Virus record (IMG/VR): IMGVR_UViG_3300044852_000015
Location: 160,001 to 224,000 of that record
Source: a virus
Lineage: Duplodnaviria; Caudoviricetes
Direction: 5' to 3' (one strand)
Length of the DNA stretch: 64,000 nt
In this document: positions 1 through 64,000 of the stretch, one piece after another
Layout of the letters: each line of letters begins with the position of its first letter
Position numbering within the stretch: position 1 is the first letter of the stretch
Translations under genes and position numbers: made by a program
Notes under the pieces: model-generated
Databases searched by the model: none
Seen by the model: the letters and a program-made list of their open reading frames with translations, nothing else
Told to the model about the DNA's origin: nothing

Positions 1-19
1 CCTCAACGTACCATTAAGC

Positions 20-925
20 ATGGACGTCAACATTTACAGGGACAGAGTCACTGAGGTGGCTGAAGGTGTGGGGATGGCCCTGAACCTAACCTCTTCTTTA
101 TATAGAGGCCGTGTGTTCAGTCCCGGTGTGTTCTACGGGAAAGGGTCTTACGAGATCATCATTGCCCATTCTGAAGATTGGGACATTACCAACATCGAGG
201 ACGAATGGGAGGACTATCGCCCAGTCACCTTCCTGACTCATCCCAAGACAGACTTGGGTATTGATCTCCCAGAAGGTCTACAGAACAGTTCAGAGACTGG
301 GTTGTCTGTGATTCTGGTGAACGTTCCGATGTTGGCCTGTCAGTACAAGATGTGGCGGCTACGGGAGTGGACCCAGAACAATGAGGCACAACGTACCAAG
401 ATGCAGTTCGTGGCGTCTTACCCGTTGACCAATGCTCTGTACTCCCAGTTGGACCTCGCAATCCTCAATCGCTTCCAACACATCTACCGTGGTGAGTCTA
501 CCGCACGTTCTCTCCTGCGTCGTCCGTTTGCTTTGACTGACTGGTATCCGAACGTGGACTTTGCTTTGGATCAGATGTCTGTTGACTTCCGTAAAAGGAA
601 GATGTCGTTTGACCAAGCCCTGATGTGGATCAAGGGTGTGTCTAACTGGACACTGCGCGATGCTGTACGGATTCCTGCAATGGCACCTACCCGCCAAGTG
701 GTGTGGGCTCTGGGGATGGCTCGAGCTTCTCTGGTCAAGTTCTTGTTGGACTGGACTGTGGAAACTGGGAACGACCGTAATAAACAGTACGCCAACATCA
801 TTCAGTTGGAAACCAGTCGGTTGTTGAATGACAGTGCACTGCGTGGTGCTCTACCACCCACAGCGACTAAGCTCTGGGAAGACATCTTTAAAGAAATCGT
901 CATAAAAGCTAAATCGGTACGGTAA
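20..925 (+). CDS. phiKZ-like hypothetical/virion protein, probably 5'-truncated by the window edge
   Basis: 301-aa ORF; frame is open back to position 2; ends at a strong hairpin convergent with the DNA polymerase gene. Confidence 0.6.
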   Translation: MDVNIYRDRVTEVAEGVGMALNLTSSLYRGRVFSPGVFYGKGSYEIIIAHSEDWDITNIEDEWEDYRPVTFLTHPKTDLGIDLPEGLQNSSETGLSVILVNVPMLACQYKMWRLREWTQNNEAQRTKMQFVASYPLTNALYSQLDLAILNRFQHIYRGESTARSLLRRPFALTDWYPNVDFALDQMSVDFRKRKMSFDQALMWIKGVSNWTLRDAVRIPAMAPTRQVVWALGMARASLVKFLLDWTVETGNDRNKQYANIIQLETSRLLNDSALRGALPPTATKLWEDIFKEIVIKAKSVR

Positions 926-973
926 GCTAAACAGCCAGGGCCGCGAAGCCCTGGCTGTTTAGCCTTTATGCCG
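926..973. terminator. Bidirectional terminator with TTATGCCG tail
   Basis: GCTAAACAGCCAGGGC-CGCGAA-GCCCTGGCTGTTTAGC inverted repeat between convergent genes. Confidence 0.85.
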
Positions 974-3194
974 CTGGTGTGGCTTCGAGGAAGTCCGATA
1001 CAAGCTTGGTGTTATTGTCGTTAGACAGGAAAACGCCGAGTGATTCCAAAATCAAATAGAACGGACGCACGGTCGAGTACACGAGTTTACGGATGTTCAT
1101 TGCAGACAACACTTCAGTTGGCAGACCAGTCAGTTCCACAACGTCCTTCGGTAGGAGCAGTGTGGTTGCGTTTGGCTTACCTTCATACTGACTCATCAGG
1201 CCTTCACGGATGTGTTGATCCTGAATACCTTCAATCCAACCAGCAATGGCTGTCTTGTTAGGTAGGTCTAGCGAAACCTTGATCGCCGAGTACGGTGGCT
1301 TTGGGGCCTCACCGTATTTGTCGCGGAACACACGTTCCCACAACAGGTAGTGCTGGTATGGAGATTGACCAGGGTTGACGTAGGCACCAGCATCTTTCAC
1401 AGAAGCCCGAGCGAGGTACTTGGACTCAGCTCTCATCACCGAACTAATAATACCGTGTTCGATGTCAGCGACTTTCTGCATGATGTCGGTGATCTTGATC
1501 TTTTCCCCAGCCATCACGCTGTCCATGACTCCACACATGGTGGCCGTCACTTCTTTCATGATGTTCGGTGGGCAGTTCGAGTCTTTGAGGTAAACCCCTT
1601 TGATCTCTTCTTCCAGCTCACTGAAGACGTTACCTTCTTTGGCAGCCTTGTAGGCGTAGTAGTGCTTAGCCATCGAAGTCAGACTGAAGACCGAGAATGC
1701 AAACTCGTTCTTCATCGCGAACACGTTGATCTTGTCCGGGACTACACCCAGCGTTGTGGACAGTTGTGCCAGAACGTGGATGATCGACTGAGTTGCCAGA
1801 TAGACCATGGTGTAGTTCACAGCAAAGGCCGCTTCGCTGAAGTCTACCTTACCGCAGTACCACTGAACCCAGTTCTGTACGGTGAAGATCGTGGAGTCAG
1901 TGTCGGAGGTGATTGCTACCTGACGCACCGAGTCACGAATCCATGCTACCGAGGCAGGCATGTTGTCCGTTACCCAGAACGCGTTGATCATGATCACGTA
2001 GTCATTCAGTACTTGGTGGATGTTCTTCACCGTAGCACCGATGATGCAGTAATCCTCAGGACGCTGTTCCAACAACTTACCCAGACCCAAACCAGCCAGC
2101 TCGTTGGAGCACAGGAGGCTCACGAACGCCTTGAGGTCGTTGTCCATACCCTTGACGTAGGTCTTGGCTTCTTCCAGCTCAATACCGACTGTGGCCTTAC
2201 TGGACAGGCGTGCCATGAACACACGCATCGGCAAGTCGTTGAACTTACACAGATGCCACATGTCACCCACGTAAGCAAACGCCGAACGCTCGAGGTCATT
2301 CAGACCCTCTACCAACAAACGGATCTCAGCCACTTGACGCTTGTTCACCCAGTAGTGTTGCGTGGAGTACATAATCAACTCCATCACTTCATCTACAGTA
2401 GGTGCCCGCAGACCGTAGATCTCCATTGCCTTTTGGATCAAGTCGTAATCAACGTGACCAATGATGCTGACAATGTTGGCCTTCACAACGTCTGGTGACC
2501 AGTAGTGTCGGTTGCCCGCCAAGAACTTCTCGTTGTTTGCATTGCCCAGACTGGTACCTACCCGGCAGGTAGAGGTCAGACTTGAGTGTGCAGACTTGTT
2601 GTGTAGGATCGTAGAGGCAGAAGCTTGACCACCAGACAGACTGTTGTTCGCAATCTTGTACGTGGTCTGTTCGTTCTCTTTCAGGTCTTCCAGTTCACCC
2701 ATGGTCGCCGCTTGACGATTCATGATGCGGGCTTGAACTGTGTCGCCTGCTTTCAGGAACTCTTCAGCTTTGAGTTTGAATTCCTGACCGGCCATCTTGG
2801 CTTCCAGACCTTCGTGCTTCACCTTACCACGACCGACGATGTTACCGGTGATGTATTCGGAGAGCAGGGAAGGCAAGACATCAGGGTGCTCGTAGACCGT
2901 CATGCTGGGTGCAAATAACCAACGGTTTTGGATGATGTCTTTCAGGTACTGCGTGAAAGTGGTTTCATGTTGTCCACGATCACCTACTTCATTGCGATGT
3001 AAGCAAAGTAGTGCAGGGTCGACTATTTCAAACTTCCCCCCAGGGCCAGTCTGACGCTGTACGTAAGCCACACAGTCTTCAATCGGTTTGCCTGTACGTT
3101 TGCTTAGGAAAATCGCCATGTCCCGTCGGTAGTTCCCCACGACGTCCAGATCGCGCTTATATGCGTTAGCTGGCTTAACAAAATGGTTCTCCAT
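966..3194 (-). CDS. Divergent family-B DNA polymerase, polymerase subunit (phiKZ gp50-like)
   Basis: Motif B-like KIANNSLSG and motif C-like TSDTDST; KNEF...AKHY; no obvious exonuclease domain, as in the split PolB of phiKZ-like phages. Confidence 0.9.
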   Translation of the reverse strand: MENHFVKPANAYKRDLDVVGNYRRDMAIFLSKRTGKPIEDCVAYVQRQTGPGGKFEIVDPALLCLHRNEVGDRGQHETTFTQYLKDIIQNRWLFAPSMTVYEHPDVLPSLLSEYITGNIVGRGKVKHEGLEAKMAGQEFKLKAEEFLKAGDTVQARIMNRQAATMGELEDLKENEQTTYKIANNSLSGGQASASTILHNKSAHSSLTSTCRVGTSLGNANNEKFLAGNRHYWSPDVVKANIVSIIGHVDYDLIQKAMEIYGLRAPTVDEVMELIMYSTQHYWVNKRQVAEIRLLVEGLNDLERSAFAYVGDMWHLCKFNDLPMRVFMARLSSKATVGIELEEAKTYVKGMDNDLKAFVSLLCSNELAGLGLGKLLEQRPEDYCIIGATVKNIHQVLNDYVIMINAFWVTDNMPASVAWIRDSVRQVAITSDTDSTIFTVQNWVQWYCGKVDFSEAAFAVNYTMVYLATQSIIHVLAQLSTTLGVVPDKINVFAMKNEFAFSVFSLTSMAKHYYAYKAAKEGNVFSELEEEIKGVYLKDSNCPPNIMKEVTATMCGVMDSVMAGEKIKITDIMQKVADIEHGIISSVMRAESKYLARASVKDAGAYVNPGQSPYQHYLLWERVFRDKYGEAPKPPYSAIKVSLDLPNKTAIAGWIEGIQDQHIREGLMSQYEGKPNATTLLLPKDVVELTGLPTEVLSAMNIRKLVYSTVRPFYLILESLGVFLSNDNNTKLVSDFLEATPAA

Positions 3195-3254
3195 TACAAC
3201 TCCTAAGCTTGAGGTCTCTACATTCTATTGGTCGGGTACGGATTTTAATACGCA

Positions 3255-3281
3255 CGGCATAATAGGGCGGTCTCCCGCCCC
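3255..3281 (-). terminator. Hairpin plus TTATGCCG terminator
   Basis: GGGCGG-GAGA-CCGCCC followed by TATTATGCCG on the minus strand. Confidence 0.7.
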
Positions 3282-3285
3282 ACTA

Positions 3286-3903
3286 TTAATCAGCAATGGC
3301 TTCAACCGGTTCAGCTTTCTCAGCCTGTACCTTAATCGTCCATTCTTCAAACAGGCTACTGATCTTGGCCTTTTCTTCGTCCGTGCGCTTGGCAGGTTGG
3401 TTAACAATCACCTGCTTCATTGGGAACGGGAACTTCGGCAGCTCGGTCTCGGCGTTGGGAACTTCCAAGTCGATCTTGATCCATGGGTGACGCTCACCAG
3501 ACTGGGTGGTGTAGACATCCACTTCCCACTTCAGGTCAGTACCTTCGATCGGGAAGAGGTACCGGGTCTTGTTCAGCCCTTTGTCGGCGAAGAAGCGGTA
3601 TTGCTCGAAGAAGTCCTTAGAGCAGATCTGCTCCACCTCTTTCTTACCGAGTTCCCCTGGAGTCTTGGTCTTGACACACATCTGGTACGTGTTGTCATCA
3701 ATGGCCCGGACACGACACTGAGCAAAGCTACCCTCACCAGTATCACGGTAAGATTCCCACTGCTCCTGCTTTTCCTGACCACCGGCTTGTTCGATCCAGT
3801 CCCAGTTCTGAACTTCGCCAAAGAAGGCGTATTCGATCTCTTGCTGTACCGCTCCATCAGCACCGTCTTCCAGTGAGATGTTCAAACGTCTTAATGACGA
3901 CAT
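3286..3903 (-). CDS. CYTH-like (triphosphate tunnel) domain protein
   Basis: EIE near the N-terminus, RVR, KxK, KEVE, KTR, WEVD and IDLEV pattern; start reassigned to MSSLRR after a GGAG RBS. Confidence 0.75.
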   Translation of the reverse strand: MSSLRRLNISLEDGADGAVQQEIEYAFFGEVQNWDWIEQAGGQEKQEQWESYRDTGEGSFAQCRVRAIDDNTYQMCVKTKTPGELGKKEVEQICSKDFFEQYRFFADKGLNKTRYLFPIEGTDLKWEVDVYTTQSGERHPWIKIDLEVPNAETELPKFPFPMKQVIVNQPAKRTDEEKAKISSLFEEWTIKVQAEKAEPVEAIAD

Positions 3904-3918
3904 AAAAACTCCAATATG

Positions 3919-3956
3919 GGCAAAGAAAAAAGATAGGGGCCGAAGCCCCGTATCTA
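3919..3956 (-). terminator. Intrinsic terminator with long U tract ending an early operon
   Basis: GGGGC-TTCG-GCCCC hairpin then TATCTTTTTTCTTTGCC on the minus strand. Confidence 0.85.
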
Positions 3957-4039
3957 ATCCCACCAACCAGGAACCAACAGCCCATGCTAGTCCTAATGGT
4001 GACACGGCCCAACGTGTCATAGATTAATGGGTTGAGTAT

Positions 4040-4450
4040 TTAATTACCGGCGCTGAGTTCTACTTGGTCGTAACCGTTCGAACCCAACAGTGCCAGAATC
4101 TGATCCCAGTCCGAAGGTTTGACCCCAGAGATCTTGGCGTTGATCACCGTGTAGTCAGACAACACGATGCTCGATTCCTTAATCCACGGCAAACCCAGGA
4201 TCTGGCGTTGACCAGAAGGGAACTCAATCCGTACGTAGAGGTAGGCGTCAGGGTCGTTGGGCGTACCGCTAGGCAGTGAGCCGAACACGTTGGCGTGGAT
4301 CTCATCAACCCCAGTACCCAAGTCGCGGGCGGTGGTGGAGTCGATGACACCGAGAACCTTGACGTTCTTGAACTGGGAGTTCAGTACGGCGGTTGGCCAT
4401 ACCGAGAAACTCACAACAGACTTTTGAACCAGTTTGTCTTGTGTAGCCAT
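4040..4450 (-). CDS. Conserved phiKZ-like hypothetical protein
   Basis: 136-aa ORF with phage-like codon usage; last gene of the early operon. Confidence 0.75.
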   Translation of the reverse strand: MATQDKLVQKSVVSFSVWPTAVLNSQFKNVKVLGVIDSTTARDLGTGVDEIHANVFGSLPSGTPNDPDAYLYVRIEFPSGQRQILGLPWIKESSIVLSDYTVINAKISGVKPSDWDQILALLGSNGYDQVELSAGN

Positions 4451-4782
4451 GAGTATGGAAACTCCTGAAACTCAACTAGGACCAACCCGCTAAGGTTAAT
4501 CAATTTGATGGAATGAAGAGTACCCCTAACGAGTCGCCGGTAAAGTAGTTCCTCGCGCATCCCTTCGACGGTGTCCCAGAACAACTCTAGGAGGTCGTGG
4601 TCTAGCGTGCGGGTGTCGAGATCGAATGGATCTTGTAACCCTAAAACCATTTTCACCAACAATTCAAAATCCTCAGGCTGACACTCATCTTCGCCCATGG
4701 CGTCGAAGGTGGTAGCACTCAGGGTCTTGTAAATCGCTAGGGCCTCAATTAAGTTGGTGGACACGAAAGCAGCACGACCCAC
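4411..4782 (-). CDS. Hypothetical protein (small-protein array)
   Basis: GTG start after a GAGG RBS; tightly packed in the operon. Confidence 0.6.
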   Translation of the reverse strand: MGRAAFVSTNLIEALAIYKTLSATTFDAMGEDECQPEDFELLVKMVLGLQDPFDLDTRTLDHDLLELFWDTVEGMREELLYRRLVRGTLHSIKLINLSGLVLVEFQEFPYSWLHKTNWFKSLL

Positions 4783-4793
4783 ATTAACCTCAC

Positions 4794-5147
4794 TTAGCCA
4801 ATAAATTCCAGGATAATGGTGGAACTCACCAGCGACTGGAAACGGTACATCAGTTGACCGTCCGGTTTGTAGAGCTTCATCTGTGTCATACACTTCAGAA
4901 GACTCAGTCCGTATTGCTTCAAAGCGTTGGCCATGATCTCACCATCAGTGGTGAACGCACCGTCTACGGCTTTGGAATTCAATACTAACAAACAGTAACG
5001 ATCTAACTCGCTCATGTTATTACCGTCAGACAAGTGAGTAATTACATTTCGAGTCTCTTGAACTAGGTCATACCCCACCACTTCCATCATCGACATGGTG
5101 CTACGGAACTGCTTCACGGCAGCGGCGCTATTCAGTGCGACATTCAT
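4794..5147 (-). CDS. Hypothetical protein (small-protein array)
   Basis: 117-aa ORF, co-oriented and packed. Confidence 0.7.
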   Translation of the reverse strand: MNVALNSAAAVKQFRSTMSMMEVVGYDLVQETRNVITHLSDGNNMSELDRYCLLVLNSKAVDGAFTTDGEIMANALKQYGLSLLKCMTQMKLYKPDGQLMYRFQSLVSSTIILEFIG

Positions 5148-5186
5148 AATTCACTCGTCATAAAGGGAGGGGTGCCGAAACACCCC

Positions 5187-5603
5187 TCACCAGTAAGATT
5201 CAACCAAGACGTTACCACCAATCCATTGACGGGTTAAACGGTATCCGAAACCTGGGGTTTTGAAGTACTGACTAGTCATGTCCGAGATCAGCATGTGGAT
5301 CTCTAGCGCAAGGTTCGTCAGGTTATGTAGGGCGATGGCTTCATCGTCAGTCAGTTCGCTGAGGTTCTGTTGCCCCTTGACATTACAAAGGAAGTGATCC
5401 TCTATAATGCCCATCACGGTCCACGTCTTATCGTAACGGATGTGGAGGTCAGAGATGCTGAAGGAGAGTTCAGCTAACCCTTGTAGGCTAACGTCATGCT
5501 CCAGCAGGTAGGGTTCCAGATGCCAGTAGTCCCGGAGGATTCTACTCACCGGGATCAAGATGGGATTTGAACGGGCAATTTTAAGGTCACTCATGATGGT
5601 CAC
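5187..5603 (-). CDS. Hypothetical protein (small-protein array)
   Basis: 138-aa ORF, co-oriented and packed. Confidence 0.7.
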   Translation of the reverse strand: MTIMSDLKIARSNPILIPVSRILRDYWHLEPYLLEHDVSLQGLAELSFSISDLHIRYDKTWTVMGIIEDHFLCNVKGQQNLSELTDDEAIALHNLTNLALEIHMLISDMTSQYFKTPGFGYRLTRQWIGGNVLVESYW

Positions 5604-5621
5604 TCACTCGAGTGCATCGGG

Positions 5622-5993
5622 TTAACAGCGAATCAAGTCTACGATGTGTCCGTGCTTCGGGGCCAGTCGTAGGTCGAAGTCGTAGTTCCCGTATTTAAGT
5701 AACGGGTGTAGGTAGCGAGCCACTGCTTTCTGGATACGGATGTAGTCTTCTTCGTAAACCATCAGTTGTGCACGATGGGTCATGAAGTAGGCGTATTCCA
5801 ATTCAGTGAGGTGTTGGACTAGGAAGTCATCCATAGAACAGATCACGCTTTCGTCGTAAGCACTAGGGTCTCGTGTGAGTTCCCCATAGATCACGGCTTG
5901 AACGAATTCGTCCCGATCCACACCGAGTTGCTCCAGAATACATTTATCCACCGCTGGGAGTAATGTGTCTCGGAGGTAGAAGCGTATGGTCAT
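5622..5993 (-). CDS. Hypothetical protein (small-protein array)
   Basis: 123-aa ORF with AGGAG RBS. Confidence 0.7.
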   Translation of the reverse strand: MTIRFYLRDTLLPAVDKCILEQLGVDRDEFVQAVIYGELTRDPSAYDESVICSMDDFLVQHLTELEYAYFMTHRAQLMVYEEDYIRIQKAVARYLHPLLKYGNYDFDLRLAPKHGHIVDLIRC

Positions 5994-5994
5994 G

Positions 5995-6489
5995 TCAGAC
6001 TCCTAGGTATTCACGTAAGCCTGATGCTACCCAGTCACCGTTCTCCAAACTACTCTCTACATCCTTCCTCAGGAGTTCGATATGGTTCTGGGGGTTGTGG
6101 GGGCGACACCGTGCCAATTGTAACAGCTTGATGTCACCTCGTGGGGTCAGATCAAAGTGCCAACTCCAATCATCAGCATTCTCTTTGATCATTCTCCAGA
6201 TGTAACGTTTAATGAAATCAATAGCTTCCTCCACCATATCCTCAACTTCTTCTTGAGGGATCTTGTCGGAGTAGCTACGGATCTGATTCACCACAATCTC
6301 ACGAGCTGCCACCACGTTGCCGTAAAAGCAGTTCTCCACCGTACCTGAAAGAATCCCTATTAGGTTCAGATAGTTAGCACCAACGCCCAAGTACGGACGT
6401 AGACGACCTTCCAACTGCTTAATGATGGGTGTCCCAGGTATGACGTACGTCGCCGCGAGAGTAATGCCAATCCCAAATTCGGTAGTCAC
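5995..6489 (-). CDS. Hypothetical protein (small-protein array)
   Basis: 164-aa ORF; start uncertain because it overlaps the upstream gene. Confidence 0.65.
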   Translation of the reverse strand: MTTEFGIGITLAATYVIPGTPIIKQLEGRLRPYLGVGANYLNLIGILSGTVENCFYGNVVAAREIVVNQIRSYSDKIPQEEVEDMVEEAIDFIKRYIWRMIKENADDWSWHFDLTPRGDIKLLQLARCRPHNPQNHIELLRKDVESSLENGDWVASGLREYLGV

Positions 6490-6961
6490 CTTTGAACTCC
6501 AACATCAAGTTATTGCCTAAGGGCTTGATCACGCAGACCTTCCACGTAGGTTCAGTCAGCAACTTCATCATGATCTGGTTTACTCCACCCGCAATGGGGT
6601 CGAGTACTTGGTTATCCAGTTCCGAGAAGAAGCAGTCGCCTTCACCACGACTCACGGGTTGCCCTACTACTTGCTCGTACCCAGGCATCAATCGAGCCAG
6701 TGCACCAGCGATGTAACCTACTTCAAAGAATTCACGAGGGTAGTCACCAAATACTCGTGACAACTTACGGGTATTCATTTCCAACTCGTACCACTGGAAC
6801 CAATGGCGCAGTTCCCGACAGACAATCGCTTGAGCCAACAGGCGACATTTGTTGACAGTGATATTAGGCACCATCTCAGGATGGCCGGCTGACAACAAGA
6901 AGTTATCAAAGTGATACTTCAGGGTAAGCGCTGTAGCATCAACAGGGAATAGGAAGTTCAT
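6419..6961 (-). CDS. Hypothetical protein (small-protein array)
   Basis: 180-aa ORF, packed. Confidence 0.7.
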   Translation of the reverse strand: MNFLFPVDATALTLKYHFDNFLLSAGHPEMVPNITVNKCRLLAQAIVCRELRHWFQWYELEMNTRKLSRVFGDYPREFFEVGYIAGALARLMPGYEQVVGQPVSRGEGDCFFSELDNQVLDPIAGGVNQIMMKLLTEPTWKVCVIKPLGNNLMLEFKGDYRIWDWHYSRGDVRHTWDTHH

Positions 6962-6971
6962 TGGGTAGCCT

Positions 6972-7328
6972 TTAAAGGTACAGATACAAACCCGTGGGTC
7001 TGATCATCAACGTCAATTCACCTTCTGGAATCAAGTAGTGGTTACACGCCTTGATCTTTCGGTAAAGCTGAGTGCGTAACAAGTTTTGCTTGTCTAGCTG
7101 GTGGATGAGTTTGTACACGTCTGTTGGAGCAGTGTCCTCTCGGAACATTAACAGCAGCGTACTTTCGATGCAGTCTTTGAGCCACGTAGTCTCGATGGTG
7201 ATCATCAACCACTGTGGATCGTGTTGGTGTAATAGATGTCGGAACTGAGGAGTACTCAGCGCATCCCGTATCTCGCAGTGTAACATGACCTGCATGTTAC
7301 GGTAATCGGTTACTAGCTGAAAGTCCAT
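6972..7328 (-). CDS. Hypothetical protein, first gene of the early operon
   Basis: 118-aa ORF about 35 bp downstream of an early-promoter-like motif. Confidence 0.7.
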   Translation of the reverse strand: MDFQLVTDYRNMQVMLHCEIRDALSTPQFRHLLHQHDPQWLMITIETTWLKDCIESTLLLMFREDTAPTDVYKLIHQLDKQNLLRTQLYRKIKACNHYLIPEGELTLMIRPTGLYLYL

Positions 7329-7349
7329 CGTTCTAACCTTTCTGAAGGT

Positions 7350-7385
7350 TTGTTCAATTGGATAATATAGGTCTCAAACTTATTA
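7350..7385 (-). promoter_or_regulatory. Early (virion RNAP) promoter, TATATTAT variant
   Basis: AAGTTTGAGACCTATATTATCCAATTGAA matches the other TATATTAC sites and their flanks. Confidence 0.65.
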
Positions 7386-7467
7386 GGATGACCTGTATGC
7401 TCTCTACTCTATAACATCAGGGGTTGATGTGAACTTATACACGGAGTCGCTCACACGAGCTTACAGA

Positions 7468-7511
7468 GGGCATAAAGCCCCTCACCGGATAACCAGCAAG
7501 GGGCTTTGTGC
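7468..7511 (-). terminator. Terminator closing the RNA island (TTATGCC class)
   Basis: AAAGCCCCT...AGGGGCTTT stem followed by TATGCCC on the minus strand. Confidence 0.75.
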
Positions 7512-7514
7512 TTT

Positions 7515-8310
7515 ACACTGGCGTCGGTCAGCTATCTGTGAGTGGAGTCAGGTCCCCTCTCGGCCAACCTAGTGGGGTCGGAGTAGCCAGGCATGTTTTC
7601 CCACCGAGCGCCCCTGACGGCGCAAGGATTACGGCTAGAACTTACGCACCCCTCCAATTGCCCGGCTCGGCTGGTAAAGGTAGGATTCCAATGCGTAAGC
7701 GAAGTGCCGAAACACTTCCCCAAAACCATTCGACAAAACTGGCCCATTCGATCTGAATGGTTTTGAGGCTGCGTTCAAGCGTAGGCCCAACCACATTTAG
7801 GCGCGGAGAGGGCGGGCTGTTGCACAACTTGAACCCTTCGCGGGGGTCCCGTATCCTTTACATCGGGTCTGAGTGCGAGGCAGGTTCCAATGTTTCCTGT
7901 AGTACGTCTGCATTCCAGGATGAGGTTGCGGACGCTCAGCCCTTACCGGGCAGAGATTCATCGCTCCACGGGTTCAGCCGAGAGCAACGATTTAAGACCC
8001 CTGATCCTACCGGCTCTCTGGACAGAGGAGTCACTAGGTTTTGACCGTGGTCAGGGGAATTCAAGCTACCCTCTCTCTTTGAGCTGTCTACACTTCCACA
8101 ATGACTCGGGGTTTGCCCAAGGTCGTGATTTGGGGTTTGGTCCTAAAAGTAGTAACCATTCCTACGACAGACAGGGGATTAGCCTGTGAGGGTACAACAT
8201 AGGGTGAGTGGGAAAGCCTAGACCTTCCAGACAGTAGTGTGACCCGACGGGTTGGAGTCACCTGTCCTAGTGGGTAGATAAAGTCCACTTGGCGTTACCG
8301 CTACACTCAC
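7515..8310 (-). ncRNA. Large structured non-coding RNA candidate (~800 nt, one RNA or several)
   Basis: No credible ORF; many helices (GTGAGTG/CACTCAC, CCCCTGA/TCAGGGG, CAAAACCATTC/GAATGGTTTTG, CTTACGCA/TGCGTAAG); GTAA and TTCG tetraloops and G-U pairs favour the minus strand. Confidence 0.6.
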
Positions 8311-8312
8311 TT

Positions 8313-8768
8313 TCATTTGACGCCGCACCAACCTTTCTTGGTGCCACCGTCGTACGCAACTGCAAGACCATTCTTGATCAACAGTTGCGCTATATCAATA
8401 TCGTCTACCATAACTTTGGCGACGACTCTGAAGTACTTGTCGCGATCAGGAGTCACCAGTTTAATGGTAGACGCTGAGTCGATGTACTTCTTCAGGAACA
8501 ACCGAGCTTGACGAGCCTTGGCTTTCTCAGTGTCTTGGTCAGCGACTGCTTTACAAGTACTGTGCATCTCTGGGGCGTCGATCCCCATGAGACGAATACC
8601 TACGTTTTTACCAAAGAGGTCAGGGACATTTGGGATGTTCACGTAGATGGTGTCGCCGTCGTAGACTTTCACGACTTGTTTCGGTGACAATGACAAGTCA
8701 CTATAGGCGTAGACGCTGAACGAAGCCAGAGTCAGGACCAACATTGTGAGGATATTGCGGATGTTCAT
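8313..8768 (-). CDS. Thermonuclease (SNase-family) protein with signal peptide
   Basis: VYDGDTI, IRLMGIDAPE, DKYFRVVA and LIKNGLA motifs; hydrophobic N-terminus ending VYA. Confidence 0.9.
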   Translation of the reverse strand: MNIRNILTMLVLTLASFSVYAYSDLSLSPKQVVKVYDGDTIYVNIPNVPDLFGKNVGIRLMGIDAPEMHSTCKAVADQDTEKAKARQARLFLKKYIDSASTIKLVTPDRDKYFRVVAKVMVDDIDIAQLLIKNGLAVAYDGGTKKGWCGVK

Positions 8769-9015
8769 GATTAAGCTCCAAAGGATATACAACATACTAT
8801 CCTTTGGTTTACAGAAAGGGTGCCTTCTCTCTACGTCGGGAAGGGTTATGTTCCGTTGCGCAGTACCATGACCTCGGTTGACCGAGAGAAGACATTACTC
8901 ATTTACCCCATTAGTTCCCTTATCCCTGATTACCCTGCGCGTCAGGTCGAACGTAGATAAGGTAGGCGCGACAATGTCGCCTCGTTTTACTTCTGTTCCC
9001 TAAGGAACCTTCTAA

Positions 9016-9147
9016 TGGGCATCCACCGGCAAGACTCGAACTTGCGACCTCCCGACGAACACTTGCGTTAAACCACCTTCACTACTGGAGAGTTAATGGT
9101 GGAACTCAATGCCCGACGAGTGTTCTAACCGACTGAACTACGGTGGC
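9016..9147 (-). ncRNA. tRNA-like RNA with ~70-nt extended anticodon arm
   Basis: CCACCG/CGGTGG acceptor, D arm GTTC-AGTCGGTTA-GAAC, T arm GCAAG-TTCGAGT-CTTGC; anticodon arm replaced by a long irregular hairpin. Confidence 0.75.
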
Positions 9148-9176
9148 GACTACAACTTAAACTGGTGGTGTGACGA

Positions 9177-9398
9177 CTAGTTCACCGGACGCAACTTGGA
9201 ATCGGGCTTCAGATCAATCACGGGCAGGAAGCCTGCACCATCACTGACGTTAAAACCCAGTCCACGAGTTGCGTTGTCGGGATTGGTGTACAGTCGCACA
9301 ACGGATGCAAAGGGTTCCTTGGGTGTGGACAACCAGTACCAGCCGTCTGGGGCGGTAGCTGGGTCAACAAACAAATCTACATCTTCAGGCTTGCTCAT
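9177..9398 (-). CDS. Hypothetical protein
   Basis: Start reassigned to MSKPEDV after an AAGGG RBS; the longer listed ORF overlaps tRNA-Ser. Confidence 0.65.
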   Translation of the reverse strand: MSKPEDVDLFVDPATAPDGWYWLSTPKEPFASVVRLYTNPDNATRGLGFNVSDGAGFLPVIDLKPDSKLRPVN

Positions 9399-9421
9399 CA
9401 ACGTACCCTTATCTATCAAAT

Positions 9422-9509
9422 TGGCGGAAGAACAGAGATTCGAACTCTGGGGGCTGTTACACCCGACGGTTTTCAAGACCGTTGCCATAAACCACTCGGC
9501 CATCCTTCC
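9422..9509 (-). tRNA. tRNA-Ser (TGA)
   Basis: Cloverleaf, ACGGT-CTTGAAA-ACCGT, long variable arm, G73 and encoded CCA. Confidence 0.95.
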
Positions 9510-9514
9510 TAAAA

Positions 9515-9735
9515 CAAGCCTCGATACTGTTCCTCGAGGAAGTCACCGTACAGCCAAGGCGTTAGCTGTAATCCATTGGGAACTGAGCTAGAGCCGAATG
9601 GAACTCGGAATCAGCAAGCTCACTCCATCCACCTAGGACGGAGCAACACACCACTATAAGCGCAGCGAGGGTTAGCTCGCACCGCAGTGGGTGAGGTTGG
9701 GCGACACCAGGGCAGGCGCTCGGTGTACTGTGGGC
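9515..9735 (-). ncRNA. Structured RNA candidate (~220 nt)
   Basis: No ORF; run of hairpins including GCTCCGTCC/GGATGGAGT, TACAGCTAA/TTGGCTGTA and CCTCGA/TCGAGG. Confidence 0.45.
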
Positions 9736-9831
9736 TTAAGCCTTAGCTCGAGCCATCAACTTTAACAAGCCTTTCGCCAAGGGCTTGGTCTTCACCAGAC
9801 GGCGAGGACTATAGAACGGGAATCCAGGCAT
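9736..9831 (-). CDS. 31-aa basic peptide MPGFPFYSPRRLVKTKPLAKGLLKLMARAKA
   Basis: AAGGAG RBS 7 nt before ATG; below the ORF track cut-off. Confidence 0.55.
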   Translation of the reverse strand: MPGFPFYSPRRLVKTKPLAKGLLKLMARAKA

Positions 9832-9849
9832 CGCTGTTCTCCTTGAATG

Positions 9850-9938
9850 TGGCAGTAGATGAGAGATTCGAACTCTCGAGGCCCGAAGACCTATACCCTT
9901 AGCAGGGGTACTCCTTAAGCCATCTCGGACAATCTACT
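9850..9938 (-). tRNA. tRNA-Ser (GCT)
   Basis: TACCC-CTGCTAA-GGGTA, variable arm with TTCG loop, G73 and CCA. Confidence 0.95.
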
Positions 9939-9959
9939 GTAGTGCTTCGATCATTACCC

Positions 9960-10090
9960 GGTGTGCGACGTGTTGTATTTAGACAGCTCGGTGTCCCTGC
10001 CAGGATTTCGGGTTGTACCTGGAATGCTACCTTGGAGGGTAGAGTTATACCTTTCGGCGTTTTTAACTATAGGGACTGTTCTATCGCACC
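9960..10090 (-). ncRNA. Multi-branched structured RNA candidate (~130 nt)
   Basis: GTGCGA/TCGCAC closing stem; GTCCCT/AGGGAC encloses three hairpins, one ending GCC-GAAA-GGT. Confidence 0.5.
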
Positions 10091-10101
10091 ACTGATCGAA
10101 T

Positions 10102-10171
10102 TGCTTTATCGGGAATCGAACCCGAGTGAGCCGCCTGTGTGGCAGCCGTTCTACCATTGAACTATAAAGCG
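10102..10171 (-). ncRNA. Atypical tRNA (Gly-like body, aberrant anticodon loop CACACAG, no CCA)
   Basis: D arm GTTC-AATGGTA-GAAC, T arm TCGGG-TTCGATT-CCCGA; A33 in place of U33; C1:A72 mismatch. Confidence 0.7.
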
Positions 10172-10175
10172 TGCT

Positions 10176-10251
10176 TGGCTGGGATAGCAGAACTCGAATC
10201 TGCGACATCTTGATTAACAGTCAAGCGCTCTACCAACTGAGCTATATCCCA
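10176..10251 (-). tRNA. tRNA-Asn (GTT)
   Basis: CTTGA-CTGTTAA-TCAAG, G73, CCA; 76 nt. Confidence 0.95.
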
Positions 10252-10258
10252 ATAAAAC

Positions 10259-10441
10259 TTAGAACACCTTCAGGCGTTCGTTGACCTTGATCTCGCGATC
10301 GTCGTAGACAACACGATCAGCGGACTGACCATCTTGCAGGACGAACTTCTCGTGCACTTCGCCAGTAACGCGGTTCACGATAACCACTTCGACTTCTTTA
10401 TCGGAAGAGCAGTGGGCATGGGTAATGACGGTGGTAGTCAT
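10259..10441 (-). CDS. Small hypothetical phage protein
   Basis: 60-aa ORF with AAGGAG RBS and strong codon bias. Confidence 0.75.
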   Translation of the reverse strand: MTTTVITHAHCSSDKEVEVVIVNRVTGEVHEKFVLQDGQSADRVVYDDREIKVNERLKVF

Positions 10442-10450
10442 GACGACTCC

Positions 10451-11269
10451 TTATTGAGGACGGCGGTTGTAGTTCACAACCTTGACTTCGAGTTCAATGA
10501 ACAACTCCATCGGGTAATCGTCCGGGAGGTTCACCGACACCGAAGTATTGAAGGTTGCCGGGTTGATACCGATGCTGAACGGGGCTTTGGCAATGTTGCC
10601 CAACCAGCCGTTGATGATCCACTCGCGCTGATGGAGAATAGGTCGTGAATGGTTGATTGCAACCTCCACACCGTCACGGGTGACGATGCGGATCAGCTTG
10701 ATGGACTCAATGGAGTCAGTCAAGTCTGTGTCTTTACCGAGGGCTTGAATCAAGCCATGGAGGTTCATACGGGAACCATCCTTCAGCGGGATGCGAACCA
10801 CGTCAGGACCTAGAGCTTCCACAACCTCTTCCAGGATCTGCCAGTCGTCAGCCAGTTGATCCGACTGTGCCGGAATCCACGGAGTGAACATCCCCTGAGC
10901 AGTTTTCATGCCGATCCATGGGGCGTAGGTCACGTTGATGTCAGCGCCCAAGATGCGAGCACCAACGTCGTAATGTCCAGCACCAACATACACCAGCCAC
11001 ATGTTCTTACCGTTCCACGAAGGACGGGTAACGCGCTTGCCTTGCTTCAGAGCTTCGATAGCGAGACCGAAGTTCAGAGCGTTGCACGGACGGTAGCTGT
11101 CCTCGAACACGTCTTTAGGCGACCAGGACTGGTGACCGTTGTCGTATTCCACAAGGTAGCCTTCATCGGCACCGTTTTCGTCAGCGGGAAGTTCCCAGCC
11201 TTTGAGTTGGTTGTAGTCCAACCGAGACATCGGAGTTCCGATAACCTTCTTGGTACCAATGTAGTTCAT
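10451..11269 (-). CDS. DUF2829 (Tad2-like) domain protein with extra N- and C-terminal regions
   Basis: NFGLAIEALKQGKRVTRPSWNGKNMW...PWIPAQSDQLADDW is the DUF2829 signature; preceded by the common YIGTK...EGYLVEY...SWSPKDVFE domain. Confidence 0.8.
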   Translation of the reverse strand: MNYIGTKKVIGTPMSRLDYNQLKGWELPADENGADEGYLVEYDNGHQSWSPKDVFEDSYRPCNALNFGLAIEALKQGKRVTRPSWNGKNMWLVYVGAGHYDVGARILGADINVTYAPWIGMKTAQGMFTPWIPAQSDQLADDWQILEEVVEALGPDVVRIPLKDGSRMNLHGLIQALGKDTDLTDSIESIKLIRIVTRDGVEVAINHSRPILHQREWIINGWLGNIAKAPFSIGINPATFNTSVSVNLPDDYPMELFIELEVKVVNYNRRPQ

Positions 11270-11289
11270 GTTATCTACCTTGAATGAAT

Positions 11290-11370
11290 GAGGGTCCCCC
11301 TACCGGATTCGAACCGATGCTCGCTACCCACGAAGGGCGGCAGCTCTAACCGACTGAGCTTAAGGGCGAC
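11290..11370 (-). ncRNA. Atypical tRNA (Glu-like stems, ambiguous anticodon, no CCA)
   Basis: D arm GCTC-AGTCGGTTA-GAGC, T arm ATCGG-TTCGAAT-CCGGT; irregular acceptor GTCGCCCT/AGGGGGAC; anticodon arm GCCGCCC-TTCGT-GGGTAGC. Confidence 0.65.
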
Positions 11371-11377
11371 ATTAAAA

Positions 11378-11539
11378 CTAGCAAACCATCACAGGGACGG
11401 GAATGCCTTGTTCTTTGCAAACACGCTCAAGGTTCTCCTGAGCATCTTGCCATTGTTTGATCCTCGCAAGGGTTTCCTCACGAGACTGGGGCTTGATCTT
11501 GGAACGATCCAGATCACTTAAGCGAAATGTACGTACCAT
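11378..11539 (-). CDS. 53-aa hypothetical protein MVRTFRLSDLDRSKIK...
   Basis: AAGGAG RBS; fills the gap after the upstream gene; below the ORF track cut-off. Confidence 0.6.
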   Translation of the reverse strand: MVRTFRLSDLDRSKIKPQSREETLARIKQWQDAQENLERVCKEQGIPVPVMVC

Positions 11540-11549
11540 GACCTACTCC

Positions 11550-11801
11550 TTAATCAATAGCGATACGACCGTAAAGGGTTCGTCCGCCGACCTTGACGTC
11601 GAAGTGGTGGAAGTAACGACCGGTATCACTACCGAGCCACTTTCCAGTTCCGTCGTCTAGTTCAACTGCATAGCAATCGCCTTTCCATTTACGGATGGCT
11701 TGACTCACCTTATTACAAGAGTAAGTCACTTGCCTTGCAGAGAACGTAGGGAACAGTTGCTTAACGATCCGACGCATCGCTGCGAAGTGTCCTTCAGACA
11801 T
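11550..11801 (-). CDS. Hypothetical protein
   Basis: 83-aa ORF with AAAGGAG RBS. Confidence 0.7.
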   Translation of the reverse strand: MSEGHFAAMRRIVKQLFPTFSARQVTYSCNKVSQAIRKWKGDCYAVELDDGTGKWLGSDTGRYFHHFDVKVGGRTLYGRIAID

Positions 11802-11821
11802 TGACTGCTCTCCTTTGAATG

Positions 11822-11898
11822 TGGCGCCTCCGAACGGACTCGAACCGTCGACCCCTAGCGTGACAGGCTAGTGCTCTAACCAACTGAGCTACGGAAGC
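11822..11898 (-). tRNA. tRNA-Asp (GTC)
   Basis: CTAGC-CTGTCAC-GCTAG, G73, CCA. Confidence 0.95.
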
Positions 11899-12092
11899 GT
11901 AAACGTCCTGAGGAAGATGGACTCTGCGATCACCCAGACTGTACCTGTAGGTGCATCGCGTGTAGGCTCAAGGTTCGTGTAGACAACCATGGGCCAAGAA
12001 CAGTCTTGAGCGTGACGAGCTAGGCTTAGCACTTTAAAGCGCAACCCACTAGGAGACTTGTACTCCCGTTGTTCCTCGATACTCTCTAACAT
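11889..12092 (-). CDS. DUF1653-like small protein
   Basis: YK..SG..F.V...ARH......MVVY..L......WV.....F pattern; GAGGA RBS. Confidence 0.65.
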   Translation of the reverse strand: MLESIEEQREYKSPSGLRFKVLSLARHAQDCSWPMVVYTNLEPTRDAPTGTVWVIAESIFLRTFTLP

Positions 12093-12108
12093 GTTCTATT
12101 CCTCGAAT

Positions 12109-12363
12109 TGGTTCCGGCTTGCTTCCCACCGCTATCGTGGTTCACTAAACTCATGTGTAGCCAGACGACCCGCCGGAGAGGTCTTTAACTAGATACACCA
12201 GTATCCCTGAGGTTCCGAAGAAGGCAGGTACACGATGTATCTCCACTGGACTACGAGTAGGGTGATCCCTCCCAGCGTCTGAACGCCGAGTTAATGCTGA
12301 GGCACGCCCGTAACCGACATTCGCTCAAAGGCAAGTCTAAGTAGGCGTACAGCAAAGGAACCA
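12109..12363 (-). ncRNA. Structured RNA candidate (~255 nt)
   Basis: Ends pair (TGGTTCC..TTGCT / AGCAA..GGAACCA); internal helices GTACGCCT/GGGCGTGC, CTCGGCGT/ACGCTGGG, AGATACATC/GGTGTATCT; C(TTCG)G loop. Confidence 0.6.
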
Positions 12364-12374
12364 TAATTCTACTT

Positions 12375-12519
12375 CCCTTGCACCGAGTGGATTGCTCAGC
12401 ACTTATTTTCCCTGATCCTCCGGGACGGTGGGGACATCGACGCAGTGCCTAGTTTCCCTTCCACAGGGTTACTGGTAACGTTGTCTCACAGGGTAAAACC
12501 ATTACGTAGCCAGCAAGGG
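12375..12519 (-). ncRNA. Structured RNA candidate (~145 nt)
   Basis: CCCTTGC/GCAAGGG terminal stem, short internal hairpins, no ORF. Confidence 0.4.
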
Positions 12520-12537
12520 TCTGCGCAATGTTAAAAG

Positions 12538-12616
12538 TGGAAGAGGGAGATGGATTCGAACCATCGAATGTCAGGATCAAAACCTGATGCCTTAGGCCAG
12601 ACTTGGCGATCCCTCT
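12538..12616 (-). tRNA. tRNA-Gln (TTG)
   Basis: TCAGG-TTTTGAT-CCTGA, CCA. Confidence 0.93.
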
Positions 12617-12621
12617 AGAAA

Positions 12622-12707
12622 TGGTGGGTGAGGTAGGATTCGAACCTACGAAGCACACGGCGTCAGATTTACAATCTGATAACTTTGAACCACTTGTATA
12701 CTCACCC
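12622..12707 (-). tRNA. tRNA-Tyr (GTA)
   Basis: TCAGA-TTGTAAA-TCTGA, long variable arm, A73, CCA. Confidence 0.93.
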
Positions 12708-12716
12708 GATAAAGCG

Positions 12717-12834
12717 ACCAGTGTTGTGGGATCGAACCACTGCTAGTTCCCGGACCGCACTAGCTTTCCAATGTGCAAGGTTGACGCGTTGTCAGCTATG
12801 GCCCTACACATTGACCTCCCCGAGGCTCACTGGT
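12717..12834 (-). ncRNA. tRNA-like RNA with extended anticodon arm and long variable arm
   Basis: ACCAGTG/CACTGGT acceptor, CCTC-GGG-GAGG D arm, 12-bp CAATGTGTAGGG/CCTTGCACATTG stem, GCTAGT/ACTAGC arm, GTGG-TTCGATC-CCAC T arm. Confidence 0.7.
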
Positions 12835-12840
12835 ATAAAC

Positions 12841-12999
12841 TGATGCCCCTTTGCTGGATTTGAACCAACACCTATCCGTTCAACCGACTCCGTTTGACGG
12901 GAGAGTTTAGTTACACCCGCCCAGTCAACTCCACCTTGCGGCTCACGTTGCGAATACGAATGCTCTCGGACTGTTCTACCTGACCGAACTCTCAGGGGC
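12841..12999 (-). ncRNA. tRNA-like RNA with ~98-nt branched domain in place of the anticodon arm
   Basis: GCCCCT/AGGGGC acceptor, GTTC-GGTCAGGTA-GAAC D arm, GTCCG/CGGAT stem, GTTGG-TTCAAAT-CCAGC T arm. Confidence 0.75.
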
Positions 13000-13007
13000 G
13001 TAAACCT

Positions 13008-13160
13008 TTAAAACTCACCGCGTTCTGGGCGAGCCTTAGTAGCACCGATGCCCACAATAAACACGACTGCGAAAACGCAAAGTCCTGCTACTGGGCTAAA
13101 CGCTGCCGGAACCGCTGCCGTTAGAAGCGCGGGTACAAAAACAAACACTGCGCGCATCAT
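13008..13160 (-). CDS. 50-aa hydrophobic membrane peptide MMRAVFVFVPALL...
   Basis: AAGGAG RBS; two hydrophobic segments; below the ORF track cut-off. Confidence 0.6.
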   Translation of the reverse strand: MMRAVFVFVPALLTAAVPAAFSPVAGLCVFAVVFIVGIGATKARPERGEF

Positions 13161-13426
13161 GGCAACAACTCCTTGAAATTAACCGCTACCCCGACCTACG
13201 GAATGCAATACAACAAGTGTGTCCCAAAAGGAAAAGAAAGAAAACCCTTGGGGATGCGGTATGCAAGCGCATCATGGTAGCACACTGTTGCCGGGTCACG
13301 CTCGACTAAACCGTAATTTCACTGGTACCCGTCATGCCAGTGTATCCCTGTGAAGGGAAACTCCCCCAAAGCCGTGAAGCCCTGAGTCGTGCTGGAGTCA
13401 TTACTATCAGTCAATAACGCGTCAGT

Positions 13427-13462
13427 CTCTCAATAGATGCGTGGAGTATGTAAAATAATACG
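13427..13462 (-). promoter_or_regulatory. Candidate middle/late promoter of the RNA island
   Basis: AT-rich TTAC box followed by ATCTATTGAGAG, the same 12-mer found upstream of the phuZ operon. Confidence 0.45.
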
Positions 13463-13470
13463 TAATCTCA

Positions 13471-13502
13471 GGCAAAAAAAAAGGGTCTGGTTAGGACCCC
13501 TT
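13471..13502 (-). terminator. Long-U intrinsic terminator
   Basis: GGGTC/GACCC hairpin then T9-GCC. Confidence 0.8.
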
Positions 13503-13514
13503 GAGAAAAGCGTG

Positions 13515-13925
13515 TTACGGAATTGCAGGGAAGCCTACGATCTTAAGGATCAGGTTACGCTTGCGGCGGTACCAACCAGCGGACTTGGCAGGGAAACCTC
13601 TCTCGGTGCTCTGCTTGCGGATCTGAGGGTCATCTTCGAACAACAGGGGTACTGGGAAGTATCTCCAGTGTTTCGGTTCACCTGAGCGTACCAGAGCGTG
13701 TAGGGTGCGTTTGCTCCACTTGCTGGTAGTGATGCCAGTGATCAGTTCTTGACGGATCTCTTCGTGGTCTGCTTCGGTTGGGTAAACGGCGAAGATGTTC
13801 TTGTAATGGGCAACTGTCGTTTTGTCTTCATTGGTGGTCTTGTCCATTATAAACAAGACGCCACCGATGTCGTGGAGGGAGACGTTACCATTCTCGTACT
13901 TGTGTGTCACGAATTCTGCGGACAT
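13515..13925 (-). CDS. Hypothetical early protein
   Basis: 136-aa ORF between a TATATTAC promoter and a long-U terminator. Confidence 0.75.
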   Translation of the reverse strand: MSAEFVTHKYENGNVSLHDIGGVLFIMDKTTNEDKTTVAHYKNIFAVYPTEADHEEIRQELITGITTSKWSKRTLHALVRSGEPKHWRYFPVPLLFEDDPQIRKQSTERGFPAKSAGWYRRKRNLILKIVGFPAIP

Positions 13926-13967
13926 GATTCGGGCCTTCTAAGGTATGGGGGGATTAAAGGTAGTTCC

Positions 13968-14002
13968 TATTCATCTAGGTAATATAGATCTGAAACTATT
14001 TT
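13968..14002 (-). promoter_or_regulatory. Early promoter (TATATTAC)
   Basis: AAAATAGTTTCAGATCTATATTACCTAGATGAATA; TATATTAC is the known phiKZ early consensus. Confidence 0.8.
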
Positions 14003-14053
14003 GCTTCAACCCAAATAGAATGTAGGTACAAACTTTAATCACGGGGTGTCCAC

Positions 14054-14671
14054 ATGGGGCGTTTAGTAAATCTGCTCGAGGAAGCTGAGCTTACCTTGAC
14101 TTACAGTGCAGAAGGAATCGCTTTGCTGGATGCTAGCGAAGCGGAGGTTCCAACCAAGGATGTTTATATCCTGTTGACCGACACCAAGACCTTAGTGAGT
14201 AAGGTTAGCCGTATGGTGACAGGTGATCCGTATAACCACGTATCGCTGATGCTGTCTGAGGACTTCGACGAGGGTATCTATACCTTCAGTCTCTCAAACG
14301 GACTCAATGGCATCTTCGGTGGCTTCATGGTCGAGGATCGTAAGAACCTGAAGGGGTCACACTACTCCATGTATCGTCTCGCTGTCACCAACAGCGTCTA
14401 CGACAAGATCAAGGTTAAGGTGACTGACTACGTTAACGCGGTAGACAAAACCTCCTACAACCACCTTGGGTTGTTCAATGCGATCTTCAAGAAAGGTATC
14501 TTCAAGTCTGAGGATGGCCAAGCTGCGATCTGTTCTGAGTTCGTGGTGGAAGTACTTAAGTTCGCTGGCGTAGAACTCTTCGCCAAAAGATTAGCGAGTA
14601 CTGTAAGACCTTACGACTTGGTCAAATCCAAGCTGCTGAAGTTCTACAAGCGTGGCGTCATAAAAGGCTGA
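14054..14671 (+). CDS. Permuted papain-like (NlpC/P60, YiiX/YaeF-type) amidase/peptidase
   Basis: YNHVSL (His) near the N-terminus, YNHLGLF, and ICSEFV (Cys) near the C-terminus. Confidence 0.75.
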   Translation: MGRLVNLLEEAELTLTYSAEGIALLDASEAEVPTKDVYILLTDTKTLVSKVSRMVTGDPYNHVSLMLSEDFDEGIYTFSLSNGLNGIFGGFMVEDRKNLKGSHYSMYRLAVTNSVYDKIKVKVTDYVNAVDKTSYNHLGLFNAIFKKGIFKSEDGQAAICSEFVVEVLKFAGVELFAKRLASTVRPYDLVKSKLLKFYKRGVIKG

Positions 14672-14675
14672 ATCC

Positions 14676-14705
14676 CCGGCTCACTTCGGTGAGTCGGTTT
14701 ATGAC
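14676..14705 (+). terminator. Terminator
   Basis: CCGGCTCAC-TTCG-GTGAGTCGG followed by TTTATGACG. Confidence 0.8.
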
Positions 14706-14835
14706 GGCATAAAAGCGCGGCTCGAGGGAATCTCAACCTACTCCAAGTGCCCCTCACCATTAGGTTGGTGGTGAGGCGACCTCGTTTCGCGCGGAATCCC
14801 TGCGGCTTTGCTTTTATGCTTTCTTACTGTTAAGT

Positions 14836-15220
14836 AGAACTGGCTTGTCGTACCCGTGATCGTCTTCCTCCCAAGGCCTTGGGAAGTACTGGCTCAATAG
14901 AGCACTACCTTAGATCCACACTGTTTTTGTGCTTACACCCTCGCGCTACTCCGGCCCCAAACTGAGGCTCTATCACATTGAAATGCTCGTGAACCTCTAA
15001 GCTCTATAAGGTGGCCAAGAGGTATGCTTACCCGGCCCTTTGCCGAGTGCATTACCACCGAACCACTTAAAGGTGATCTTAGAAAGGCGCAAGGCGTTTG
15101 ATTGTGGTTTGCCGGAATCTCTCCCTATGTTGGGTAACAAACTGAACACGAGCGTGTGCATCAGTCTGAAAAGAGCGAACTCTCTACCCCAACTAGAAAT
15201 CCCCAACCAAAGCCAGTTCT
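14836..15220 (-). ncRNA. Structured RNA candidate (~385 nt) downstream of the phuZ operon
   Basis: 11-bp perfect terminal pairing AGAACTGGCTT/AAGCCAGTTCT; nested GCTCGTG/CACGAGC; G-U-containing hairpins on the minus strand; no credible ORF. Confidence 0.55.
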
Positions 15221-15280
15221 TCAACTCTTCTGTCACGGTGTGCGCATTAACCGTTGGCTTCAGGCTCAAGATTATACTTT

Positions 15281-15625
15281 TCAGAAGTCCTCTATGCCAG
15301 AACACGTACCACGAACGTGCGGCTGTCGGTACTCCTCCAAGTCACTACGCAGCAACTCGGGCCTGTGGTGCGAATGCCACCGCCGTTCGACTTCTACCAC
15401 CGGGTCGTAGTCTAAGACCATCCCGGCTGTGAGCGAAGGCACAATGGCACCGCAATCCAAGTGAGTGAACATTCCGAATGGTCCGTCCCCAACGCATTGT
15501 CGGGGTTCGGTTTGACCAGCTCGGTATTCTTCTTCAGTAACCACGTCCAAGCCGTGGTCAGCTAGAAGTCTCGCTAAGCCTAGTGCGCAACCGCCGATGA
15601 TCAAGATCCGTCGTGCGGTACCCAA
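15281..15625 (-). CDS. Hypothetical protein
   Basis: 114-aa ORF with TTG start after an AAGGA RBS. Confidence 0.55.
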   Translation of the reverse strand: MGTARRILIIGGCALGLARLLADHGLDVVTEEEYRAGQTEPRQCVGDGPFGMFTHLDCGAIVPSLTAGMVLDYDPVVEVERRWHSHHRPELLRSDLEEYRQPHVRGTCSGIEDF

Positions 15626-15637
15626 TAGACATCCTTA

Positions 15638-15829
15638 TCAGCCCAGACCGATACCAGAAGGACGGTTCTCGACCTGATGTTTCGCAGGATCGTAAACTAC
15701 CTTCTCGTACAGGTTGTGCCAAGGTTTACCCAAACAGCAAGTGCATTGGAAAACGTTACCCGCTGGCTTGCTCAGGAGTTCAATGGTTCCACACCTGTCG
15801 CAAGCGTATTCCAGCAACGTACCGCTCAT
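15638..15829 (-). CDS. Small zinc-finger-like protein
   Basis: CDRC and CTCC motifs; translationally coupled to phuZ (TAATG). Confidence 0.7.
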   Translation of the reverse strand: MSGTLLEYACDRCGTIELLSKPAGNVFQCTCCLGKPWHNLYEKVVYDPAKHQVENRPSGIGLG

Positions 15830-16791
15830 TACAACACCAAGCCGTCGTCAGTAGTGGCAGTGTCGCCCACCAGATCAACAGCAGCAGCACGACCTTCACG
15901 ACGACGAATGAAGTCGTCCAGAGTCTTCTGGAGTTTCTCGTAAGTAGCATCGAGATTCTCGGTGGACACCACGAGGTGAACTTCGCTAACACCTTCGATA
16001 GCGGTCTTGAAGTAGCCGGTGCACGGATACTCTGGGATCGGTTCTTCCAGGTGCTTCTGATCACGGTCGCTGTAGAGCGAAGCGATGGTGATCGGGTCCT
16101 TGATGGCCGCAACGGCTTCAGGGCTGTAGAAGATGTCCAACATCGCCAGTTGTGCAGGCACGCTGGTCGAGTGGTTGAAACGCAGCCAGTTGGCAACGTC
16201 TTTGGTGTCCAGCTCGTCGTTCTGACGCGAAGTCAGGTAGCACAGGCTGGAGATGGCCAGGTGGAGCTGACCGTCGACTACCGAACGAGTGCACTCGCCG
16301 CCGTTGTGACGGTAGTACATGACGATCGGGGTATCGACTTGTTTGGAGATGGCTGCCAGCGACTTGATGGTGTTCAGGCTGTTCTGTGCAGTGATGGTCG
16401 ATTCCGAAGAACCCGCCAACAGTACCACAACCGAGTGACCACGGGCTGCCAGTTCTTTGGCCAACAGTGGACCAATAACCGAACCCGAACCGCCGGATGC
16501 CGAGAAGACCACGATGTTGAAGTCTTCAGGAACTTGTTGCAGAAGGATCTGCTTGACCGCTGCGGAGATCTGCGCGTGGTTCTCTTTACGCACTTTACCG
16601 GAGCCGTCGGTTTTGTCGAGGACGTAGATCGAGCTTTCGTCTTCGATGCCGGCCAGGTTGGAACGGCTGGTGTCAACGAAGCTGACCAGTGGGGTAGCGA
16701 AGCCAGGAGCTGGAGGACGACCGATGTAAGTCTTGACGATGTTCGTACCCAGACCACCACAGCCGTACAGACGCACTTTACCTTGTTCCAT
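15829..16791 (-). CDS. phuZ: Phage tubulin PhuZ
   Basis: GCGGLGTNI, GSGKVR, SASGGSGSVIGP tubulin signature, LDTKD T7 loop, acidic C-terminal tail DDGLVL. Confidence 0.95.
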   Translation of the reverse strand: MEQGKVRLYGCGGLGTNIVKTYIGRPPAPGFATPLVSFVDTSRSNLAGIEDESSIYVLDKTDGSGKVRKENHAQISAAVKQILLQQVPEDFNIVVFSASGGSGSVIGPLLAKELAARGHSVVVLLAGSSESTITAQNSLNTIKSLAAISKQVDTPIVMYYRHNGGECTRSVVDGQLHLAISSLCYLTSRQNDELDTKDVANWLRFNHSTSVPAQLAMLDIFYSPEAVAAIKDPITIASLYSDRDQKHLEEPIPEYPCTGYFKTAIEGVSEVHLVVSTENLDATYEKLQKTLDDFIRRREGRAAAVDLVGDTATTDDGLVL

Positions 16792-16854
16792 GTTTTCAAC
16801 TTCCTAGCTTTTAAGATTAGACGAGTAGTCCAATGGAGTTCCCAGACTTAGGGG

Positions 16855-17184
16855 TTACTCAGCTTTTAGTTTGCGGATCAACTTAACCAGTTCGGAGTGG
16901 CAGTGTGTGAGCGTGTACGAATTACTGTCCAGTCGCCGGTACAGAGAATCGAAGGTAGCCTCTTCAGGTTCCCAACACTCCTCCAACCCGTGACACGAAC
17001 AATGTGACCCGTTCACTTCCCATAACTTACCGTCTCTGCGAAACAAGACAAACGCGGAACCATCGTAGTCCTCGTACACGTACGAAGCCAACAATATCTC
17101 TACGCCTACCAAGTCTGCGTCACTGAGGTTAAAATCGTTCTTCAAACCTTCAAACTGCGATGTTGCCCAGTCGTGCATATACAT
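16855..17184 (-). CDS. Hypothetical phage protein
   Basis: 109-aa ORF with EVNGSHCSCHGLE motif. Confidence 0.75.
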   Translation of the reverse strand: MYMHDWATSQFEGLKNDFNLSDADLVGVEILLASYVYEDYDGSAFVLFRRDGKLWEVNGSHCSCHGLEECWEPEEATFDSLYRRLDSNSYTLTHCHSELVKLIRKLKAE

Positions 17185-17290
17185 TTAACTAATCTCTACT
17201 AAGCTTCGATGCTTCGAGGCTTTTCTCGTCAAGTGAGAATGTAGGGGTGATCGGTTAAATCTGGGAACTCGATTGAACGAGAGCGCATTA

Positions 17291-17330
17291 CTCTCAATAG
17301 ATACTTCCTCTGTATCTTTTTTTACAGACG
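17291..17330 (-). promoter_or_regulatory. Candidate middle promoter of the phuZ operon
   Basis: AAAAAAAGATAC box followed by ATCTATTGAGAG. Confidence 0.45.
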
Positions 17331-17392
17331 TACCGCCTATGGTGCGTTATTGAATGACCGCAGGGTCTTCTTTATCAACCCGGAGGTGCTAA

Positions 17393-18208
17393 GTGAATCC
17401 AATTCAGAAAGCAATCTCGGACGTGAAAGCGGCGATCCCTCGGGAGATCCTCGAACGAACGTTCATGAAACCTGATAACGTAGCTCTAGGGCAACGTCAG
17501 AGTTTCACCCCAACCTCCTTGGACTTCCGTATTCGTACGGCGGTCATTGAAGGTAACGTACTCCCCGACTGTAACTTGGTGGGTGGTACCGAAGTAACGA
17601 TCCCTCTGGTAGAAGTTCTACCGCAGTGGATCACTGACTACAACGTGTTGTACCGTATCCCGAAACACCTGACTCAGAACCGCAGTATCTTGCGACTGAT
17701 TCACATGACCTTCGGTGACGGTGGTGTGGTCGGTAGTATGAACCTCGCGCAACAAGGTCGTTCTCCGATGCTAGACGGGGCTCAAGGGGTGCTCCAAGCT
17801 CACCTCCCGATTCCAATCGTCTCGACAGCGAACATGGAGATCGTGGGTGAAAACGTAGTGTTGGTGAAAGACAACGTCACGATGCCGGGTAACCCGTATC
17901 TACGTTGTGTGATTGAGGGCGACACTGAACTCAACCACTTGCAACCTACCTCCTACCGTCACTTCAGCCGACTGGTGATCTTGGCGACCAAGCAATATAT
18001 CTTCAACAACATGGCGGTTGCTACTGACCAAGCGGCGTTGTCGGGCGGTATGGCGTTGGGTCGTATTCGTGAAATCATTGACGGCTACTCAGATGCCTAC
18101 GAACAGTACGAGGAATACTTCGAGACTGTCTGGAGAAAAGTGGCATTGTTCAATGATCCAGAAGCCAACAAGCGTCACTTAAAGTACATTACTGGGGGTC
18201 GCTGGTAA
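17393..18208 (+). CDS. Conserved phiKZ-like (probably virion) protein
   Basis: 271-aa ORF with GGAGG RBS and GTG start. Confidence 0.75.
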   Translation: MNPIQKAISDVKAAIPREILERTFMKPDNVALGQRQSFTPTSLDFRIRTAVIEGNVLPDCNLVGGTEVTIPLVEVLPQWITDYNVLYRIPKHLTQNRSILRLIHMTFGDGGVVGSMNLAQQGRSPMLDGAQGVLQAHLPIPIVSTANMEIVGENVVLVKDNVTMPGNPYLRCVIEGDTELNHLQPTSYRHFSRLVILATKQYIFNNMAVATDQAALSGGMALGRIREIIDGYSDAYEQYEEYFETVWRKVALFNDPEANKRHLKYITGGRW

Positions 18209-18960
18209 TGACCTACCAAGAAGGTAAGTACAGTACGTTCACCCACAACGGTAAGGAGTACCCTCTCGACCCGTTTCTGAAGCGTGCTGAGAAGCTCCAC
18301 GCTAAGTCAGTTTCTATGGCGAAGCTGGAGTGGAACGTACAAACAGCACAGCCTGATCCGAAACGGGTGGCCACTGCTGACATCAATTACCCAATCCTCT
18401 ACACGATTGACCCTAAGTGGGGATACGTCGTAGTGGATGGTCTGCACCGTTTGACCAAAGCTTACCAAATGGGCAAGCGGTCGATCATGGGTAAAGAAAT
18501 ACCTCAAGAGTGGTTTGACGAGATAGGTACCGTTTCAATGGAAGACTCAAGCAATCCATCCTACACCGTTGGTCAGGTAACCCGTGAGCAAGCGTTCGAG
18601 TGGTTGGCACAAAGCCGCCAGCAACGCCCAGAGCCGCTTCTACAGGACTCCTATAGCCCAGGTGGCACTGGGGTAGACCGTGTGTACGCCTTCGCTTACA
18701 ACGGAGACGAAATCGTAGGTTACGCTAGCCTGTTGAATGGTCAGCGTTACTTGATCGACATGTACGTCCCTGAGTCACTACGTGGTAAAGGGATTGGTCG
18801 ACAACTGATTGACTCACTGTTGGTAGATCTGGTGGTAGTCCGTAAAGATCAGGAAGACATCATTGCTTTCCTGAAGGCTGTAGGCTTCTCGCTGGAGAAC
18901 GACTTTGTTAACACCAGAGTCTATCGGAAGTATCACGGGGCTAAAGTCCACGCTTACTGA
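18208..18960 (+). CDS. ParB/Srx-like domain fused to a GNAT acetyltransferase
   Basis: YPIL...VVVDGLHRLTKA at the N-terminus; MYVPESLRGKGIGRQLI acetyl-CoA motif at the C-terminus. Confidence 0.75.
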   Translation: MTYQEGKYSTFTHNGKEYPLDPFLKRAEKLHAKSVSMAKLEWNVQTAQPDPKRVATADINYPILYTIDPKWGYVVVDGLHRLTKAYQMGKRSIMGKEIPQEWFDEIGTVSMEDSSNPSYTVGQVTREQAFEWLAQSRQQRPEPLLQDSYSPGGTGVDRVYAFAYNGDEIVGYASLLNGQRYLIDMYVPESLRGKGIGRQLIDSLLVDLVVVRKDQEDIIAFLKAVGFSLENDFVNTRVYRKYHGAKVHAY

Positions 18961-19000
18961 CGGCATAGAGAGAGGCGGTGAGCCTCTCTCTTTTATGCGC
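18961..19000. terminator. Bidirectional CGGCATA...TATGC terminator
   Basis: AGAGAGAGGC-GGTGA-GCCTCTCTCT between convergent genes. Confidence 0.85.
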
Positions 19001-19423
19001 TTAGTAGCGCTTATTCCACGAGTAGCTCGGTTCATCCTTCAGCTTGATGACCTCGTACCCCGGAGCAGCAAAGGTAAAGTATCCCACACTTGTGGTCATT
19101 ACGATGGCACTGCGGTCACGAAGGTTGATCGACCATGCTACTTTGCGGACAGTGTCCTCGAAGTTTACTTCAAGTGCTTGGTAGTGCTTACGAGCGTACT
19201 CCATAAGCGCACCAGTGAGCCGGAGCTTGACGTTGTCCAGCAGACTGACCTTCTCTAGGTCCCGAGTCTCACATCGTCCTATACGACCTGTCAGAGCTTC
19301 GATGTGTTTTTGGAACTCTAGCTTGTGTAACATCAGCTCAGAAGCGGTGTACTCTTTATATTCAGACATTCTACGGTCTTCTTCGATTATGAAGGTTAAG
19401 TGATAGTGGCCTTTCATAATCAT
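19001..19423 (-). CDS. Hypothetical protein (start may be 19369)
   Basis: ORF ends at the terminator. Confidence 0.65.
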   Translation of the reverse strand: MIMKGHYHLTFIIEEDRRMSEYKEYTASELMLHKLEFQKHIEALTGRIGRCETRDLEKVSLLDNVKLRLTGALMEYARKHYQALEVNFEDTVRKVAWSINLRDRSAIVMTTSVGYFTFAAPGYEVIKLKDEPSYSWNKRY

Positions 19424-19763
19424 GATGTACTATCTATATTTATTTAAGGAAAATTCGGAATTTTTTATTTTTGCTCTTAAAGCTCTTCGTGGTAGTGGTT
19501 GACATGGAGGCTTGGTCGTACTCGCGTACTAGCCTCCTGTACTCTACCGGTGTAGCGTAAACTCCCTGCGGGAGAAAAAGGCTAGGATAGACTATGGAGT
19601 AGGCTATGCTAACGCAGCCACTCAATAAACAATATTGTTAAAGCTTCGCTTTGTTGTTTATCAATCCCCCCAAACCCCCCTTTACCATCGAAAAAACTTG
19701 TTACTACAAAACATATAACAACCGAACTATTCTTTTACACAAGCAGGGGCTAAACCCCTGCGT

Positions 19764-20168
19764 TTACGTGTAGAAGTAGTCAGTGGTGTCAACATCGAGG
19801 AATGTCACAGTCACTTGGAACAACAACGACTTGAAGTCCTGAGGTGCTACAGAGAACAACTCCCCGTCCACCACAACGTAGTAACTGTCGTAGAACAACC
19901 GACGAAGTTGTGTACAGATCTCACTGCGAGCGAGGAACACATTAGGACGAACCTTAATGTCATCCTTCATACACACTCGTTTCAGGTGATCGTAGATATA
20001 CAAGTGGATATTCTTACGACCTACCGCAGTATCAACCCCCACTTCCCGCAAAGCCACGAATCCATCCACTGTGCCTTCTAGGAAGCTCTCTAACGAACGT
20101 TGTGTCCGATTGAGTACCAAACCTAAGGACTCAGCTAGCACAGCTCCTGTGTCTCTACAATCACTCAT
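19764..20168 (-). CDS. Hypothetical protein
   Basis: Start reassigned to MSDCRD after a GGGGG RBS. Confidence 0.6.
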   Translation of the reverse strand: MSDCRDTGAVLAESLGLVLNRTQRSLESFLEGTVDGFVALREVGVDTAVGRKNIHLYIYDHLKRVCMKDDIKVRPNVFLARSEICTQLRRLFYDSYYVVVDGELFSVAPQDFKSLLFQVTVTFLDVDTTDYFYT

Positions 20169-20218
20169 CTGAAACCCCCAGCATAATGAGGCCACCGGGA
20201 GGGCAGCCTCAGAATGAT

Positions 20219-20707
20219 TTACACCGCACACGCAATGTAGAGCGCAGCGTCTTCCATGGTTGCCACTACCACAGCACCGGAGTCGGTCAACTGGGTGTGT
20301 AACTTGGAACGATCAGGACGACCCTCAGGTAACACTACCAACGTGTCCTCAGGGCTAGCCATAGCCGCAGCCGCCAGTTCTTCGTAACCGGAGAAGCCAG
20401 TCTGTTCTTCTGGCAACACAAACACCTTGGTAGCCGCACTGAGCTGACTCAGGACATCGGCAACAGCCGCTTCCTGTAGCTGTACAGTTTCCAAGGAAGG
20501 TTGAGCACCAGCGCTAACGTTCCAGACTTTAACTTCTTTGTGGCACTCCATGAGCACCGCTTCCCATTCGCCGGACTGGACGCCACCATAAATGATAACG
20601 TTACGTTCGTTCTTGATCCCGTCAACGTCTGCCAACTCGTCATTAGGAGTGGCAACGTGATCTGGACCTTCGCCTGCATCTTCGTCGAAGTAATCACTGA
20701 GAGACAT
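20219..20707 (-). CDS. Acidic hypothetical protein
   Basis: AAGGAG RBS before MSLSDY. Confidence 0.7.
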   Translation of the reverse strand: MSLSDYFDEDAGEGPDHVATPNDELADVDGIKNERNVIIYGGVQSGEWEAVLMECHKEVKVWNVSAGAQPSLETVQLQEAAVADVLSQLSAATKVFVLPEEQTGFSGYEELAAAAMASPEDTLVVLPEGRPDRSKLHTQLTDSGAVVVATMEDAALYIACAV

Positions 20708-20750
20708 CTTTAACTCCTTAAGTACAGTTGGTCTCATAACCTATATCGGA

Positions 20751-20785
20751 ACAAAAAAAGAAAGGGAGTACAAACCCCCTTTTCC
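20751..20785 (-). terminator. Long-U terminator
   Basis: AAAGGG/CCCTTT hairpin then CTTTTTTTGT. Confidence 0.7.
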
Positions 20786-20798
20786 TTTTGGCACCACC

Positions 20799-21401
20799 TT
20801 ACACCTTCTGGCGTAAGGCAGCTTTCCCACGCACCACTTGAATGAAACCCCCATCGAGGGTTACAGACATGTGGGCTTCTTCACAACGTTTGACGTTCTC
20901 AGCATTGAGTGTGCCGTCTTGGTTGATCAGGCAACGGTGAATACGTTCACCCAGTAGCCGCAGCTCCTTGAGTGTAGGTTGTGCTTCTTTCGGGTAACCT
21001 TCGAGCAAGTACACATGCTCGTAGAATATACCGAAGTGGCGAATCAAATCGCCCACGGGGTCTTCCACTTTCGACTTGTGGTCTGGCATGGTCGGGGTTC
21101 CTACATGTGCCCAGCGGTCCTTCAGTTCTTGCATCGCAGCCTTGGCATTGTCAGGCCCTAGGAAAGCAACCATCGCACGAGCCATTCCGTTCGCAACACT
21201 TTCTTCAGTGAAGGTCACGTCTGGGTTTTCTTCCAGGTATTGCTCGAGGAAGGTTTTAGGCTGTTCATAGGTATCTGACATCATGACACCCCGTACCGGT
21301 TCTTCACCGGTGTAGTTGGGAATTACGGACAGACCGCAGTCCATGATGCTGCTGAAGTCGCAGGTGGTTCCGTCTTCTAAGACTTGGGTATGATTATTCA
21401 T
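20799..21401 (-). CDS. Hypothetical early protein
   Basis: 200-aa ORF with GGAG RBS. Confidence 0.7.
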   Translation of the reverse strand: MNNHTQVLEDGTTCDFSSIMDCGLSVIPNYTGEEPVRGVMMSDTYEQPKTFLEQYLEENPDVTFTEESVANGMARAMVAFLGPDNAKAAMQELKDRWAHVGTPTMPDHKSKVEDPVGDLIRHFGIFYEHVYLLEGYPKEAQPTLKELRLLGERIHRCLINQDGTLNAENVKRCEEAHMSVTLDGGFIQVVRGKAALRQKV

Positions 21402-21475
21402 GCGGTGTTGCTCCAGTAAAAAAAGAAAACCACGAGAGCCCCGAAGGACTCCCGTAGCTAGAAGAACCAGTCCAG

Positions 21476-22108
21476 TTAGATGGATGATTCTTGGTTGTTG
21501 GCCAACTCGTTCATCGCCCGGTTCACGATGTCGTCAGCACTTTCTGCTACCGGCGCCGTTGGGGTTGCTACCCCTTGAGCCACATCGGAGGTTGGTGTGG
21601 CGATTTGCATCAAGGCCTGACGCAGTTCATCGGTCAGCTCAGCACCCAGCGTACCGGGCTCAGCGCTACCATGGATCACGTTCAGGAGGTCCTTGTTCAC
21701 CGGTTCCGCTTTGGTGTGGCCGGTGAGTTCATCGACGTGGTCCCAAACCCGTTGAGTGAAGCCAGGGTCTTTCAGCTCGTGTTGTTCACACAGGCCAGCG
21801 ATCTTGGCGATCTCACGGTCAACTACGTCCAGTGCGACTTTGTCGTGGTCACGCTCAGCCTTTTCATGGGCCGAGTGCAGAGCCACGATTTCAGCCACGA
21901 TGCGATCTTTCGGCCAGTTCTTCAGCATCACTTCCATGACAGGGCCTGGCTGGCTGCGTGGAACAACTGCCTGACGCCGGATTTCTACTGGAACTTTCGA
22001 AGGGCGTACTTTAGGAACATTGGCCGTGGCAAAGATCGCACTGCACATAGCGCTACAGTGATCCAACATGTCGCCAACAAGGTTCGAGGTGCGTGGGATT
22101 ACGTTCAT
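21476..22108 (-). CDS. Hypothetical early protein
   Basis: 210-aa ORF with AAGGAG RBS. Confidence 0.75.
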   Translation of the reverse strand: MNVIPRTSNLVGDMLDHCSAMCSAIFATANVPKVRPSKVPVEIRRQAVVPRSQPGPVMEVMLKNWPKDRIVAEIVALHSAHEKAERDHDKVALDVVDREIAKIAGLCEQHELKDPGFTQRVWDHVDELTGHTKAEPVNKDLLNVIHGSAEPGTLGAELTDELRQALMQIATPTSDVAQGVATPTAPVAESADDIVNRAMNELANNQESSI

Positions 22109-22179
22109 GGTGTCTCTCCTTAGAGAAGAAGGTTAGTAGGTAGAGCCAACACTATTGTCAGCTCTACTATTGAGGGGTA

Positions 22180-23172
22180 TTACAGACCGTCGACGCGAAC
22201 CAGATCCCACAGGGTGTTCTTATCGAAGTCAGAGTAGTCTGCGATACGATCAACCATGTCGTCTTCTTTGTTCATGACGTTACCGCCAACCGAGCAGGTG
22301 CTCAGCTCTGGTTTACCGTCTTGCAGTTCAACTGGGTTCAGGCAGAACAGTTTACCTTCCATCAGCGCCACAACATGTTCGCGCTGACCAGGTTGGCCGA
22401 AGATTGCAACGTGCGACAGTTGGGTATATTCCCGACCGTTGTTGTGGTTATCTTTCACAAAGCCGTTGGCGGCCACTACAGCTTCCACGATCGCAGCATT
22501 GCGAGCGCGGATCTTTTCAATCAATGGGTTCATCTCTTTTTCTTCCTTCTGAGGAATGGTAGGTTCGGTAAGCGAGATCATGTCAGCGATGAAGTCTTCT
22601 CGCTTGATCAGTTGACCCAGGGTTGGGTAGCTCCACTCGGTAACAACCGACTGGTAGTTCAGGCTGAACACCGCGTACATGTCATTGTGGCGAACCAACA
22701 CATGTGTGGAATCATCCTTGTGCAGGAACGCTTTGTAAGCATCACCAGGAATCTTGTCCAGCAGGATTGCTTCGACAACAGCGTCAACCACAGCTTGGTT
22801 GATTGTAGCAACAGGTTTAGCGACTTCCATTTCAGCCTCCAGTGTTTCGAAAGGGATTACACCGATGATCTTGCCACCGAAAGAATCCCAGTAGGCAGCA
22901 GCGGCTTCTTCGATGTATGCGTGCTTGTGACCATCAACGTGACCAGCGAAGTGTGGGCTGGCTACACGATAGCCACCTTCTTCACGAACCTTGATTTCAC
23001 GCAGCGGTGCTTCTTTACCATCTTCCAGGTAAACCAGAGTCAGGTGACCATCGGCAGCTTTGTAGATGCCCATGAAACCTTTGGTGATCAGCTCACCTGC
23101 GAAGTACACACCGTTGTTCTTGATGAACTGGGTGGCAACGCGTACAGCAACAACGGAGTTAGTGTTAGTCAT
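22180..23172 (-). CDS. Hypothetical early protein
   Basis: 330-aa ORF with AAGGA RBS directly after an early promoter. Confidence 0.8.
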   Translation of the reverse strand: MTNTNSVVAVRVATQFIKNNGVYFAGELITKGFMGIYKAADGHLTLVYLEDGKEAPLREIKVREEGGYRVASPHFAGHVDGHKHAYIEEAAAAYWDSFGGKIIGVIPFETLEAEMEVAKPVATINQAVVDAVVEAILLDKIPGDAYKAFLHKDDSTHVLVRHNDMYAVFSLNYQSVVTEWSYPTLGQLIKREDFIADMISLTEPTIPQKEEKEMNPLIEKIRARNAAIVEAVVAANGFVKDNHNNGREYTQLSHVAIFGQPGQREHVVALMEGKLFCLNPVELQDGKPELSTCSVGGNVMNKEDDMVDRIADYSDFDKNTLWDLVRVDGL

Positions 23173-23222
23173 GATGCTTTTCCTTCTGAGGATTAGAGGT
23201 TAGTGAACAAGATTTTCTATCC

Positions 23223-23257
23223 TATTCACCAAGGTAATATGTATCTGAGATTTTTTT
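23223..23257 (-). promoter_or_regulatory. Early promoter (CATATTAC variant)
   Basis: AAAAAATCTCAGATACATATTACCTTGGTGAATA. Confidence 0.75.
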
Positions 23258-23260
23258 AAT

Positions 23261-23620
23261 TCAAACTTTAGGATCGTAGTACAAATCCAACACGACCTTG
23301 ACTTGGCTGTTCACGCAACCGCACTTCATGGCGCTGTAGAACCCAGGGTCAATGTAGGACCCCTCTTTTACCAGATTGCGTAACAGGAGACGACGTAGGG
23401 CATACACTCCTGTTAACGCAGTACAACCGAGCTGTAGGGCCAGATTGTATTTTCGTTCAAGGTCTTCTACTTCTAACAACACTTTAACGGCGACGGGATC
23501 AACGTAACCACGGGCGAGCGTCCGTAATAGCCCGAGTCGGATCTGCACCTCTTCGTCTGCGTCGGCGTTAACTGCAAGTGAATTAAATAACTGTCGAGTC
23601 TTTTCCTTTTGCGCGACCAT
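23261..23620 (-). CDS. Hypothetical early protein
   Basis: Start reassigned to MVAQKEK (GGGG RBS) downstream of the promoter at 23663. Confidence 0.6.
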   Translation of the reverse strand: MVAQKEKTRQLFNSLAVNADADEEVQIRLGLLRTLARGYVDPVAVKVLLEVEDLERKYNLALQLGCTALTGVYALRRLLLRNLVKEGSYIDPGFYSAMKCGCVNSQVKVVLDLYYDPKV

Positions 23621-23651
23621 GTCAAACCCCACTAAGAGTGAAGAAGTTATT

Positions 23652-23686
23652 CTTGCACTTAGGTAATATAGGTTCGAAATAATTTT
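23652..23686 (-). promoter_or_regulatory. Early promoter (TATATTAC)
   Basis: AAAATTATTTCGAACCTATATTACCTAAGTGCAAG. Confidence 0.8.
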
Positions 23687-23732
23687 TAATGAGCGGTATT
23701 TTGTGACTACAGTTACTCCTGAGGCGTCCCAC

Positions 23733-24959
23733 ATGTCTTCTAGTATTAAGGAGGTCTTTAAGCGACAGCTCTCAGACCTTGAGCTTGACAGCAAGCTCGT
23801 TAAACGTTTGTCCCACTTCAAGCACGCCTTCATCAACAAGAACGACGATCACATCAAGTTCTTCGGCGGTAACTTGCTGGGTGTGGAAATTGTGCGGTAT
23901 CTACAAGCTGACCGTGATGAATGGTTCAGTGAAGTCCTCGACGTGGATGACGTATCCCTGACTGAGAACCTCTACTCGCTGGAGTGTATCAACGAGGAAT
24001 ACAAGCGTACCTCCGATGTGGTGAACTTGACCAGCATCTGGTTACTCCACGCTCTTTACAACTCCAACAAGCTTAGCTCTTCTGAGAAAGAGAAAGCAAT
24101 GATCGACGTGGTGTATATGTTGCAGGTGAAGTTTATCACCAGTATCTTTGCCCACTACTTTAAGTTCCCTGCCGATAAAGAGATTGCTCAAGCGGTCTAC
24201 GAGTCCTTGAGCCGTAAGTACGCCCTCAAGCAAGCCGGGAGCTGGAACGCTTTGTTTACCGAACGTTCCAAAGACGTGATCGGTCACCAGAGTATTCACT
24301 TGAAGACCATCCAGCGGTTCGACGACGATGACGCGATCTTGTACATGATCACTGACATCCAAGGTCGTATCCGTGAAGTGGTCAAGAAGATGTACGCGGT
24401 GCTGATTCAGATGCGGGACAATAAAGACCGTATCTCCAGCACGTCCAGTGTGGGTCTCACGACTGACGGTGAAGCGATCCTCAAAGACCGCCAGCGTAGC
24501 TTCTCGACGTACAAGCGTTACATCCACAGTATCATCCCCGACCGACAAACGTTTATCCGGGATGAAGTGGTGTCTGTTATTACAGATGCCATGCACACTA
24601 TGTCCCCGAAGTTATTTATCGACGTGCTCGAACACTGTAGCGCAAACTACGGTAAAGCGGCCCACGCTGAGATCGGTGACCTGTGTGATGAAACGCTACT
24701 CCATGCTTTTGAGTTCTTGTCCACCAACCGTGCGTTGTTGCGTAACCAAGGTGACCTGAGCAAACTGTTGACCCGTCTGCGTTCGCTGTATATGGCGTCT
24801 CGTATGGTTGACCCTTCCTTGCTGAAGATGCGTGACTTGGCAGACTCCATTGTGGCCAAAGCTTCGATCAGTAAGAACAAAGCCATGCAAGCCAGTCTCC
24901 GTACCGGCCTGGAGTTGTACATCGTCCTACGTACCTTTACCATGAACTACTACTCGTGA
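23733..24959 (+). CDS. Conserved phiKZ-like virion structural protein
   Basis: ~408-aa ORF with GAGG RBS; next to the terminase/tail block. Confidence 0.7.
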   Translation: MSSSIKEVFKRQLSDLELDSKLVKRLSHFKHAFINKNDDHIKFFGGNLLGVEIVRYLQADRDEWFSEVLDVDDVSLTENLYSLECINEEYKRTSDVVNLTSIWLLHALYNSNKLSSSEKEKAMIDVVYMLQVKFITSIFAHYFKFPADKEIAQAVYESLSRKYALKQAGSWNALFTERSKDVIGHQSIHLKTIQRFDDDDAILYMITDIQGRIREVVKKMYAVLIQMRDNKDRISSTSSVGLTTDGEAILKDRQRSFSTYKRYIHSIIPDRQTFIRDEVVSVITDAMHTMSPKLFIDVLEHCSANYGKAAHAEIGDLCDETLLHAFEFLSTNRALLRNQGDLSKLLTRLRSLYMASRMVDPSLLKMRDLADSIVAKASISKNKAMQASLRTGLELYIVLRTFTMNYYS

Positions 24960-24966
24960 GGCCGTA

Positions 24967-25335
24967 ATGTTGAGAATCGCCAAGGCACTTGGAACCCAGT
25001 TCAATTCGGAATCGTCGCAAACGATGCTGTTGATGGATCGTCTCCCACATGGTGCTGAACTTCGACGTTTGATGAAGTACAGTAAGCTGGTGATCAAGCG
25101 GCGTCGTAAGACCGAAGAAGTTTCATTGTTCTGGTACAGTAACATCAAGGTGTCTTGGCACATTGACTACTTCGTGGTTCACTACCTCAAAGATGGTCGG
25201 TTCTTGAGTTACTCTAAACGAGAACACAATGGTCAGATGTCCCTCGACACAATGGAATCGCTGTATCTGGAATCCCTTGAAGTCGTCAGGAGGCAATTGA
25301 AATCGGAAGGGGAATGTCCTTCTGGTTGTTGTTAA
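24967..25335 (+). CDS. Hypothetical protein
   Basis: 122-aa ORF with GAGG RBS; ends at a terminator. Confidence 0.65.
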   Translation: MLRIAKALGTQFNSESSQTMLLMDRLPHGAELRRLMKYSKLVIKRRRKTEEVSLFWYSNIKVSWHIDYFVVHYLKDGRFLSYSKREHNGQMSLDTMESLYLESLEVVRRQLKSEGECPSGCC

Positions 25336-25375
25336 GCGCATAACGAGGGAGGCCCTGGGCCTCCCTCTATGCCGT
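25336..25375. terminator. Bidirectional GCATA...TATGCCG terminator
   Basis: GAGGGAGGCC/GGCCTCCCTC between convergent genes. Confidence 0.85.
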
Positions 25376-27586
25376 CTATCGACGCATCAGTGCTTGCCAG
25401 TGACTGGTATCACGTTTGGTCGAGCTACCACCCCAGTTGATTCCCTTCTGGAAGAAATCACTTTGAGTGAGTCGCTGAGACTTCTGGTTACGAGCCTGTC
25501 GTTCATCAGCCGCACGTTTGATCAAGGAGTCCATGTTAGTGATCTCCTCCACGTCTTCCGTGACCCGTGTACTCAAGAACCGTAGACGAGCCTCACACTT
25601 AGTCACAGTGAAGGTGTCATTGGCGTCACTGAGTTGTTCGTAGAGGTCATCAATCTCCTTGCGGAACAACTTCTGTACCTGTCGCTCGTAGATCTCTTCC
25701 TGAGTCATCTGCTTGCTGTTGTCACTGACCCCAATCATTACCTGACTGCGGTCGATACCATAGAACTCGAGGTTCTTCCCGATCGTGAGCAACCAGTTAG
25801 CCAACAACCACGCGACTACCGTGTCATCGTGTCCAGAGGCTTCGTGGTCAATCCGCCCTCGTTTCACTACCAACGCTCGGATCTCTCCTGACAGCACCTT
25901 GTCCCTTACCAGATGTCCTGCCTTCTTCGCCGCGTTCTGCAACACAGTGGAGTAGAGAGTCATACGTGATTCAGCCGAGGTGTTGAAACCAAAGTACTTC
26001 TTGGTCGTGTCGTAGAAACTAGTCGTACGACTGGTCGCCGGTTTGGAGATCTCTTTGAACAGATCCGGCTTCTCGTTAGCTTCGTCCACAATGCGGTTGA
26101 AGATACGGCGGAATGGATCAATCCCGTGCTTAGGCAGAATCATCAACAGGGCGTCAACGATCATCTGGCCAGTCGACTTCTTCTCAGGGATCAAGGTGAG
26201 GTTAGGGTACTTAACCATGATCTCAGCCAGAGCGTTCGAGAAGCGGATCAAGTTGGTTTCGTTAACAGTGAACGCACCGACTACCGACAGATCCCGTGCA
26301 GAGATAATCACGCCCGCAATGGCATCTCGACCCACGGCTTCTGAAGTATCAAGACCGAGGATAAACGTGTCGTTGCGTTTGGCCACTTCCAGTTCTTGTT
26401 CGTCGAGGTACCAACGGATGCAGTACAGCTCTTTGGTGATCTCGGTGTACTTGACATCTCGAATAGAGTCGCGGATCTTTTCGTTGAGTGCAGGAGTGAG
26501 TGGGGAACTCTGAGTACCCGAAGTCCATACGTTGAAGAAGTCACGGTCAGCCGCCTCACCAAACGAGGAAGCCTGTGCCATCGCTTCGTACAGCCATTCA
26601 TCCGTGTAACCCAACTGACGGTGACTGAAGGTAGCGTTGATCATCAACTTACGTCCAGCGCAGTTGACTTTCACCATTTGCTTCAGGGCATCAATGTCCG
26701 TGCAGTCATAGAACAACTCAGTCCACGAAGCCGCACCGTGAATCATGTCGTACATGAACTTACCGTCCCGGTCATCCTTCTTACCGGCGGTTGTGGTAAA
26801 GATGTTGCCGTGTGGTCGACCGTATTGCTTGGCCTCAGCACGAGCGGTGGTAGCAGCAGCCAGTGCAGCAGGCAGCGTGGTACCGATGTGGTTAATGAAG
26901 GGACCTTCGTCGATGTGGGTAATAGGTGCAGTCAGACCACGACCCAAGTTGTTTGCAGTGGACTCAGAGTTTTGTGCCACACCAGTGGTGTACTGGTTAT
27001 CGTGAGTCTTACAAGTCACTTCGAATTGGTTGTCAGAGTCATCCCGGTGTTTAGGCACCAAGTACTGCGGCAACAGGTCACGCAGTTTCTTGATACGCTC
27101 AACGTTCTTCTTACGCAGCCCGTCGTCCTTCGTGATCATGTTGATGATGGAGTTACCAGCACCAATGAACAGAAGCCACAACATCACACAGTCAGTAGAC
27201 ACTGACTTACCGGTCTGTCGTGGTTGGATCAACGCGATGTCGATACTGTTTAAGAAGGCCCACGTAATCGCGATGTTGCCCCGGTTAGCTTTGTACTGGA
27301 TCGGGTTAGGACCAGACACCGGGGGAATGCGTACGACTTCACGCAGGAAGTACCAGATGTTGTAACGGCACTCAATACCGATAGCGATCTTGGTCGCATC
27401 AGAGAGAATGGCGGAATGTGGATCGACCCCTTTAAGGTCTTGGTTAATCAGTGCGAGTGGAAAATATCGGTTCTGGATCTTCATCTCCCCATACAGGGAA
27501 ACCAGTCGTAGAAAGGATTCGTTCTTGGTATCGAAGTCCGGTCTAGCTGTCGTGAACCGATTCCAATCTTTGGCAAATAGAATCAT
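25376..27586 (-). CDS. terL: Terminase large subunit
   Basis: Walker A PRQTGKS, Walker B HIDEG, TTTAG coupling motif, nuclease LGLDTS and HDD; likely start MILFAKDW. Confidence 0.92.
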   Translation of the reverse strand: MILFAKDWNRFTTARPDFDTKNESFLRLVSLYGEMKIQNRYFPLALINQDLKGVDPHSAILSDATKIAIGIECRYNIWYFLREVVRIPPVSGPNPIQYKANRGNIAITWAFLNSIDIALIQPRQTGKSVSTDCVMLWLLFIGAGNSIINMITKDDGLRKKNVERIKKLRDLLPQYLVPKHRDDSDNQFEVTCKTHDNQYTTGVAQNSESTANNLGRGLTAPITHIDEGPFINHIGTTLPAALAAATTARAEAKQYGRPHGNIFTTTAGKKDDRDGKFMYDMIHGAASWTELFYDCTDIDALKQMVKVNCAGRKLMINATFSHRQLGYTDEWLYEAMAQASSFGEAADRDFFNVWTSGTQSSPLTPALNEKIRDSIRDVKYTEITKELYCIRWYLDEQELEVAKRNDTFILGLDTSEAVGRDAIAGVIISARDLSVVGAFTVNETNLIRFSNALAEIMVKYPNLTLIPEKKSTGQMIVDALLMILPKHGIDPFRRIFNRIVDEANEKPDLFKEISKPATSRTTSFYDTTKKYFGFNTSAESRMTLYSTVLQNAAKKAGHLVRDKVLSGEIRALVVKRGRIDHEASGHDDTVVAWLLANWLLTIGKNLEFYGIDRSQVMIGVSDNSKQMTQEEIYERQVQKLFRKEIDDLYEQLSDANDTFTVTKCEARLRFLSTRVTEDVEEITNMDSLIKRAADERQARNQKSQRLTQSDFFQKGINWGGSSTKRDTSHWQALMRR

Positions 27587-27632
27587 AAGGGAACCCGTGG
27601 GTATAGGGAAGTATTCATAGGTATACTCCACA

Positions 27633-27665
27633 GGGCATAAACGGAGGCCGAAGCCTCCGCCTATA
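27633..27665 (-). terminator. TTATGCC-class terminator
   Basis: CGGAGGC-TTCG-GCCTCCG then TTTATGCCC. Confidence 0.8.
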
Positions 27666-27671
27666 CTTACA

Positions 27672-29360
27672 TCACGCTGAAGCGTCTACTTGCAGGGTAA
27701 TCATGCCGCCGATACCCAACTGGAGATCGCCTTCTGGTAGTCGACGGATGAAGCGAATGAACAACGGTTCGCCATCTGCCGGTACTGAAGGAACCAGCAA
27801 TTCAGTGTTCCAACGGTCGATCGGGTAGGTGTACTCGTTAGTACCGATCATCAACACGAAGTGGTTAGGCTCCGGTGCACGGTTCTCGGACTGAGTATTG
27901 ACCAACGGTTCGGCGTTGTAGAACACTTTCTGGAGCCAGGTCGATTGTAGTTCGAGACCGCAGTCTACCTTCAGCTTCCAGTTGTTGACGTTCACGAACG
28001 TGGAAATGGCCCGCAGACCTTTACCATACAGCTCCACTTGACCGGGGCTGTACTCGATGTTCCAACCGTTACTGATCACGTTACCCGGAGCCAAGAGCGC
28101 AATGCCGACTCGTTGGGAATGACGCCAGTTACTGTAGCTGGAGTTGAGTTCGTTCATGTTGATACCGACGTCTACTCGCTGGATCGGACCGTAAGAGGTC
28201 GGATCGAACGGAGCCGAGTTCACACCGAAGGTAACCAACGACGTCACTTCGAGGAACTCTGAACGGTTCAGGTTGAACAGGAACCAGCGCAGCTTGTAGC
28301 CCAGGACTGCATCTACCCACTGAGGGAAACAGAACAGCTTGACCGAGTACGCCCCATCGAGACGAGTAGTGGTTGCCCAATACGGCTCCGACAAGTGTTT
28401 CTGCAAGCTCGCTGAAGCCCCGTAGACGTATTCGTCAGACGAGAGCTTGTACGACAAGGCCAACTCGATCTTCTGCCCCACAATCGAAGCAATGAAGTTC
28501 TGGAGGCCATACAGGTTGAACTTAGTGCCATCAACCGGCATGATCTTCTTCGAGCCGTCACTGTAGGTCACAACACCACGAGCATTGAGTGCTTCGACCG
28601 GCATGTTGATAGCGAACTTCAACAGACTGTCATCGCCTTCCGAGATAAACGGAGACTCGAGGTGGATGCTGGTGATGAACTTCTTCGACGCGTCCGTAGT
28701 ACGGATAAACGACGTGTTCATGATCAACAGCTTAGCGATCGAGGTCACGTTGCCGACATCGTCGTACATCACGACGGTTACGACTTCGTTATCAGGAAGC
28801 TTCTGACTGGTGTAACCAACCATCGGGGTTTTCACCGCGTAGTTGATTGCCGACGGAACGCCCGACTGTGGGTTGTTCGGCATCTGTACCAGTTCGAGTG
28901 GGATGTTCTCTCCCAACAAAGTACCACCTTGGTCATACATCGCCGAGATGACTTTGGACTCGTCACTGATGTCAGTGCCCCAGAACACTTTGATAGCCGA
29001 CACGCTGGTACCGTAAACACGCAGACGCGAGTCAACAGCCAACACGTGAGGGATCACCGAGGTGTCCAGATACACACGGTAGGACTCGGACTGGTAGCCA
29101 GGACCCACACCCAGAAGGATGTCTTCCTCGGATACAGACTCACCAACGTTTGGTGGAATGTACTGAACCAGTTGGCTCAAACCAGTGGATAGGTTAGTAG
29201 CAACACAACGCCACAGACCTGTGTCCCAATCCCAGACTTCGTCGTTTACGTTGGGGACGTAGCGACCGGTACCAGAAGGCCCCGTATAAATTTCATGCTT
29301 TTGCCACCGTGTGGGACCCCGGTTGGGATCGCTAACGGGGATAATAGCCACATCACTCAT
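27672..29360 (-). CDS. Virion structural protein (phiKZ gp26-like by synteny)
   Basis: ~562-aa beta-rich ORF in the terminase-sheath block. Confidence 0.7.
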   Translation of the reverse strand: MSDVAIIPVSDPNRGPTRWQKHEIYTGPSGTGRYVPNVNDEVWDWDTGLWRCVATNLSTGLSQLVQYIPPNVGESVSEEDILLGVGPGYQSESYRVYLDTSVIPHVLAVDSRLRVYGTSVSAIKVFWGTDISDESKVISAMYDQGGTLLGENIPLELVQMPNNPQSGVPSAINYAVKTPMVGYTSQKLPDNEVVTVVMYDDVGNVTSIAKLLIMNTSFIRTTDASKKFITSIHLESPFISEGDDSLLKFAINMPVEALNARGVVTYSDGSKKIMPVDGTKFNLYGLQNFIASIVGQKIELALSYKLSSDEYVYGASASLQKHLSEPYWATTTRLDGAYSVKLFCFPQWVDAVLGYKLRWFLFNLNRSEFLEVTSLVTFGVNSAPFDPTSYGPIQRVDVGINMNELNSSYSNWRHSQRVGIALLAPGNVISNGWNIEYSPGQVELYGKGLRAISTFVNVNNWKLKVDCGLELQSTWLQKVFYNAEPLVNTQSENRAPEPNHFVLMIGTNEYTYPIDRWNTELLVPSVPADGEPLFIRFIRRLPEGDLQLGIGGMITLQVDASA

Positions 29361-29362
29361 GG

Positions 29363-31933
29363 TTAGACCCATCCGTCTTTAATAGAGACAAAGTGACTGA
29401 TGTCAACTTTGGACTCAAGGTAGAAGGCAATAGCCCGGTTCAGGAAGTTGTACTGGTAGATGTTCAACTCCACTTCGTACGACAGGTGGTGAGGGTGGAT
29501 ACTCACGTAACGAGTGTCAACGCCTAGCTTGCACGGATCGAATGCTAGCAAGTACTCGTAGTCAGCCAACCACCGCTTGATGTCCATATCACCGTAGTAC
29601 GCAGTCATCTGTTCGTCCCAGATCGCGCCATTGATCAGGTCAAACATCACCTTGCACGCAAACGGGCTAAACACCTCGTAACGCTCTGGGATGATATTTG
29701 GCACAGTGATCACAAGCTCTGGTAACTTCAGAGTCATGTAGTCGGAGAGGGCTTGGTCGATAACCCGAGACTTATTACGCAGCGAGTACGTATTCTCGTC
29801 TACCAGATTGCGCAATGGAACCACTACGTCATCAATCAGGTACGGACTACCGTTCTTCACGACATCAGTCAGATACACCCCACTATGATCCTCGGCGAAC
29901 TCAAGCTTGTCACGAGTCAGGGTTTTACCACGAACGATCATCCGCATGACTTTGTCGTCACGAATGTCGAAGCGTTTGTTACGACTGAGCAAACCGTTTT
30001 CAATGAACCCGAATTCAGCCGGTGGTTCCATTGACATGTCGTCATCCGGGAAGCCAGTCACTCGCACCACGATTTGTTGCGTGTCACCTTCCACGAGGAA
30101 CTCGCGGTTAGTCAACGTCACAAAGGGCCAGTTCAGGTAATAGTCCAACCCTTCGATCAGGGCGTGACGATTCATGAACAATTCTAGCTTGCCCATCTTG
30201 AGGTTCATGTCTTGCTTGTAGTAGTTCCCGTCACTGCGTCGCTCAGACACTTGAATGGGGAAGTAATACAACCCGTCTGGTGCAGTGATGTCCTGACTGT
30301 AGGTTACGAACTTACGGTCGTCTCGAACAGCCGTGTACCAGTTGACGCGGTCCAGCAACCAAACAACCTTGTCATCCACGAAGCCGTAGTCCACACCCTC
30401 AACCGCCGACACCCAGTTATACGACGGCGTACCAGCCACCATCGAACACTTGTAGTACCGGTAGTTGTAAACTGGGTCGATCGTGCTTTGTGCAGCGTTG
30501 TAGATCGTTTCAAGGCTATCTGAAGCAATCCCCACCAGAGCTTCGATCAAACGACACTCTTTGTTACGGGGGTTGTAGTATACCCCCGTGGTATGTGGGT
30601 AGTAGCCCAACAGTAAACCGTCCGCATCAAACTCGTAACAGGTCGACGCATTCTGCAAAGCAAAAGGCATCTTCACGAAACTGTCGTTAGCCAGAATCGT
30701 TACGGGTTGTGGCGTGTCGGCCACCAGTTTACTGATCGCGTTGTAACCGTAGGCCTTCTGCACCATCTCACGAGTGATACCAGGTCCTAGGTCGCGCATC
30801 ACCTTGGGATACATTGCTGCTTCCAAGTTGTCTGCACGCCAAACGTCCACAGTCGACTCAACCCCGAGCATGGCTTTAGGGATGTCAGTCAACGGGAGTT
30901 TGTACAACTCCTTAATGCGGGAGTTCTCATTCACCAATGGTCGTTTCCAACCAGACTCGCGAATGCACAGACGAACAGTGATGTCACCGGGATCTGACCA
31001 ACCAGGATGTGCTGCGACGAAACCAGCCACGTACGGCACTACAATCGAGTAGTCCTTGTGCGTAACCATTCGCATCGAGTCTTCCTGATTCTTGTGGTGG
31101 TACACACCCTCAAAGCGACCATTGGTCTCTTTCTTGATCAGATAGATGTCGATGTCATCACGGTAGTCAATCGTGTCCTGCTGTGCGTCTGGGTAGTGAA
31201 GCAAGTACTTACGCTTCTCATCCACCAGACTCACAAACGTTTCAAGGTCACTGATCTTCAAGTCGACCACACGACGAATCGTGGAATCGTAAACGTACTC
31301 GATCACGTCCCCAACCTTAAAGCGGTCAGGTTGGAAGTCATCAATCAGGTAGCCGTTCTTGTAAGCAAAGGTGTAACCGGTCTTTGCTCTCAACGCTTGA
31401 TACGCACGTTGATAGTTCAGCAGCTTCGCACGGTCGCCATCGTAGGTGTACCCGTTAATCAAAACGGTGTTCTCGATGTTGTACGAACGCTCAGAAGCAA
31501 AGTAGGCGTTGGAGTAGACCCGGAAGAACACGGGCTGGTTGTACAGGCTATCAAACTGCTCGTTACGCTTAATGGCGATCACGAGGTTTCGATCACCCAT
31601 CACTTGGAGATACGCCAAGTGGCGAGGAATCTGAACACCGTCGATGTTGTAGAGATCCACCATCATCTTGGCCTTGTTACAGACTTCAGAGAACGGCGTC
31701 CAAGTCTTCCACGAGTTCAACAACCCGAGGAGCTTAGGATGGATCTGTCCAATCCAGTAAACGTTAAACAGGTTAGTGCGGTCTGGCAACACGATGGTCT
31801 GCCATTCCACATCAACCAAACGAGAGATTCCGTAAGGCCCAGTGATGTGAGCCAAACGGTAGATGTATTGATAGTCCTGATCGGGAGTGCACCAGACATT
31901 GTCTAGCGCGTGCTCAATCAAGAAATCAGACAT
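29363..31933 (-). CDS. Virion structural protein (phiKZ gp27-like by synteny)
   Basis: 856-aa ORF with N-terminal NVWCTPDQD; syntenic position. Confidence 0.75.
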   Translation of the reverse strand: MSDFLIEHALDNVWCTPDQDYQYIYRLAHITGPYGISRLVDVEWQTIVLPDRTNLFNVYWIGQIHPKLLGLLNSWKTWTPFSEVCNKAKMMVDLYNIDGVQIPRHLAYLQVMGDRNLVIAIKRNEQFDSLYNQPVFFRVYSNAYFASERSYNIENTVLINGYTYDGDRAKLLNYQRAYQALRAKTGYTFAYKNGYLIDDFQPDRFKVGDVIEYVYDSTIRRVVDLKISDLETFVSLVDEKRKYLLHYPDAQQDTIDYRDDIDIYLIKKETNGRFEGVYHHKNQEDSMRMVTHKDYSIVVPYVAGFVAAHPGWSDPGDITVRLCIRESGWKRPLVNENSRIKELYKLPLTDIPKAMLGVESTVDVWRADNLEAAMYPKVMRDLGPGITREMVQKAYGYNAISKLVADTPQPVTILANDSFVKMPFALQNASTCYEFDADGLLLGYYPHTTGVYYNPRNKECRLIEALVGIASDSLETIYNAAQSTIDPVYNYRYYKCSMVAGTPSYNWVSAVEGVDYGFVDDKVVWLLDRVNWYTAVRDDRKFVTYSQDITAPDGLYYFPIQVSERRSDGNYYKQDMNLKMGKLELFMNRHALIEGLDYYLNWPFVTLTNREFLVEGDTQQIVVRVTGFPDDDMSMEPPAEFGFIENGLLSRNKRFDIRDDKVMRMIVRGKTLTRDKLEFAEDHSGVYLTDVVKNGSPYLIDDVVVPLRNLVDENTYSLRNKSRVIDQALSDYMTLKLPELVITVPNIIPERYEVFSPFACKVMFDLINGAIWDEQMTAYYGDMDIKRWLADYEYLLAFDPCKLGVDTRYVSIHPHHLSYEVELNIYQYNFLNRAIAFYLESKVDISHFVSIKDGWV

Positions 31934-32837
31934 TCAGAGCCTCGATAAGACGTGAAGTGTTCAGGAGGAAACTCTTCCCGGCGTTGTTACGATCGGACGC
32001 TTGAACGATCTTGGCAATACCAGAGTTCCGGTAGCTACGGTCGAGCAACGACATGTAAACCATCCCCAAGAAAGTAGGGAGGTGTTCCAGTGCCACGGCC
32101 ATGGTTTCTTTCTGGTTCAGACCGAACCAACCACCGCCAACAATAGCGAACAGCAGAGGAACGTTGAGGTTCTCAGCCCGCTTGTTGTTAAGCACTTCAC
32201 GGACAACTTGAACGAAGTCTTCTGGACCGTCCATGTGACGCAAGGTGGCAGCATGGTCGAACACCACGTCCGCAGGAATGCGAGTCGCTCGTGCTACTTT
32301 CAACGCGATCTTTTGCAGTTCACGTTCGTCGATCTCACCGGCTGGTCGGAACATGCAGGCGTAATAAACAGCCGCTACCATGGTGATCAACATTTGTTCT
32401 TGTGGAGAGAACGCCAGACGCTTGGTGATGTTCTCACCGAGGTAACGGGCGAACACAGTCATCGGTAAGTCACCGAGACCCGCCATGTCTTCCACACCGT
32501 GACGTTGGGCATAAACAGTCAACGCAGCTCGCACGACGTTGAAGTTGTACTCACCCATGTTACTGATGCTCAACTCTTCGCCTTTGCGACCACGAGTGTA
32601 GCCACGAACATCGAGGATCACCAGCTCACTACCGTCACGCGTTTTGAAGAACAACGGGTGGGCAAAGCCTGGGATCTCTTTGTTTTCTGGACTCACGCCC
32701 CAGACACAGGGTACGTATTTACCATTCATCTTGAGAGGTTGGATCTCGCCTTCAATTTCAGCGAGGGCCAGAGCCTTTCTGATGCTGTCCATCTGGTACC
32801 CAGCACAGGGTTTTGTTTCATACGGTGAGATCTTCAT
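31926..32837 (-). CDS. Conserved protein (phiKZ gp28-like by synteny)
   Basis: 303-aa ORF divergent from the sheath gene. Confidence 0.7.
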   Translation of the reverse strand: MKISPYETKPCAGYQMDSIRKALALAEIEGEIQPLKMNGKYVPCVWGVSPENKEIPGFAHPLFFKTRDGSELVILDVRGYTRGRKGEELSISNMGEYNFNVVRAALTVYAQRHGVEDMAGLGDLPMTVFARYLGENITKRLAFSPQEQMLITMVAAVYYACMFRPAGEIDERELQKIALKVARATRIPADVVFDHAATLRHMDGPEDFVQVVREVLNNKRAENLNVPLLFAIVGGGWFGLNQKETMAVALEHLPTFLGMVYMSLLDRSYRNSGIAKIVQASDRNNAGKSFLLNTSRLIEALNV

Positions 32838-33048
32838 TCGCTCAGGTCCCCAATGGAATGTAGGTGTAAAAGTTTACAAAACCGACATATGTACTTTAAT
32901 ACTTAGAATAGTATGATGTATTACATCGGTACGGTAACTATACCATTCAAGTCAATTCTCTCTCTAAAGGACCATGGCCTCTTAGGGATGAGAGACTGGG
33001 ATGGGTTCCCACAGCGGTAACTTAGATAGATCTATCACAGGAGCTGTT

Positions 33049-35118
33049 ATGATCAATATCAGAAACGCTGCTCCTCGCTCAATCCTGAAGGGCTTTAAAG
33101 ATGAGAGCGGTCGCGCTCCGGTTGTAGAACCGGAACAGCTTCCTTCTCACTTGGCGCACACGTTCATCTTTTCTGAACGCGGTCCGCTCTTGCCCCAACT
33201 GGTTGTCGGGGACAGCCTGACTACTACTTACGGTGCGAAATCTTTCGACTACCGTTCGAAGTTTGCCAACCACCAAACCGTGCTGGTCAACACCATCAAT
33301 GGCGAGGGCAACTCGCAGATGGTTCAACGTCTGGTTCCTGACGACGCCAAGACCGCTACACTGGTTCTCTGGCTCGACGTGGTTGCCGACGAAATCCCGC
33401 AATTCGAGCGTAACCTCGATCTGTCGTTCAAGCTTTCACCCTTGGGCGAACGCATTGCTGTTGCCGCAGGTGGCGCTCCCGTCAACGGGTACCGTGGCCG
33501 CTGGGTTGTAGAAGAACTCGAAGACGGTAAAACCCTGGGCGAACTGGATGCTAAAGTCGGCGAACTGACTTCGGTTAAAACCGGCACCCAGTCCCAGATG
33601 TACCCAATCCATGCGTTCACCGTGGCCTCCCCAGGCTCGTACGGTAACCTGGTTGGTATCCGTCTGTCTGCCCCAACCACCGAATCGTCTTCACCGATCG
33701 ACGACACCACCGTAGAAGAGGCGAAAGCCTACCTGTACCGGATCGCGATGGTTGAGCGTCCAGACGAGTTCTCTACCCCGAATGTGAAAGAAACACTTCA
33801 GGGTGAACAGTCGGTTGACTTCGCTTACAAGCCGGGCGTGATCAACTCCCGTACCGACAAGCTGGTGTCTGTTGAAGACATCTTGCTGCAATCGTGGAAC
33901 GCTCCGGCGATCAACGGTATCCCAGCAACTGTCGGCGTGATCGACGATCACCACGTTTACCACGAGAACATCGCAACTCTGCTGGCATTGTTCCAAGCCT
34001 CAGAAGAGCAGTTCGGTCTGATCTCGGATTCCGCAGACGACACGCACCTGTTCAACTTCGTGGGCGGCACCTCCATCAACAACGTTCCGTACTACTCGTT
34101 CGTCGTTGAAGGCCCGTCTACCGGTGGTGTGCTGTTGACCGAAACCTCCAGCCACTACGCTAAAGGTGGTGCTGACGGTACTCTGGACTTCGCAACCTTC
34201 GATACCCTCGTTGCTAACGCTACCGCCAACTACGGCGACCTGCCTGGCTTCGACTTCCTCGATACCGCGATCTACCCACAAAGCTGCATCTACGACACCG
34301 GTTTCACTCTGCCGACGAAGAAGAAGCTGCTGACTGTATTGGGTCGTCGTAAGGACATGTACGTTGTACTGTCTACCCAGGACGTGTCTGCCAAGCAGAA
34401 CACCCCGTCGGAAGAATCGAGCATCGCCGTCGCTCTGCGTACTGCGGCTCGCATGTATCCGGAATCGGAGATCTACGGTACGTCGGTTTGCCGTGCGATC
34501 GTGATCGGTCACTCTGGCTACCTGATCAACTCCCAATGGACCAAACTGACCCCGCTGACCATCGAGTTCGCGGCCAAGTCGGCTCGTTACATGGGTGCTG
34601 GCAATGGTATCTGGAAATCGGCTGCATCGTTCTCGATCTCCCCTGCCAACCAAGTCACCATGTTCCGCAACGTAAACGCCAGCTTCAAGAAAGTTGACGT
34701 CCGTTCGCAGGACTGGGAAAACGGTCTGGTATGGGTACAGAACTACGATCGCCGTAGCCTGTTCTTCCCTGCGTTCCAGACTGTCTATGATGACGACTCC
34801 TCGATCCTCAACAGCTTCTTCAACATGGCTGTGGGTGTTGAACTGGAGAAAGTTGCAGACCGCGCTTGGCGTGATCTGACCGGCATCGACGGACTGACTC
34901 CGGACCAGTTCATTGCTCGTTCCAACCGCATCATCAGTGAAAACGTTGCTGGCCGTTTCGACGGTCGTGTAGTGATCGAGGTGGAAACCATCTTGACTGC
35001 TGCCGATACCCAGCGCGGTTACTCCTGGTCGTGCAACATCATCATGTACGGTAACAACATGATGACCGTTGGTTCGTTCACCATCGTTGCCCGTCGTCGT
35101 GAGGACCTCGCACAATGA
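33049..35118 (+). CDS. Tail sheath protein (phiKZ gp29-like)
   Basis: ~689 aa; NAAP...G.KDES N-terminus, YDTGF, PES..YGT...RA; AGGAG RBS; followed by the tube gene. Confidence 0.88.
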   Translation: MINIRNAAPRSILKGFKDESGRAPVVEPEQLPSHLAHTFIFSERGPLLPQLVVGDSLTTTYGAKSFDYRSKFANHQTVLVNTINGEGNSQMVQRLVPDDAKTATLVLWLDVVADEIPQFERNLDLSFKLSPLGERIAVAAGGAPVNGYRGRWVVEELEDGKTLGELDAKVGELTSVKTGTQSQMYPIHAFTVASPGSYGNLVGIRLSAPTTESSSPIDDTTVEEAKAYLYRIAMVERPDEFSTPNVKETLQGEQSVDFAYKPGVINSRTDKLVSVEDILLQSWNAPAINGIPATVGVIDDHHVYHENIATLLALFQASEEQFGLISDSADDTHLFNFVGGTSINNVPYYSFVVEGPSTGGVLLTETSSHYAKGGADGTLDFATFDTLVANATANYGDLPGFDFLDTAIYPQSCIYDTGFTLPTKKKLLTVLGRRKDMYVVLSTQDVSAKQNTPSEESSIAVALRTAARMYPESEIYGTSVCRAIVIGHSGYLINSQWTKLTPLTIEFAAKSARYMGAGNGIWKSAASFSISPANQVTMFRNVNASFKKVDVRSQDWENGLVWVQNYDRRSLFFPAFQTVYDDDSSILNSFFNMAVGVELEKVADRAWRDLTGIDGLTPDQFIARSNRIISENVAGRFDGRVVIEVETILTAADTQRGYSWSCNIIMYGNNMMTVGSFTIVARRREDLAQ

Positions 35119-35975
35119 GCCGCTTAGCCGATACGATCCTTGAAAACAAGGCGTACAACCAGTACGGTCGTCAGGCCATGGTTGACATCCGTAAGGGTGG
35201 ACAGAACGGTGTAGCACCAGATTTCTCGACGTATATCAGCAACGCTGCGTACGTTCGCCGGAACCTGATCGCCATTCTGATCGAAGCTCCTCGTGGTTTC
35301 CAAGATCTCGAGAACCCAGACTACTGGGTATCGACTCTGAAGAACCTCGTCGAGCTGGCGCCAAAATCCATTGAAGGTCTCCAGCAGACCCTCAGCGTTG
35401 AGCACATCGAAAACCCATTCGGTGGCGCTGGTGAAGTCCAACAAGACATCTCCAACGTTACCCGTGCGCGTTCGGCACCTTCGTTCACCTGGACCGAGAA
35501 ATACGGTAAGGCGATCGCTGCGTTCCTGAACGGCTGGGTACTCAACCTGATCATGGACCCAGAAACCAAATACCCTCGTGTGGTCAACAACGCTGAAAAG
35601 CCGACTGACCTGCTGCCGGACTACACTGGCATGACGGTATTGTTCCTGGAACCCGATCCAACCGGCACCAAGGTGATCACTGCCTGGTTGTCTACCAACA
35701 TGCGGCCTAACAGCAACGTGGCGGAGATTACTGGTAACCGTGACGTCACTGCGGCGCTGCAAGGTCAGGACTACAGCGTGGAGTTCACTGCTCTGACTCA
35801 GGTCGGTGAAGGCGTAAACACCTTCGCTCAAGAGCTGCTGGACAACATGACGCTGACCGGTGCTAACCCTAACCTGCAAGAAGCGTTCGTTCGAGAAATC
35901 GACGCCGACGTTAAAGCAGGCGAAAGCGGTTACGCCGAACAGATCGCGAAGATGGCCTCCTCGGCTATCTCGTAA
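35115..35975 (+). CDS. Tail tube protein (phiKZ gp30-like)
   Basis: 286 aa, coupled to the sheath gene (ATGA); WTEKYG, MDPETK, LFLEPDPT. Confidence 0.8.
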   Translation: MSRLADTILENKAYNQYGRQAMVDIRKGGQNGVAPDFSTYISNAAYVRRNLIAILIEAPRGFQDLENPDYWVSTLKNLVELAPKSIEGLQQTLSVEHIENPFGGAGEVQQDISNVTRARSAPSFTWTEKYGKAIAAFLNGWVLNLIMDPETKYPRVVNNAEKPTDLLPDYTGMTVLFLEPDPTGTKVITAWLSTNMRPNSNVAEITGNRDVTAALQGQDYSVEFTALTQVGEGVNTFAQELLDNMTLTGANPNLQEAFVREIDADVKAGESGYAEQIAKMASSAIS

Positions 35976-35986
35976 GTCTGTGGTTA

Positions 35987-36019
35987 AGACGGAGGCCTTC
36001 GGGCTTCCGTTTTATGCCG
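35987..36019 (+). terminator. TTATGCCG-class terminator
   Basis: GACGGAGGCC-TTCG-GGCTTCCGTT then TTATGCCG. Confidence 0.85.
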
Positions 36020-36078
36020 TATTTAATGAGGACTTTACAGTCTAACCTTTCCCCTATCACCAATAAGGATTTTGTTCC

Positions 36079-37356
36079 ATGGCCCTTAGTGAATATTTTG
36101 AACAGCTTCCTAAAAGCAAGCTGTCTGTGTCCTTCGAGAACTTTGACGCCCTGCGTGCGGTTGCCCGTGACCGTGTAGACGACCCACTACAAGCCGACGA
36201 TACTCTGGACGCACTGTCTGATGACGTCGATACCTTTGTGTGCTCACTGGAGTCGATCATTGACTCCGGTCAGTGTTCCATGGGTACTGCCACCATGGTC
36301 TGGGCTTCGCTGGAAAGCATCTCTGTCCGTATGGGCGTTGCGTTGACTGTACCGTCGCTGGAAGACGCTGGTAGTGATCCAGAGGTCATCCACAACATCG
36401 CCATGGAAGCATTCGGTGACATCATCGGTCGTGTTATCCAGGCGTACGTGAACAAGTACAAAACTATGTTCGCGGCACTGATCATCCTGTTCCAAGGTCG
36501 TGCGAAACTGGCTCAGCGCCACAAGCGCCGCATCGGTGAGTACCGTCAGGAATGGAAAGAGAAAGAACAGGACCTGTACAAGATCCGTCAGACCGGTAGC
36601 TCCAACGGTATGATGACCCAACAGATGTTCTACCGCAACAACAAGGTCGAAACTGACCCGATGGCTGCGATGACATCCGACATGGCCTTCTACCGCTGGA
36701 TGTTCGGTCCGTACTCTCGTACCCTGGAGCAAATGGCCAAGACTGTGGGTTCTACCTTCAAGTCGGTCAAGATCAAAGGTGAAGCTGACGTTGAAACTCT
36801 GGTGGGTAAGATCGCCAAGCTCAAGCGTCCGATCGAAGCCTTCGATGACAAGTACCTGAACAAAGGTCCGATCCTGATGGGTAACGTAGGCTTCACGCTG
36901 CGTACCAGTAAGGCACCAAAACCAGCAGGCCGTACCCCAGAGTACGAGAAGCTGGCAGAGATGTCGGGTAAGGCGATGGTCTACCCAGTGATCAAGGTGT
37001 TGAAGAAAGCCTTCGACCCAAGCTTCATCTGGAAAGACGTTGTCATCAAGAACGCTGACGTGCTCAAGTACCTCGACCTGCTGGAAGAGTCCTGCGACAT
37101 CATCATCGACTACGTAGAGCGCATGAAGATCCACACCGCTCCTTACTGGGCGATGGTTGATGACATGAAGGGCGCTGCTGGTGCTGCTGACGGTTTGAAC
37201 AACAACAGCAAGCGTGCGATCAAGCAGTGCATCGGTTACGGTGACTCCATCCGTTACCAACACTTCTTCCTCGTCAAGCAAATGTCGATGGTGTTGAACG
37301 ACATGTCGACTGCGGGTACGTACTTCATCTCCCGTCTGATTGCTCGTTCGAAATAA
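36079..37356 (+). CDS. Internal head (inner body/ejection) protein with acidic propeptide
   Basis: Acidic N-terminal ~110 aa with repeated S/A-x-E protease sites (SFE, SLE x3, AME), then a basic mature region. Confidence 0.75.
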   Translation: MALSEYFEQLPKSKLSVSFENFDALRAVARDRVDDPLQADDTLDALSDDVDTFVCSLESIIDSGQCSMGTATMVWASLESISVRMGVALTVPSLEDAGSDPEVIHNIAMEAFGDIIGRVIQAYVNKYKTMFAALIILFQGRAKLAQRHKRRIGEYRQEWKEKEQDLYKIRQTGSSNGMMTQQMFYRNNKVETDPMAAMTSDMAFYRWMFGPYSRTLEQMAKTVGSTFKSVKIKGEADVETLVGKIAKLKRPIEAFDDKYLNKGPILMGNVGFTLRTSKAPKPAGRTPEYEKLAEMSGKAMVYPVIKVLKKAFDPSFIWKDVVIKNADVLKYLDLLEESCDIIIDYVERMKIHTAPYWAMVDDMKGAAGAADGLNNNSKRAIKQCIGYGDSIRYQHFFLVKQMSMVLNDMSTAGTYFISRLIARSK

Positions 37357-37358
37357 CG

Positions 37359-37415
37359 CGGCATAAAAGCAAAAAAAAAAAAAGAGGGGGCCCGAAAGCC
37401 CTCTCTTTTATGCCG
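37359..37415. terminator. Bidirectional terminator (long U on minus, TTATGCCG on plus)
   Basis: A13-GAGGGGGC-CCGAAA-GCCCTCTC-TTTTATGCCG. Confidence 0.85.
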
Positions 37416-37797
37416 CCTGTTTCTGACGGAACTGCAACACCAAGTCGTGTACCGTGTTGAACAGATCTAACTCATTGAGGTAGCTCTTGTCCAAGGAAAA
37501 CGGATTGATGTAGTTGTTCTTTAGAGCGTAGTCGTAGAACTGTTGGTAACACTGTGTCTTCTCAGACCAACGATCGCTGAATGCCAAACACCACTGGAAG
37601 TAGAACACCACCAGAGAGTTATTGCCACACACTTGATGCACACGCATGGGTCGTAGCTCTTTAGCGAACTCAGTCGTTAAAGCCTCGTACTCATTGCGTT
37701 CTGTGATGGACTTCCCCCGAAGTTCCACCGCTTCATAACTCAAGCCAACCATTACCGCCAACAACAATGTCCTATAACGTTCTACGTCCACGGTCAT
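37408..37797 (-). CDS. Hypothetical protein
   Basis: 129-aa ORF. Confidence 0.65.
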   Translation of the reverse strand: MTVDVERYRTLLLAVMVGLSYEAVELRGKSITERNEYEALTTEFAKELRPMRVHQVCGNNSLVVFYFQWCLAFSDRWSEKTQCYQQFYDYALKNNYINPFSLDKSYLNELDLFNTVHDLVLQFRQKQAA

Positions 37798-37828
37798 GCC
37801 CCTAAGGTAACTTCTTCATACGGTAGGT

Positions 37829-38185
37829 TTAAATTTCACCCATGTACTCACAGATCAAGCCACGTTCTTCCGCGTAGGCTAAGATCTTGTCTTTACACAA
37901 GTGTCTGTGACAGAACACACCAGCGCGACACATACACGCAATGGCCACCTTGTCTTGCTCAAAGAGAGCTTCCCATTCGTGAGGGGAGTCTATCTGGGAC
38001 TGGGACAACATCGCGTTGTACAGCTCTGTGTACTCTTCCTGCGACATGCTCCCGTACTTGTACGAATGAACCATGTGCTTAGTGGGAGAGAACGCCGTTT
38101 CTTTCTTGAAGGTGGTATCTACAAAGAGAATACCTAGCGGGGCGCAACGACGCCACTGAGCCATTTGTATCGTGTACAGTTCCAT
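37829..38185 (-). CDS. DUF488-like protein
   Basis: LYTIQ, FSPT, Y...Y, AIACMC....FCHRHL. Confidence 0.7.
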   Translation of the reverse strand: MELYTIQMAQWRRCAPLGILFVDTTFKKETAFSPTKHMVHSYKYGSMSQEEYTELYNAMLSQSQIDSPHEWEALFEQDKVAIACMCRAGVFCHRHLCKDKILAYAEERGLICEYMGEI

Positions 38186-38195
38186 GGCAACCTCA

Positions 38196-38246
38196 ACAAA
38201 AAATAAAACTCAGCATAAAAGCGGTAGGGTTGGCCCCTACCGCTTT
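38196..38246 (-). terminator. Terminator with TTATGC followed by a U tract
   Basis: GCGGTAGGG-GCCAA-CCCTACCGC-TTTTATGCTGAGTTTTATTTTTTG. Confidence 0.8.
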
Positions 38247-38258
38247 CACACAGATTGC

Positions 38259-39134
38259 TTAGGCCTTGGCCAGAGCTTCAGCAGCACGCTTGTTGATGCC
38301 GTCGCGGACTTTCTTCAGCGAACCTTTGTTCGCATGAGCGTTCACGCCGTACTTCATCGAGACGATGCCGTACTTGGTGACGGTTGCATTTGGATCGCGA
38401 GTTTCGCCTTCTTTCGGGATGCCGCCAGCCGGGTAGTCTTTCGAGCGCTGGATGGTGCCGGCCAGGGAGTCGCTACCGCAACCGAACTCGACGCTCAGTT
38501 GTTCCAGCTTCTCGTCGGCCTTGAAAGCCGGGATAGCGATGTTGGCCAGAGCTTCAGCAGTACCGGCAACCAGGTCGCTGGTGTGATCCTGGTAGACCTT
38601 GACGATTTCTGGGGTCAGGGTTTCTGGCAGCAGCTTGTTGTACAGATCGCTGCTGACTTCGACGATGCCCGCTTCACCGATTTTCATTTCGGCTTCGATT
38701 GCTGCGGCCAGGTCCAGAACGTTCTTTTTGATGTCGCTCATTGCACGATTTCCTTGCGGTTGATTATGTACTTCGGATTTATGAGGGGTAACTACATACA
38801 CTTGTTCAGCGCAGTAATCTTTTACTGGTTGATTTGGTTGTTGCGGGACGCTTTCGAAGGTATCCTTTACCACTTTGTCGACGATCGCTTTGATCTCGTC
38901 GGCATCGAGTTCCCGAGGGGTAGGGTACGTGACCCTGATTACATCTGCCATCTCAGTGACGATCTCAAGTTGAATGTCACTGTCGATGCTGTCGTACCAG
39001 CCGTCGAAACCTCCTCGACAGCTTAGGTTAAACAGGATGTCCTTTGTTGCTTGGTTGGCTGGATCAGAGAGATCGAGTTTAGCGAAGGGATCTCCGTCAT
39101 CCTCGTCTTCTTCCAGATCATGATTAGACATCAC
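38259..39134 (-). CDS. Hypothetical protein with probable in-frame internal start at 38741
   Basis: 291-aa ORF; internal AAGGA RBS before MSDIKK. Confidence 0.7.
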   Translation of the reverse strand: MMSNHDLEEDEDDGDPFAKLDLSDPANQATKDILFNLSCRGGFDGWYDSIDSDIQLEIVTEMADVIRVTYPTPRELDADEIKAIVDKVVKDTFESVPQQPNQPVKDYCAEQVYVVTPHKSEVHNQPQGNRAMSDIKKNVLDLAAAIEAEMKIGEAGIVEVSSDLYNKLLPETLTPEIVKVYQDHTSDLVAGTAEALANIAIPAFKADEKLEQLSVEFGCGSDSLAGTIQRSKDYPAGGIPKEGETRDPNATVTKYGIVSMKYGVNAHANKGSLKKVRDGINKRAAEALAKA

Positions 39135-39166
39135 TTGACTCCATAGCCAATTGATTCAAGCTGGTT

Positions 39167-39201
39167 ATTGCACTTAAGTAATATATACCTAAGTTTTCTT
39201 C
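39167..39201 (-). promoter_or_regulatory. Early promoter (TATATTAC)
   Basis: AAGAAAACTTAGGTATATATTACTTAAGTGCAAT. Confidence 0.8.
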
Positions 39202-39212
39202 GAATCGACTCT

Positions 39213-39497
39213 TCAGTTACGCTCAGCTAACACCGTGATCATTCCACGATCGTGACCGATGGCTGTGATCGAGAGGAGTGACTCCTTCTCATTATAGCCA
39301 ACCCGCAGGAACCACACACGCTTCAGGTTGTGGCGCACGTATTCAACCCAACGCTGGGCAACGTGACTGGTTGTACGTGGATTATCCTGATACCACTTCT
39401 CTACGGTACTCAGGATGTCACGCTTGACACGATCGTGTCGTTCCCAGTGCGGATGTATCTCTAACTCGTAGTGCAGCGCCTTAGCGTCCTCAGCCAT
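39213..39497 (-). CDS. Hypothetical protein
   Basis: 94-aa ORF overlapping the upstream stop. Confidence 0.65.
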   Translation of the reverse strand: MAEDAKALHYELEIHPHWERHDRVKRDILSTVEKWYQDNPRTTSHVAQRWVEYVRHNLKRVWFLRVGYNEKESLLSITAIGHDRGMITVLAERN

Positions 39498-39684
39498 TCT
39501 TAGCGCTCCACATCAACAACCCACCCAAAGCCCGACGCACAGGCTTAAAGATTACGATGCACACCAGAAACAGAATCTGGAGCGCAGTGATTGCTAAGCT
39601 GAGCTTAAGGAAGATCAGACAGAACAAGTCGACGGCCAAGAAGCCGAGCAAACAGACCAACAGAAACTTCTTGATTACTTTCAT
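39490..39684 (-). CDS. Small two-TM membrane protein
   Basis: Two hydrophobic helices; ATGA coupling. Confidence 0.7.
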   Translation of the reverse strand: MKVIKKFLLVCLLGFLAVDLFCLIFLKLSLAITALQILFLVCIVIFKPVRRALGGLLMWSAKNG

Positions 39685-39893
39685 CGCCGTTGGTACCAGC
39701 GATAGGTTTTCAGCACAGCCAACCCAACAGCCAAGATGAACACAAAGAAGATTTGTGCGTAGAAGATGGCGTCAGAGGTGGGGAAGAATTGCATCAGTAC
39801 CAGAATCGTAATCAGGTACACGATGGAGCACCCAATCAAATACCAAGCCTTGGGTGTGATGCTGCGAATGTAATTGCGAATTTGTGCTTTCAC
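39681..39893 (-). CDS. Small two-TM membrane protein
   Basis: Two hydrophobic helices with basic ends; AAGG RBS. Confidence 0.7.
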   Translation of the reverse strand: MKAQIRNYIRSITPKAWYLIGCSIVYLITILVLMQFFPTSDAIFYAQIFFVFILAVGLAVLKTYRWYQRR

Positions 39894-39939
39894 GGTAATT
39901 CTACCTTTTGATTAAAAGACTATGCTACAACTTTGTAGT

Positions 39940-39974
39940 TCATCACCTAAGTAATATAGGTTTGAAATATATTT
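39940..39974 (-). promoter_or_regulatory. Early promoter (TATATTAC)
   Basis: AAATATATTTCAAACCTATATTACTTAGGTGATGA. Confidence 0.8.
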
Positions 39975-39993
39975 CAACAGAATCGTTTCTAAC

Positions 39994-40037
39994 GGCATAA
40001 AAGACCCAAGGGCTACACACCCTTGGGTTCTTATGCG
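39994..40037 (-). terminator. TTATGCCG-class terminator of the vRNAP/protease operon
   Basis: ACCCAAGGG/CCCTTGGGT hairpin then CTTTTATGCCG. Confidence 0.85.
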
Positions 40038-40043
40038 ATCGTG

Positions 40044-40757
40044 TCACCAGCGAGCGCTGGGAGGCTCCTGATGGGACAGGAGGTCTGCTGTTTGGCCTTT
40101 GATCTTCTTCCACTCAGTAGCGGTCAGTTGGCGAAGGTTTGACACTTCCCCTTTGTTCCAACCCTCTACCATGCGAGCGTATTCCAATGTCCAGAACCCT
40201 TCAGTCAGTATGATGTCATCCATCAACCGAACCACCGCACCTTTACTCACCTCGAAGAACATCTCGACGGCTTTCTGGTACTTCGCGTTTAGCTGCCTTA
40301 CATAGACCGACCGGTAGAAATACTTACCGATGATCTCGGCTGAGTATGACCACTTATTGTCAGCGTAAGGAACCAACCACCGTTCGTCAGTGTAGTCAGC
40401 ATCGAACAAGATCTTGACGGACGGCTTGACGTTCACCTGGTTTCGGAAACCGTAGATGTACCAACCATCACGCCACTTCTTGTTGTAGCGACCCTCTTCC
40501 CAATCGTAACGATCCTGTTGATAACCCAAGATGCAACCAATGATGGTCGGTGCCGTACTCACACGAGGAACAGAACGATCCTCGTGCTTTGCAGAGCGTT
40601 GGGTCAGTTGGGGAACGAACTTCTTGATCCCAGGGTCAATCGAGATGTGATACAGGAATTCCTGACCCATCTCCTCTGGCGACACAACCGTACAGTTCTT
40701 ACCTACCCCGTTCTTGAAGGAATCAATGTAGGCTTGACAGTCTTCGACGTCGCTCAT
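40044..40757 (-). CDS. Conserved phiKZ-like protein (gp174-like by synteny)
   Basis: Start reassigned to MSDVED after an AAGGGG RBS; LYHIS...F.P...R....ED....RVS.AP motif. Confidence 0.7.
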   Translation of the reverse strand: MSDVEDCQAYIDSFKNGVGKNCTVVSPEEMGQEFLYHISIDPGIKKFVPQLTQRSAKHEDRSVPRVSTAPTIIGCILGYQQDRYDWEEGRYNKKWRDGWYIYGFRNQVNVKPSVKILFDADYTDERWLVPYADNKWSYSAEIIGKYFYRSVYVRQLNAKYQKAVEMFFEVSKGAVVRLMDDIILTEGFWTLEYARMVEGWNKGEVSNLRQLTATEWKKIKGQTADLLSHQEPPSARW

Positions 40758-40767
40758 TTCAGTCCCC

Positions 40768-41532
40768 TTACCAGCGGGCTGAAGGTGGCAACACCAAACC
40801 AGCAGGGCCAGTCTTCTTCCAACCGAAGTCAACGAAGATCGTACCGCTACTTACGCCACCGTTGTCTTCCATCGACACGCCAGCCCCCACACCGCTTTCC
40901 ATCGCTTCGATGTGATCACGGGTGAACTCGGCTTCCTCGAAGGATTCCAGTGACGGGGAGTGCCACTTACGAGCAATGTCAATGCCAGGTTCGTTCACGT
41001 AGTCCCAGGTGACGATCGTACGGATGTGCTTGACCAGACGTCCGCCTTCAATCTTGTCATCCGTCAGCGAGCGTACAGAGAAGCACACGCTCTCGTTCGG
41101 GTTCTCCATCGACTCGCCCAGAGCCTGACCTTTAGGGCCAGACGGCTTGACGTGTCCGATGACCGCAACCACACGATTACCCGACTTGTCTTTGATCGTG
41201 TCCTTCTCGATGCGTACATCTTTGAAGTGGCAGCAGACGTTGTCTTCGTAGATCGTGGACACACGACGCAGGAAGCTGCGCATGTCTTGACCCGGCAGTT
41301 GTTTAGGGTGACCGTACTCGCCACGGCAAGCACCAGTCTCAATACGACGCATCAAGTTCGAGGATTGCTCGAACAGTGACTGAGCCGATTTCAGCGGATA
41401 GAAAGCACCACCGCTGTTGTAGGTGTCCAGACCACCCAGGACGAACTCGTAATAGCCGTCGCTGTCAGGAGTCATCTTCCCTACTTTGTTTGTGCCGAGC
41501 AACGCGACACAACCGTAACTTACACGTTCCAT
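40768..41532 (-). CDS. Prohead (head maturation) protease, phiKZ gp175-like
   Basis: GEYGHP (His), FSVRS (Ser), TWDYVNEPG (Asp); SLE and SME sites before the C-terminal tail. Confidence 0.9.
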   Translation of the reverse strand: MERVSYGCVALLGTNKVGKMTPDSDGYYEFVLGGLDTYNSGGAFYPLKSAQSLFEQSSNLMRRIETGACRGEYGHPKQLPGQDMRSFLRRVSTIYEDNVCCHFKDVRIEKDTIKDKSGNRVVAVIGHVKPSGPKGQALGESMENPNESVCFSVRSLTDDKIEGGRLVKHIRTIVTWDYVNEPGIDIARKWHSPSLESFEEAEFTRDHIEAMESGVGAGVSMEDNGGVSSGTIFVDFGWKKTGPAGLVLPPSARW

Positions 41533-41539
41533 AAGGCAC

Positions 41540-42265
41540 CTACCTTCTCAAGAGTCCTTCGATAGGCTCCACTGTGTCAGATGGATTCACCAGTGCAGAG
41601 GTGAGGCCTTCTTCCCAGTAAGCACCTACCAGTTTTGCTGTAGTGTTACTTGCCCCGTACGTCACGCTTCGCAGAGGGATATAGAACGCAGGGGTAGTCC
41701 CCAGGTCCTTCTCCAACTTCAAAGCGTGACGGTAGAACATTGACCGGTCTGCGGACAAACGACTGATCGCGGCGATGATCATTTCCACGATGGCGAAGTT
41801 AGCACCCACAGACACACCAGCATGTTTCGGTGCACTCTCGAAGATACGCCCCAAGTCCTCGTAAGACATGAACCAAGGAACGTGTCCCTTAGCAATGATC
41901 TCCGAATAGACTCGGTAAATGAAAGTGTCTCGCTTAACCAGGTTGAGGTCAGCAATCACCACACTCCCCGGATCGAAGACGAACTCAATGTAGTCCTCAT
42001 CATCCAGTTTGATGTAGTTAGTGCTTGTGGGTTCAATACGCATCATGGCATTGACCAACGACACACCGTAATAGGCATCGTCGACCGTGATTGCAAAGAT
42101 ACCGGAGATACTAGTCTCGGTACCCAAGAACGCCATCTGTTGTTCTGTAAAACGGGCAGGGACGTAGATCTTACATCCCTTCGTTGTTACCAACGTTCCG
42201 TCTTCCATCTCCCGCAGATACGCATGAACCTTCGAAGGATCTCGTTTGAACTTTCTCGGGTCCAT
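41540..42265 (-). CDS. Conserved protein (gp176-like by synteny)
   Basis: 241-aa ORF between the protease and vRNAP genes. Confidence 0.7.
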   Translation of the reverse strand: MDPRKFKRDPSKVHAYLREMEDGTLVTTKGCKIYVPARFTEQQMAFLGTETSISGIFAITVDDAYYGVSLVNAMMRIEPTSTNYIKLDDEDYIEFVFDPGSVVIADLNLVKRDTFIYRVYSEIIAKGHVPWFMSYEDLGRIFESAPKHAGVSVGANFAIVEMIIAAISRLSADRSMFYRHALKLEKDLGTTPAFYIPLRSVTYGASNTTAKLVGAYWEEGLTSALVNPSDTVEPIEGLLRR

Positions 42266-42277
42266 CGGTTATATTCC

Positions 42278-43729
42278 TTAGGCGGACGGATTGACTTTGT
42301 CAGCGGTGATCAGAGTAGCAACCCAGTTCGGGATGTATTCGATCATTGCCAGCAGACCAGCCTCACGAATGTCCAGGGTTGGGTTTTCACGGGCCGCAGT
42401 GTCGAGCATGGTGAGGATTTCCAGCGCATCGGTGTGCGGGAACATCACGTTGCAGATCACTTTACGGCAAGTGGTGAACAGGCAGTCTTCGTACCAGTTG
42501 TTCGGCATGTCGCGAACGTAGGCGTGAAGCGCTGTGACGTAGATGCTGCGCTCGGTAACCAACAGGTCATCCGGCAGAGCAGCAATCTGTTGTTCCACAG
42601 CACGCACCAAACCAGTCAGGTAGTGGTTAGCCTTTTGCAGACGCAGGTTGGTCGACATCACACGCTCTTGGCTTTCCCAGATTTTGCAATACTGGTCTTT
42701 GCGCTCGAGCAACAGGTCGTAGTTGTAGTTGCGGTCGGTCAAGAAAGCACCGAACAGAACTTCAGGCGAACCGCCGGCTTCCAAGAACTTGCCGTACATG
42801 TCGCCGTTCACGCGGATCTGAATCGGAGTGATGCCGATGTCGTCTTCACGGAACTGAGTCCAGTCGTTGATCAGAGTCTTCTTGGCCACAGCCGACTCAC
42901 GACGTTCGAGTACACGCACCATCGCACGACCAGACTGGGCAACGATTTCAGCCACGAACTCTTTGTACTCGTTCAGACCAGCACGCACACCTTCCGGAGT
43001 CACGTCCAACAGCTTGAGGGCCATCAGGTGGATCAGGAGGATCTGGTTCGGTTCAACGTACAGTGGGTTCAGCCACGACAGCAGGGACGGGTTGTAGTCA
43101 TCACCTGTGGACACGAACACTTTGTTGTACAGGTCGGTGATGTAGTTCTCTGGGAGAGAAGCCACAAAGTCAGCCAAGTCGGTGTTGAAACGAGCGATGC
43201 CGGTTTCAATCAGCGTCATCGGCGAAGCCATGTTCTCTGGCAACGGTACAGTGATGCCCAACTTGACGTCCTTAACGGCAGTCTCGTTGAAGCGCTCAAC
43301 CATACCAGCGAGGTAGTGGCTACCCCAGATGGCGTGGTAGATGTCGGCCTTAACCGAGATCGCCGTGTTCTTCAGAGTCATCGCCGAATTGGTGTAATCT
43401 TCGACGAACTGGACAGCGGCTTTAACACAAGGGTTAACTTGGTTACGCGCCAGATCCATACCCCAGGTGACAGTGCGCTTCAACACACCCACAACTTCGT
43501 CCATGACGAGGTCGTGTTCGCAGACGCCTTGAGCGTTCTTGCACGTACTGCCAAACTGAATACGTTCTTCAGCCGACATGTCCATGCTACCGATGTCTGG
43601 GTTCGGCAGATAACCAGCAGTAACCAGCGTGGCCAGTGGAGTACCAGCGATAGGCTTGAGCTGAATGCCTTTCTTTTCCAGCTTGTCAGCCAGAGCGATG
43701 GCGGCAGTCAGGGAATTATAGTTAAGCAT
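42278..43729 (-). CDS. Conserved protein (gp177-like by synteny)
   Basis: 483-aa ORF with strong codon bias. Confidence 0.7.
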   Translation of the reverse strand: MLNYNSLTAAIALADKLEKKGIQLKPIAGTPLATLVTAGYLPNPDIGSMDMSAEERIQFGSTCKNAQGVCEHDLVMDEVVGVLKRTVTWGMDLARNQVNPCVKAAVQFVEDYTNSAMTLKNTAISVKADIYHAIWGSHYLAGMVERFNETAVKDVKLGITVPLPENMASPMTLIETGIARFNTDLADFVASLPENYITDLYNKVFVSTGDDYNPSLLSWLNPLYVEPNQILLIHLMALKLLDVTPEGVRAGLNEYKEFVAEIVAQSGRAMVRVLERRESAVAKKTLINDWTQFREDDIGITPIQIRVNGDMYGKFLEAGGSPEVLFGAFLTDRNYNYDLLLERKDQYCKIWESQERVMSTNLRLQKANHYLTGLVRAVEQQIAALPDDLLVTERSIYVTALHAYVRDMPNNWYEDCLFTTCRKVICNVMFPHTDALEILTMLDTAARENPTLDIREAGLLAMIEYIPNWVATLITADKVNPSA

Positions 43730-43731
43730 GG

Positions 43732-43926
43732 TTACACCACCCCTTGGTCTTTGGTCAGTCGACGTTGAATGGTCGCCGCAATGGCGCTCTTCATGGTCGC
43801 TGGAGGAATCTTTTGGCCGTTGACAGTGTTGGACACTGCTTCACCGGCCACTGCCATGATCAGGCACGCCGACAGTTCGATCGCATTACCCAAAACGGTC
43901 AGGTTTTGTTCAGTTACTTTGTTCAT
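43732..43926 (-). CDS. Small hypothetical protein
   Basis: 64-aa ORF packed in the operon. Confidence 0.6.
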   Translation of the reverse strand: MNKVTEQNLTVLGNAIELSACLIMAVAGEAVSNTVNGQKIPPATMKSAIAATIQRRLTKDQGVV

Positions 43927-43980
43927 AGGAAGAACCCGATATGAGAGTTAACGTGGGTTAGGGGGCGAACCCCCTAACCA

Positions 43981-46900
43981 CTAACCTTTTTTGTACGCCT
44001 CTACTACCTTCTTGCTCAACACCTTCAACAGAGTTGTGGTGGTCCCGATCAACTCAGGAGAGAGACAGATCCGGTTTGAGAAACTGGTGTACGAGAAGAT
44101 GGCATCCAAGTCTTCGCCAGACTCAGTCTGGTTACGACCTGACATGACCCGACCAAAGATAGTCTTCATCTGGTTGACGAACACACCTTTGTCACCTACC
44201 CCAGCAGACACGCGAGTTGTGATGTAGACGCGAATAGCCATAGAATCCATGTTCAAAGGATTACCAGCCACTCGCAAAGCACCGTCAACGCTACCCGTCA
44301 GCACTTTACGGTTGAGGTTCTTGGAGAGCTTAGCACGCTCCTTGTCACCCAGATCCGCAATCGCCCGCAGGCTTGGAGACATGTCTTCTTTGTCCCCGTT
44401 GTAGAACACTTCAATGCGTTCGATCACGCCATTGTGCTTCGCCTTCGGAGTCTGAGACCCCAGCAAACGCAGCGTATCAATGGTGTCTTCATCGAACAGA
44501 TCAGTGTTCGCCGTAACAGCGTCTTCGATAGTACATAAAATATCCTCACTATCGACCGTTTGCCCAGCCTTGACGAAGTTACGCAAGGTCTGATCAAACG
44601 TTACAACGATGTCCCGGATCTCTGTGACCGAGGTGGTCATCAGCTTTGCAACACGCTCAGAGATGATCGAGGAGTCTTCCAGGGTATCCGCACACTCGAG
44701 GATCGCAGTCCGCACCATCACACCCGTTTTCATCGAAACCTGTTTAGGGTTCAGAGTAGACGGTTGGAAGTACAGGGTGTTGTAGGAGATCACGTCACCC
44801 GCTTTCACCTTCTGTCCGAGTTTGAGATCAGACTTCAAGTTGTGTGGGAATGTCTTACCCGCAACTGTACCGAAACGACGACCGAGTTCTACGGACTTGG
44901 TGCTACCGTCTTTATATTGCACGGTAACGGCGTCTTCACCAATCGCAGTGATCTGTCCATCGTCTTTCGCCGTGTAAGCAAACAGGTCATTCACACGGTG
45001 AGCGATTACTTCGTCGTAGCCAGTCTGGACCGGTTGGACTTGGTAACCTTCAGAGAACATGGTCGAGTGATACTGAATGCCGATAAAGTTAACCCGCTTA
45101 GGGTCATCTCGGTCAGCACAAGGAGACACCAACGCAGCGGTTGAGATCAACTTGGTAGCACCGTCCACCCCTGGCTTGTAACGTCCAGAGATACCACGCA
45201 GCGAAGTGAAGTTAGGGTCAGCCGTCAAGAACGTCGAGATAGCTACGTCACCGGAGTCCACTGTCGACTCGGAGATTACTCCCATGTCGTTAGGGTGGAA
45301 CACACGAGAACGTTTCACCATCGAACGACGGGAACGACCACCCACACCACCGAAGGTCACAGCCTCTTGGGTACGCAAGCACTCAATTGGGTTGGACTCT
45401 TCCACCAGACCTTTCGACGGGTCTTCTTGAATGGACTGCCAGATAGCGTGTGGGGCCATCTCCAGTTTGTTACCTGAACTACCACGGCGAGCGTTGTGGA
45501 TACGAGTCGAACGAACAACCTCCGCATACACAGCACCAGCAATACGTTCGTAGCCTTTGATCCGCATGTACTCCATGTCAGTCTCAGCCGGTGCCCAATC
45601 AGTGACCAGCAACTCAGTTGCCCGAGTTAACAGTCCTTCCCACTGGGTAGGTTCTTTCATCTCTACGAGCAAGTCGTAGGTGACCGGATCGACGAACATG
45701 TCACGCAACAGATCCAGTTCACGCAAGAAGCGCACACCGATCTTGTTGGTTTCTAGAACGTTGAGATACACGTCCTTACGGTTGAAGTCATGAACGCTGT
45801 AGTTCTTGATCGTTTTGGCGTACGTGTTAAAGCCTTCCATCAACAACGCAATGACTTTATCGTCACGATGGAAGATCAGGTTCTCGTCAGCAAAGCGAAC
45901 CACGTATTCACCGTCAGCCAGCTTCAGTCGTTCACCGACCGGACTGCGACGGAACGAGGAAGGCTTGAGTGACTTGATGACGCGTTCCAGACCGAGGTAG
46001 TAGCTGAGCACCAGACCCAAAGGAATGGTCTTGTTGAATACCCGCAGCTCCGCCATCTCCATTGGAGCATTCGTGATGTCGAGGTCCAACAGCTCTTCGA
46101 TCTTACCGAGGGGTTCCAAGCCGCGTGCTTTGACAGCGTAGAGGGTGTCGAATTGATCGACCAGTACCAGTTCAGTACCTTTGCGACCGATGACTACCAG
46201 CCCCTTCCCTTCTGCCGCGTGTACAGCCTTAGCACCAAACTCTTCTTCGCGCTTGGTGTACTCCAGCACGAACTCAATCCCCACCGCTTTAAAGCGACGG
46301 AAGTGTTGAGCCAGCGTACTGTAAAGCTTTGGTACGTTGAGCAGGTGATCGAACACGTTCGACGGTTTCATGTCCGTCACACGAGGGTCTTTGTCATCCA
46401 GACCGATAGCTCGGATTTTGTTGCACAACCATTTCGGGTAATCGTTTACAGCTCGTTCTGAGCGATCAACGAACACTTTACCGTAATAGCTAGTGAGAGC
46501 AACACGGGACGAACTAACCTTGCGAATCGGTACATCGCCACGCTGCTTACGAAGGCTGTACCGGACGCCGTTTGCCAGATATGATCCATCAGAGTCCACC
46601 TTAGGAATCTTGAAACGAATAGTCGATGACTGCCCAGTAGCAGGCGTCAGTTTGATGGTGTGGATCTCGTAGTGGTTCAGAACGTCTTCCACGTCCTCAA
46701 CTTCGTACGAGGTGACAGCCACGCCAGCATTCTGAATCGACATCACCGAATTCACCACGTCCTTAGGAAGGATGTCTTCGATGTAACGTTTGTCGAACTC
46801 GAGCAAAGACGATTGCAACATCGACTTGTCGAATACCGTTGGCGAGTCTGGGATCAGCACCGGCTTGGTGATCTTCAGCGACTCAGGTTTGATAACCATG

Positions 46901-48240
46901 TGGTCAGCCAGAGTACCTTTACCGTACGGGTTCGGGATCTCTTTGTAGCTGTTGGCGAGTTTCATCAAACGACGATACTCAGCCCCGGAGACCATTCCCG
47001 TGTCAGCCAGTTCATTGGCCTTCTCGATGATCCCTTGGTCCATCCCTTTGCGCTCACCACCGATCACAATCAGGTCAGTAGCGGCCAGTGCGTCACCTTC
47101 AGCGGCCTCAGCATTTTCTTCGATCATGGTGAGACCATCAAGGTCTTTGTCCAGATCGTCGTCCATCAAACCGTCTTTCTTGGCCTGCTCCAAGTCTTCC
47201 TTAAGATGACGTTCCATCTCTTCTTGGAAGCTAGCGTCGGAGATCATCTCCTCTTCGTCAGTCAAGGCTTCGGGTTGCATGTCCTCAGCACGACGTTTCG
47301 GAGTAGGCTTCTTCTCGTTGTCCACCCCGTGTAAGTCGTCTTCGTCGTCCTCTTGCTCAGCCTCGTCTTCGATGTCCACGATGGTGTGGGCTTCTTGGAG
47401 AGTCATCATGGCCTTGAGGAAACGTTTCTGTAAGACAAAAGGATCAACCCCTTCAGTCTTCTTCCCGTCGACAATCTTAGCACGCCACGAGTCCAGTAGA
47501 CCCAAGTTGATACAGAACCATTTATCTTGGCTCTGGAACACCATGTTGACTTTGGAGAGGTTGGCTTCCTTGAGGTTACCCATCGGCGATTCGGCACGTA
47601 ACTCACCCAACCACTGAAACATGTCCAACAGGTTGTAAGTTTCCCAACCTTGGAGTTTGCTCAACGTAGTTCGGTCGATGCGCTTCTCAGCCAACCGCAA
47701 GGCGGGGAGAGCAGGCAACACCGGCGGCAGGATCATCCGTACGAACTGACAACGCTCAGGCTGGGCATCAATCAGCTTGTCCATGTGCTTCCACATCGTG
47801 TGGCGAATGTTCACCCAACGGTAGTAGTTAGCAAAGAAGCTGGTGGTGTAGCGCTTAGTGAACAGCAACGGTGCGAAGTTCTCACACACAAGTGTCCGCT
47901 GGTTTGCAAACGCAGCTTGAGGGTTCACCAACAGACGGAGCTTAGTCCGGTTCTTCCGTTGGTAGTCCCGTAGCGGTTTACCCATGATGAACGGAGTCAC
48001 CTTCGGATTACCGACCTCACTCTGCATCTCAGTGATGTGTTCGATAAAGACCATGCGTTCTGCGGTCTTGATCAGCGGGTCTTCCACTGACGGACCGAAG
48101 TTCACCGTGTCTTCAGGGAACCAGTTGATTACCGCCCCCTGTGGGAGCGCTAACTTACCGATCCCAAACGTGACAGGTAGCGTAAAGTTCGGGAGACGAC
48201 GCACACCGAACCGACGGTACCAAATGGGGTACAGAATCAT
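43981..48240 (-). CDS. Virion RNA polymerase beta-like subunit (phiKZ gp178-like)
   Basis: 1419 aa; SESTVDSGDV, DRDDPKR, EDS..IS and GDKGVFVNQMK match beta-subunit conserved blocks. Confidence 0.9.
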   Translation of the reverse strand: MILYPIWYRRFGVRRLPNFTLPVTFGIGKLALPQGAVINWFPEDTVNFGPSVEDPLIKTAERMVFIEHITEMQSEVGNPKVTPFIMGKPLRDYQRKNRTKLRLLVNPQAAFANQRTLVCENFAPLLFTKRYTTSFFANYYRWVNIRHTMWKHMDKLIDAQPERCQFVRMILPPVLPALPALRLAEKRIDRTTLSKLQGWETYNLLDMFQWLGELRAESPMGNLKEANLSKVNMVFQSQDKWFCINLGLLDSWRAKIVDGKKTEGVDPFVLQKRFLKAMMTLQEAHTIVDIEDEAEQEDDEDDLHGVDNEKKPTPKRRAEDMQPEALTDEEEMISDASFQEEMERHLKEDLEQAKKDGLMDDDLDKDLDGLTMIEENAEAAEGDALAATDLIVIGGERKGMDQGIIEKANELADTGMVSGAEYRRLMKLANSYKEIPNPYGKGTLADHMVIKPESLKITKPVLIPDSPTVFDKSMLQSSLLEFDKRYIEDILPKDVVNSVMSIQNAGVAVTSYEVEDVEDVLNHYEIHTIKLTPATGQSSTIRFKIPKVDSDGSYLANGVRYSLRKQRGDVPIRKVSSSRVALTSYYGKVFVDRSERAVNDYPKWLCNKIRAIGLDDKDPRVTDMKPSNVFDHLLNVPKLYSTLAQHFRRFKAVGIEFVLEYTKREEEFGAKAVHAAEGKGLVVIGRKGTELVLVDQFDTLYAVKARGLEPLGKIEELLDLDITNAPMEMAELRVFNKTIPLGLVLSYYLGLERVIKSLKPSSFRRSPVGERLKLADGEYVVRFADENLIFHRDDKVIALLMEGFNTYAKTIKNYSVHDFNRKDVYLNVLETNKIGVRFLRELDLLRDMFVDPVTYDLLVEMKEPTQWEGLLTRATELLVTDWAPAETDMEYMRIKGYERIAGAVYAEVVRSTRIHNARRGSSGNKLEMAPHAIWQSIQEDPSKGLVEESNPIECLRTQEAVTFGGVGGRSRRSMVKRSRVFHPNDMGVISESTVDSGDVAISTFLTADPNFTSLRGISGRYKPGVDGATKLISTAALVSPCADRDDPKRVNFIGIQYHSTMFSEGYQVQPVQTGYDEVIAHRVNDLFAYTAKDDGQITAIGEDAVTVQYKDGSTKSVELGRRFGTVAGKTFPHNLKSDLKLGQKVKAGDVISYNTLYFQPSTLNPKQVSMKTGVMVRTAILECADTLEDSSIISERVAKLMTTSVTEIRDIVVTFDQTLRNFVKAGQTVDSEDILCTIEDAVTANTDLFDEDTIDTLRLLGSQTPKAKHNGVIERIEVFYNGDKEDMSPSLRAIADLGDKERAKLSKNLNRKVLTGSVDGALRVAGNPLNMDSMAIRVYITTRVSAGVGDKGVFVNQMKTIFGRVMSGRNQTESGEDLDAIFSYTSFSNRICLSPELIGTTTTLLKVLSKKVVEAYKKG

Positions 48241-48243
48241 GGA

Positions 48244-49881
48244 TTAATCTCCGGTCATATTTCTCAAAACAAGTTTCACCGTGGTTACGTTACACGAAGC
48301 ACGGAAGCCACCACGGGGGTCCAAGAATGCTTCACGACTGTTGAGCAGCTTGTCGATCTCTGCTATAGCCTCAGAGGTGTAGACCAGAGTGGACGAAGCC
48401 GTGTCACCGTCGAAGTCGGCATCCAGACCCGCAAGACGTGACGGGTGAATTACTTGACTGTCCACGAAAGCGTTCGGTAAACGAGTTGGGAATTCCAACG
48501 TCATAAACTCATCGCCCATCCGTTGCCAGTGTTGATCCAGCTCGTAGCGCATCTCGCCCACAATACTGGTCTTGGTGTAGATCGTCGAAGGGTAGGTCGA
48601 ACCAATACCAATTACTGGGTATCGAGTTACGATGGTCTTCAAGGTGTTCCACTTGCGGTAGCCCGACAGGTAGAGCAGCTCAACCAACGTAATCGGCTCC
48701 ACGAACTTACGATCGAAGCCTTCTGGCAATTCGTCGATGTCCCCAAAGATACGGAACGTCATGTCCGGACCTTTGTAGATCAGGCCGAGGTAACGTCCTT
48801 CCACCACGATGGGTTTGTGACGGTTCTCCACAATCCGGTAAGACTCGATGACCTTCTCCAAACCTTCCACGGTGATCCAACGGTCACGAGTGTCCGAAGG
48901 CAAGTCAACCATCTCAGACTTCAGAGTTTTAGCATCCACCAACTTCGCAGTTGTAGCAGAACCACCCACTGAGAACACTTCACCCAACCAACCGTTACGC
49001 AGCAAGTTGATGGTCAGTGGCAACGCCCCTTTGATCACTTGGAACAGACCGAGGATCGTGTCCGTGTAGTCAGGGGCCTGTACGCCATCCAGATCCGCTG
49101 TGGAGGTGTCCATCGCCGAGATGACGTTTCGAGTACCGTTAAAGATACGTCGAGAACCGAACTTCTCTTGGATGAAACCTTTCTTCCCGGTAATCATTCC
49201 GAGGACGGTGTCGTAGATGTCGTTGAAGCCCATCTGGAGCGACTTACGGCTGTTGTCGTACAACGGGGAGGTTTCTGCCCCATCAGCCCCTACGATGACT
49301 TTAGAGGCTCCGAGGATGCGACGGTACACGTCGTTGATTTCATCCTCAGTACCACGCCCACTGGCATCAATCACAAAGTCACGCAAGCCGGCTGGCATCA
49401 CGAGGATTTGTTTGGTGGTGGAGATGGCAATGTACTTCTGAATCATCTTGATTCGTTCAGTACGAACCGGAGACTTGGAGTCTTTGAACTTGATCTTCTT
49501 CCAGTGTTTCAAGAAGAAAGCGTAGCCCGTCTCACCAGTCATTTCGTTGGCTGGGACGAAGTCACTCTCCTCATTACTCCACTGAGCATAAGCAGTACCA
49601 CCCATGATGTCGCGGTACAGAGAACGCAACTGCACCAAAGCGCGGTAAATAGTAGGATGAAGGACATTCAAGTGCATGTCGATATAAGAGAACTTCTGAT
49701 CTCGAATTTCGTCACCCACTCGACCGAAAGTCAACACTGAGAACAGCCCATCTTCATGGAAGTTGCCAGTAACTTGATCGTAAACGTCCGGGGACTTTAC
49801 GGGACGTAACATCTTGAGTTTCTCAGGAGTAAGATTCAAGATGGAAACGTTAAAAGGAATCTGACTATTTTTCATTGGCAA
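48244..49881 (-). CDS. Virion RNA polymerase beta-prime-like catalytic subunit (phiKZ gp180-like)
   Basis: DGLFS..TFG, GKKG, RYP and catalytic DADFDGD. Confidence 0.93.
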   Translation of the reverse strand: MPMKNSQIPFNVSILNLTPEKLKMLRPVKSPDVYDQVTGNFHEDGLFSVLTFGRVGDEIRDQKFSYIDMHLNVLHPTIYRALVQLRSLYRDIMGGTAYAQWSNEESDFVPANEMTGETGYAFFLKHWKKIKFKDSKSPVRTERIKMIQKYIAISTTKQILVMPAGLRDFVIDASGRGTEDEINDVYRRILGASKVIVGADGAETSPLYDNSRKSLQMGFNDIYDTVLGMITGKKGFIQEKFGSRRIFNGTRNVISAMDTSTADLDGVQAPDYTDTILGLFQVIKGALPLTINLLRNGWLGEVFSVGGSATTAKLVDAKTLKSEMVDLPSDTRDRWITVEGLEKVIESYRIVENRHKPIVVEGRYLGLIYKGPDMTFRIFGDIDELPEGFDRKFVEPITLVELLYLSGYRKWNTLKTIVTRYPVIGIGSTYPSTIYTKTSIVGEMRYELDQHWQRMGDEFMTLEFPTRLPNAFVDSQVIHPSRLAGLDADFDGDTASSTLVYTSEAIAEIDKLLNSREAFLDPRGGFRASCNVTTVKLVLRNMTGD

Positions 49882-49936
49882 CTCTCAGGAATTTATATGA
49901 ATACCAATACTTCACCCAAGAGCCGGGAGCGTAACC

Positions 49937-52900
49937 ATGGCTAAGGATAAGAACGAAATTGGGGATGACGATCTAGACAATTGGGATGACATGGGCTTCG
50001 GTGATGACGACTTTGCCGACTTCGATGCTCCTCCTCCCAAAGACGATCGTAAACCTGTGGTTAAAGTTGCAACCTCGTTCTTAAAAGGTGCGGCTGAAGA
50101 ACTGACAGACCCCAGCAGGGTTCGCAAGATGGCCCTGGATGCGTTACCAGATGGCTACGGTAAAGCGACTAATCTCGCCGATACCATAGCGTCAACTGGA
50201 CGCGAACTATACCATACGACCGCCGAGGAATTGAAGCCTGTAATAAAAGACGCAAAGCGCGTCGCACGGCGGGTACTGCCTCTTACAAAAAGTTTACTGC
50301 CAGAGAAACTCCAAAAGAAACTGGAGGACATGACTACTGACAACGACTACAAAGGTCCGTCGGTAGATCAGACTCGTGACGCTCAGATCAACTCTGAAGT
50401 CGCTGACATCTTCAAGCTTCAGATGGAGAACGATGCTCGAGACAAAGCAGAAGGCGAACTAGCAGACGCTACCAAAACCAAACAAGAGTCAGCTCGGTTT
50501 AAGACTGAGTTGCAAACTCTTAATGCAATCTTGGGTGGGATCAACCGTCAGGTTGCTTACCAAGATCAGATTGCTTCGAAGTATCAGAGAAAGCATCTGG
50601 AGCTACAATTCCTCCAGTACTTCACTCTGCGGGACACGTACGAGTTGCACAAGGCTTCCTCTAAGGAATCCAAACAGCAACTCGACATCATCGCCAAGAA
50701 CACCGGTCTCCCCGAGTACGTTAAGTCGAACATGGGTGAGCAAGCCAGTCACTTGTTCCGTGAACGGTTGTTGAATGCGGCTTCGTCGAAAGTGAACCAG
50801 TTCGCTAAGGGCTATATCGACAAGTACAAAGACAACATCATCAAAGCCGGTAAGGAAAACATCGGGGCGTTTAAAGACGCTGCAATGAACGGCATTATGT
50901 CGGGCGATGCACTCTTGGACGCCCAAGAGTCGATGGCTGACGTTGGAGAACAGTCAGACAAGTACAAGACGGCTGGTGGCTTCCTCGGCGGTCAAGCTGG
51001 TGGTTGGTTGGGTGGCAAGCTCTCCAAGTTTGCCAAACCTCTGTTGGAGAAACATCCCGGCATTGGTAAGATGGGTAACAAGCTGGAATACGGGGTGGAT
51101 AACTTTGCCTCACTGGCTTCCGATTGGGCGAAGAGTGACAAAGGTGAGAACACCGGCTTGGATTGGTGGAACAAAGCCCTGCGGGGCTTTAAGAACCTGT
51201 CACCGACTGAAGTGTCTGATTCCGGCTTAGGTGACACTGACCTCACCAAGTCTCAGGACGCGGTACCGTTCAACCATCTGGCTCGCAAAACACTCACGGA
51301 CATTATCCCTGGCTACCTGTCTCGGATTCACCATGAGTTGGCAATCATCCGTACAGGTGATCCTTCCATCCAACGGTTGGGTTACGACCTGAAGGACGGT
51401 AGCTTTGCGAACATGGACAAAGTTACCAAGTCGATGGGTTCGGTCATGTTCAAACAGACTGAGAACTTCGACAAGGTTAAAGACACCACTAACGGTCTGA
51501 TCGACGGTCTGGAAACGAAACACGGGAAGAAATTCTCAGACGTCCAACGTAAGGCGCTCTATGACAAGTTCATTGGCGAAGCTGCGTCGGGACAAGGTCG
51601 TTTCGATGTCAAGAAGTTCTCTGACGTTGACCAATGGAAAGACCTGAGCGATGACGACGCTCTGCAACTGTCCTACATGTTCAGTGACGATGTTGGTGAA
51701 GACCAACAGAATAAATACTCGAAAGAGTTCTTGAAGATCCGCGAAGGCGTCAACAACCCGACTGACGCTATTAAAGGTCTGATTGATTCTGGTCAACTCG
51801 AGAGTATGCGAGCACTGGGTCTGGTTACGGGTGAAGGTGACGATCGGAAGGTATCACAGGAACGTATCGTAGACATCCTACGGAATGGAGGTTTCGGTGA
51901 ACCGACTGCTGACAGAAACCCTCCTAATGGTCATCCTCCTGGCAATCTTAACAATCGTCCAGGTGGTGGAGGTCCTCTTGGCGATCTTCGCAATGCCAGC
52001 GATGCTCCTAAGGCTGCTGGGGCGAATCCTGGGGGGCTAGACACACCGAAGAACCCTAACGATTTCATGGAGACCATTGGGGAATACCAGATGTTGCTGT
52101 TGGAGGACATCCGTAAGGGTATCGCCAATCCGCAAGCACTGGCTCAGTACGCTGACGCTGCACGCAGTGACCCTAAAGCAAGCGAGGAAGAATGTACGTG
52201 TGTCGACAAAATGATCGACGCCTACAAAGCAGGGAATGACGAACTGGCGCAACACTTGGCCAACGTCTACGAACTGCTCGCTTCCGGTCAGTTGCAAACC
52301 ATGTCGATGAACATGCCATTTGACGCTGAAGCCATGAAAGGTTTCAAAGGTTCTATCGGTCGTGGTCTCGGGAAGATCAAGAACGCTGGTAAGTGGGGCT
52401 TCGGGAAAGTTGGAGGCTTCTACAAAGGCGCGATGGATCTTCAAGGCAAGTTGATCAAGGGTGGCTTCAAGGGTGCGTGGGCTGGTGTCAAAGGCACTGG
52501 TAAAATGCTCTTCGGTAAAGGTAAAGAAAAGCTGAATGAGTGGGGTGATGTCTACATCAAAGGAACGGGTCGACCAATCCTGACGTGGGCTCAACTCAAG
52601 GCTGGTGAGTACTTAAACGAAGACGGTTCGCCGATCACTTCGTGGAAGGACGTCAAAGGTCCAGTGAAGAACAAAGCGGGTGAATACGTTCTGACGGCTG
52701 ACCAGTTTGCACGAGGGTTGGTGGATGAACACGCTCGTCCAATGTTCACCAAGATCAAAGACTTCGGGATGAAGTGGTTCGGGCGACTGAACAACATGAT
52801 CACTTCTCCATTCCGTGGGATTAAGGACGCTGTCAAAGGCACCTTTAACACGGTGAAGAACTTTGTGGAACGTCCACGAGACATGTACCTACCGGGTAAC

Positions 52901-55900
52901 CCAATACCGGTACTCCTAGCCTCCATCATGAAGGCAGGTGGTTACAAGAACTCGGACGGTTCGATCATCAAGAAGATGACTGACATCAAGGGGACTGTAT
53001 ACGACCTTGAGGGTAACGTTGTTATCTCGTTGGAATCTCTGAAGGCTGGTCTGGTAGACGTTGCTGGTAAGAAATTCAAGTCGTTGGGTGCTGCCGCTTG
53101 GGACGGTGCGAAGAAGCTGATTGGTGGGGCGTTCAGCCTTGGCAAGAAAGCTTTTAACTTCGGCAAGAACACGATGGCCAAAACCCTGGGCGGGCTGAAG
53201 AAAGGTGCTGGTAACCTCTTCAACAAAGGGAAGGGAATGCTGAAAGGCATGAAGGTCCCTGGAATGGGTGGTAGTTCAGAAATGATGGAAGTGATTGGTG
53301 AATACCAAATCCTTCTGCTCGAAGAGATTCGAGACGCTATCCGTGATCAGTCGCCTAAGCGGGTTAAAGGTGACTTTGATGGAGACGGTGTTCGTAACGG
53401 TGCTGGTGAAATGCTTAGTGCAGGTCGCAAGAAGAACCGTGAGGAACGTGAGGCCAAACAGAAAGCCCGTGAGGAAGAACGTAACAAAGGTAAAGGTGAG
53501 AAGAAGGGAGGTCTCCTTGGACTGCTGGGTATGATTGCCGGTGGTGTGATGGGGATGGCTAAGAACCTTCTGAGTCTGCCGAAAGCTTTGATGACGATGG
53601 CCAAGTCGTTGAGCGTGTTGAAAGGCTTGTCTAACCTGATTCCCGGTGGTAAGACACTTGGGAAATTGGGTCGTGGAGCCATGGCTGTCGGTCGTGGTGT
53701 GATGGGTGCTGGTGGTATGCTTGGCCGCGCTGCGATGGGTGTGGGTCGTCTGGCGCTGGGTGGTACCGGTACGTTGCTCCGTGGTGCTTGGGCTGTTGGC
53801 TCAATGGCAGTCGGTGTACTGGGTGCTCCTGTCGTGTTGGGTATCGCTGCGGCTGCGGCTATTGGTTATCTCGGGTTCAAGGCTTGGAAGGCTTACAAGA
53901 AATCCAAGAACTCTGACCTGTTGAAATACCGAGTAGCACAGTACGGTCTCGACTACGACGATAACGACCAGACCAGCAAAGTGTTTGAGTTGGAAAGTAT
54001 CATTGGTCCGAACATCAAGTTCAACTCTAAGGCCCCAACGATCGACTGGAAGAACGTTGATGTTAAACGTGTCCGTGAGATCTTCGGGATTAAGGAAGAT
54101 GACCCTGAGGCTATCCAACGCTTCGGTAAGTGGTTCGAAACTCGTTTCGGTCCTATCTTCGTTAGTCACATGAAGATGCTCCAGAAGTTCTCGAAGGCGA
54201 CCAAGATTGAAGAGGCTGATGAAGCCGTCGACGTCAAGGACAAACTCAAGTTCCTCGAAGGCGTTCAAGTGGACGACGCAGATGCGACGTACGGGGAGAT
54301 GACCAGCCCCTTTGGTGAGGACGCTTTGTCCATGGGTCCTGCTGAGGTTAAGCGGGTCTATGATGAAGTGGTAGCCCACATCAAAGAGTCGATGCCGGAG
54401 AACAAAGACGCGAAAGGTCCGAAAGAGAGCTTGTTGTCCAAGGTCGGTAGTATGGCGGCTAACTTCACCCCAATGGGGCTCGCTGCAAAAGGTTTGATGG
54501 CGCTGTCCGATAAACTCGGGTTGGGCGATAAAGCTAAAGCAGTGGGTGGTTGGTTGTCTGAGCACGCTGACTCTATTGCTAAGGTGATGCCTGTCTTCGG
54601 ATTGGCTATCAAGGCTGTCGGTTGGCTCAAAGACAAGATCATGGGGAAGGAGTTCAAAGTCCCTAGTATCTTGAACCGTGATATTGACCCCCTGACGTCT
54701 ATTCGGTACCGGTTGTACGGTCTGTTGACAATGGAGTACGTGAGAGCGTCCCCGATCTCCAGACTGGAAGAGTTAGTCATCAAAGACATCTCCTACAACG
54801 GGGCGAAGAAAGCTGAGTGGGACGGTGACACTGACGCCGTCTGGAAAGAGTTGGGTAGTTCTTTTACCAACAACCCTGATTCAGAAGACGTTAAGTCCCG
54901 TTGGATGAAATGGTTCAGTGATCGTTTCCTCCCTGTCCTGATCTCGTACCTGACTGCGGTTCAGAAGTTCTTGTCTAACGGTAATCCATTCGAAGCTTAC
55001 GATCGCATCAAAGCGTCCCAGAGCTACGAGATTGCGCGGTTCATCAACGGTACAACCAGTAACGAAGAGAAAGACGGTCCGTCCGTCTGGACTGCTTCTC
55101 CTTCTCCATTCGATGACTATCAACTCAACACTGACTCCAGTGTAGTGAAACCTTTCATGGACGCTCTGCAAGAGGCTGCTAACAAAGAGACTCTGAACGA
55201 GAAGGTCAAGACGGGTCAAGCTGCGAAGGTTCAGGCACTGGTGGATAAAGTCACGGGCGGGTCTGGTGCGAATGGTCCCCCCAGTCCTTTGTATAAGGAC
55301 CGTGGTGTTGCCGAGCGTAGTGGTGCTCCTAAAGCTTTGCTCAAAGCCATGTACGGCGTGTTGCCGATGGCGGGTGGTGAAGCGGGCTACACGACCGGCG
55401 GTTTGGGTACTTTGGATGTGGGTGCTGGTTCCGGTGGTACGATTGCCGGGTTACCAGAAGTCACAGGTCCAGATGGTGAGTACTCGACCTACAAAGACAT
55501 GATCATTGCTGTGTCGAAGATGGTGGGGGTTGACCCTGGGTTGATGGCCACCATGGCGTCGATTGAATCGGGCTTCCGTGGCCGAGTCAAAGCCAGTACG
55601 TCGTCTGCTACAGGTCTGTATCAGTTCATCAGTGGTACTTGGAAAACCATGATTGCGAAGTACGGTGCGAAGTATGGACTCGATCCTAACACGCCACCGT
55701 CTGACCCTCGTGCCAACGCCTTGATGGGTGCTGAATACATCCGTGAGAACTCTGAGATCCTGAAAGCTAAAACAGGTCGGGCTCCTTCAGACACGGACAT
55801 CTACCTCGCTCACTTCTTGGGTCCTGGCGGTGCTGCTAAGTTGTTGAAGGCTGATCCTCAAGCCAACGCTGCTACGCTGATGCCGCAAGCTGCTTCTGCG

Positions 55901-56710
55901 AACAAGTCGATCTTCTTTGCAGATGGTCGTCCTCGTACGGTGGCTCAGGTTTACGCAGAGATTGACCGTCGTGTTAAAGTTCATCGGTCTAAGTACGCTG
56001 GTGATGCTCGTAGTGCTGGCGGGTTCTCCGCTGACGTATCTACCGCAACTCCAGCCCAGAACATCCCAGGGATCACTCCTATGGGCGGTTCGAGTGCAGC
56101 TCCTGGTGCGTCTGCTCCGGCAGCGCCTACTGGTGCTGGTACTACAGGGATCATGGCTCCGGCCTCGACTCCTGTTCCGGGTGCTCCGTCAGGTGAAACT
56201 CCTCCAGCAGCCCCGTCTGTTGAGGCCCCTGCGAACTCACTCTCCCCGATGGCTAAAACCGTTGGTGTGATGATGCCTACTCCTTCTGCGAGTGCACCAA
56301 CCACAGTAGCCCCAGTGACCAGTAATGTTCCTGCGGGTGGTGTTGGTTCTGGTGAACCTGCGTTGGGTGGTGTCGTTGCTGAAGCCGCTGTGATCCGTAA
56401 GGCACAGGCTGAAAGACAAGCGCAAGCAACCTCGTTGCAAGACCAGGAATCGAGCGCTCAGTTGAATCAGAACTTCAGCGGCGTCGCAGACACGATGCGT
56501 AAACAGCTTGAAACCCAGTTGAAGATGGCTCAGTCGTTGGATAACATCGACCAAGGTATTCAGAAGCTGGTTCAAGGTGGTGCGACTTCAGCCGGACAAG
56601 AGCCTGCTACCAAAGAGCCTCAGTCTTCCCGTACCAACACCGCAGCGAAACCGACGGACGTGCCTGTACGGATGACCCCGATTAGCATGAAGCGGATTCA
56701 ATCGAAGTAA
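49937..56710 (+). CDS. Giant tail (tape-measure-like) protein with lytic transglycosylase domain (phiKZ gp181-like)
   Basis: 2257 aa, G/A/K-rich amphipathic regions; SLT motifs ASIESGF, SSATGLYQFISGTW and YLAHFLG at ~55.5-56.0 kb. Confidence 0.9.
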   Translation: MAKDKNEIGDDDLDNWDDMGFGDDDFADFDAPPPKDDRKPVVKVATSFLKGAAEELTDPSRVRKMALDALPDGYGKATNLADTIASTGRELYHTTAEELKPVIKDAKRVARRVLPLTKSLLPEKLQKKLEDMTTDNDYKGPSVDQTRDAQINSEVADIFKLQMENDARDKAEGELADATKTKQESARFKTELQTLNAILGGINRQVAYQDQIASKYQRKHLELQFLQYFTLRDTYELHKASSKESKQQLDIIAKNTGLPEYVKSNMGEQASHLFRERLLNAASSKVNQFAKGYIDKYKDNIIKAGKENIGAFKDAAMNGIMSGDALLDAQESMADVGEQSDKYKTAGGFLGGQAGGWLGGKLSKFAKPLLEKHPGIGKMGNKLEYGVDNFASLASDWAKSDKGENTGLDWWNKALRGFKNLSPTEVSDSGLGDTDLTKSQDAVPFNHLARKTLTDIIPGYLSRIHHELAIIRTGDPSIQRLGYDLKDGSFANMDKVTKSMGSVMFKQTENFDKVKDTTNGLIDGLETKHGKKFSDVQRKALYDKFIGEAASGQGRFDVKKFSDVDQWKDLSDDDALQLSYMFSDDVGEDQQNKYSKEFLKIREGVNNPTDAIKGLIDSGQLESMRALGLVTGEGDDRKVSQERIVDILRNGGFGEPTADRNPPNGHPPGNLNNRPGGGGPLGDLRNASDAPKAAGANPGGLDTPKNPNDFMETIGEYQMLLLEDIRKGIANPQALAQYADAARSDPKASEEECTCVDKMIDAYKAGNDELAQHLANVYELLASGQLQTMSMNMPFDAEAMKGFKGSIGRGLGKIKNAGKWGFGKVGGFYKGAMDLQGKLIKGGFKGAWAGVKGTGKMLFGKGKEKLNEWGDVYIKGTGRPILTWAQLKAGEYLNEDGSPITSWKDVKGPVKNKAGEYVLTADQFARGLVDEHARPMFTKIKDFGMKWFGRLNNMITSPFRGIKDAVKGTFNTVKNFVERPRDMYLPGNPIPVLLASIMKAGGYKNSDGSIIKKMTDIKGTVYDLEGNVVISLESLKAGLVDVAGKKFKSLGAAAWDGAKKLIGGAFSLGKKAFNFGKNTMAKTLGGLKKGAGNLFNKGKGMLKGMKVPGMGGSSEMMEVIGEYQILLLEEIRDAIRDQSPKRVKGDFDGDGVRNGAGEMLSAGRKKNREEREAKQKAREEERNKGKGEKKGGLLGLLGMIAGGVMGMAKNLLSLPKALMTMAKSLSVLKGLSNLIPGGKTLGKLGRGAMAVGRGVMGAGGMLGRAAMGVGRLALGGTGTLLRGAWAVGSMAVGVLGAPVVLGIAAAAAIGYLGFKAWKAYKKSKNSDLLKYRVAQYGLDYDDNDQTSKVFELESIIGPNIKFNSKAPTIDWKNVDVKRVREIFGIKEDDPEAIQRFGKWFETRFGPIFVSHMKMLQKFSKATKIEEADEAVDVKDKLKFLEGVQVDDADATYGEMTSPFGEDALSMGPAEVKRVYDEVVAHIKESMPENKDAKGPKESLLSKVGSMAANFTPMGLAAKGLMALSDKLGLGDKAKAVGGWLSEHADSIAKVMPVFGLAIKAVGWLKDKIMGKEFKVPSILNRDIDPLTSIRYRLYGLLTMEYVRASPISRLEELVIKDISYNGAKKAEWDGDTDAVWKELGSSFTNNPDSEDVKSRWMKWFSDRFLPVLISYLTAVQKFLSNGNPFEAYDRIKASQSYEIARFINGTTSNEEKDGPSVWTASPSPFDDYQLNTDSSVVKPFMDALQEAANKETLNEKVKTGQAAKVQALVDKVTGGSGANGPPSPLYKDRGVAERSGAPKALLKAMYGVLPMAGGEAGYTTGGLGTLDVGAGSGGTIAGLPEVTGPDGEYSTYKDMIIAVSKMVGVDPGLMATMASIESGFRGRVKASTSSATGLYQFISGTWKTMIAKYGAKYGLDPNTPPSDPRANALMGAEYIRENSEILKAKTGRAPSDTDIYLAHFLGPGGAAKLLKADPQANAATLMPQAASANKSIFFADGRPRTVAQVYAEIDRRVKVHRSKYAGDARSAGGFSADVSTATPAQNIPGITPMGGSSAAPGASAPAAPTGAGTTGIMAPASTPVPGAPSGETPPAAPSVEAPANSLSPMAKTVGVMMPTPSASAPTTVAPVTSNVPAGGVGSGEPALGGVVAEAAVIRKAQAERQAQATSLQDQESSAQLNQNFSGVADTMRKQLETQLKMAQSLDNIDQGIQKLVQGGATSAGQEPATKEPQSSRTNTAAKPTDVPVRMTPISMKRIQSK

Positions 56711-56761
56711 CCTAGAGTGGGGGCAACCCCACTCTTCCTTTACCTTAAACGAGATCAGGTT

Positions 56762-58720
56762 ATGGCCGAATTAAAGGACACAGACTGGATCAGACAATCG
56801 TTTATGTTACCCCGTAAGGCTATTGCGAATGCTGACTCCATTCGCCGTACCCTGACAGATGCTCGGTTCAAATTTACCGATACGACGTTAGGGGGTAACT
56901 TTGCGATTAACCCTCCTCCTCAGTTTACTCGTTATGCTGACTTGGTGGTACCTAGCTTGTACAGTAAGTCCACGGGGATGGGTCGTTATTACAGTGAGGC
57001 CATCGACGACAACGCACAACTGATCCACATGCGTTTCGGTGTACCAGAGTTCAACTCCCTCACGAACTTCTTCTTCAACTTCTATAACCCCCAAGCTGCT
57101 ACACTGGCTCGTACGGGTCGGGCTAACGAGATCTCGTTTGCTCTGGGTAAGTTGATCGGGACGATTATCACCTTGCCTGCACAGTTGTTTATCACAGCAG
57201 GCTCGGCGCTGAACTTCTTCTTGGGTCGCCCTACGTCGAAGTACTACTACCTCAAACACGCGATGCCTTTGTATTGGAACGCGGTAAACACCATCGCCAA
57301 CGGTATCGCCGTGAACATGGGCTTGACTCCTCGAACCTTTCAAGACGACGAAAAGAAAACCGTAACCGGTAGTCTGGAGAACACGGCAGAACAAGCCAAG
57401 GTCTACCACAAGCTCAATCCGGGCCTGTGGCATGAGTCGGGTCAACTCGACGTGTACGCAATGGCAACCAAAGCGCAGATCCTTGCGAACAGTCAACGGA
57501 ACAAGATGGCAGAGATTCTCGAAACCCGAGAGTCACCGTCAGCTATCCGTAATGCGATCTTGGGGTTCAAAGAAAACCCACAGCTCTCTGACAACCGCAT
57601 CTATAAAGACTTCGAGTCCTACCTCGCTGCCTATCAAGGTCTCAACGAACGGAAGTCCGATACGGATGACGGTGCGGCTGAGCAGACGGGTGACAAGCGG
57701 GAGTACAAGAAGAACTTTCTGGACTTCGTGGAGGCTGAGCACAACGACGGTGCACAGTGGGTTACGTTCAACGTAGAACACACCGGTACCGCATCGGAGA
57801 GCTTTAACTCCAGTTCTCGCGAGTCAGACATCTCCTCGAAACTGAACGGGTTGTCGGCTGCGGGTCGGGGTGCTCGTTTCAGTTCTGCGGATGGTCAGTC
57901 CGGTATTAACTTCATCGACGAAGCTATGTCGATGGTGGGTAGTTTTATCCAAGGTGGTTTGGAATCCGTGAAGCTCTCGGGCTTGATGGCATTCTCGGGT
58001 ATGGCCATTGCGGACATTCCAAAGATGTGGGAATCGTCTTCAGCGAACCTACCTCGGATGGACTACACCATCAAACTGCGGACCCCGTACGGTAACAAGA
58101 TGTCACGCTTCACCGACTTGTTTGTTCCCCTGTCGATGTTGCTGGCTGCTGCGTTACCGATCTCTACAGGTAAGCAGTCGTACACCGCACCGTTCCTTTG
58201 TGAGCTGTACAGTAAAGGTCGGGCACAAACGCGTCTGGGTATGATCGAGTCGCTGAGTATCACTCGTGGTACGGGTAACTTGGGTTGGACTCAAGACGGT
58301 GAAGCTCTGGGTATCGACGTGACGTTCTCGGTAGTGGACATGTCCTCTATCATGCACATGCCGATCAACGCAGGCTTTAAATTGAATGACGCAGTAGGCG
58401 TTGCTTTGGGTGCTGCTACCGCTATTGCTGGTGGTGGTGGCGTTAAAGCATTGGCTGCTGGTGCGTCGATGGTTGCAGGCACTGACTTCGCTAAGGGTGT
58501 ATTCGCTGAGGACACCATGTTCTCAGACTACCTTGCGATCCTCAGTAGCATGTCACTGGTGGAGCAAACATACACGTACCAAAAGCTCCGGCTGAACCTT
58601 GCGAAACAAATGGGTTCGATGGACACGTGGTTCTCCAAGTCGCACTTCGCCAACTGGTTCATGAACACCTCGCCAGCACGGCTGATCTCAGCCTTTGCTA
58701 TTGGTACAGGTATCGGGTAA
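56762..58720 (+). CDS. Virion structural (tail/baseplate) protein, gp182-like by synteny
   Basis: ~652 aa; DTTLGGN.AINPPPQFTRYAD, GMGRYYSEAIDD; follows the giant tail gene. Confidence 0.75.
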   Translation: MAELKDTDWIRQSFMLPRKAIANADSIRRTLTDARFKFTDTTLGGNFAINPPPQFTRYADLVVPSLYSKSTGMGRYYSEAIDDNAQLIHMRFGVPEFNSLTNFFFNFYNPQAATLARTGRANEISFALGKLIGTIITLPAQLFITAGSALNFFLGRPTSKYYYLKHAMPLYWNAVNTIANGIAVNMGLTPRTFQDDEKKTVTGSLENTAEQAKVYHKLNPGLWHESGQLDVYAMATKAQILANSQRNKMAEILETRESPSAIRNAILGFKENPQLSDNRIYKDFESYLAAYQGLNERKSDTDDGAAEQTGDKREYKKNFLDFVEAEHNDGAQWVTFNVEHTGTASESFNSSSRESDISSKLNGLSAAGRGARFSSADGQSGINFIDEAMSMVGSFIQGGLESVKLSGLMAFSGMAIADIPKMWESSSANLPRMDYTIKLRTPYGNKMSRFTDLFVPLSMLLAAALPISTGKQSYTAPFLCELYSKGRAQTRLGMIESLSITRGTGNLGWTQDGEALGIDVTFSVVDMSSIMHMPINAGFKLNDAVGVALGAATAIAGGGGVKALAAGASMVAGTDFAKGVFAEDTMFSDYLAILSSMSLVEQTYTYQKLRLNLAKQMGSMDTWFSKSHFANWFMNTSPARLISAFAIGTGIG

Positions 58721-58724
58721 TCGA

Positions 58725-58762
58725 CGGCATAGAGGAGGGCTTCGGCCCTCCTCGTTATGCGC
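58725..58762. terminator. Bidirectional CGGCATA...TATGC terminator
   Basis: GAGGAGGGC-TTCG-GCCCTCCTC. Confidence 0.85.
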
Positions 58763-59767
58763 TTACAAATTGACACCGGGGTAGTACTGACGAATCAAGC
58801 TCGGTAAGGACGCTGACTTGTGAGTAGGGGCGATGAGCACTGGGAGTTTGTATTCCTCTTTACGACCGAGTAGGGTCAGTGCGTTGGCTGAGGCGTACGT
58901 GAACATTTCCAAGTTATCAATCAGCTCACCGTTACGTTGGTACTTAGCCCAATTCGGGTTGATGTGATTTAAGACCTCTAGAAGCTCCGTGGTGCGTTCT
59001 TCGTACTGAGCCGGTGTGGTTTTATCGGCGTACTTGTAAAACATCAGGATGCGCTTACAGGCGTCTGGTAGGGCACTCAGTACACCCCCTGCCGTCATGG
59101 TATCGCCCATCAGCTTCAAAGCGGCGACGTTACTGGACATTACGGCCACAGTGTACGTCTTGTGGTAGGCGTACAGGGTTACAGAGTGATCGCTCACCGA
59201 AGCGGTGGCTTCTTGTAACAGGTCCGTAGCCCCCGACTTAATCGCAAAGTCAATGACAGTCGAAGCCATCGCTGCTTCTGCGGCCAAGTCAAACACACTG
59301 AAGACGTCAGACTTACCAGTCAACTCACGAGCCAGTCCGGCCAGCCCACTGATGTCATCCAAGTTACCTGACATGTACGCTTTCACGCCCGTCTTAGTCG
59401 CCCCCATGATGGAAGCCACCGTACCTTTAGAAACACCAAACGTATCAAAGGCATCGAACATCGTGTTCTGCATGGTTCCTGTCAGGCTCTTAATCAGCCC
59501 TGAAGAACCCATACTCTTACCGATCCGTAGCAACGCATCGGTTTTGGACAGCCGACCATTCTTAGAGGCCATGACATCCCCCATAATGCTTTTGAGCATC
59601 GCTGGGTTTTTACGGATGGTCTGTGCCGCATCAGCACTGAAGTTCTTTAGAACGTCAGGTAACGCATTGAGTGTGGTGTTGGTCTTCTGTTTGTAAGTGT
59701 CGACCGTTAGGAGCGCATCCACCGGTCCAGACTTAAACAGAGAACTTGCAATCTTACCTGTAGTCAC
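58763..59767 (-). CDS. Probable virion structural protein
   Basis: 334-aa ORF with AGGAG RBS and GTG start. Confidence 0.7.
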   Translation of the reverse strand: MTTGKIASSLFKSGPVDALLTVDTYKQKTNTTLNALPDVLKNFSADAAQTIRKNPAMLKSIMGDVMASKNGRLSKTDALLRIGKSMGSSGLIKSLTGTMQNTMFDAFDTFGVSKGTVASIMGATKTGVKAYMSGNLDDISGLAGLARELTGKSDVFSVFDLAAEAAMASTVIDFAIKSGATDLLQEATASVSDHSVTLYAYHKTYTVAVMSSNVAALKLMGDTMTAGGVLSALPDACKRILMFYKYADKTTPAQYEERTTELLEVLNHINPNWAKYQRNGELIDNLEMFTYASANALTLLGRKEEYKLPVLIAPTHKSASLPSLIRQYYPGVNL

Positions 59768-59784
59768 GGTTCTCTCCTAAACGA

Positions 59785-59822
59785 GGCAAAAAAAAAAAGA
59801 AGGGGCGAACCCCTCCTTCTTT
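59785..59822 (-). terminator. Long-U terminator
   Basis: GGGG-TTCG-CCCC hairpin then TTC-T11-GCC. Confidence 0.8.
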
Positions 59823-59830
59823 CGTAAAGC

Positions 59831-60139
59831 TTAGAAATGCTGGGTGCCGACGTGGCGCTCCAGTTTACACAGCTTCAGGAAACCAGCGGCTTCCAGTTTC
59901 TGCATGAACACAGCAGGAGGATACAGCAGCTTACCGATCTGCACAAAGTCGCCATCTTGCACGTCTTCAGGCTGATGGAATTCAAAGCCAGTCATGGTCG
60001 GCGGTACCAAACGAACCATGTGGTCGTGATACGAACGGCCATTGACTTTACGCCAGTAGGTCATCTCGGTGGGATTCATCTTCGGAAGAGGAGTTTCTTC
60101 ACCAACGATGCGGCACTTAAGAACAGTTTCCAAACTCAT
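59831..60139 (-). CDS. Hypothetical protein
   Basis: 102-aa ORF. Confidence 0.7.
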   Translation of the reverse strand: MSLETVLKCRIVGEETPLPKMNPTEMTYWRKVNGRSYHDHMVRLVPPTMTGFEFHQPEDVQDGDFVQIGKLLYPPAVFMQKLEAAGFLKLCKLERHVGTQHF

Positions 60140-60141
60140 CT

Positions 60142-60648
60142 TTATTTCTTCCCAATCAATCCAGTATGACCGGCTTTCAAGAAGGCACGAATGTCTTCCA
60201 AGTCGGTCACCAACGTTCCTGTTTCCTTGGCGTTGACCACTTTACATTTATCCAAGGAGTCAGGGTCTCCATAGTAATAGTAATGGGTAAACGGTAGCTC
60301 ACTGTCGATAAACAACTCGAACAGTTCTTGGTTCTGTGTAATCTTGGCTACTAAGCCAATGCGGAACATCCAATCGAACTGGAGATCGAAAGTCACGTTC
60401 GCAGGATCACGACACAGACTCACGCCCAGCTCTTTTGCTTTGTAGCCCCACAGTTTACGGAACTCCTGAAACTTGCGTCCTGTCTTCAGGAAGTAATGGA
60501 GTCCCTCGGAAGATTCAAACTGTCCTAGCAACGGATGCCAGAACGGTTCATGGGCGAAGTTAGTTAGCTTCAGACCCAGTGGCGTCTTCGCCTTGGTATA
60601 AACGTTCAAGTGGGTAATCCCATCAAACTTAGGGTGCCAATCAGTCAC
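60142..60648 (-). CDS. NADAR/YbiA-like protein
   Basis: LTNF, F.S.E, AKELG and M....VAK..QN..L..L pattern; GTG start after an AAAGG RBS. Confidence 0.55.
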   Translation of the reverse strand: MTDWHPKFDGITHLNVYTKAKTPLGLKLTNFAHEPFWHPLLGQFESSEGLHYFLKTGRKFQEFRKLWGYKAKELGVSLCRDPANVTFDLQFDWMFRIGLVAKITQNQELFELFIDSELPFTHYYYYGDPDSLDKCKVVNAKETGTLVTDLEDIRAFLKAGHTGLIGKK

Positions 60649-60703
60649 GTCGTTACAACCTTTCTTTAGGGCATAAAGCCGCCTCGTTAGAAGCGGCTGG
60701 GGA

Positions 60704-61180
60704 TTAAGAATCTTTGTGTGCAGCCTCGATTGCTCTGATAGTTTCATCGAGTATCGCAGCAGTCACACCTGGATGCTTGACCGGGATAGCGGTTTCATCA
60801 GTCTCTTGCTCAGACTTATCACCCACATGAATGATCGCCGAGTACTCAGTCTTGAGTCCCGAACGCCATTCGAATTCCAGAGTTAACCGTACACGCCACG
60901 GGTTCAGGAATCGGATTGCTTTCTCAAAGACGCCCCACGTCATGGAACGCTTCAAGAGTTCTTTCGACAAGTTGCCCCGTGCAGAGGACATGTCTCGAGA
61001 GTTTTGTGGGATTCGATTACGCGGGTCTTTCAAGTACCGCAGCATGTTACGGTTCCAGATGTTCATGCTGAAGTTCTGATCGGCCATAATCTGTCGAAAC
61101 AGTTTGCTCAATGTACCAGTGGCTTCATCAGCCCTTTTGGTTTTGGAGCTGAGTACCTGATTGAGATCCTTGTTTTGCAT
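60704..61180 (-). CDS. Conserved hypothetical protein
   Basis: 158-aa ORF with GGAGG RBS. Confidence 0.75.
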   Translation of the reverse strand: MQNKDLNQVLSSKTKRADEATGTLSKLFRQIMADQNFSMNIWNRNMLRYLKDPRNRIPQNSRDMSSARGNLSKELLKRSMTWGVFEKAIRFLNPWRVRLTLEFEWRSGLKTEYSAIIHVGDKSEQETDETAIPVKHPGVTAAILDETIRAIEAAHKDS

Positions 61181-61676
61181 ACGTTTGAACCTCCAGGAAA
61201 GCTTTAACTACCGCTTCTACGTCACCCATCAGGTGCGTGAATTGACGGGTGTAGTAGTCGACTCCGCTTTTGGAATCAGCAGACTCGACGAGTAAAGCTT
61301 TCTGGAGATACTCCAGTTGTAAGTTGATGGCATTATAAACCTCCATAGGTTCTAGTTGATGACCTTTGTCCGTAGACAAGTAGTCGTCCAGTTTTACAAC
61401 ACGCACGTTTCCGGGTAGGTTACGGCTTTTCTGGATACGTTCAGGCACTAGGCCTTTGTCATGTACGATGCGTGAACACTCGTTCAGCAGCAATAACATT
61501 GAATGTACCGTCGGGTTGATTACACTGACATTGATGGAAAGTCCCAGCAATGGTGTGTATCGCTTGAGTTGTGCGGGATCAACCAACCGTGCCAAATCCA
61601 TGCAGTAACGTACGTCGGCATGAACGACTCCGTCTACTGTATACTTCAGGATCACCGATTCGATTTGATTCTGCAA
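61128..61676 (-). CDS. Hypothetical protein
   Basis: Likely TTG start after an AGGAAAG RBS, downstream of a promoter-like TATATTAT. Confidence 0.6.
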   Translation of the reverse strand: MQNQIESVILKYTVDGVVHADVRYCMDLARLVDPAQLKRYTPLLGLSINVSVINPTVHSMLLLLNECSRIVHDKGLVPERIQKSRNLPGNVRVVKLDDYLSTDKGHQLEPMEVYNAINLQLEYLQKALLVESADSKSGVDYYTRQFTHLMGDVEAVVKAFLEVQTYAKQGSQSGTQLQNQKG

Positions 61677-61721
61677 CGTGGGTTTCTTTCCTACTACTCC
61701 ACTAAGCAGTTTTCTCAAACT

Positions 61722-61757
61722 AGCTTCAATGGAATAATATACATTTGTAATCTTTTT
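61722..61757 (-). promoter_or_regulatory. Early promoter candidate (TATATTAT)
   Basis: AAAAAGATTACAAATGTATATTATTCCATTGAA, same layout as the 7362 site. Confidence 0.55.
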
Positions 61758-61773
61758 AAGCGAGGAGCTGAAC

Positions 61774-62202
61774 ATGTCTGAGGACCTTTTAACGGACGAC
61801 AACATTCTACGGTTTACCCAAAAGCAACGTAAAGCCCTTGAGGCAGAGTTGTTGAAAAATGGGTGGCCTAAGGATTCTGATACTCAAGAGCAGTTGATGA
61901 CTCTGTGGAACGACATGGATCGTCAGGCCTTGGGTAACAAGCGGATTGGTGCGGCAGAGAAACTGGCTGACTCTGACAAGTACGTGGCGAGTGTGATTGC
62001 TGACGTCGTGCGCAAGTTCGGTTCCAACATCCCCTACGAGAACGGTGCTGCAATGACTGTAGGTGGTGGGTTGCTGATCGAACAGTACGTCGAAGGCGAA
62101 CAACACAAGCTACCTAAGGTCGAACCAGTTCCTGGGGAAATGAGTATCGGTACTGCGAACATGAACTTCGGTGAATTCGTAAAAGACTTCGAAGACGAGT
62201 GA
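61774..62202 (+). CDS. Hypothetical protein
   Basis: 142-aa ORF with GAGGAG RBS. Confidence 0.75.
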   Translation: MSEDLLTDDNILRFTQKQRKALEAELLKNGWPKDSDTQEQLMTLWNDMDRQALGNKRIGAAEKLADSDKYVASVIADVVRKFGSNIPYENGAAMTVGGGLLIEQYVEGEQHKLPKVEPVPGEMSIGTANMNFGEFVKDFEDE

Positions 62203-62239
62203 ACGACATAGTATCGTCATACCCCGTAATTTTAAATAC

Positions 62240-62277
62240 GGTCATAGAGAGAGGCCTTGTGGCCTCTCCTTATGCCG
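62240..62277. terminator. Bidirectional terminator with TTATGCCG tail
   Basis: GAGAGGCC-TTGT-GGCCTCTC between convergent genes. Confidence 0.8.
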
Positions 62278-62982
62278 TTACCGAACAGGACAGAACAAAG
62301 CAATGTCCACTAACTGGAGATTCATGTACAGTTTGCTCGTGAACTCCAACATCTCGAAAGGAGACACCACACCCACACCCGGTACGGTAATGTCTTCTTC
62401 CGTGAACTCCACGTCTGCTGCACGCGCTGGTGCAAAGACAGTGATCGAGGGAATCACCTTGTCGATGAACCGCTGTTCCTGCAAACTCATCCAGTGGTTG
62501 AAGTCGTACAGGATATACGCCGAGTAGTCGGCATCCAAGAACGCTGGAGTGACTTCCTCAGGGGGTAACCAGACGTGCGACAACTGCACCTCGTTGTTGG
62601 TAAAGACTGAGAGTGCCGTTAGGTATGCCTCAATCTCATCGTCCGTCAAGATGTACGGGTAGAAATTGATAGTCAGCTTCACGTCAGAAACCAATGGAGT
62701 GTTGATTCGCTGGTCACAGAGATTCGCAAAGATGCTAGTCAATGACAAACACATACTGGTAGCCACAGAGCCCCGTAACGTCCAGACGTCCCGTTTGGCG
62801 TACTGTTCACGATACTGGGCGTTAGTCACCTTACCGTAAGTGTACTTCTCGAAGTCGTCAGCCAGACGTGACCAATAGTGGTCAGTCATCATCGCAGCAG
62901 CACACTCAGGGTTCACTCGTGCTAAGGTAGCAATCCGAGTGTCCAGCAGAGCATCAATCTCACAAAGGATGTTCTGATCCAT
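62278..62982 (-). CDS. Conserved phiKZ-like hypothetical protein
   Basis: 234-aa ORF with EIDALLDTR N-terminal motif; TAATG coupling. Confidence 0.7.
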   Translation of the reverse strand: MDQNILCEIDALLDTRIATLARVNPECAAAMMTDHYWSRLADDFEKYTYGKVTNAQYREQYAKRDVWTLRGSVATSMCLSLTSIFANLCDQRINTPLVSDVKLTINFYPYILTDDEIEAYLTALSVFTNNEVQLSHVWLPPEEVTPAFLDADYSAYILYDFNHWMSLQEQRFIDKVIPSITVFAPARAADVEFTEEDITVPGVGVVSPFEMLEFTSKLYMNLQLVDIALFCPVR

Positions 62983-63455
62983 TACTCCTCCTCAGGTCGC
63001 TGACCAGCCAAGACCACATCGAGATCCAGCAGGTCGATCAACAACACCAGCACCAACCACGGGTAGTTGGTCATGTAAGTAGTGAAGTTAGGCTTAGAGG
63101 CCATCCGTTCCAACAGGTCTTCACCGATGGTTTGGTCTTCAGGTAAGGTGATGCTGGATTCGTAGTGGATAGTGAATGAATCAGCCAATCGGTCGATCAG
63201 TGACTTCCACTCTTCATCGCCCAGAATGAAGCGCATCTGCTGAGAACCACCGTGGACGAAGTCAACCAAGGCTTCCTTCTCACGGATGTGTTCCCACAGC
63301 TCTTCGATCTGAGTCGGAGTTGCCAGTTGATTCAGGCGAATGTCGTTCTGGAGGAAAAAAAGAAACTCCACCACATGCACCTTACCTTCGTCGTCCAACA
63401 TCGCATTGAAGCGACGTCGTAGTGCAGCGGTGATGTCATTCAGCAATTCTTTCAT
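62982..63455 (-). CDS. Hypothetical protein
   Basis: 157-aa ORF with TAATG coupling. Confidence 0.7.
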   Translation of the reverse strand: MKELLNDITAALRRRFNAMLDDEGKVHVVEFLFFLQNDIRLNQLATPTQIEELWEHIREKEALVDFVHGGSQQMRFILGDEEWKSLIDRLADSFTIHYESSITLPEDQTIGEDLLERMASKPNFTTYMTNYPWLVLVLLIDLLDLDVVLAGQRPEEE

Positions 63456-64000
63456 TACTTGTCCAGTGTGTTATCGAGGTGAATGGTTTTAAGCAGGGTC
63501 GACAGGGTCGTCACCGACTTAACCTTAGTGTTGAACTGAGCGAGGTACTCAATACTCACACCACCGTTCTCGATGATGGCACGGTTCATGGCGTTAAAGG
63601 CCTTGGCGTCACCACCACGGAACTTGATCAGCTCAGTGATCGTTGCATCCAACCCTTGAGCAAACAACACCTGTAGTTCAGGGAAGGAGATCTTAGAACC
63701 TTTAGAGGGGCCGGTGGATTGGCCAGACAGTTCGTCGATGTGCTTGTTGTTTTCAGGGATGGTAGCTTTACTCTGCAACAACTGAACCTGACGACGCAGT
63801 GGTACGTCAATGACCAGATACTTCACAGGAGTCTTGTAGACCTCACCGGTAGTCGGGTCGGTCAGGATCAGGTATTGGAAGAAGTCATGACCCAGCTCCT
63901 TAGCGATTGCCAAGTTACGTTGTAAGTCCAACTTCTGTTTCGACAGGTTCGGCGTCTTGATGGTCAGGATCTCAGTCCCGTCCTCTAGATTCTTCATAAA
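63455..64000 (-). CDS. Virion RNA polymerase beta C-terminal subunit (phiKZ gp149-like), probably 5'-truncated
   Basis: LSGQSTGPSKGSKISFPE and ELIKFRGGD resemble the beta-subunit C-terminal blocks; frame open to the window edge. Confidence 0.75.
   Translation of the reverse strand, partial: FMKNLEDGTEILTIKTPNLSKQKLDLQRNLAIAKELGHDFFQYLILTDPTTGEVYKTPVKYLVIDVPLRRQVQLLQSKATIPENNKHIDELSGQSTGPSKGSKISFPELQVLFAQGLDATITELIKFRGGDAKAFNAMNRAIIENGGVSIEYLAQFNTKVKSVTTLSTLLKTIHLDNTLDK

Follow-up and report, generated by a model that had tools for sequence, protein, structure and literature searches.

To our knowledge, very few non-coding RNAs longer than 600 nt have been described from bacteria and phages, and each of them so far (GOLLD, ROOL, OLE, HEARO and raiA) has turned out to do something unexpected. 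RNAs other than tRNAs also occur inside tRNA transcription units: T4 species 1 and 2 (rnaC/rnaD) are stable RNAs of 120-140 nt that are co-transcribed with phage tRNAs, and MALAT1/mascRNA undergoes tRNA-punctuated maturation. GOLLD and ROOL are RNAs of phages and prophages, of unknown function, that are often encoded near tRNA islands (PMC12286853). Both assemble into RNA-only cages through kissing loops and A-minor contacts, the ROOL cage being an octamer; the symmetric kissing loops of OLE and GOLLD use palindromes such as GGCC, and OLE functions as a ribonucleoprotein (PMC12286853).

The window analysed here is a 64-kb stretch of DNA that corresponds to bases 160,001-224,000 of a 238-kb IMG/VR record of a soil phage. 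It contains, on its minus strand, a structured non-coding RNA gene of about 840 nt (8312-7473, with the 5' end at about 8312) that lies 4.3 kb upstream of the DNA polymerase gene. All eight tRNAs and the genes surrounding the RNA are on the same strand, and the RNA is the terminal unit of the tRNA/RNA island in every relative. The polymerase is of the 'divergent family B' type (Pfam PF20286, E 5e-243), and its closest GenBank relatives belong to phiKZ-like jumbo phages of Xanthomonas, Burkholderia, Ralstonia and Pseudomonas, at just 39-44% identity. From this kinship we infer an uncultivated phiKZ-like jumbo phage and treat it as such; we likewise infer that the phiKZ-like group hosting the RNA is of the nucleus-forming kind. 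In the literature on chimalliviruses we found no paper that describes a large non-coding RNA there. The island also encodes a 272-aa protein with a Tad2-like (anti-Thoeris sponge) domain (10451-11269, minus strand), whose gene occupies the matching relative position in the distant relatives L043, L049 and L058.

Table 1. Features of the RNA gene and of its immediate flanks, in window coordinates.
Feature	Coordinates	Strand	Evidence or remark
Whole RNA gene, long-tailed form, ~840 nt	7473..8312	-	5' boundary A(A/C)GUGAG identical in all homologues; 3' terminator hairpin, then CUUUAUGCC
Domain 1, five-way junction closed by 7-bp P1 (8310-8304 / 8210-8204)	8204..8310	-	MFE fold reproduces the junction
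Domain 2, three-way junction, closing helix 8194-8188 / 8073-8067	8062..8201	-	Covariation
Hairpin insert of long-form relatives	8029..8061	-	Gap in 7 short-form sequences
Domain 3, variable helices around invariant motifs	7699..8028	-	Alignments; covariance model R2 built here
Long-range or pseudoknot helix, 7925-7917 with 7857-7849	7849..7925	-	91-99% of cells paired vs <=57% slid
Longest arm, ~25 bp, invariant palindromic GGCC tip loop (7744-7741)	7710..7776	-	Includes CCAUUC/GAAUGG
Hairpin GAAGUGU-UUCG-GCACUUC, marking the end of the conserved core	7701..7720	-	12/12 sequences fold it, with four stem sequences
Long-form 3' tail, with helix CUUACGCA/UGCGUAAG and second CACUCAC	7509..7700	-	Nearly invariant among long forms
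Terminator hairpin GCCCCUUGCUGG/CCGGUGAGGGGC, then CUUUAU	7473..7508	-	In L007 another stem sequence, pairing kept
Staphylococcal-nuclease-like ORF between tRNA array and RNA	8313..8795	-	Pfam SNase, 2e-12; missing in most relatives, where tRNA-Leu abuts the RNA
Boundary element outside the RNA: promoter-like block and leader of the next gene	7330..7472	-	Conserved in 7-14 relatives

The RNA resembles GOLLD in its length (about 800 nt for GOLLD, 840 here), in being encoded by a phage in or beside a tRNA island (eight tRNAs here), sometimes directly downstream of a tRNA, and in its organization into several domains with a conserved half, a variable half and conserved loops. It differs from GOLLD, whose 3' region is universally conserved and whose 5' region is less so, in that the 5' 615 nt or so are conserved here and the 3' tail varies; its carriers are phiKZ-like jumbo phages from soil, compost and food metagenomes. 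With ROOL (RF03087) the short form shares a length of about 600 nt, an origin in phages or prophages near tRNA islands, a pseudoknot and the lack of a known protein partner, but the helices and motifs are unrelated. OLE is likewise a large ornate RNA, whose dimer is joined by a symmetric kissing loop with a palindromic core such as GGCC, and the longest arm of the present RNA is tipped by GGCC; this tip never varies, which places the analogy outside the reach of covariation. Unlike the present RNA, OLE is bacterial and membrane-associated, and works with Oap proteins. The likeness to the T4 RNAs and to MALAT1/mascRNA is that of a non-tRNA RNA within a tRNA transcription unit, one end of which would be made by tRNA-processing enzymes, although the present RNA is five to six times larger than the T4 species.

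Searches with Rfam 15 at the gathering score and at E<=10, using long and short forms, returned chance-level matches only, with none to GOLLD, ROOL, OLE, HEARO, RNase P, group I/II introns, tmRNA, 6S or self-cleaving ribozymes. A sequence-only reading of the stretch had likened it to GOLLD and ROOL, and had proposed comparison with the covariance models of GOLLD, ROOL, OLE, RNase P and group I/II introns. Size and setting uphold the likeness, but none of these models matches, even at E<=10. On this comparison, which leaves outside it the 8,495 unnamed IMG/VR candidates of PMC10690425, the RNA is a new family of the same loose kind as GOLLD and ROOL and not a member of either.

The RNA comprises a conserved core of about 615 nt, divided into three domains, and a 3' tail that occurs in three forms, for a total of 650 to 840 nt. 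Domain 1 is the multi-way junction that had been read from the window's sequence at the 5' end, and all the motifs named there are found on the minus strand: GUGAGUG pairs with CACUCAC to form P1, which encloses the arms GCG-GUAA-CGC, AGUGG/CCACU, GGACAG/CUGUCU and GGAAGGU/GCUUUCC. The MFE fold of 8312-8062 gives exactly this junction, arms included, followed by the second domain. P1 covaries (U-A in 15 of 23 sequences, C-G in 7 and U-G in 1), as do three pairs of P5, and the loop AUCUACCC (8279-8272) and CCCGUCGG are invariant. In domain 2, six of the seven pairs of the closing helix show 8-11 double changes each among the 23 sequences. This domain is dense in invariant bases, including GUAGAC (8091-8086) and CAAAUC, and in the L043 and L046 clades a different sequence forms its inner hairpin and pairs in the same way.

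Domain 3 is built around the invariant motifs UCGCA (7878-7874), a GCGAA loop (7841-7837), CAAGUUGU (7831-7824) and GCAGCCU (7772-7766). The hairpin capped by GCGAA has changes at five of its six pairs in the 23 sequences. The helix between 7925-7917 and 7857-7849 shows compensatory change in two to three pairs, for instance C-G in 13 and U-A in 9 of the 23 sequences; because it crosses a local hairpin predicted on a smaller alignment, it may be either a pseudoknot or a true nested helix. Double changes are observed in 8 of 13 pairs of the longest arm, and its GGCC tip is present in every sequence. GAAUGG does occur twice nearby, as had been pointed out in proposing a switch, but the switch finds no support, since the duplicate is private to this phage and the outer CCAUUC/GAAUGG pairing is part of the covarying long arm. 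The hairpin with the UUCG loop at 7720-7701, also picked out beforehand, recurs with differing sequence in each of the 12 homologues examined. Several invariant segments are complementary to each other (AUCUAC/GUAGA, UCGC/GCGA, GCUUG/CAAGU and GUUGU/GCAGC) and are candidates for tertiary or inter-molecular contacts, their invariance leaving no covariation signal.

The 3' tail is about 230 nt long here, about 110 nt and replaced in short forms, and almost absent in L042. A single compensatory change, spotted by eye in the alignment, was seen in the CUUACGCA helix. The second CACUCAC (at about 7535), for which pairing with the 5' end had been suggested, is a real motif, but it is found in long-tailed forms only and does not follow the U-A to C-G change of P1. 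This alternative pairing shows no covariation and is not supported either. The region originally delimited, 7515-8310, is likewise real, except that the RNA passes its left edge slightly to reach the terminator hairpin at about 7508-7473.

The fold is supported by comparison with relatives. In 12 full-length sequences with 181 consensus pairs, 91.3% of the cells are paired, against 35-46% when the 3' partners are slid; cell counts overstate independent events because the aligned sequences are related, and pair counts together with slid controls are the safer measures. Compensatory change is present in 78 of these pairs, compared with 14-26 in the slid alignments, and the covariation score is 0.375 instead of 0.06-0.10. 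A more conservative consensus on 18 core sequences retains 94 pairs, with 97.2% of cells paired (a count inflated by the same kinship) versus 30-49% slid, 40 pairs with compensatory change versus 7-10 slid, and a covariation score of 0.389 versus 0.03-0.10 slid, which was reached by none of 500 shuffles. The minus strand is fixed as the RNA strand because G·U pairs far exceed A·C pairs (15.9% and 2.1% of cells, respectively).

Single-sequence folding energy, for which the sequence-only reading had called for dinucleotide-shuffled controls, is unexceptional and barely beats shuffles, an outcome close to the one named there as a refutation. The whole RNA has a z of -1.6 (2 of 20 shuffles as good; plus strand, z +0.4), the 5' 251 nt a z of -1.2 (30 of 200 shuffles as good) and the 3' 248 nt a z of -2.3. 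The case for the RNA therefore rests on the comparison with relatives, and it is this evidence that shows the fold. With covariation in 23 homologues and no conserved ORF, the proposal of a giant structured RNA at the tRNA cluster holds, and we consider it very probable that the locus encodes a genuine large structured RNA of a new family.

The description of the stretch as free of ORFs holds only loosely, as ORFs of up to 99 aa on the plus strand and 71 aa on the minus strand exist. None of them is conserved in place or length on either strand: from one relative to the next, the longest ORFs change strand, position and length. Those found in this stretch of the window have no match in Pfam or PHROGs at E<=1, and indels among relatives are not multiples of three. 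A protein-coding reading was rejected on these three grounds.

We collected 23 distinct sequences of the RNA. Six related jumbo-phage contigs in IMG/VR carry it, as do about 20 contigs from metagenomes, ENA and Logan. The six IMG/VR contigs were reached through the polymerase and a downstream 118-aa gene, and are 57-85% identical in the RNA region. A DNA pattern for domain 2 led to ten metagenome loci, and homologues of the downstream 118-aa protein led to 17 ENA/Logan loci from food, compost-type and other metagenomes. One neighbouring protein is indexed in 32 blocks of the assembly collection, from which 24 contigs were examined. The wider family was reached only via this protein, the first DNA pattern being too clade-specific; a looser second pattern recovered the same six IMG/VR contigs and no others. 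Two covariance models were built, R1 on the 5' 251 positions and R2 on 187 positions of domain 3. All full copies score 158-293 bits with R1, one copy cut at its 5' end (L045) scores 30.5 bits, and R2, with 75-198 bits, finds all family members and nothing else. Six further loci returned by a third DNA pattern fit neither model and were counted as chance matches.

Outside this set, R1 and R2 found nothing significant in ten remoter phiKZ-like genomes with polymerase identities of 36-63% (R1 on ten whole genomes, R2 on five of them), blastn found no match among GenBank phages, and a DNA pattern scan found none in 185,579 prokaryote genomes. The phage's own genome holds no second copy. The family is real and, as judged from these searches, limited to a single clade of uncultivated phiKZ-like jumbo phages. 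Downstream of the RNA lie small paralogous genes (4411-7328, minus strand; 117-180 aa; without Pfam or PHROG family) of variable copy number, and several relatives carry an extra copy of the 118-aa gene immediately past the RNA (array compared in L042-L044 and L058-L061).

In comparisons with relatives in which the polymerase four-fold sites agree at 40-49%, domains 1 and 2 are still 70-76% identical, a sign of selection. The middle of the RNA changes roughly as fast as neutral sites but preserves its pairing. Compared with L006, this middle is 64% identical while the four-fold sites of the polymerase are 75% identical, meaning that the middle is the more diverged. Blocks of domain 3 also cluster the sequences differently than the flanks do, the UUCG hairpin of the window being shared with L007 and other blocks with L023. 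Together, the excess divergence and the discordant blocks suggest block exchange by recombination between RNA variants.

The sequence A(A/C)GUGAG at the 5' boundary is constant in all homologues regardless of the upstream neighbour. At 16 loci this neighbour is tRNA-Leu(UAA), and the RNA starts 1-2 nt past the encoded CCA. The other neighbours are tRNA-Ser(UGA) at one locus (L058), a 216-nt gene-free gap past tRNA-Ser(UGA) at another (L064), a staphylococcal-nuclease-like ORF in this window and at six other loci, an HNH endonuclease ORF in L051, and the hairpin of a preceding RNA module in L023, L042, L043 and L044. Directly upstream of the RNA there is no shared or conserved promoter-like sequence, the only common bases being the few at the junction. 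Comparison of L008 with L034 places the nuclease cassette precisely between CCA and the RNA, with ACCA at both cassette ends. The junction is a recurrent landing site for single-gene cassettes (8313-8795 on the minus strand here, L008:4617-5121, L051:1320-1886 and L060:699-1156), which carry either a staphylococcal-nuclease-like ORF, whose N-terminus is hydrophobic, or an HNH_3 endonuclease.

The simplest reading of this arrangement is that the RNA would be co-transcribed with the tRNAs as the 3' end of the island transcript, and that the nucleases responsible for 3' maturation of the preceding tRNA would set free the 5' end of the RNA. Such tRNA-linked maturation cannot be general, because an ORF and not a tRNA precedes the RNA here and in several relatives; where an ORF is inserted, as in this window, the RNA would be the 3' part of an mRNA unless cut elsewhere. 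Cleavage by RNase P at G+1 is conceivable, since the helices of domain 1 are connected as in a class-II tRNA, with a 7-bp closing stem, a 2-nt UA linker and four arms, the last contiguous with the closing stem. This topology alone is no proof of mimicry. The idea that domain 1 is a tRNA mimic was dropped, as the likeness is one of topology only and the domain is missed by ARAGORN and by RF00005 (E<=10). The loop of the last arm (P5) reads UUCG, CUAG, UUAG or UACG in different sequences and is thus not a T-loop.

At the other end, the boundary block of about 140 nt that follows the terminator is more conserved than the RNA itself (7-14 relatives). It contains a TTGACA-type hexamer, a spacing of 16-17 nt and TATAGAG, as well as CCUAUAUUAUCC, and a promoter-like match falls at 7433-7406. 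TATAGAG is followed by GACCUAUAUUAUCCAA. CTATANTAT is not a general promoter motif, because it has just one copy in the 64-kb window.

As for function, the mature RNA may be stable and compact, and may work in trans as an architectural RNA comparable to GOLLD and ROOL. The invariant loops (UCGC/GCGA, AUCUAC/GUAGA and the palindromic GGCC tip) would then make tertiary or inter-molecular contacts, and the RNA, possibly self-associating, might serve the tRNA and translation role of the island or a role in counter-defence. This architectural or self-associating mechanism is the best available guess and a tentative one. The invariant GGCC tip and the complementary UCGC/GCGA loops are no more than hints when set beside the GOLLD and ROOL cages, and a four-base GGCC loop capping only 3 bp would be ill suited to kissing as long as that stem stays closed. 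The whole account, from structured RNA to architectural role, is probably the best explanation, the last step keeping its own, tentative standing. A bolder version, which we regard as speculative and unlikely, is a third, independently evolved self-assembling phage RNA, forming a dimer or a closed multimer through the GGCC tip and the UCGC/GCGA loops, made from the tail of a tRNA operon, and escorting or capturing tRNAs or shielding them from host anticodon nucleases; alternatively, domain 2 might be the core of a new ribozyme class.

In the main alternative, possible but on the doubtful side, the RNA works within a ribonucleoprotein, or as a decoy or sponge, and its conserved core binds a phage or host protein (ribosomal, tRNA-processing or a defence nuclease) as a scaffold or an inhibitor. 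The many invariant single-stranded motifs of domain 2 would suit such binding, OLE works as a ribonucleoprotein (PMC12286853), and the island also holds the Tad2-like anti-defence sponge and many tRNAs. However, no protein gene is present or absent in step with the RNA, the SNase-like and HNH neighbours are sporadic insertions, and Ro60/TROVE, reverse transcriptase and RtcB are absent from the genome.

The constant position of the RNA at the end of the island, next to a tRNA 3' end, together with its terminator and the lack of a promoter of its own, would also suit a cis-acting end piece of the tRNA operon, as a trailer against 3' exonucleases, a guide for processing of the last tRNA, or an insulator from the next promoter, with no function in trans. 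This is improbable: neither a terminator nor a stabiliser would need anything like 650-840 nt, some 100 conserved pairs, a long-range helix and loops that never vary, the core is retained where a nuclease or HNH gene parts it from the tRNA, and the RNA in the same slot of a sister clade (see below) has a promoter-like sequence of its own and no tRNAs.

A ribozyme, either self-cleaving at the 5' boundary or acting in trans as an RNase P-like processor of phage tRNA precursors, would account for a boundary that is sharp whatever its context, and the cloverleaf connectivity of domain 1 makes a possible RNase P substrate. We hold this reading to be very unlikely, because the Rfam models of ribozymes, RNase P and introns all fail to match at E<=10, no CUGANGA core is found in any of the 12 sequences, and domain 1 escapes ARAGORN and the tRNA model and has a variable P5 loop that is no T-loop. 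A hammerhead was rejected specifically on the absence of this core from 12 of 12 sequences and of an Rfam match, and RNase P RNA and group I/II introns on the lack of an Rfam match, the element being bounded by a stop codon or tRNA 3' end on one side and by a terminator on the other. Finally, that the stretch works at the DNA level, as an RNA-primed replication origin or a packaging site, or is a protein gene that has decayed or escaped recognition, readings to which the polymerase gene 4.3 kb away and the ORFs of up to 99 aa could lend some colour, is barely credible given the strand-specific pairing (G·U 15.9% vs A·C 2.1%), a terminator that precedes any putative origin and the single copy per genome on the one side, and indels not in threes, ORFs that differ in every relative and no protein-family match on the other.

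The RNA is thus a well-supported new family in the niche of GOLLD and ROOL, the tRNA islands of phages, in another phage lineage and with an unrelated fold. That an unrelated fold in a different lineage occupies the same niche lends weight to the view that phages have repeatedly arrived at a giant RNA beside the tRNA island as the answer to a problem yet to be identified. Further work can draw on 23 natural variants, on the three tail forms found in nature and on a defined core of about 615 nt, and the family's conserved junction with the tRNA 3' end provides a handle on the maturation of such RNAs.

In a sister clade, with a polymerase 62% identical, the same slot upstream of the conserved promoter block is occupied by another structured RNA of about 440 nt (L012:5661-6124, also in L013-L016). 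This RNA has its own promoter-like sequence and a terminator, is accompanied by no tRNAs, and shows compensatory changes in 26 of 150 predicted pairs. It has CAUUCCGUAGGUCGGGGUAGCGGUU in common with the ORF-free stretch that heads the RNA island of the window (13211-13168, minus strand).

What the first reader, a model, noticed from the sequence alone, without database searches (positions are those of the whole stretch)
9016..9147. Second tRNA mimic: anticodon arm extended into a ~70-nt irregular hairpin
The D arm, AGGTC variable loop and T arm are canonical. The anticodon arm continues as CTCG/CGGG, CGGGCATT/AGTGTTCG, TTGAGTT/AACGCAA and CCACC/GGTGG, with G-U pairs consistent with the minus strand. 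There is a G1:A72 mismatch and the CCA is displaced by about 2 nt. Pairing along the whole insert suggests selection on structure rather than decay. The insert is unrelated in sequence to the one at 12.9 kb, so the design appears to have arisen more than once.
Basis: partly seen in the sequence, partly recalled or inferred. Interest (0 to 1): 0.75.

Follow-up and report, generated by a model that had tools for sequence, protein, structure and literature searches.

The report
tRNA-shaped arm of unknown phage RNA
The tRNA look-alike is real but does not stand alone: it is the front half of a roughly 243-base phage RNA whose conserved back half belongs to a widespread, uncatalogued RNA family that nearly always carries a tRNA-shaped arm and cannot decode.

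Summary
The cloverleaf at 9147-9021 (minus strand) of this nucleus-forming jumbo phage is real. Nine orthologues keep 96.6% of pairs, with two-sided changes at 19 of 33, including in the rod that replaces the anticodon loop. The 'displaced CCA' is not a 3' end: it opens the closing helix of a conserved 116-nt four-way-junction RNA (9020-8905). In 32 of 37 such cores, from jumbo and small phages, a strict T arm lies 7-10 nt upstream (background 0.5%). The rod is a variable slot: close relatives replace it with a tetraloop hairpin, and no anticodon is conserved. The same core occurs, circularly permuted, inside a tRNA-Leu-like frame in many (pro)phages, sometimes with a second tRNA-like unit where this one sits. 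No Rfam match, no paper found, no partner gene. Most likely the tRNA frame gives host-RNase 5' maturation and stability to one fused RNA whose core binds a host factor; release of the core after base 73 is the main rival. Expression and function are untested.

The parts
9021..9147 (-). tRNA-like 5' module (acceptor stem, D arm, extended arm, variable loop, T arm, base 73 = U at 9021)
   Evidence: fold; covariation in 9 orthologues
9141..9147 (-). acceptor stem, 5' strand; 9147 is the predicted RNase P cut site and mature 5' end (inferred)
   Evidence: helix 1 (5 of 7 pairs with two-sided changes, partly alignment-dependent)
9122..9138 (-). D arm with invariant 9-nt loop containing GG
9051..9120 (-). 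70-nt rod replacing the anticodon arm; outer helix variable in register, no anticodon loop
   Evidence: replaced by short tetraloop-capped hairpins in L041 and L062
9067..9105 (-). clade-conserved inner part of the rod: 3-bp helix, invariant UUU bulge (9072-9070), 5-bp helix, purine-rich 4x3 internal loop, terminal hairpin
   Evidence: helices 4-6: 7 of 13 pairs with two-sided changes
9029..9045 (-). T arm
   Evidence: 4 of 5 pairs with two-sided changes
9022..9028 (-). acceptor stem, 3' strand (A72 at 9022)
8905..9020 (-). conserved core RNA, four-way junction P1-P4 with capped P4; one copy in the genome
9012..9020 (-). P1, 5' strand (contains the 'displaced CCA'); pairs with 8914-8907
   Evidence: (6 of 8 pairs two-sided)
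8995..9008 (-). P2 hairpin, variable in length
8983..8994 (-). conserved single-stranded junction segment ending in UAAAAC
8964..8982 (-). P3 hairpin, near-invariant 5-bp stem, variable loop flanked by two C
8918..8962 (-). P4 (8962-8955 with 8925-8918) capped by an internal loop, hairpin P5 (8946-8934, palindromic CGCG loop) and conserved UAAUCAG (8932-8926); this cap sits where the embedded form has a whole tRNA-Leu-like frame
   Evidence: (P4 8 of 8 and P5 3 of 4 pairs two-sided)

Best explanation
The element is the 5' arm of one non-coding phage RNA of about 243 nt (9147-8905, minus), made inside a tRNA operon. SHOWN: (1) the arm folds as a tRNA elbow without an anticodon; (2) it is joined, at the spacing of a tRNA's base 73, to a conserved four-way-junction core; (3) across the family the core is the constant part, the tRNA-like arm is nearly always there, and its anticodon position is a free slot (module 69 to about 133 nt, unrelated cargoes); (4) the same core exists circularly permuted inside a tRNA-Leu-like frame, and in about ten cases a second tRNA-like unit occupies the very arm (P1) to which this element is attached, so the window's RNA is that nested form opened just before the inner tRNA-like unit, with the outer frame shrunk to a small cap. 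INFERRED: host RNase P reads the elbow and acceptor stem and cuts at 9147, freeing the RNA from the polycistronic transcript; the tRNA shell and the P1 helix protect both ends so that the RNA accumulates (a natural version of the laboratory 'tRNA scaffold'); the arm stays attached; it is neither charged nor used in decoding. LEAST CERTAIN: the invariant junction bases of the core, together with the elbow, bind a host protein or complex that handles tRNA, so that the RNA acts in trans as a scaffold or sponge during infection; the clade-specific rod with its UUU bulge is an optional extra binding site. My odds: architecture 0.9, arm retained in the mature RNA 0.6, host-factor-binding role about 0.4.
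For: Covariation of the module and of the core (183 cells with two-sided changes against 58.5 shuffled; the top mutual-information pairs are the predicted helices). Strict T arm 7-10 nt before the core in 32 of 37 (background 0.5%) and exactly 8 nt in 26 of 37 (0.13%); all 37 cores begin GC, and only 5 read CCA next. Arm length and sequence vary freely and ARAGORN assigns a different anticodon to each orthologue. Embedded and nested forms. Occurs in unrelated phages: 300-kb Pseudomonas jumbo phages Psa21 and D6, 42-58-kb phages, a Phaeospirillum contig. No neighbouring protein family is shared by more than 8 of 126 loci, which points to a host partner. Engineered tRNA scaffolds made of acceptor, D and T arms with cargo at the anticodon are processed and protected in E. 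coli (PMC3753655).
Against: The fixed base-73 spacing fits cleavage by RNase Z equally well. One tandem core (Vibrio phage, L049) has only a hairpin, not a tRNA, upstream, and L152 shows no adjacent T arm either. No binding partner is identified. Related sequences inflate covariation counts, and the invariance of the central core bases is partly forced by my search patterns.
Confidence: 0.55

Rival explanations
1. Processing leader. The tRNA-like module is a disposable signal: RNase P cuts before it and RNase Z (or an equivalent) after base 73, releasing the 116-nt core as the working RNA, as in plant tRNA-snoRNA dicistrons or the mascRNA of MALAT1 (own knowledge).
For: Exact 7+1 spacing in 26 of 37; no encoded CCA; arm content is free, as expected for a shape-only signal; the core closes on itself with P1.
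Against: In the nested forms the inner tRNA-like unit is the P1 arm itself, so cutting it out would open the junction (L168, L221, L194, L159, L109). The rod is conserved with covariation and an invariant bulge in nine orthologues, more than a throw-away leader needs.
Confidence: 0.27
2. The core is an undescribed self-cleaving ribozyme that cuts at or near the tRNA 3' end, doing the job that HDV-like theta ribozymes do behind phage tRNAs (own knowledge: Kienbeck et al. 2024).
For: Many invariant unpaired bases around a junction; begins with G right after base 73; two short motifs recall hatchet ribozymes (from memory only).
Against: No Rfam ribozyme model matches at E up to 10; no pseudoknot signal in mutual information, whereas HDV-like ribozymes need two; P1 pairs with the far 3' end; the embedded form has no equivalent tRNA-core boundary.
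Confidence: 0.09
3. Stand-alone tRNA decoy: a 132-nt mimic that soaks up anticodon nucleases or uncharged-tRNA sensors through its extended arm.
For: Intact elbow under selection; lies among tRNAs and 1.3 kb from a Tad2-like gene; similar long-armed tRNA frames occur in other phages.
Against: Always fused to the core in its clade; the rod is lost in close relatives (L041, L062); no anticodon loop and no CCA end, which those enzymes and RelA-type sensing need (established knowledge).
Confidence: 0.06
4. A tRNA gene with an intron that is spliced to a working tRNA.
Against: Predicted anticodons differ among orthologues (GAA, CGA, AGA, TTA); central helix is 5 bp, not 4; short alleles end in tetraloops, not a 7-nt loop; no splicing endonuclease or RtcB in the 86%-complete genome; far too short for a group I intron and no Rfam intron match.
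Confidence: 0.02
5. A decayed tRNA pseudogene with a chance insertion.
For: G1:A72 mismatch; weak folding z-score; missed by ARAGORN and Rfam.
Against: Compensatory changes in every arm and in the rod; fixed linkage to a conserved core.
Confidence: 0.01

Closest known systems
YrlA, the tRNA-mimicking bacterial and phage Y RNA (Rfam RF02553; PMC4201824)
   Same: Two-module RNA in which a tRNA-like D/T domain is joined to a second module; found in phages; one member is cut by RNase P.
   Different: YrlA has T before D with a sealed acceptor stem, a Ro60-binding motif and an adjacent Ro60 gene. Here the arm order is that of a normal tRNA, the motif is absent, no Ro60 gene is found and the YrlA model does not match the element.
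tmRNA (SsrA), including two-piece circularly permuted genes (own knowledge)
   Same: tRNA-like domain with a long helix in place of the anticodon arm; the family exists as circularly permuted genes.
   Different: No G3-U70, no CCA end, a true D stem, no tag reading frame; no ARAGORN or Rfam tmRNA call.
T4 species I RNA (rnaC) and species II RNA (rnaD)
   Same: Stable non-coding RNAs of 119-139 nt co-transcribed with a phage tRNA cluster (PMC2330249); rnaC has a T arm.
   Different: rnaC has a long rod in the 5' half and no D arm, and rnaD no T arm; no core motif in the T4 region.
Theta (HDV-like) ribozymes behind phage tRNAs, and hatchet ribozymes (PMC4604424)
   Same: Conserved structured RNA starting right after a phage tRNA-like 3' end.
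   Different: Four-way junction without pseudoknot; no ribozyme model matches; the upstream unit is not a working tRNA.
Engineered 'tRNA scaffold' RNAs (PMC3753655); plant tRNA-snoRNA dicistrons and mascRNA (own knowledge)
   Same: tRNA shell with cargo at the anticodon, or tRNA-like unit used as a processing mark beside another RNA.
   Different: Natural, phage-borne, and fused to one specific conserved core in three topologies.
Embedded tRNA-Leu-like phage RNA family noted earlier by this scan (e1-1920728, e1-084306); unpublished AI notes
   Same: Shares the core: UAAUCAG, P4, UAAAAC and the P3 stem; the CUS-3 copy is the same DNA those notes cover.
   Different: Here the order is circularly permuted, the outer frame is reduced to a small cap, and a separate tRNA-like unit leads the RNA.

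Membership tests
functional tRNA | acceptor, D and T arms with conserved elbow bases | tested here: met
functional tRNA | 5-bp anticodon stem with 7-nt loop and a conserved anticodon | tested here: not met
   70-nt rod; tetraloops in short alleles
functional tRNA | paired 1:72 and a CCA (encoded at 74-76 or added) end | tested here: not met
   G1:A72; positions 74 on are P1 of the core. Whether CCA is added after cleavage could not be tested.
intron-containing tRNA (archaeal-type) | bulge-helix-bulge with 4-bp helix, giving one conserved anticodon after splicing | tested here: not met
   5-bp helix; four different predicted anticodons
intron-containing tRNA (archaeal-type) | splicing endonuclease and ligase available | tested here: inconclusive
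   none in the phage record, which is 86% complete; host unknown
group I intron in tRNA | P3-P7 catalytic core, about 200 nt or more | tested here: not met
   62-nt insert; no Rfam match
YrlA / Y RNA | T arm before D arm with sealed acceptor stem | tested here: not met
   normal arm order
YrlA / Y RNA | Ro60-binding GNCGAA(N)G motif and nearby Ro60 gene | tested here: not met
   (record 86% complete)
tmRNA | G3-U70 alanine identity, CCA end, tag reading frame | tested here: not met
   C3-G70; no call by ARAGORN or Rfam
HDV-like / theta ribozyme | nested double pseudoknot | tested here: not met
   covariation supports a pseudoknot-free junction; no Rfam match
self-cleaving ribozyme (any class) | site-specific self-cleavage | not testable with these tools
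   needs an in vitro assay
STnc100 (RF02076) | match to the covariance model at the element | tested here: not met
   no match at the element in CUS-3, Psa21, TPWB-08, the Vibrio or the Acinetobacter phage, nor in the window
uncatalogued phage core family (embedded form) | UAAUCAG, P4, purine linker, UAAAAC, P3 stem, in covarying arrangement | tested here: met
   order circularly permuted

The most novel reading that the evidence does not exclude
The core is a new class of functional RNA domain (a catalyst, or a binder of a host translation or defence factor) that phages across several bacterial phyla deliver on interchangeable tRNA-shaped chassis. The family has evolved by circular permutation through a nested two-elbow intermediate, and the anticodon position serves as a natural plug-in site for further RNA cargo, the rod in this window being one clade's accessory binding site.
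Probability: 0.3. Interest if true: 0.88.

Novelty: new variant of a known kind. Interest (0 to 1): 0.66.

Why it matters
A strongly conserved RNA core, absent from Rfam and from the papers I could search, is shared by nucleus-forming jumbo phages, small lytic phages and prophages, including a copy in 128 of 5,426 complete E. coli genomes. Its three layouts (tandem, embedded, nested) are a rare natural series of circular permutations that separates the essential bases from the chassis. It shows that some phage 'tRNA genes' in annotations (for example the tRNA-OTHER of phage D6) are heads of longer RNAs. Cultured carriers (Psa21, D6, CUS-3) make end-mapping, self-cleavage and pull-down tests immediately possible, and bear on the old question of what non-decoding RNAs in phage tRNA clusters do.

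Tried and rejected
Rfam scans at gathering and loose thresholds: nothing on the element or the core. BLAST of the element against cultured phages: only short T- or D-arm hits. T4 rnaC/rnaD as the same design: different layout. Intron: rejected. Y RNA: rejected. Presence in P1, P22, phiKZ, PhiPA3, 201phi2-1 and Xoo-sp14: no match by pattern or model; no positive control rang in those searches, so diverged copies are not excluded. Tandem-form pattern in 185,579 prokaryote genomes: none; the shorter core pattern gave 7. Partner protein: none shared. Pseudoknot: none seen. A loose T-arm detector had 17.5% background and was replaced by a strict one. My automatic parse of module lengths failed for six loci, which I did not use. 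P2 was off by one column, so its 25% pairing there is my error; one search shows the right register covarying. Paper searches found no description; the supplement of the 10,006-candidate viral RNA survey (PMC10690425) is not held, so the family may be listed there.

Full report
CONTEXT. The window is part of a 238-kb virus record (86% complete). Its proteins place it among nucleus-forming jumbo phages: a virion protein is 51% identical to that of Xanthomonas phage Xoo-sp14 and about 40% to those of phiKZ-like phages, and syntenic relatives carry chimallin. The element lies on the minus strand in a tRNA cluster, between tRNA-Ser(UGA) and a thermonuclease-like gene.

1. THE OBSERVATION. 9147-9016 folds into a cloverleaf whose anticodon arm is a 70-nt irregular rod. 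ARAGORN and Rfam miss it. Energy alone is weak evidence (z -1.28), so I collected orthologues through neighbouring proteins and DNA patterns. Nine distinct syntenic copies keep 96.6% of the predicted pairs, with two-sided changes at 19 of 33 pairs (7.1 in shuffles; 1-5 when partners are slid), in every arm and in the inner rod. The D loop, the variable loop and a UUU bulge in the rod are invariant. The copies are related, so these counts are not probabilities, but the slide control keeps relatedness and collapses. The insert shows no real similarity to the 12.9-kb insert.

2. THE BOUNDARY IS WRONG. The orthologues are more alike downstream of the cloverleaf than within it. The 'displaced CCA' changes to UCA or ACA, each time with the matching change about 110 nt further on. 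It is the 5' strand of a closing helix. The 116 nt from 9020 to 8905 form a four-way junction (P1-P4, with P4 capped by a small hairpin P5), which is also the minimum-energy fold of the 249-nt stretch. Searches with this core found it in Pseudomonas jumbo phages Psa21 and D6, in 42-58-kb phages and in Vibrio phages. In 30 aligned copies P4 has two-sided changes at 8 of 8 pairs, P5 at 3 of 4 and P1 at 6 of 8; 183 cells change on both sides against 58.5 in shuffles. Mutual information recovers the same helices and no pseudoknot. The genome holds one copy.

3. THE CORE IS TIED TO A tRNA-LIKE UNIT. A strict T arm ends 7-10 nt before the core in 32 of 37 copies (background 0.5%), and exactly 8 nt before it, that is a 7-base acceptor strand plus base 73, in 26 (background 0.13%). 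Four of the five misses have a relaxed T arm; one, a Vibrio phage, has only a hairpin. Outside this set, L152 also lacks an adjacent T arm. All 37 cores start with GC; only five continue with CCA. The anticodon position is free: modules run from 69 nt to about 133 nt with unrelated cargoes, and two close relatives replace the rod with short hairpins capped by tetraloops (L041, L062). With introns allowed, ARAGORN gives four orthologues four different anticodons. So the rod is a conserved but optional, clade-specific cargo, and nothing here decodes.

4. THREE LAYOUTS. Most are an 'embedded' form: acceptor strand, D arm, UAAUCAG, the P4 3' strand, a variable insert, UAAAAC, P3, the P4 5' strand, T arm, acceptor strand. 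Many have a D arm like that of class II tRNA-Leu (compare the phage tRNA-Leu), with P4 in the place of the long variable arm and no anticodon arm; I took this reading from earlier notes of the scan and checked it only by eye. The form sits between Q and the holin gene of E. coli phage CUS-3 and in 128 of 5,426 E. coli genomes. In about ten 'nested' cases the variable insert is itself a tRNA-like unit with an abnormal anticodon arm, attached at P1 (L107, L109, L159, L168, L194, L215, L221 and others). Opening the nested form just before that inner unit and sealing the outer frame gives exactly the order in this window. That the tandem form is a circular permutation of the embedded one follows from strand order; which came first is not established, and that the P5 cap is the remnant of the outer frame is inference.

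5. HOW IT MOST LIKELY WORKS. Shown: structure, linkage, modularity. Inferred from established tRNA processing: the unit is transcribed with the tRNA cluster; RNase P recognises the elbow and acceptor stem and sets the 5' end at 9147; the tRNA shell and P1 protect the ends. An engineered shell of acceptor, D and T arms with cargo at the anticodon is processed and stabilised in E. coli in this way (PMC3753655). I think the arm stays attached (0.6), because in nested forms it is part of the junction and because the rod is under selection. The main rival (0.27) is a cut after base 73 that frees the core, which the fixed spacing fits equally well. What the core does is the weakest step. Its invariant unpaired bases imply a specific ligand or catalysis. 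No protein family lies near more than 8 of 126 loci, and there is no Ro60, splicing endonuclease or RtcB gene in the record, so a host factor that handles tRNA is my best guess (about 0.4); a new ribozyme is possible (0.09). No expression data could be obtained.

6. COMPARISON WITH WHAT IS KNOWN. It works most like YrlA or tmRNA, a tRNA-like domain joined to a functional module, but fails the membership tests of both (PMC4201824). It is not T4 rnaC or rnaD, not an intron, not an HDV-like or hatchet ribozyme by model or topology and not STnc100. Ten paper searches found no description, but the library is incomplete and the supplement of a large viral RNA survey (PMC10690425) is not held. This scan has already met the embedded form several times; those are unchecked notes and not independent support. 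I found no note of the tandem form. One note's claim that the family is in phage P1 was not reproduced with my pattern or model.

7. VERDICT. Real, conserved, non-decoding. Novelty: a new variant of a known kind (tRNA-mimicking domain RNAs), within an uncatalogued family of which this fused, permuted layout appears not to have been noted. Interest 0.66: wide distribution, clean comparative evidence and cultured carriers, offset by unknown function and by the scan's earlier sightings of the sister form.

Noticed in passing
window 12841-12999 (-): Second long-armed tRNA-like RNA (98-nt arm), conserved in L002, L003, L004, L042 and L047 at 77-94% identity; not followed by the core.
   Followed up: partly
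window 12715-12836 (-): RNA with a 7-bp terminal stem, three internal hairpins and a T arm but no D loop; conserved in seven relatives; no Rfam match.
   Followed up: partly
window 8815-8895 (-): Conserved hairpin element directly after the core in most close relatives; in L032, L035 and L041 a tRNA-like unit follows instead.
   Followed up: partly
window 7500-8310: About 800-nt ORF-free block conserved at 69-86% along its full length in many related loci; probably a large structured RNA.
   Followed up: partly
window 11920-12480 (-): Modular non-coding block; its part at about 12092-11969 also occurs in Psa21-like jumbo phages (L057, L066, L075).
   Followed up: partly
window 10102-10171 and 11292-11369 (-): ARAGORN's tRNA-Val(CAC) and tRNA-Arg(UCG) have abnormal anticodon arms and no CCA; both are kept in relatives, and the Val-like loop varies (CAC/TAC context), so they are probably further mimics.
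   Followed up: partly
L033 735-794, L035 975-1034, L041 277-336: tRNA-like units with no anticodon arm at all (10 nt between D and T arms), right after the core.
   Followed up: no
L003 13793-13890, L042 5190-5288: A third long-armed tRNA-like type with a 48-nt near-perfect hairpin and compensating changes between the two copies; absent from the window.
   Followed up: no
window 8934-8946 (-); L053 3247-3365: The P5 loop is the palindrome CGCG in nearly all copies and another palindrome (CGAUCG) in one, which hints at loop-loop dimer formation.
   Followed up: partly
window 9177-9420 (-): About 270 nt with a probable 73-codon ORF sit between tRNA-Ser(UGA) and the element; relatives have only 8-20 nt there.
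   Followed up: no
L005-L028: A D-arm/T-arm pattern with a 55-85-nt gap finds about a dozen unrelated long-armed tRNA-like RNAs in other phages, several in very large phages with 18-36 tRNAs.
   Followed up: partly
L053 2587-2775 and 3171-3365: One jumbo phage carries two diverged copies of the tandem RNA about 600 nt apart.
   Followed up: no
window 10451-11269 (-): Gene whose orthologue in L042 carries a Tad2-like domain, inside the RNA island.
   Followed up: no
L102 1380-1535 (Erwinia phage pEa_SNUABM_4): Diverged embedded-type copy between tRNA-Glu and tRNA-Asp, unannotated.
   Followed up: no

Follow-up and report, generated by a model that had tools for sequence, protein, structure and literature searches.

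Directly upstream of the tRNA-Tyr gene of an uncultured jumbo phage lies a real, conserved and structured RNA gene that has the acceptor, D-like, variable and T arms of a tRNA, and in which a long base-paired rod stands where the anticodon arm would be. This element occupies nt 12717–12834 on the minus strand of the window (i.e. the whole stretch of 64,000 nt that was analysed in the current study). The reading favoured here, with a probability of roughly 0.6, is that it specifies a stable, non-decoding tRNA-framed RNA, which would be excised from a tRNA polycistron by tRNA-maturation enzymes and whose invariant loops would act on a putative partner.

The phage genome and its tRNA array

The window belongs to an IMG/VR virus record of 238 kb, which carries genes for a PhuZ tubulin, a jumbo-phage DNA polymerase and virion proteins, and so derives from a nucleus-forming jumbo phage. 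The nearest cultured relative is Xanthomonas phage Xoo-sp14, with ~51% identity in one virion protein. ARAGORN predicts eight tRNA genes in the window, all of them on the minus strand, between nt 9422 and 12707, and the element is found on this same strand, immediately before tRNA-Tyr. Among the RNA genes of this island are also protein-coding genes, at nt 10451–11269 and 8313–8795, which specify a Tad2-like anti-Thoeris domain (PF11195, 81.9 bits) and a staphylococcal-nuclease domain (PF00565).

A CCA end is encoded by six of the eight true tRNAs. The tRNA-Val(CAC) gene (nt 10102–10170) is without an encoded CCA, unlike those six, and tRNA-Arg(UCG) (nt 11292–11369), which scores 25.2 bits and so falls below the Rfam threshold, ends in GACCC instead of CCA.

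Upstream of the element, the minus strand of nt 12841–12999 holds another tRNA-framed RNA, with an acceptor stem, a normal D arm (GUUC/GAAC), a T arm with the loop UUCAAAU, and an insert of ~85 nt at the site of the anticodon loop. It is kept in the close relatives L002, L003 and L004.

Fold and parts of the element

The arms named in the original prediction, which had been made from the sequence of the window, are all present on the minus strand, and the MFE fold of nt 12834–12717 is the same five-arm cloverleaf, at −45.6 kcal/mol (z = −2.70). The plus-strand fold is weaker (z = −1.67). The features, beginning with the whole molecule and then running 5' to 3' along the RNA, are as follows.

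12717–12834, minus strand: whole tRNA-shaped RNA, 118 nt including both terminal acceptor bases (MFE cloverleaf, covariance model R1, ten homologous sequences)
12835–12843, minus strand: 5' leader or spacer UCAGUUUAU, of the UUUA type, after the upstream tRNA-framed RNA
12828–12834, minus strand: 5' strand of the acceptor stem, ACCAGUG, forming 7 bp with nt 12717–12723
12814–12826, minus strand: D-like hairpin, (G)CCUC-GGG-GAGG(U), with a 5-bp stem and a 3-nt loop of the form NGG (GGG in the window)
12769–12813, minus strand: long arm replacing the anticodon arm, with a 12-bp stem, a bulge or internal loop CCAUAGC, and the hairpin UGAC-AACGC-GUCA, the tip (12782–12801) being nearly invariant
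12765–12768, minus strand: GAAA linker from the long arm to the variable arm, invariant in all ten members
12742–12764, minus strand: variable arm GCUAGU/ACUAGC, with a 6-bp stem and the 11-nt loop GCGGUCCGGGA, the loop being invariant in all ten members
12726–12740, minus strand: T arm GUGG-UUCGAUC-CCAC, with a 4-bp stem and invariant UUCGA
[quoted passage not shown]
12708–12716, minus strand: 3' trailer or spacer, C GCUUUAUC, reaching the 5' end of tRNA-Tyr and without CCA
12622–12707, minus strand: tRNA-Tyr(GUA), predicted by ARAGORN, the downstream neighbour in nine of the ten members

A single linker base separates the 5' strand of the acceptor stem from the D-like hairpin. In the long arm of the window, the two strands of the 12-bp stem are CAAUGUGUAGGG and CCUUGCACAUUG, and the arm ends with a 7-nt/1-nt internal loop followed by a 4-bp hairpin with the loop AACGC. 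The family consensus of this arm is slightly different: 9 bp are followed by a G.U/G.G position and a further 3 bp, beyond which come a 6-nt bulge (CAUAGC) and a 4-bp helix capped by a pentaloop. All ten members have this stem of 12–13 layers with its bulge and pentaloop hairpin instead of a 5-bp stem and a 7-nt anticodon loop, and there is no anticodon loop in any of them.

T loops of 7 nt are found in three members, and the other seven have 6-nt loops. Seven of the ten members also have a U-A pair between columns 13 and 116 of the alignment, which forms an eighth layer of the acceptor. The layers of the acceptor/T branch are seven Watson-Crick pairs, this U-A pair (7/10 members), an A.R position and four Watson-Crick pairs, and the branch can be read either as 8/5 or as a bulged 8/4. 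The discriminator base is C, U or A across the ten members, never G, and the bases that follow it are GCU, not CCA; an encoded CCA is found in no member (n = 10). The absence of both a 7-nt anticodon loop and a CCA end, as had been described for the element, is borne out by its sequence. So is the close packing of the element, said to lie within 10 nt of both neighbours, as it is separated by 9 nt from tRNA-Tyr (8 if counted after the discriminator base) and by another 9 nt from the tRNA-framed RNA on its upstream side.

Homologues and covariation

Homologues were sought by a scan with the PhuZ protein, by exact-motif scans of IMG/VR and by a scan of metagenome contigs, and members were confirmed with covariance model R1. 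Nine were found, making ten sequences with that of the window, and all are from uncultured, PhuZ-encoding jumbo phages. Scores for the ten range from 138 to 154 bits. The element of the window scores 145.7 bits and is single-copy in the 238-kb genome, and each genome searched likewise has one copy. Four of the members (L094, L099, L100, L101) were contributed by the metagenome-contig scan. Relaxed motif scans of IMG/VR returned no member beyond those already known, and the other motif matches in the IMG/VR, metagenome-contig and genome-contig scans were found to be due to chance, either by model R1 or by inspection. A motif match in L159 is also due to chance. The sequence was not found in any GenBank phage. 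A search of 80 PhuZ loci produced matches only in two carriers that were already known, and the element is missing from 75 further PhuZ loci and from Xoo-sp14, a phage that has no tRNAs whatever.

In the ten-sequence alignment, which was fitted to model R1, 97.9% of pair cells are standard pairs and 15 of the 38 pairs are compensated on both sides. None of 500 shuffled controls reached the observed pairing and compensation, and when the partners were slid by 1–3 columns only 25–50% of cells were paired. The result was no different in an earlier alignment of five sequences made with MAFFT, and RNAalifold on its own predicts the same five arms. Compensated pairs occur in five of the six helices, namely the acceptor, D, long, variable and T stems, while the 4-bp apical hairpin of the long arm never varies. 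In the acceptor stem, 97% of cells are paired and three pairs are compensated (A-U/G-C, C-G/G-U) across the ten sequences; the D-like stem is paired in 100% of cells, with two compensated pairs (C-G/U-A swaps) and two invariant G residues in the loop. Compensation affects six of the 12 pairs of the long-arm stem, and the upper helix of this arm is supported by a series from G-C through G-U to A-U at the pair formed by columns 38 and 60. Two pairs are compensated in the variable-arm stem (A-U to G-C, and G-C to A-U) and two in the T stem (U-A/G-C/C-G, and C-G/G-C).

The strand can be read from the same alignment. Of the 380 pair cells, 28 are G.U, and these would be A.C mismatches on the opposite strand, which indicates that the RNA is the transcript of the minus strand, the strand of the tRNAs.

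Mean pairwise identity among the ten members is 85.7%, with a minimum of 73.7%. Two parts are nearly invariant in all of them: the tip of the long arm (GGGCC AUAGC UGAC AACGC GUCA), and the stretch that runs from the GAAA linker through the variable-arm loop. Such invariant loops, borne on covarying stems, are likely to be the business end of the molecule. The most distant carriers, L143 and L149, have PhuZ proteins that are just 63–67% identical to that of the window. All ten members belong to one narrow clade, so the invariance of the loops may partly reflect a short divergence time.

Neighbouring genes in related phages

A tRNA-Tyr(GUA) gene lies downstream of the element in nine of the ten members, always at a distance of exactly 9 nt. 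This slot is filled by three different Tyr alleles (window, nt 12622–12707; L094, nt 2849–2932; L013, nt 7374–7458), which are only ~66% identical to each other. In the remaining member, L004 (nt 14253–14275), tRNA-Tyr has been cleanly deleted and tRNA-Gln is also missing, while the element is kept. The L004 sequence just past the element (AUUUACGAUCC) is that which follows tRNA-Tyr in L002 and L008.

Other tRNA genes of the island fall into two groups when relatives are compared. Those for tRNA-Asn, tRNA-Ser(GCU) and tRNA-Gln share 63–71% identity, and those for tRNA-Asp and tRNA-Val share 88–100%. Judged from these identities, the tRNA genes of the island are swapped like cassettes between relatives, and since tRNA-Asn, tRNA-Ser(GCU) and tRNA-Gln are also exchanged, the turnover of tRNA-Tyr is not special. 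The element itself is inherited vertically. Its upstream neighbour differs in the more distant carriers: BLAST finds no match to the tRNA-framed RNA of nt 12841–12999 in L143 or L149, where other tRNA-framed or structured RNAs are found upstream of the element.

Phage L142 (IMGVR_UViG_3300011799_000001) has the island (nt 13500–14700), but the element, tRNA-Tyr and tRNA-Gln are all absent from it. The PhuZ protein of L142 is 63% identical to that of the window, the same as for the PhuZ of L143. The existence of this sister phage means that the element is dispensable in at least one lineage.

Resemblance to tRNA and candidate identities

ARAGORN makes no tRNA or tmRNA call on the native element. 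With its default settings, however, ARAGORN does recognise a tRNA that has a long variable arm once the long arm is cut back to its first 5 bp and closed with a 7-nt loop, and also when the long arm is swapped for the anticodon arm of the phage tRNA-Tyr. The frame, consisting of the acceptor, D, variable and T arms, is therefore of tRNA grade, and it is the long arm alone that blocks recognition. At the elbow of the molecule, UUCGA of the T loop and GG of the D loop are invariant; the T stem, however, has only 4 bp, the T loop has 6 nt in seven of ten members, the D loop has 3 nt, and 1–2 unpaired nucleotides separate the T stem from the acceptor. With no anticodon loop, no encoded CCA and a variable discriminator, the RNA is not a decoder, and probably is not aminoacylated. 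That the window holds a tRNA-shaped RNA unable to decode, situated within a tRNA array, had been proposed from the sequence; this is now backed by the covariation and by the truncation test with ARAGORN. The word 'mimic', as a statement of function, is something that we infer, and the same applies to the processing of a polycistron.

A comparison with 4227 Rfam families, at gathering score and with E ≤ 10 on nt 9000–14000, gave no match on the element, the families for tRNA (RF00005), tRNA-Sec, tmRNA and YrlA being included. The check that had been suggested for the prediction, using the Rfam covariance models for tRNA, tRNA-Sec and Y RNA, was accordingly negative, even at E ≤ 10.

Several more specific identities were considered and rejected. 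A tmRNA is contradicted by ARAGORN, which finds none, and there is no conserved reading frame. A small reading frame of 22 codons begins at an AUG in the long stem, but that AUG is absent from the relatives. An intron-containing tRNA does not fit either, because the stem is continuous, there is no bulge-helix-bulge, a group I intron would not fit into an RNA of this length, and there is no segment whose removal would leave an anticodon loop. A passing likeness between the variable loop and motifs of SRP or Y RNA is not supported, as there was no Rfam match. YrlA (RF02553) is a non-coding RNA of bacteria and phages in which a tRNA-like module is joined to a long helix; it ends in that long, Ro-binding helix and its tRNA-like part is closed, whereas the element ends in an acceptor stem. 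There was no RF02553 match on the stretch, and the phage genome encodes no TROVE/Ro protein (PF05731). The element is not a tRNA, a tRNA-Sec, a Y RNA or a tmRNA.

Comparison with known tRNA-like RNAs

Stable tRNA-like RNAs encoded in phage tRNA clusters, such as species 1 and 2 of T4 and RNA1 and RNA2 of T5, have been known since the 1970s–80s. In the T5 record (NC_005859.1), RNA1 (nt 30501–30644, 144 nt) and RNA2 (nt 32959–33083, 125 nt) are annotated as 'tRNA-like stable RNA with unknown functions', and there are four other stable RNAs too, all inside the tRNA region. Like the element, RNA1 and RNA2 lie within a phage tRNA cluster and on the tRNA strand. In the MFE fold, each is closed by an acceptor-like stem and has a D-like hairpin and a canonical T arm, and in each the anticodon loop gives way to an enlarged central arm; RNA1 shares the long variable arm as well. 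They differ in having 5-bp T stems and normal D loops. T5 belongs to the Demerecviridae, whereas the element is from a PhuZ-encoding jumbo phage, and the hosts also differ. The T5 molecules have been seen as stable RNAs in cells, while the element is predicted from sequence.

In T4, rnaC (species 1, 139 nt) and rnaD (species 2, 119 nt) specify small stable RNAs that lie beside the tRNA genes and on the same strand, and their roles are not known (PMC3014915). The fold of rnaC is similar to that of the element in its terminal stem, long central arm, variable-arm-like hairpin and canonical T arm (UUCGAAU), but has no D hairpin, and the fold of rnaD is not a cloverleaf. Model R1, run with filters off, found nothing in the T5 region and nothing at the T4 RNA genes, and the element consequently represents a new, unrelated family of a known descriptive kind. 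It joins the phage tRNA-like stable RNAs in this descriptive sense and not as part of a homologous family. No description of such RNAs in jumbo phages was found in the literature, in a search whose coverage left out most subscription journals.

The existence of an unrelated family of the same design in nucleus-forming jumbo phages suggests that this design, in which a tRNA frame that serves for excision and stability bears sequence-specific arms, arose more than once and is useful. Because covariation separates the stems, where only shape is kept, from the two invariant loops, the family is a clean test object, and the loops are obvious targets for mutation and for pull-down. Located as it is in an RNA island rich in counter-defence, it offers a good entry point to an old and unexplained class.

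A loose likeness to tRNA-Sec and allo-tRNAs had also been remarked upon, and this holds for the frame only, with its short D loop, long D stem, long variable arm and a branch that can be read as 8/5 or bulged 8/4, and not at the level of an Rfam match. tRNA-Sec, allo-tRNAs and selC* share with the element the long variable arm and the long D stem with a very short D loop. In these tRNAs the acceptor/T branch is shifted from 7/5, and includes 8/4 with one bulged nucleotide (PMC5389517; PMC7609411). The range of branches that would indicate membership is 8/5, 9/4, 8/4 or 9/3; the 8/5 reading of the element recalls bacterial tRNA-Sec, and the bulged 8/4 reading recalls minor tRNA-Sec, selC* and allo-tRNAs. 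Some of these tRNAs are found in the tRNA clusters of phages and in polycistrons made up of irregular tRNAs, and for some a role outside translation is suspected (PMC5389517; PMC7609411). All of them, however, keep a 7-nt anticodon loop on a stem of 5–6 bp (PMC7609411), a loop that none of the ten members has, and the element further differs in matching neither the tRNA nor the tRNA-Sec family of Rfam and in its unconserved discriminator. The resemblance is one of frame, not of membership.

Proposed mechanism

In the favoured reading, the minus strand would be transcribed as part of the polycistronic tRNA array of the phage. [quoted passage not shown] The expected product is a discrete, L-shaped molecule of ~118–120 nt, which could not read codons, because a rod of ~20 base-pair layers takes the position of the anticodon loop. 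Its activity would reside in the two invariant parts, one being the tip of the long arm, with its bulge and hairpin, and the other the 11-nt variable-arm loop, and these would most likely bind a specific protein or RNA partner. Complements of the loops, taken as possible antisense targets, gave only chance-level matches in the 238-kb phage genome.

Transcription and processing are what we infer from position and shape only. The spacers on either side are single-stranded, 8–9 nt long and carry a UUUA motif, as is also seen before most true tRNAs of the cluster, and in a fold of the 388-nt precursor the three units close independently. Given its place in the array and its shape, RNase P and the enzymes of 3' maturation could plausibly act on the RNA. 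This argument draws on the established processing of tRNAs in bacteria, to which the maturation of T4 tRNAs without an encoded CCA is comparable. [quoted passage not shown]

Alternative explanations

One alternative is that the RNA serves as a decoy or inhibitor, an imitation of a class II tRNA (i.e. one with a long variable arm) that would titrate a host factor acting on tRNAs, for example a defence enzyme that cleaves or modifies them. In that case, the lack of an anticodon loop would make the decoy itself uncleavable. This is a prediction that we regard as unlikely. A tRNA-grade frame without an anticodon loop is what it would call for, and the island, with its Tad2-like anti-Thoeris protein and with tRNA genes swapped between relatives, is as expected if tRNAs are under pressure. 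The presence of tRNA-Tyr as the next gene in nine of ten members, across three Tyr alleles, can be counted in its favour, but this adjacency may merely be inherited, and L004 retains the element without tRNA-Tyr. Furthermore, conservation is strongest in the variable loop and at the long-arm tip, rather than in generic features of tRNAs, which argues for a specific partner and against general tRNA mimicry. In a fuller version, the RNA would resemble a tRNA with a long variable arm without being open to cleavage, would capture, by way of its invariant loops, a tRNA-directed immune nuclease of the host or some other tRNA-binding factor, and would act as an RNA counter-defence in an island that has an anti-Thoeris sponge and rapidly exchanged tRNA genes. 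This, too, is quite unlikely as it stands, but if the partner did prove to be a tRNA-directed defence enzyme, the element would represent a new class of RNA anti-defence.

It is distinctly improbable that the element has no function in trans and is simply a processing module or insulator, a unit recognised by RNase P that would aid the folding or maturation of its neighbours, chiefly tRNA-Tyr, or guard their ends. The constant spacing of 9 nt to tRNA-Tyr in nine of the ten members would suit such a role, as would the fact that each module closes on its own when the precursor is folded. The remaining true tRNAs in the array nevertheless manage without a module of this type, the element persists in L004 despite the deletion of tRNA-Tyr, and such a role does not account for the invariance of the variable loop of 11 nt and of the long-arm tip.

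Charging by SerRS, which had been raised because this enzyme reads the long variable arm, finds no support here. In its general form the proposal is of an unconventional tRNA that would receive CCA, be charged by a synthetase that ignores the anticodon (of the SerRS, LeuRS or AlaRS type), and serve as an aminoacyl donor outside decoding or in some ribosomal use. An acceptor/T minihelix could be given a CCA end by the CCA-adding enzyme of the host. The Sec- or allo-like frame with its long variable arm is compatible with the idea, and allo-tRNA-like RNAs that are possibly regulatory have been described (PMC5389517). The discriminator of the element, however, is not conserved (C, U or A), in contrast to the G73 or U73 that is named for allo-tRNA Ser identity (PMC5389517), and there is no G3:U70. 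The element encodes no CCA, in contrast to six of the eight true tRNAs, and the phage itself encodes no CCA-adding enzyme. An arm of ~20 layers is also incompatible with ribosomal decoding, the anticodon stems of natural tRNAs being 5–6 bp (PMC7609411). A chargeable tRNA is very improbable on this evidence.

A decaying tRNA pseudogene, or a chance fold without function, would explain why neither ARAGORN nor Rfam makes a call and why the element is absent from L142 and the closest cultured phage, but this is scarcely credible and is effectively refuted by the covariation, as five of six helices show compensation, the loops are invariant, and the gene is retained as a single copy in ten genomes among which PhuZ identity falls to 63–67%.

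Other conserved sequences of the island

Further upstream, on the minus strand of nt 13181–13250, is a block that includes CCGUAGGUCGGGGUAGCGGUU and a preceding U/C-rich run. It is conserved in L149 (at about nt 13510–13578) and partly in L143 (at about nt 13541–13560), and in both of these phages it directly precedes the first tRNA-framed RNA of the island. The block may be a promoter or another RNA motif.

Between tRNA-Gln and tRNA-Asp there is a stretch of ~640 nt (nt 11899–12537, minus strand) that has no ORF of at least 80 aa, and much of which is 82–95% identical in relatives. Taken together, these two properties of the sequence suggest that the stretch holds further non-coding RNA.
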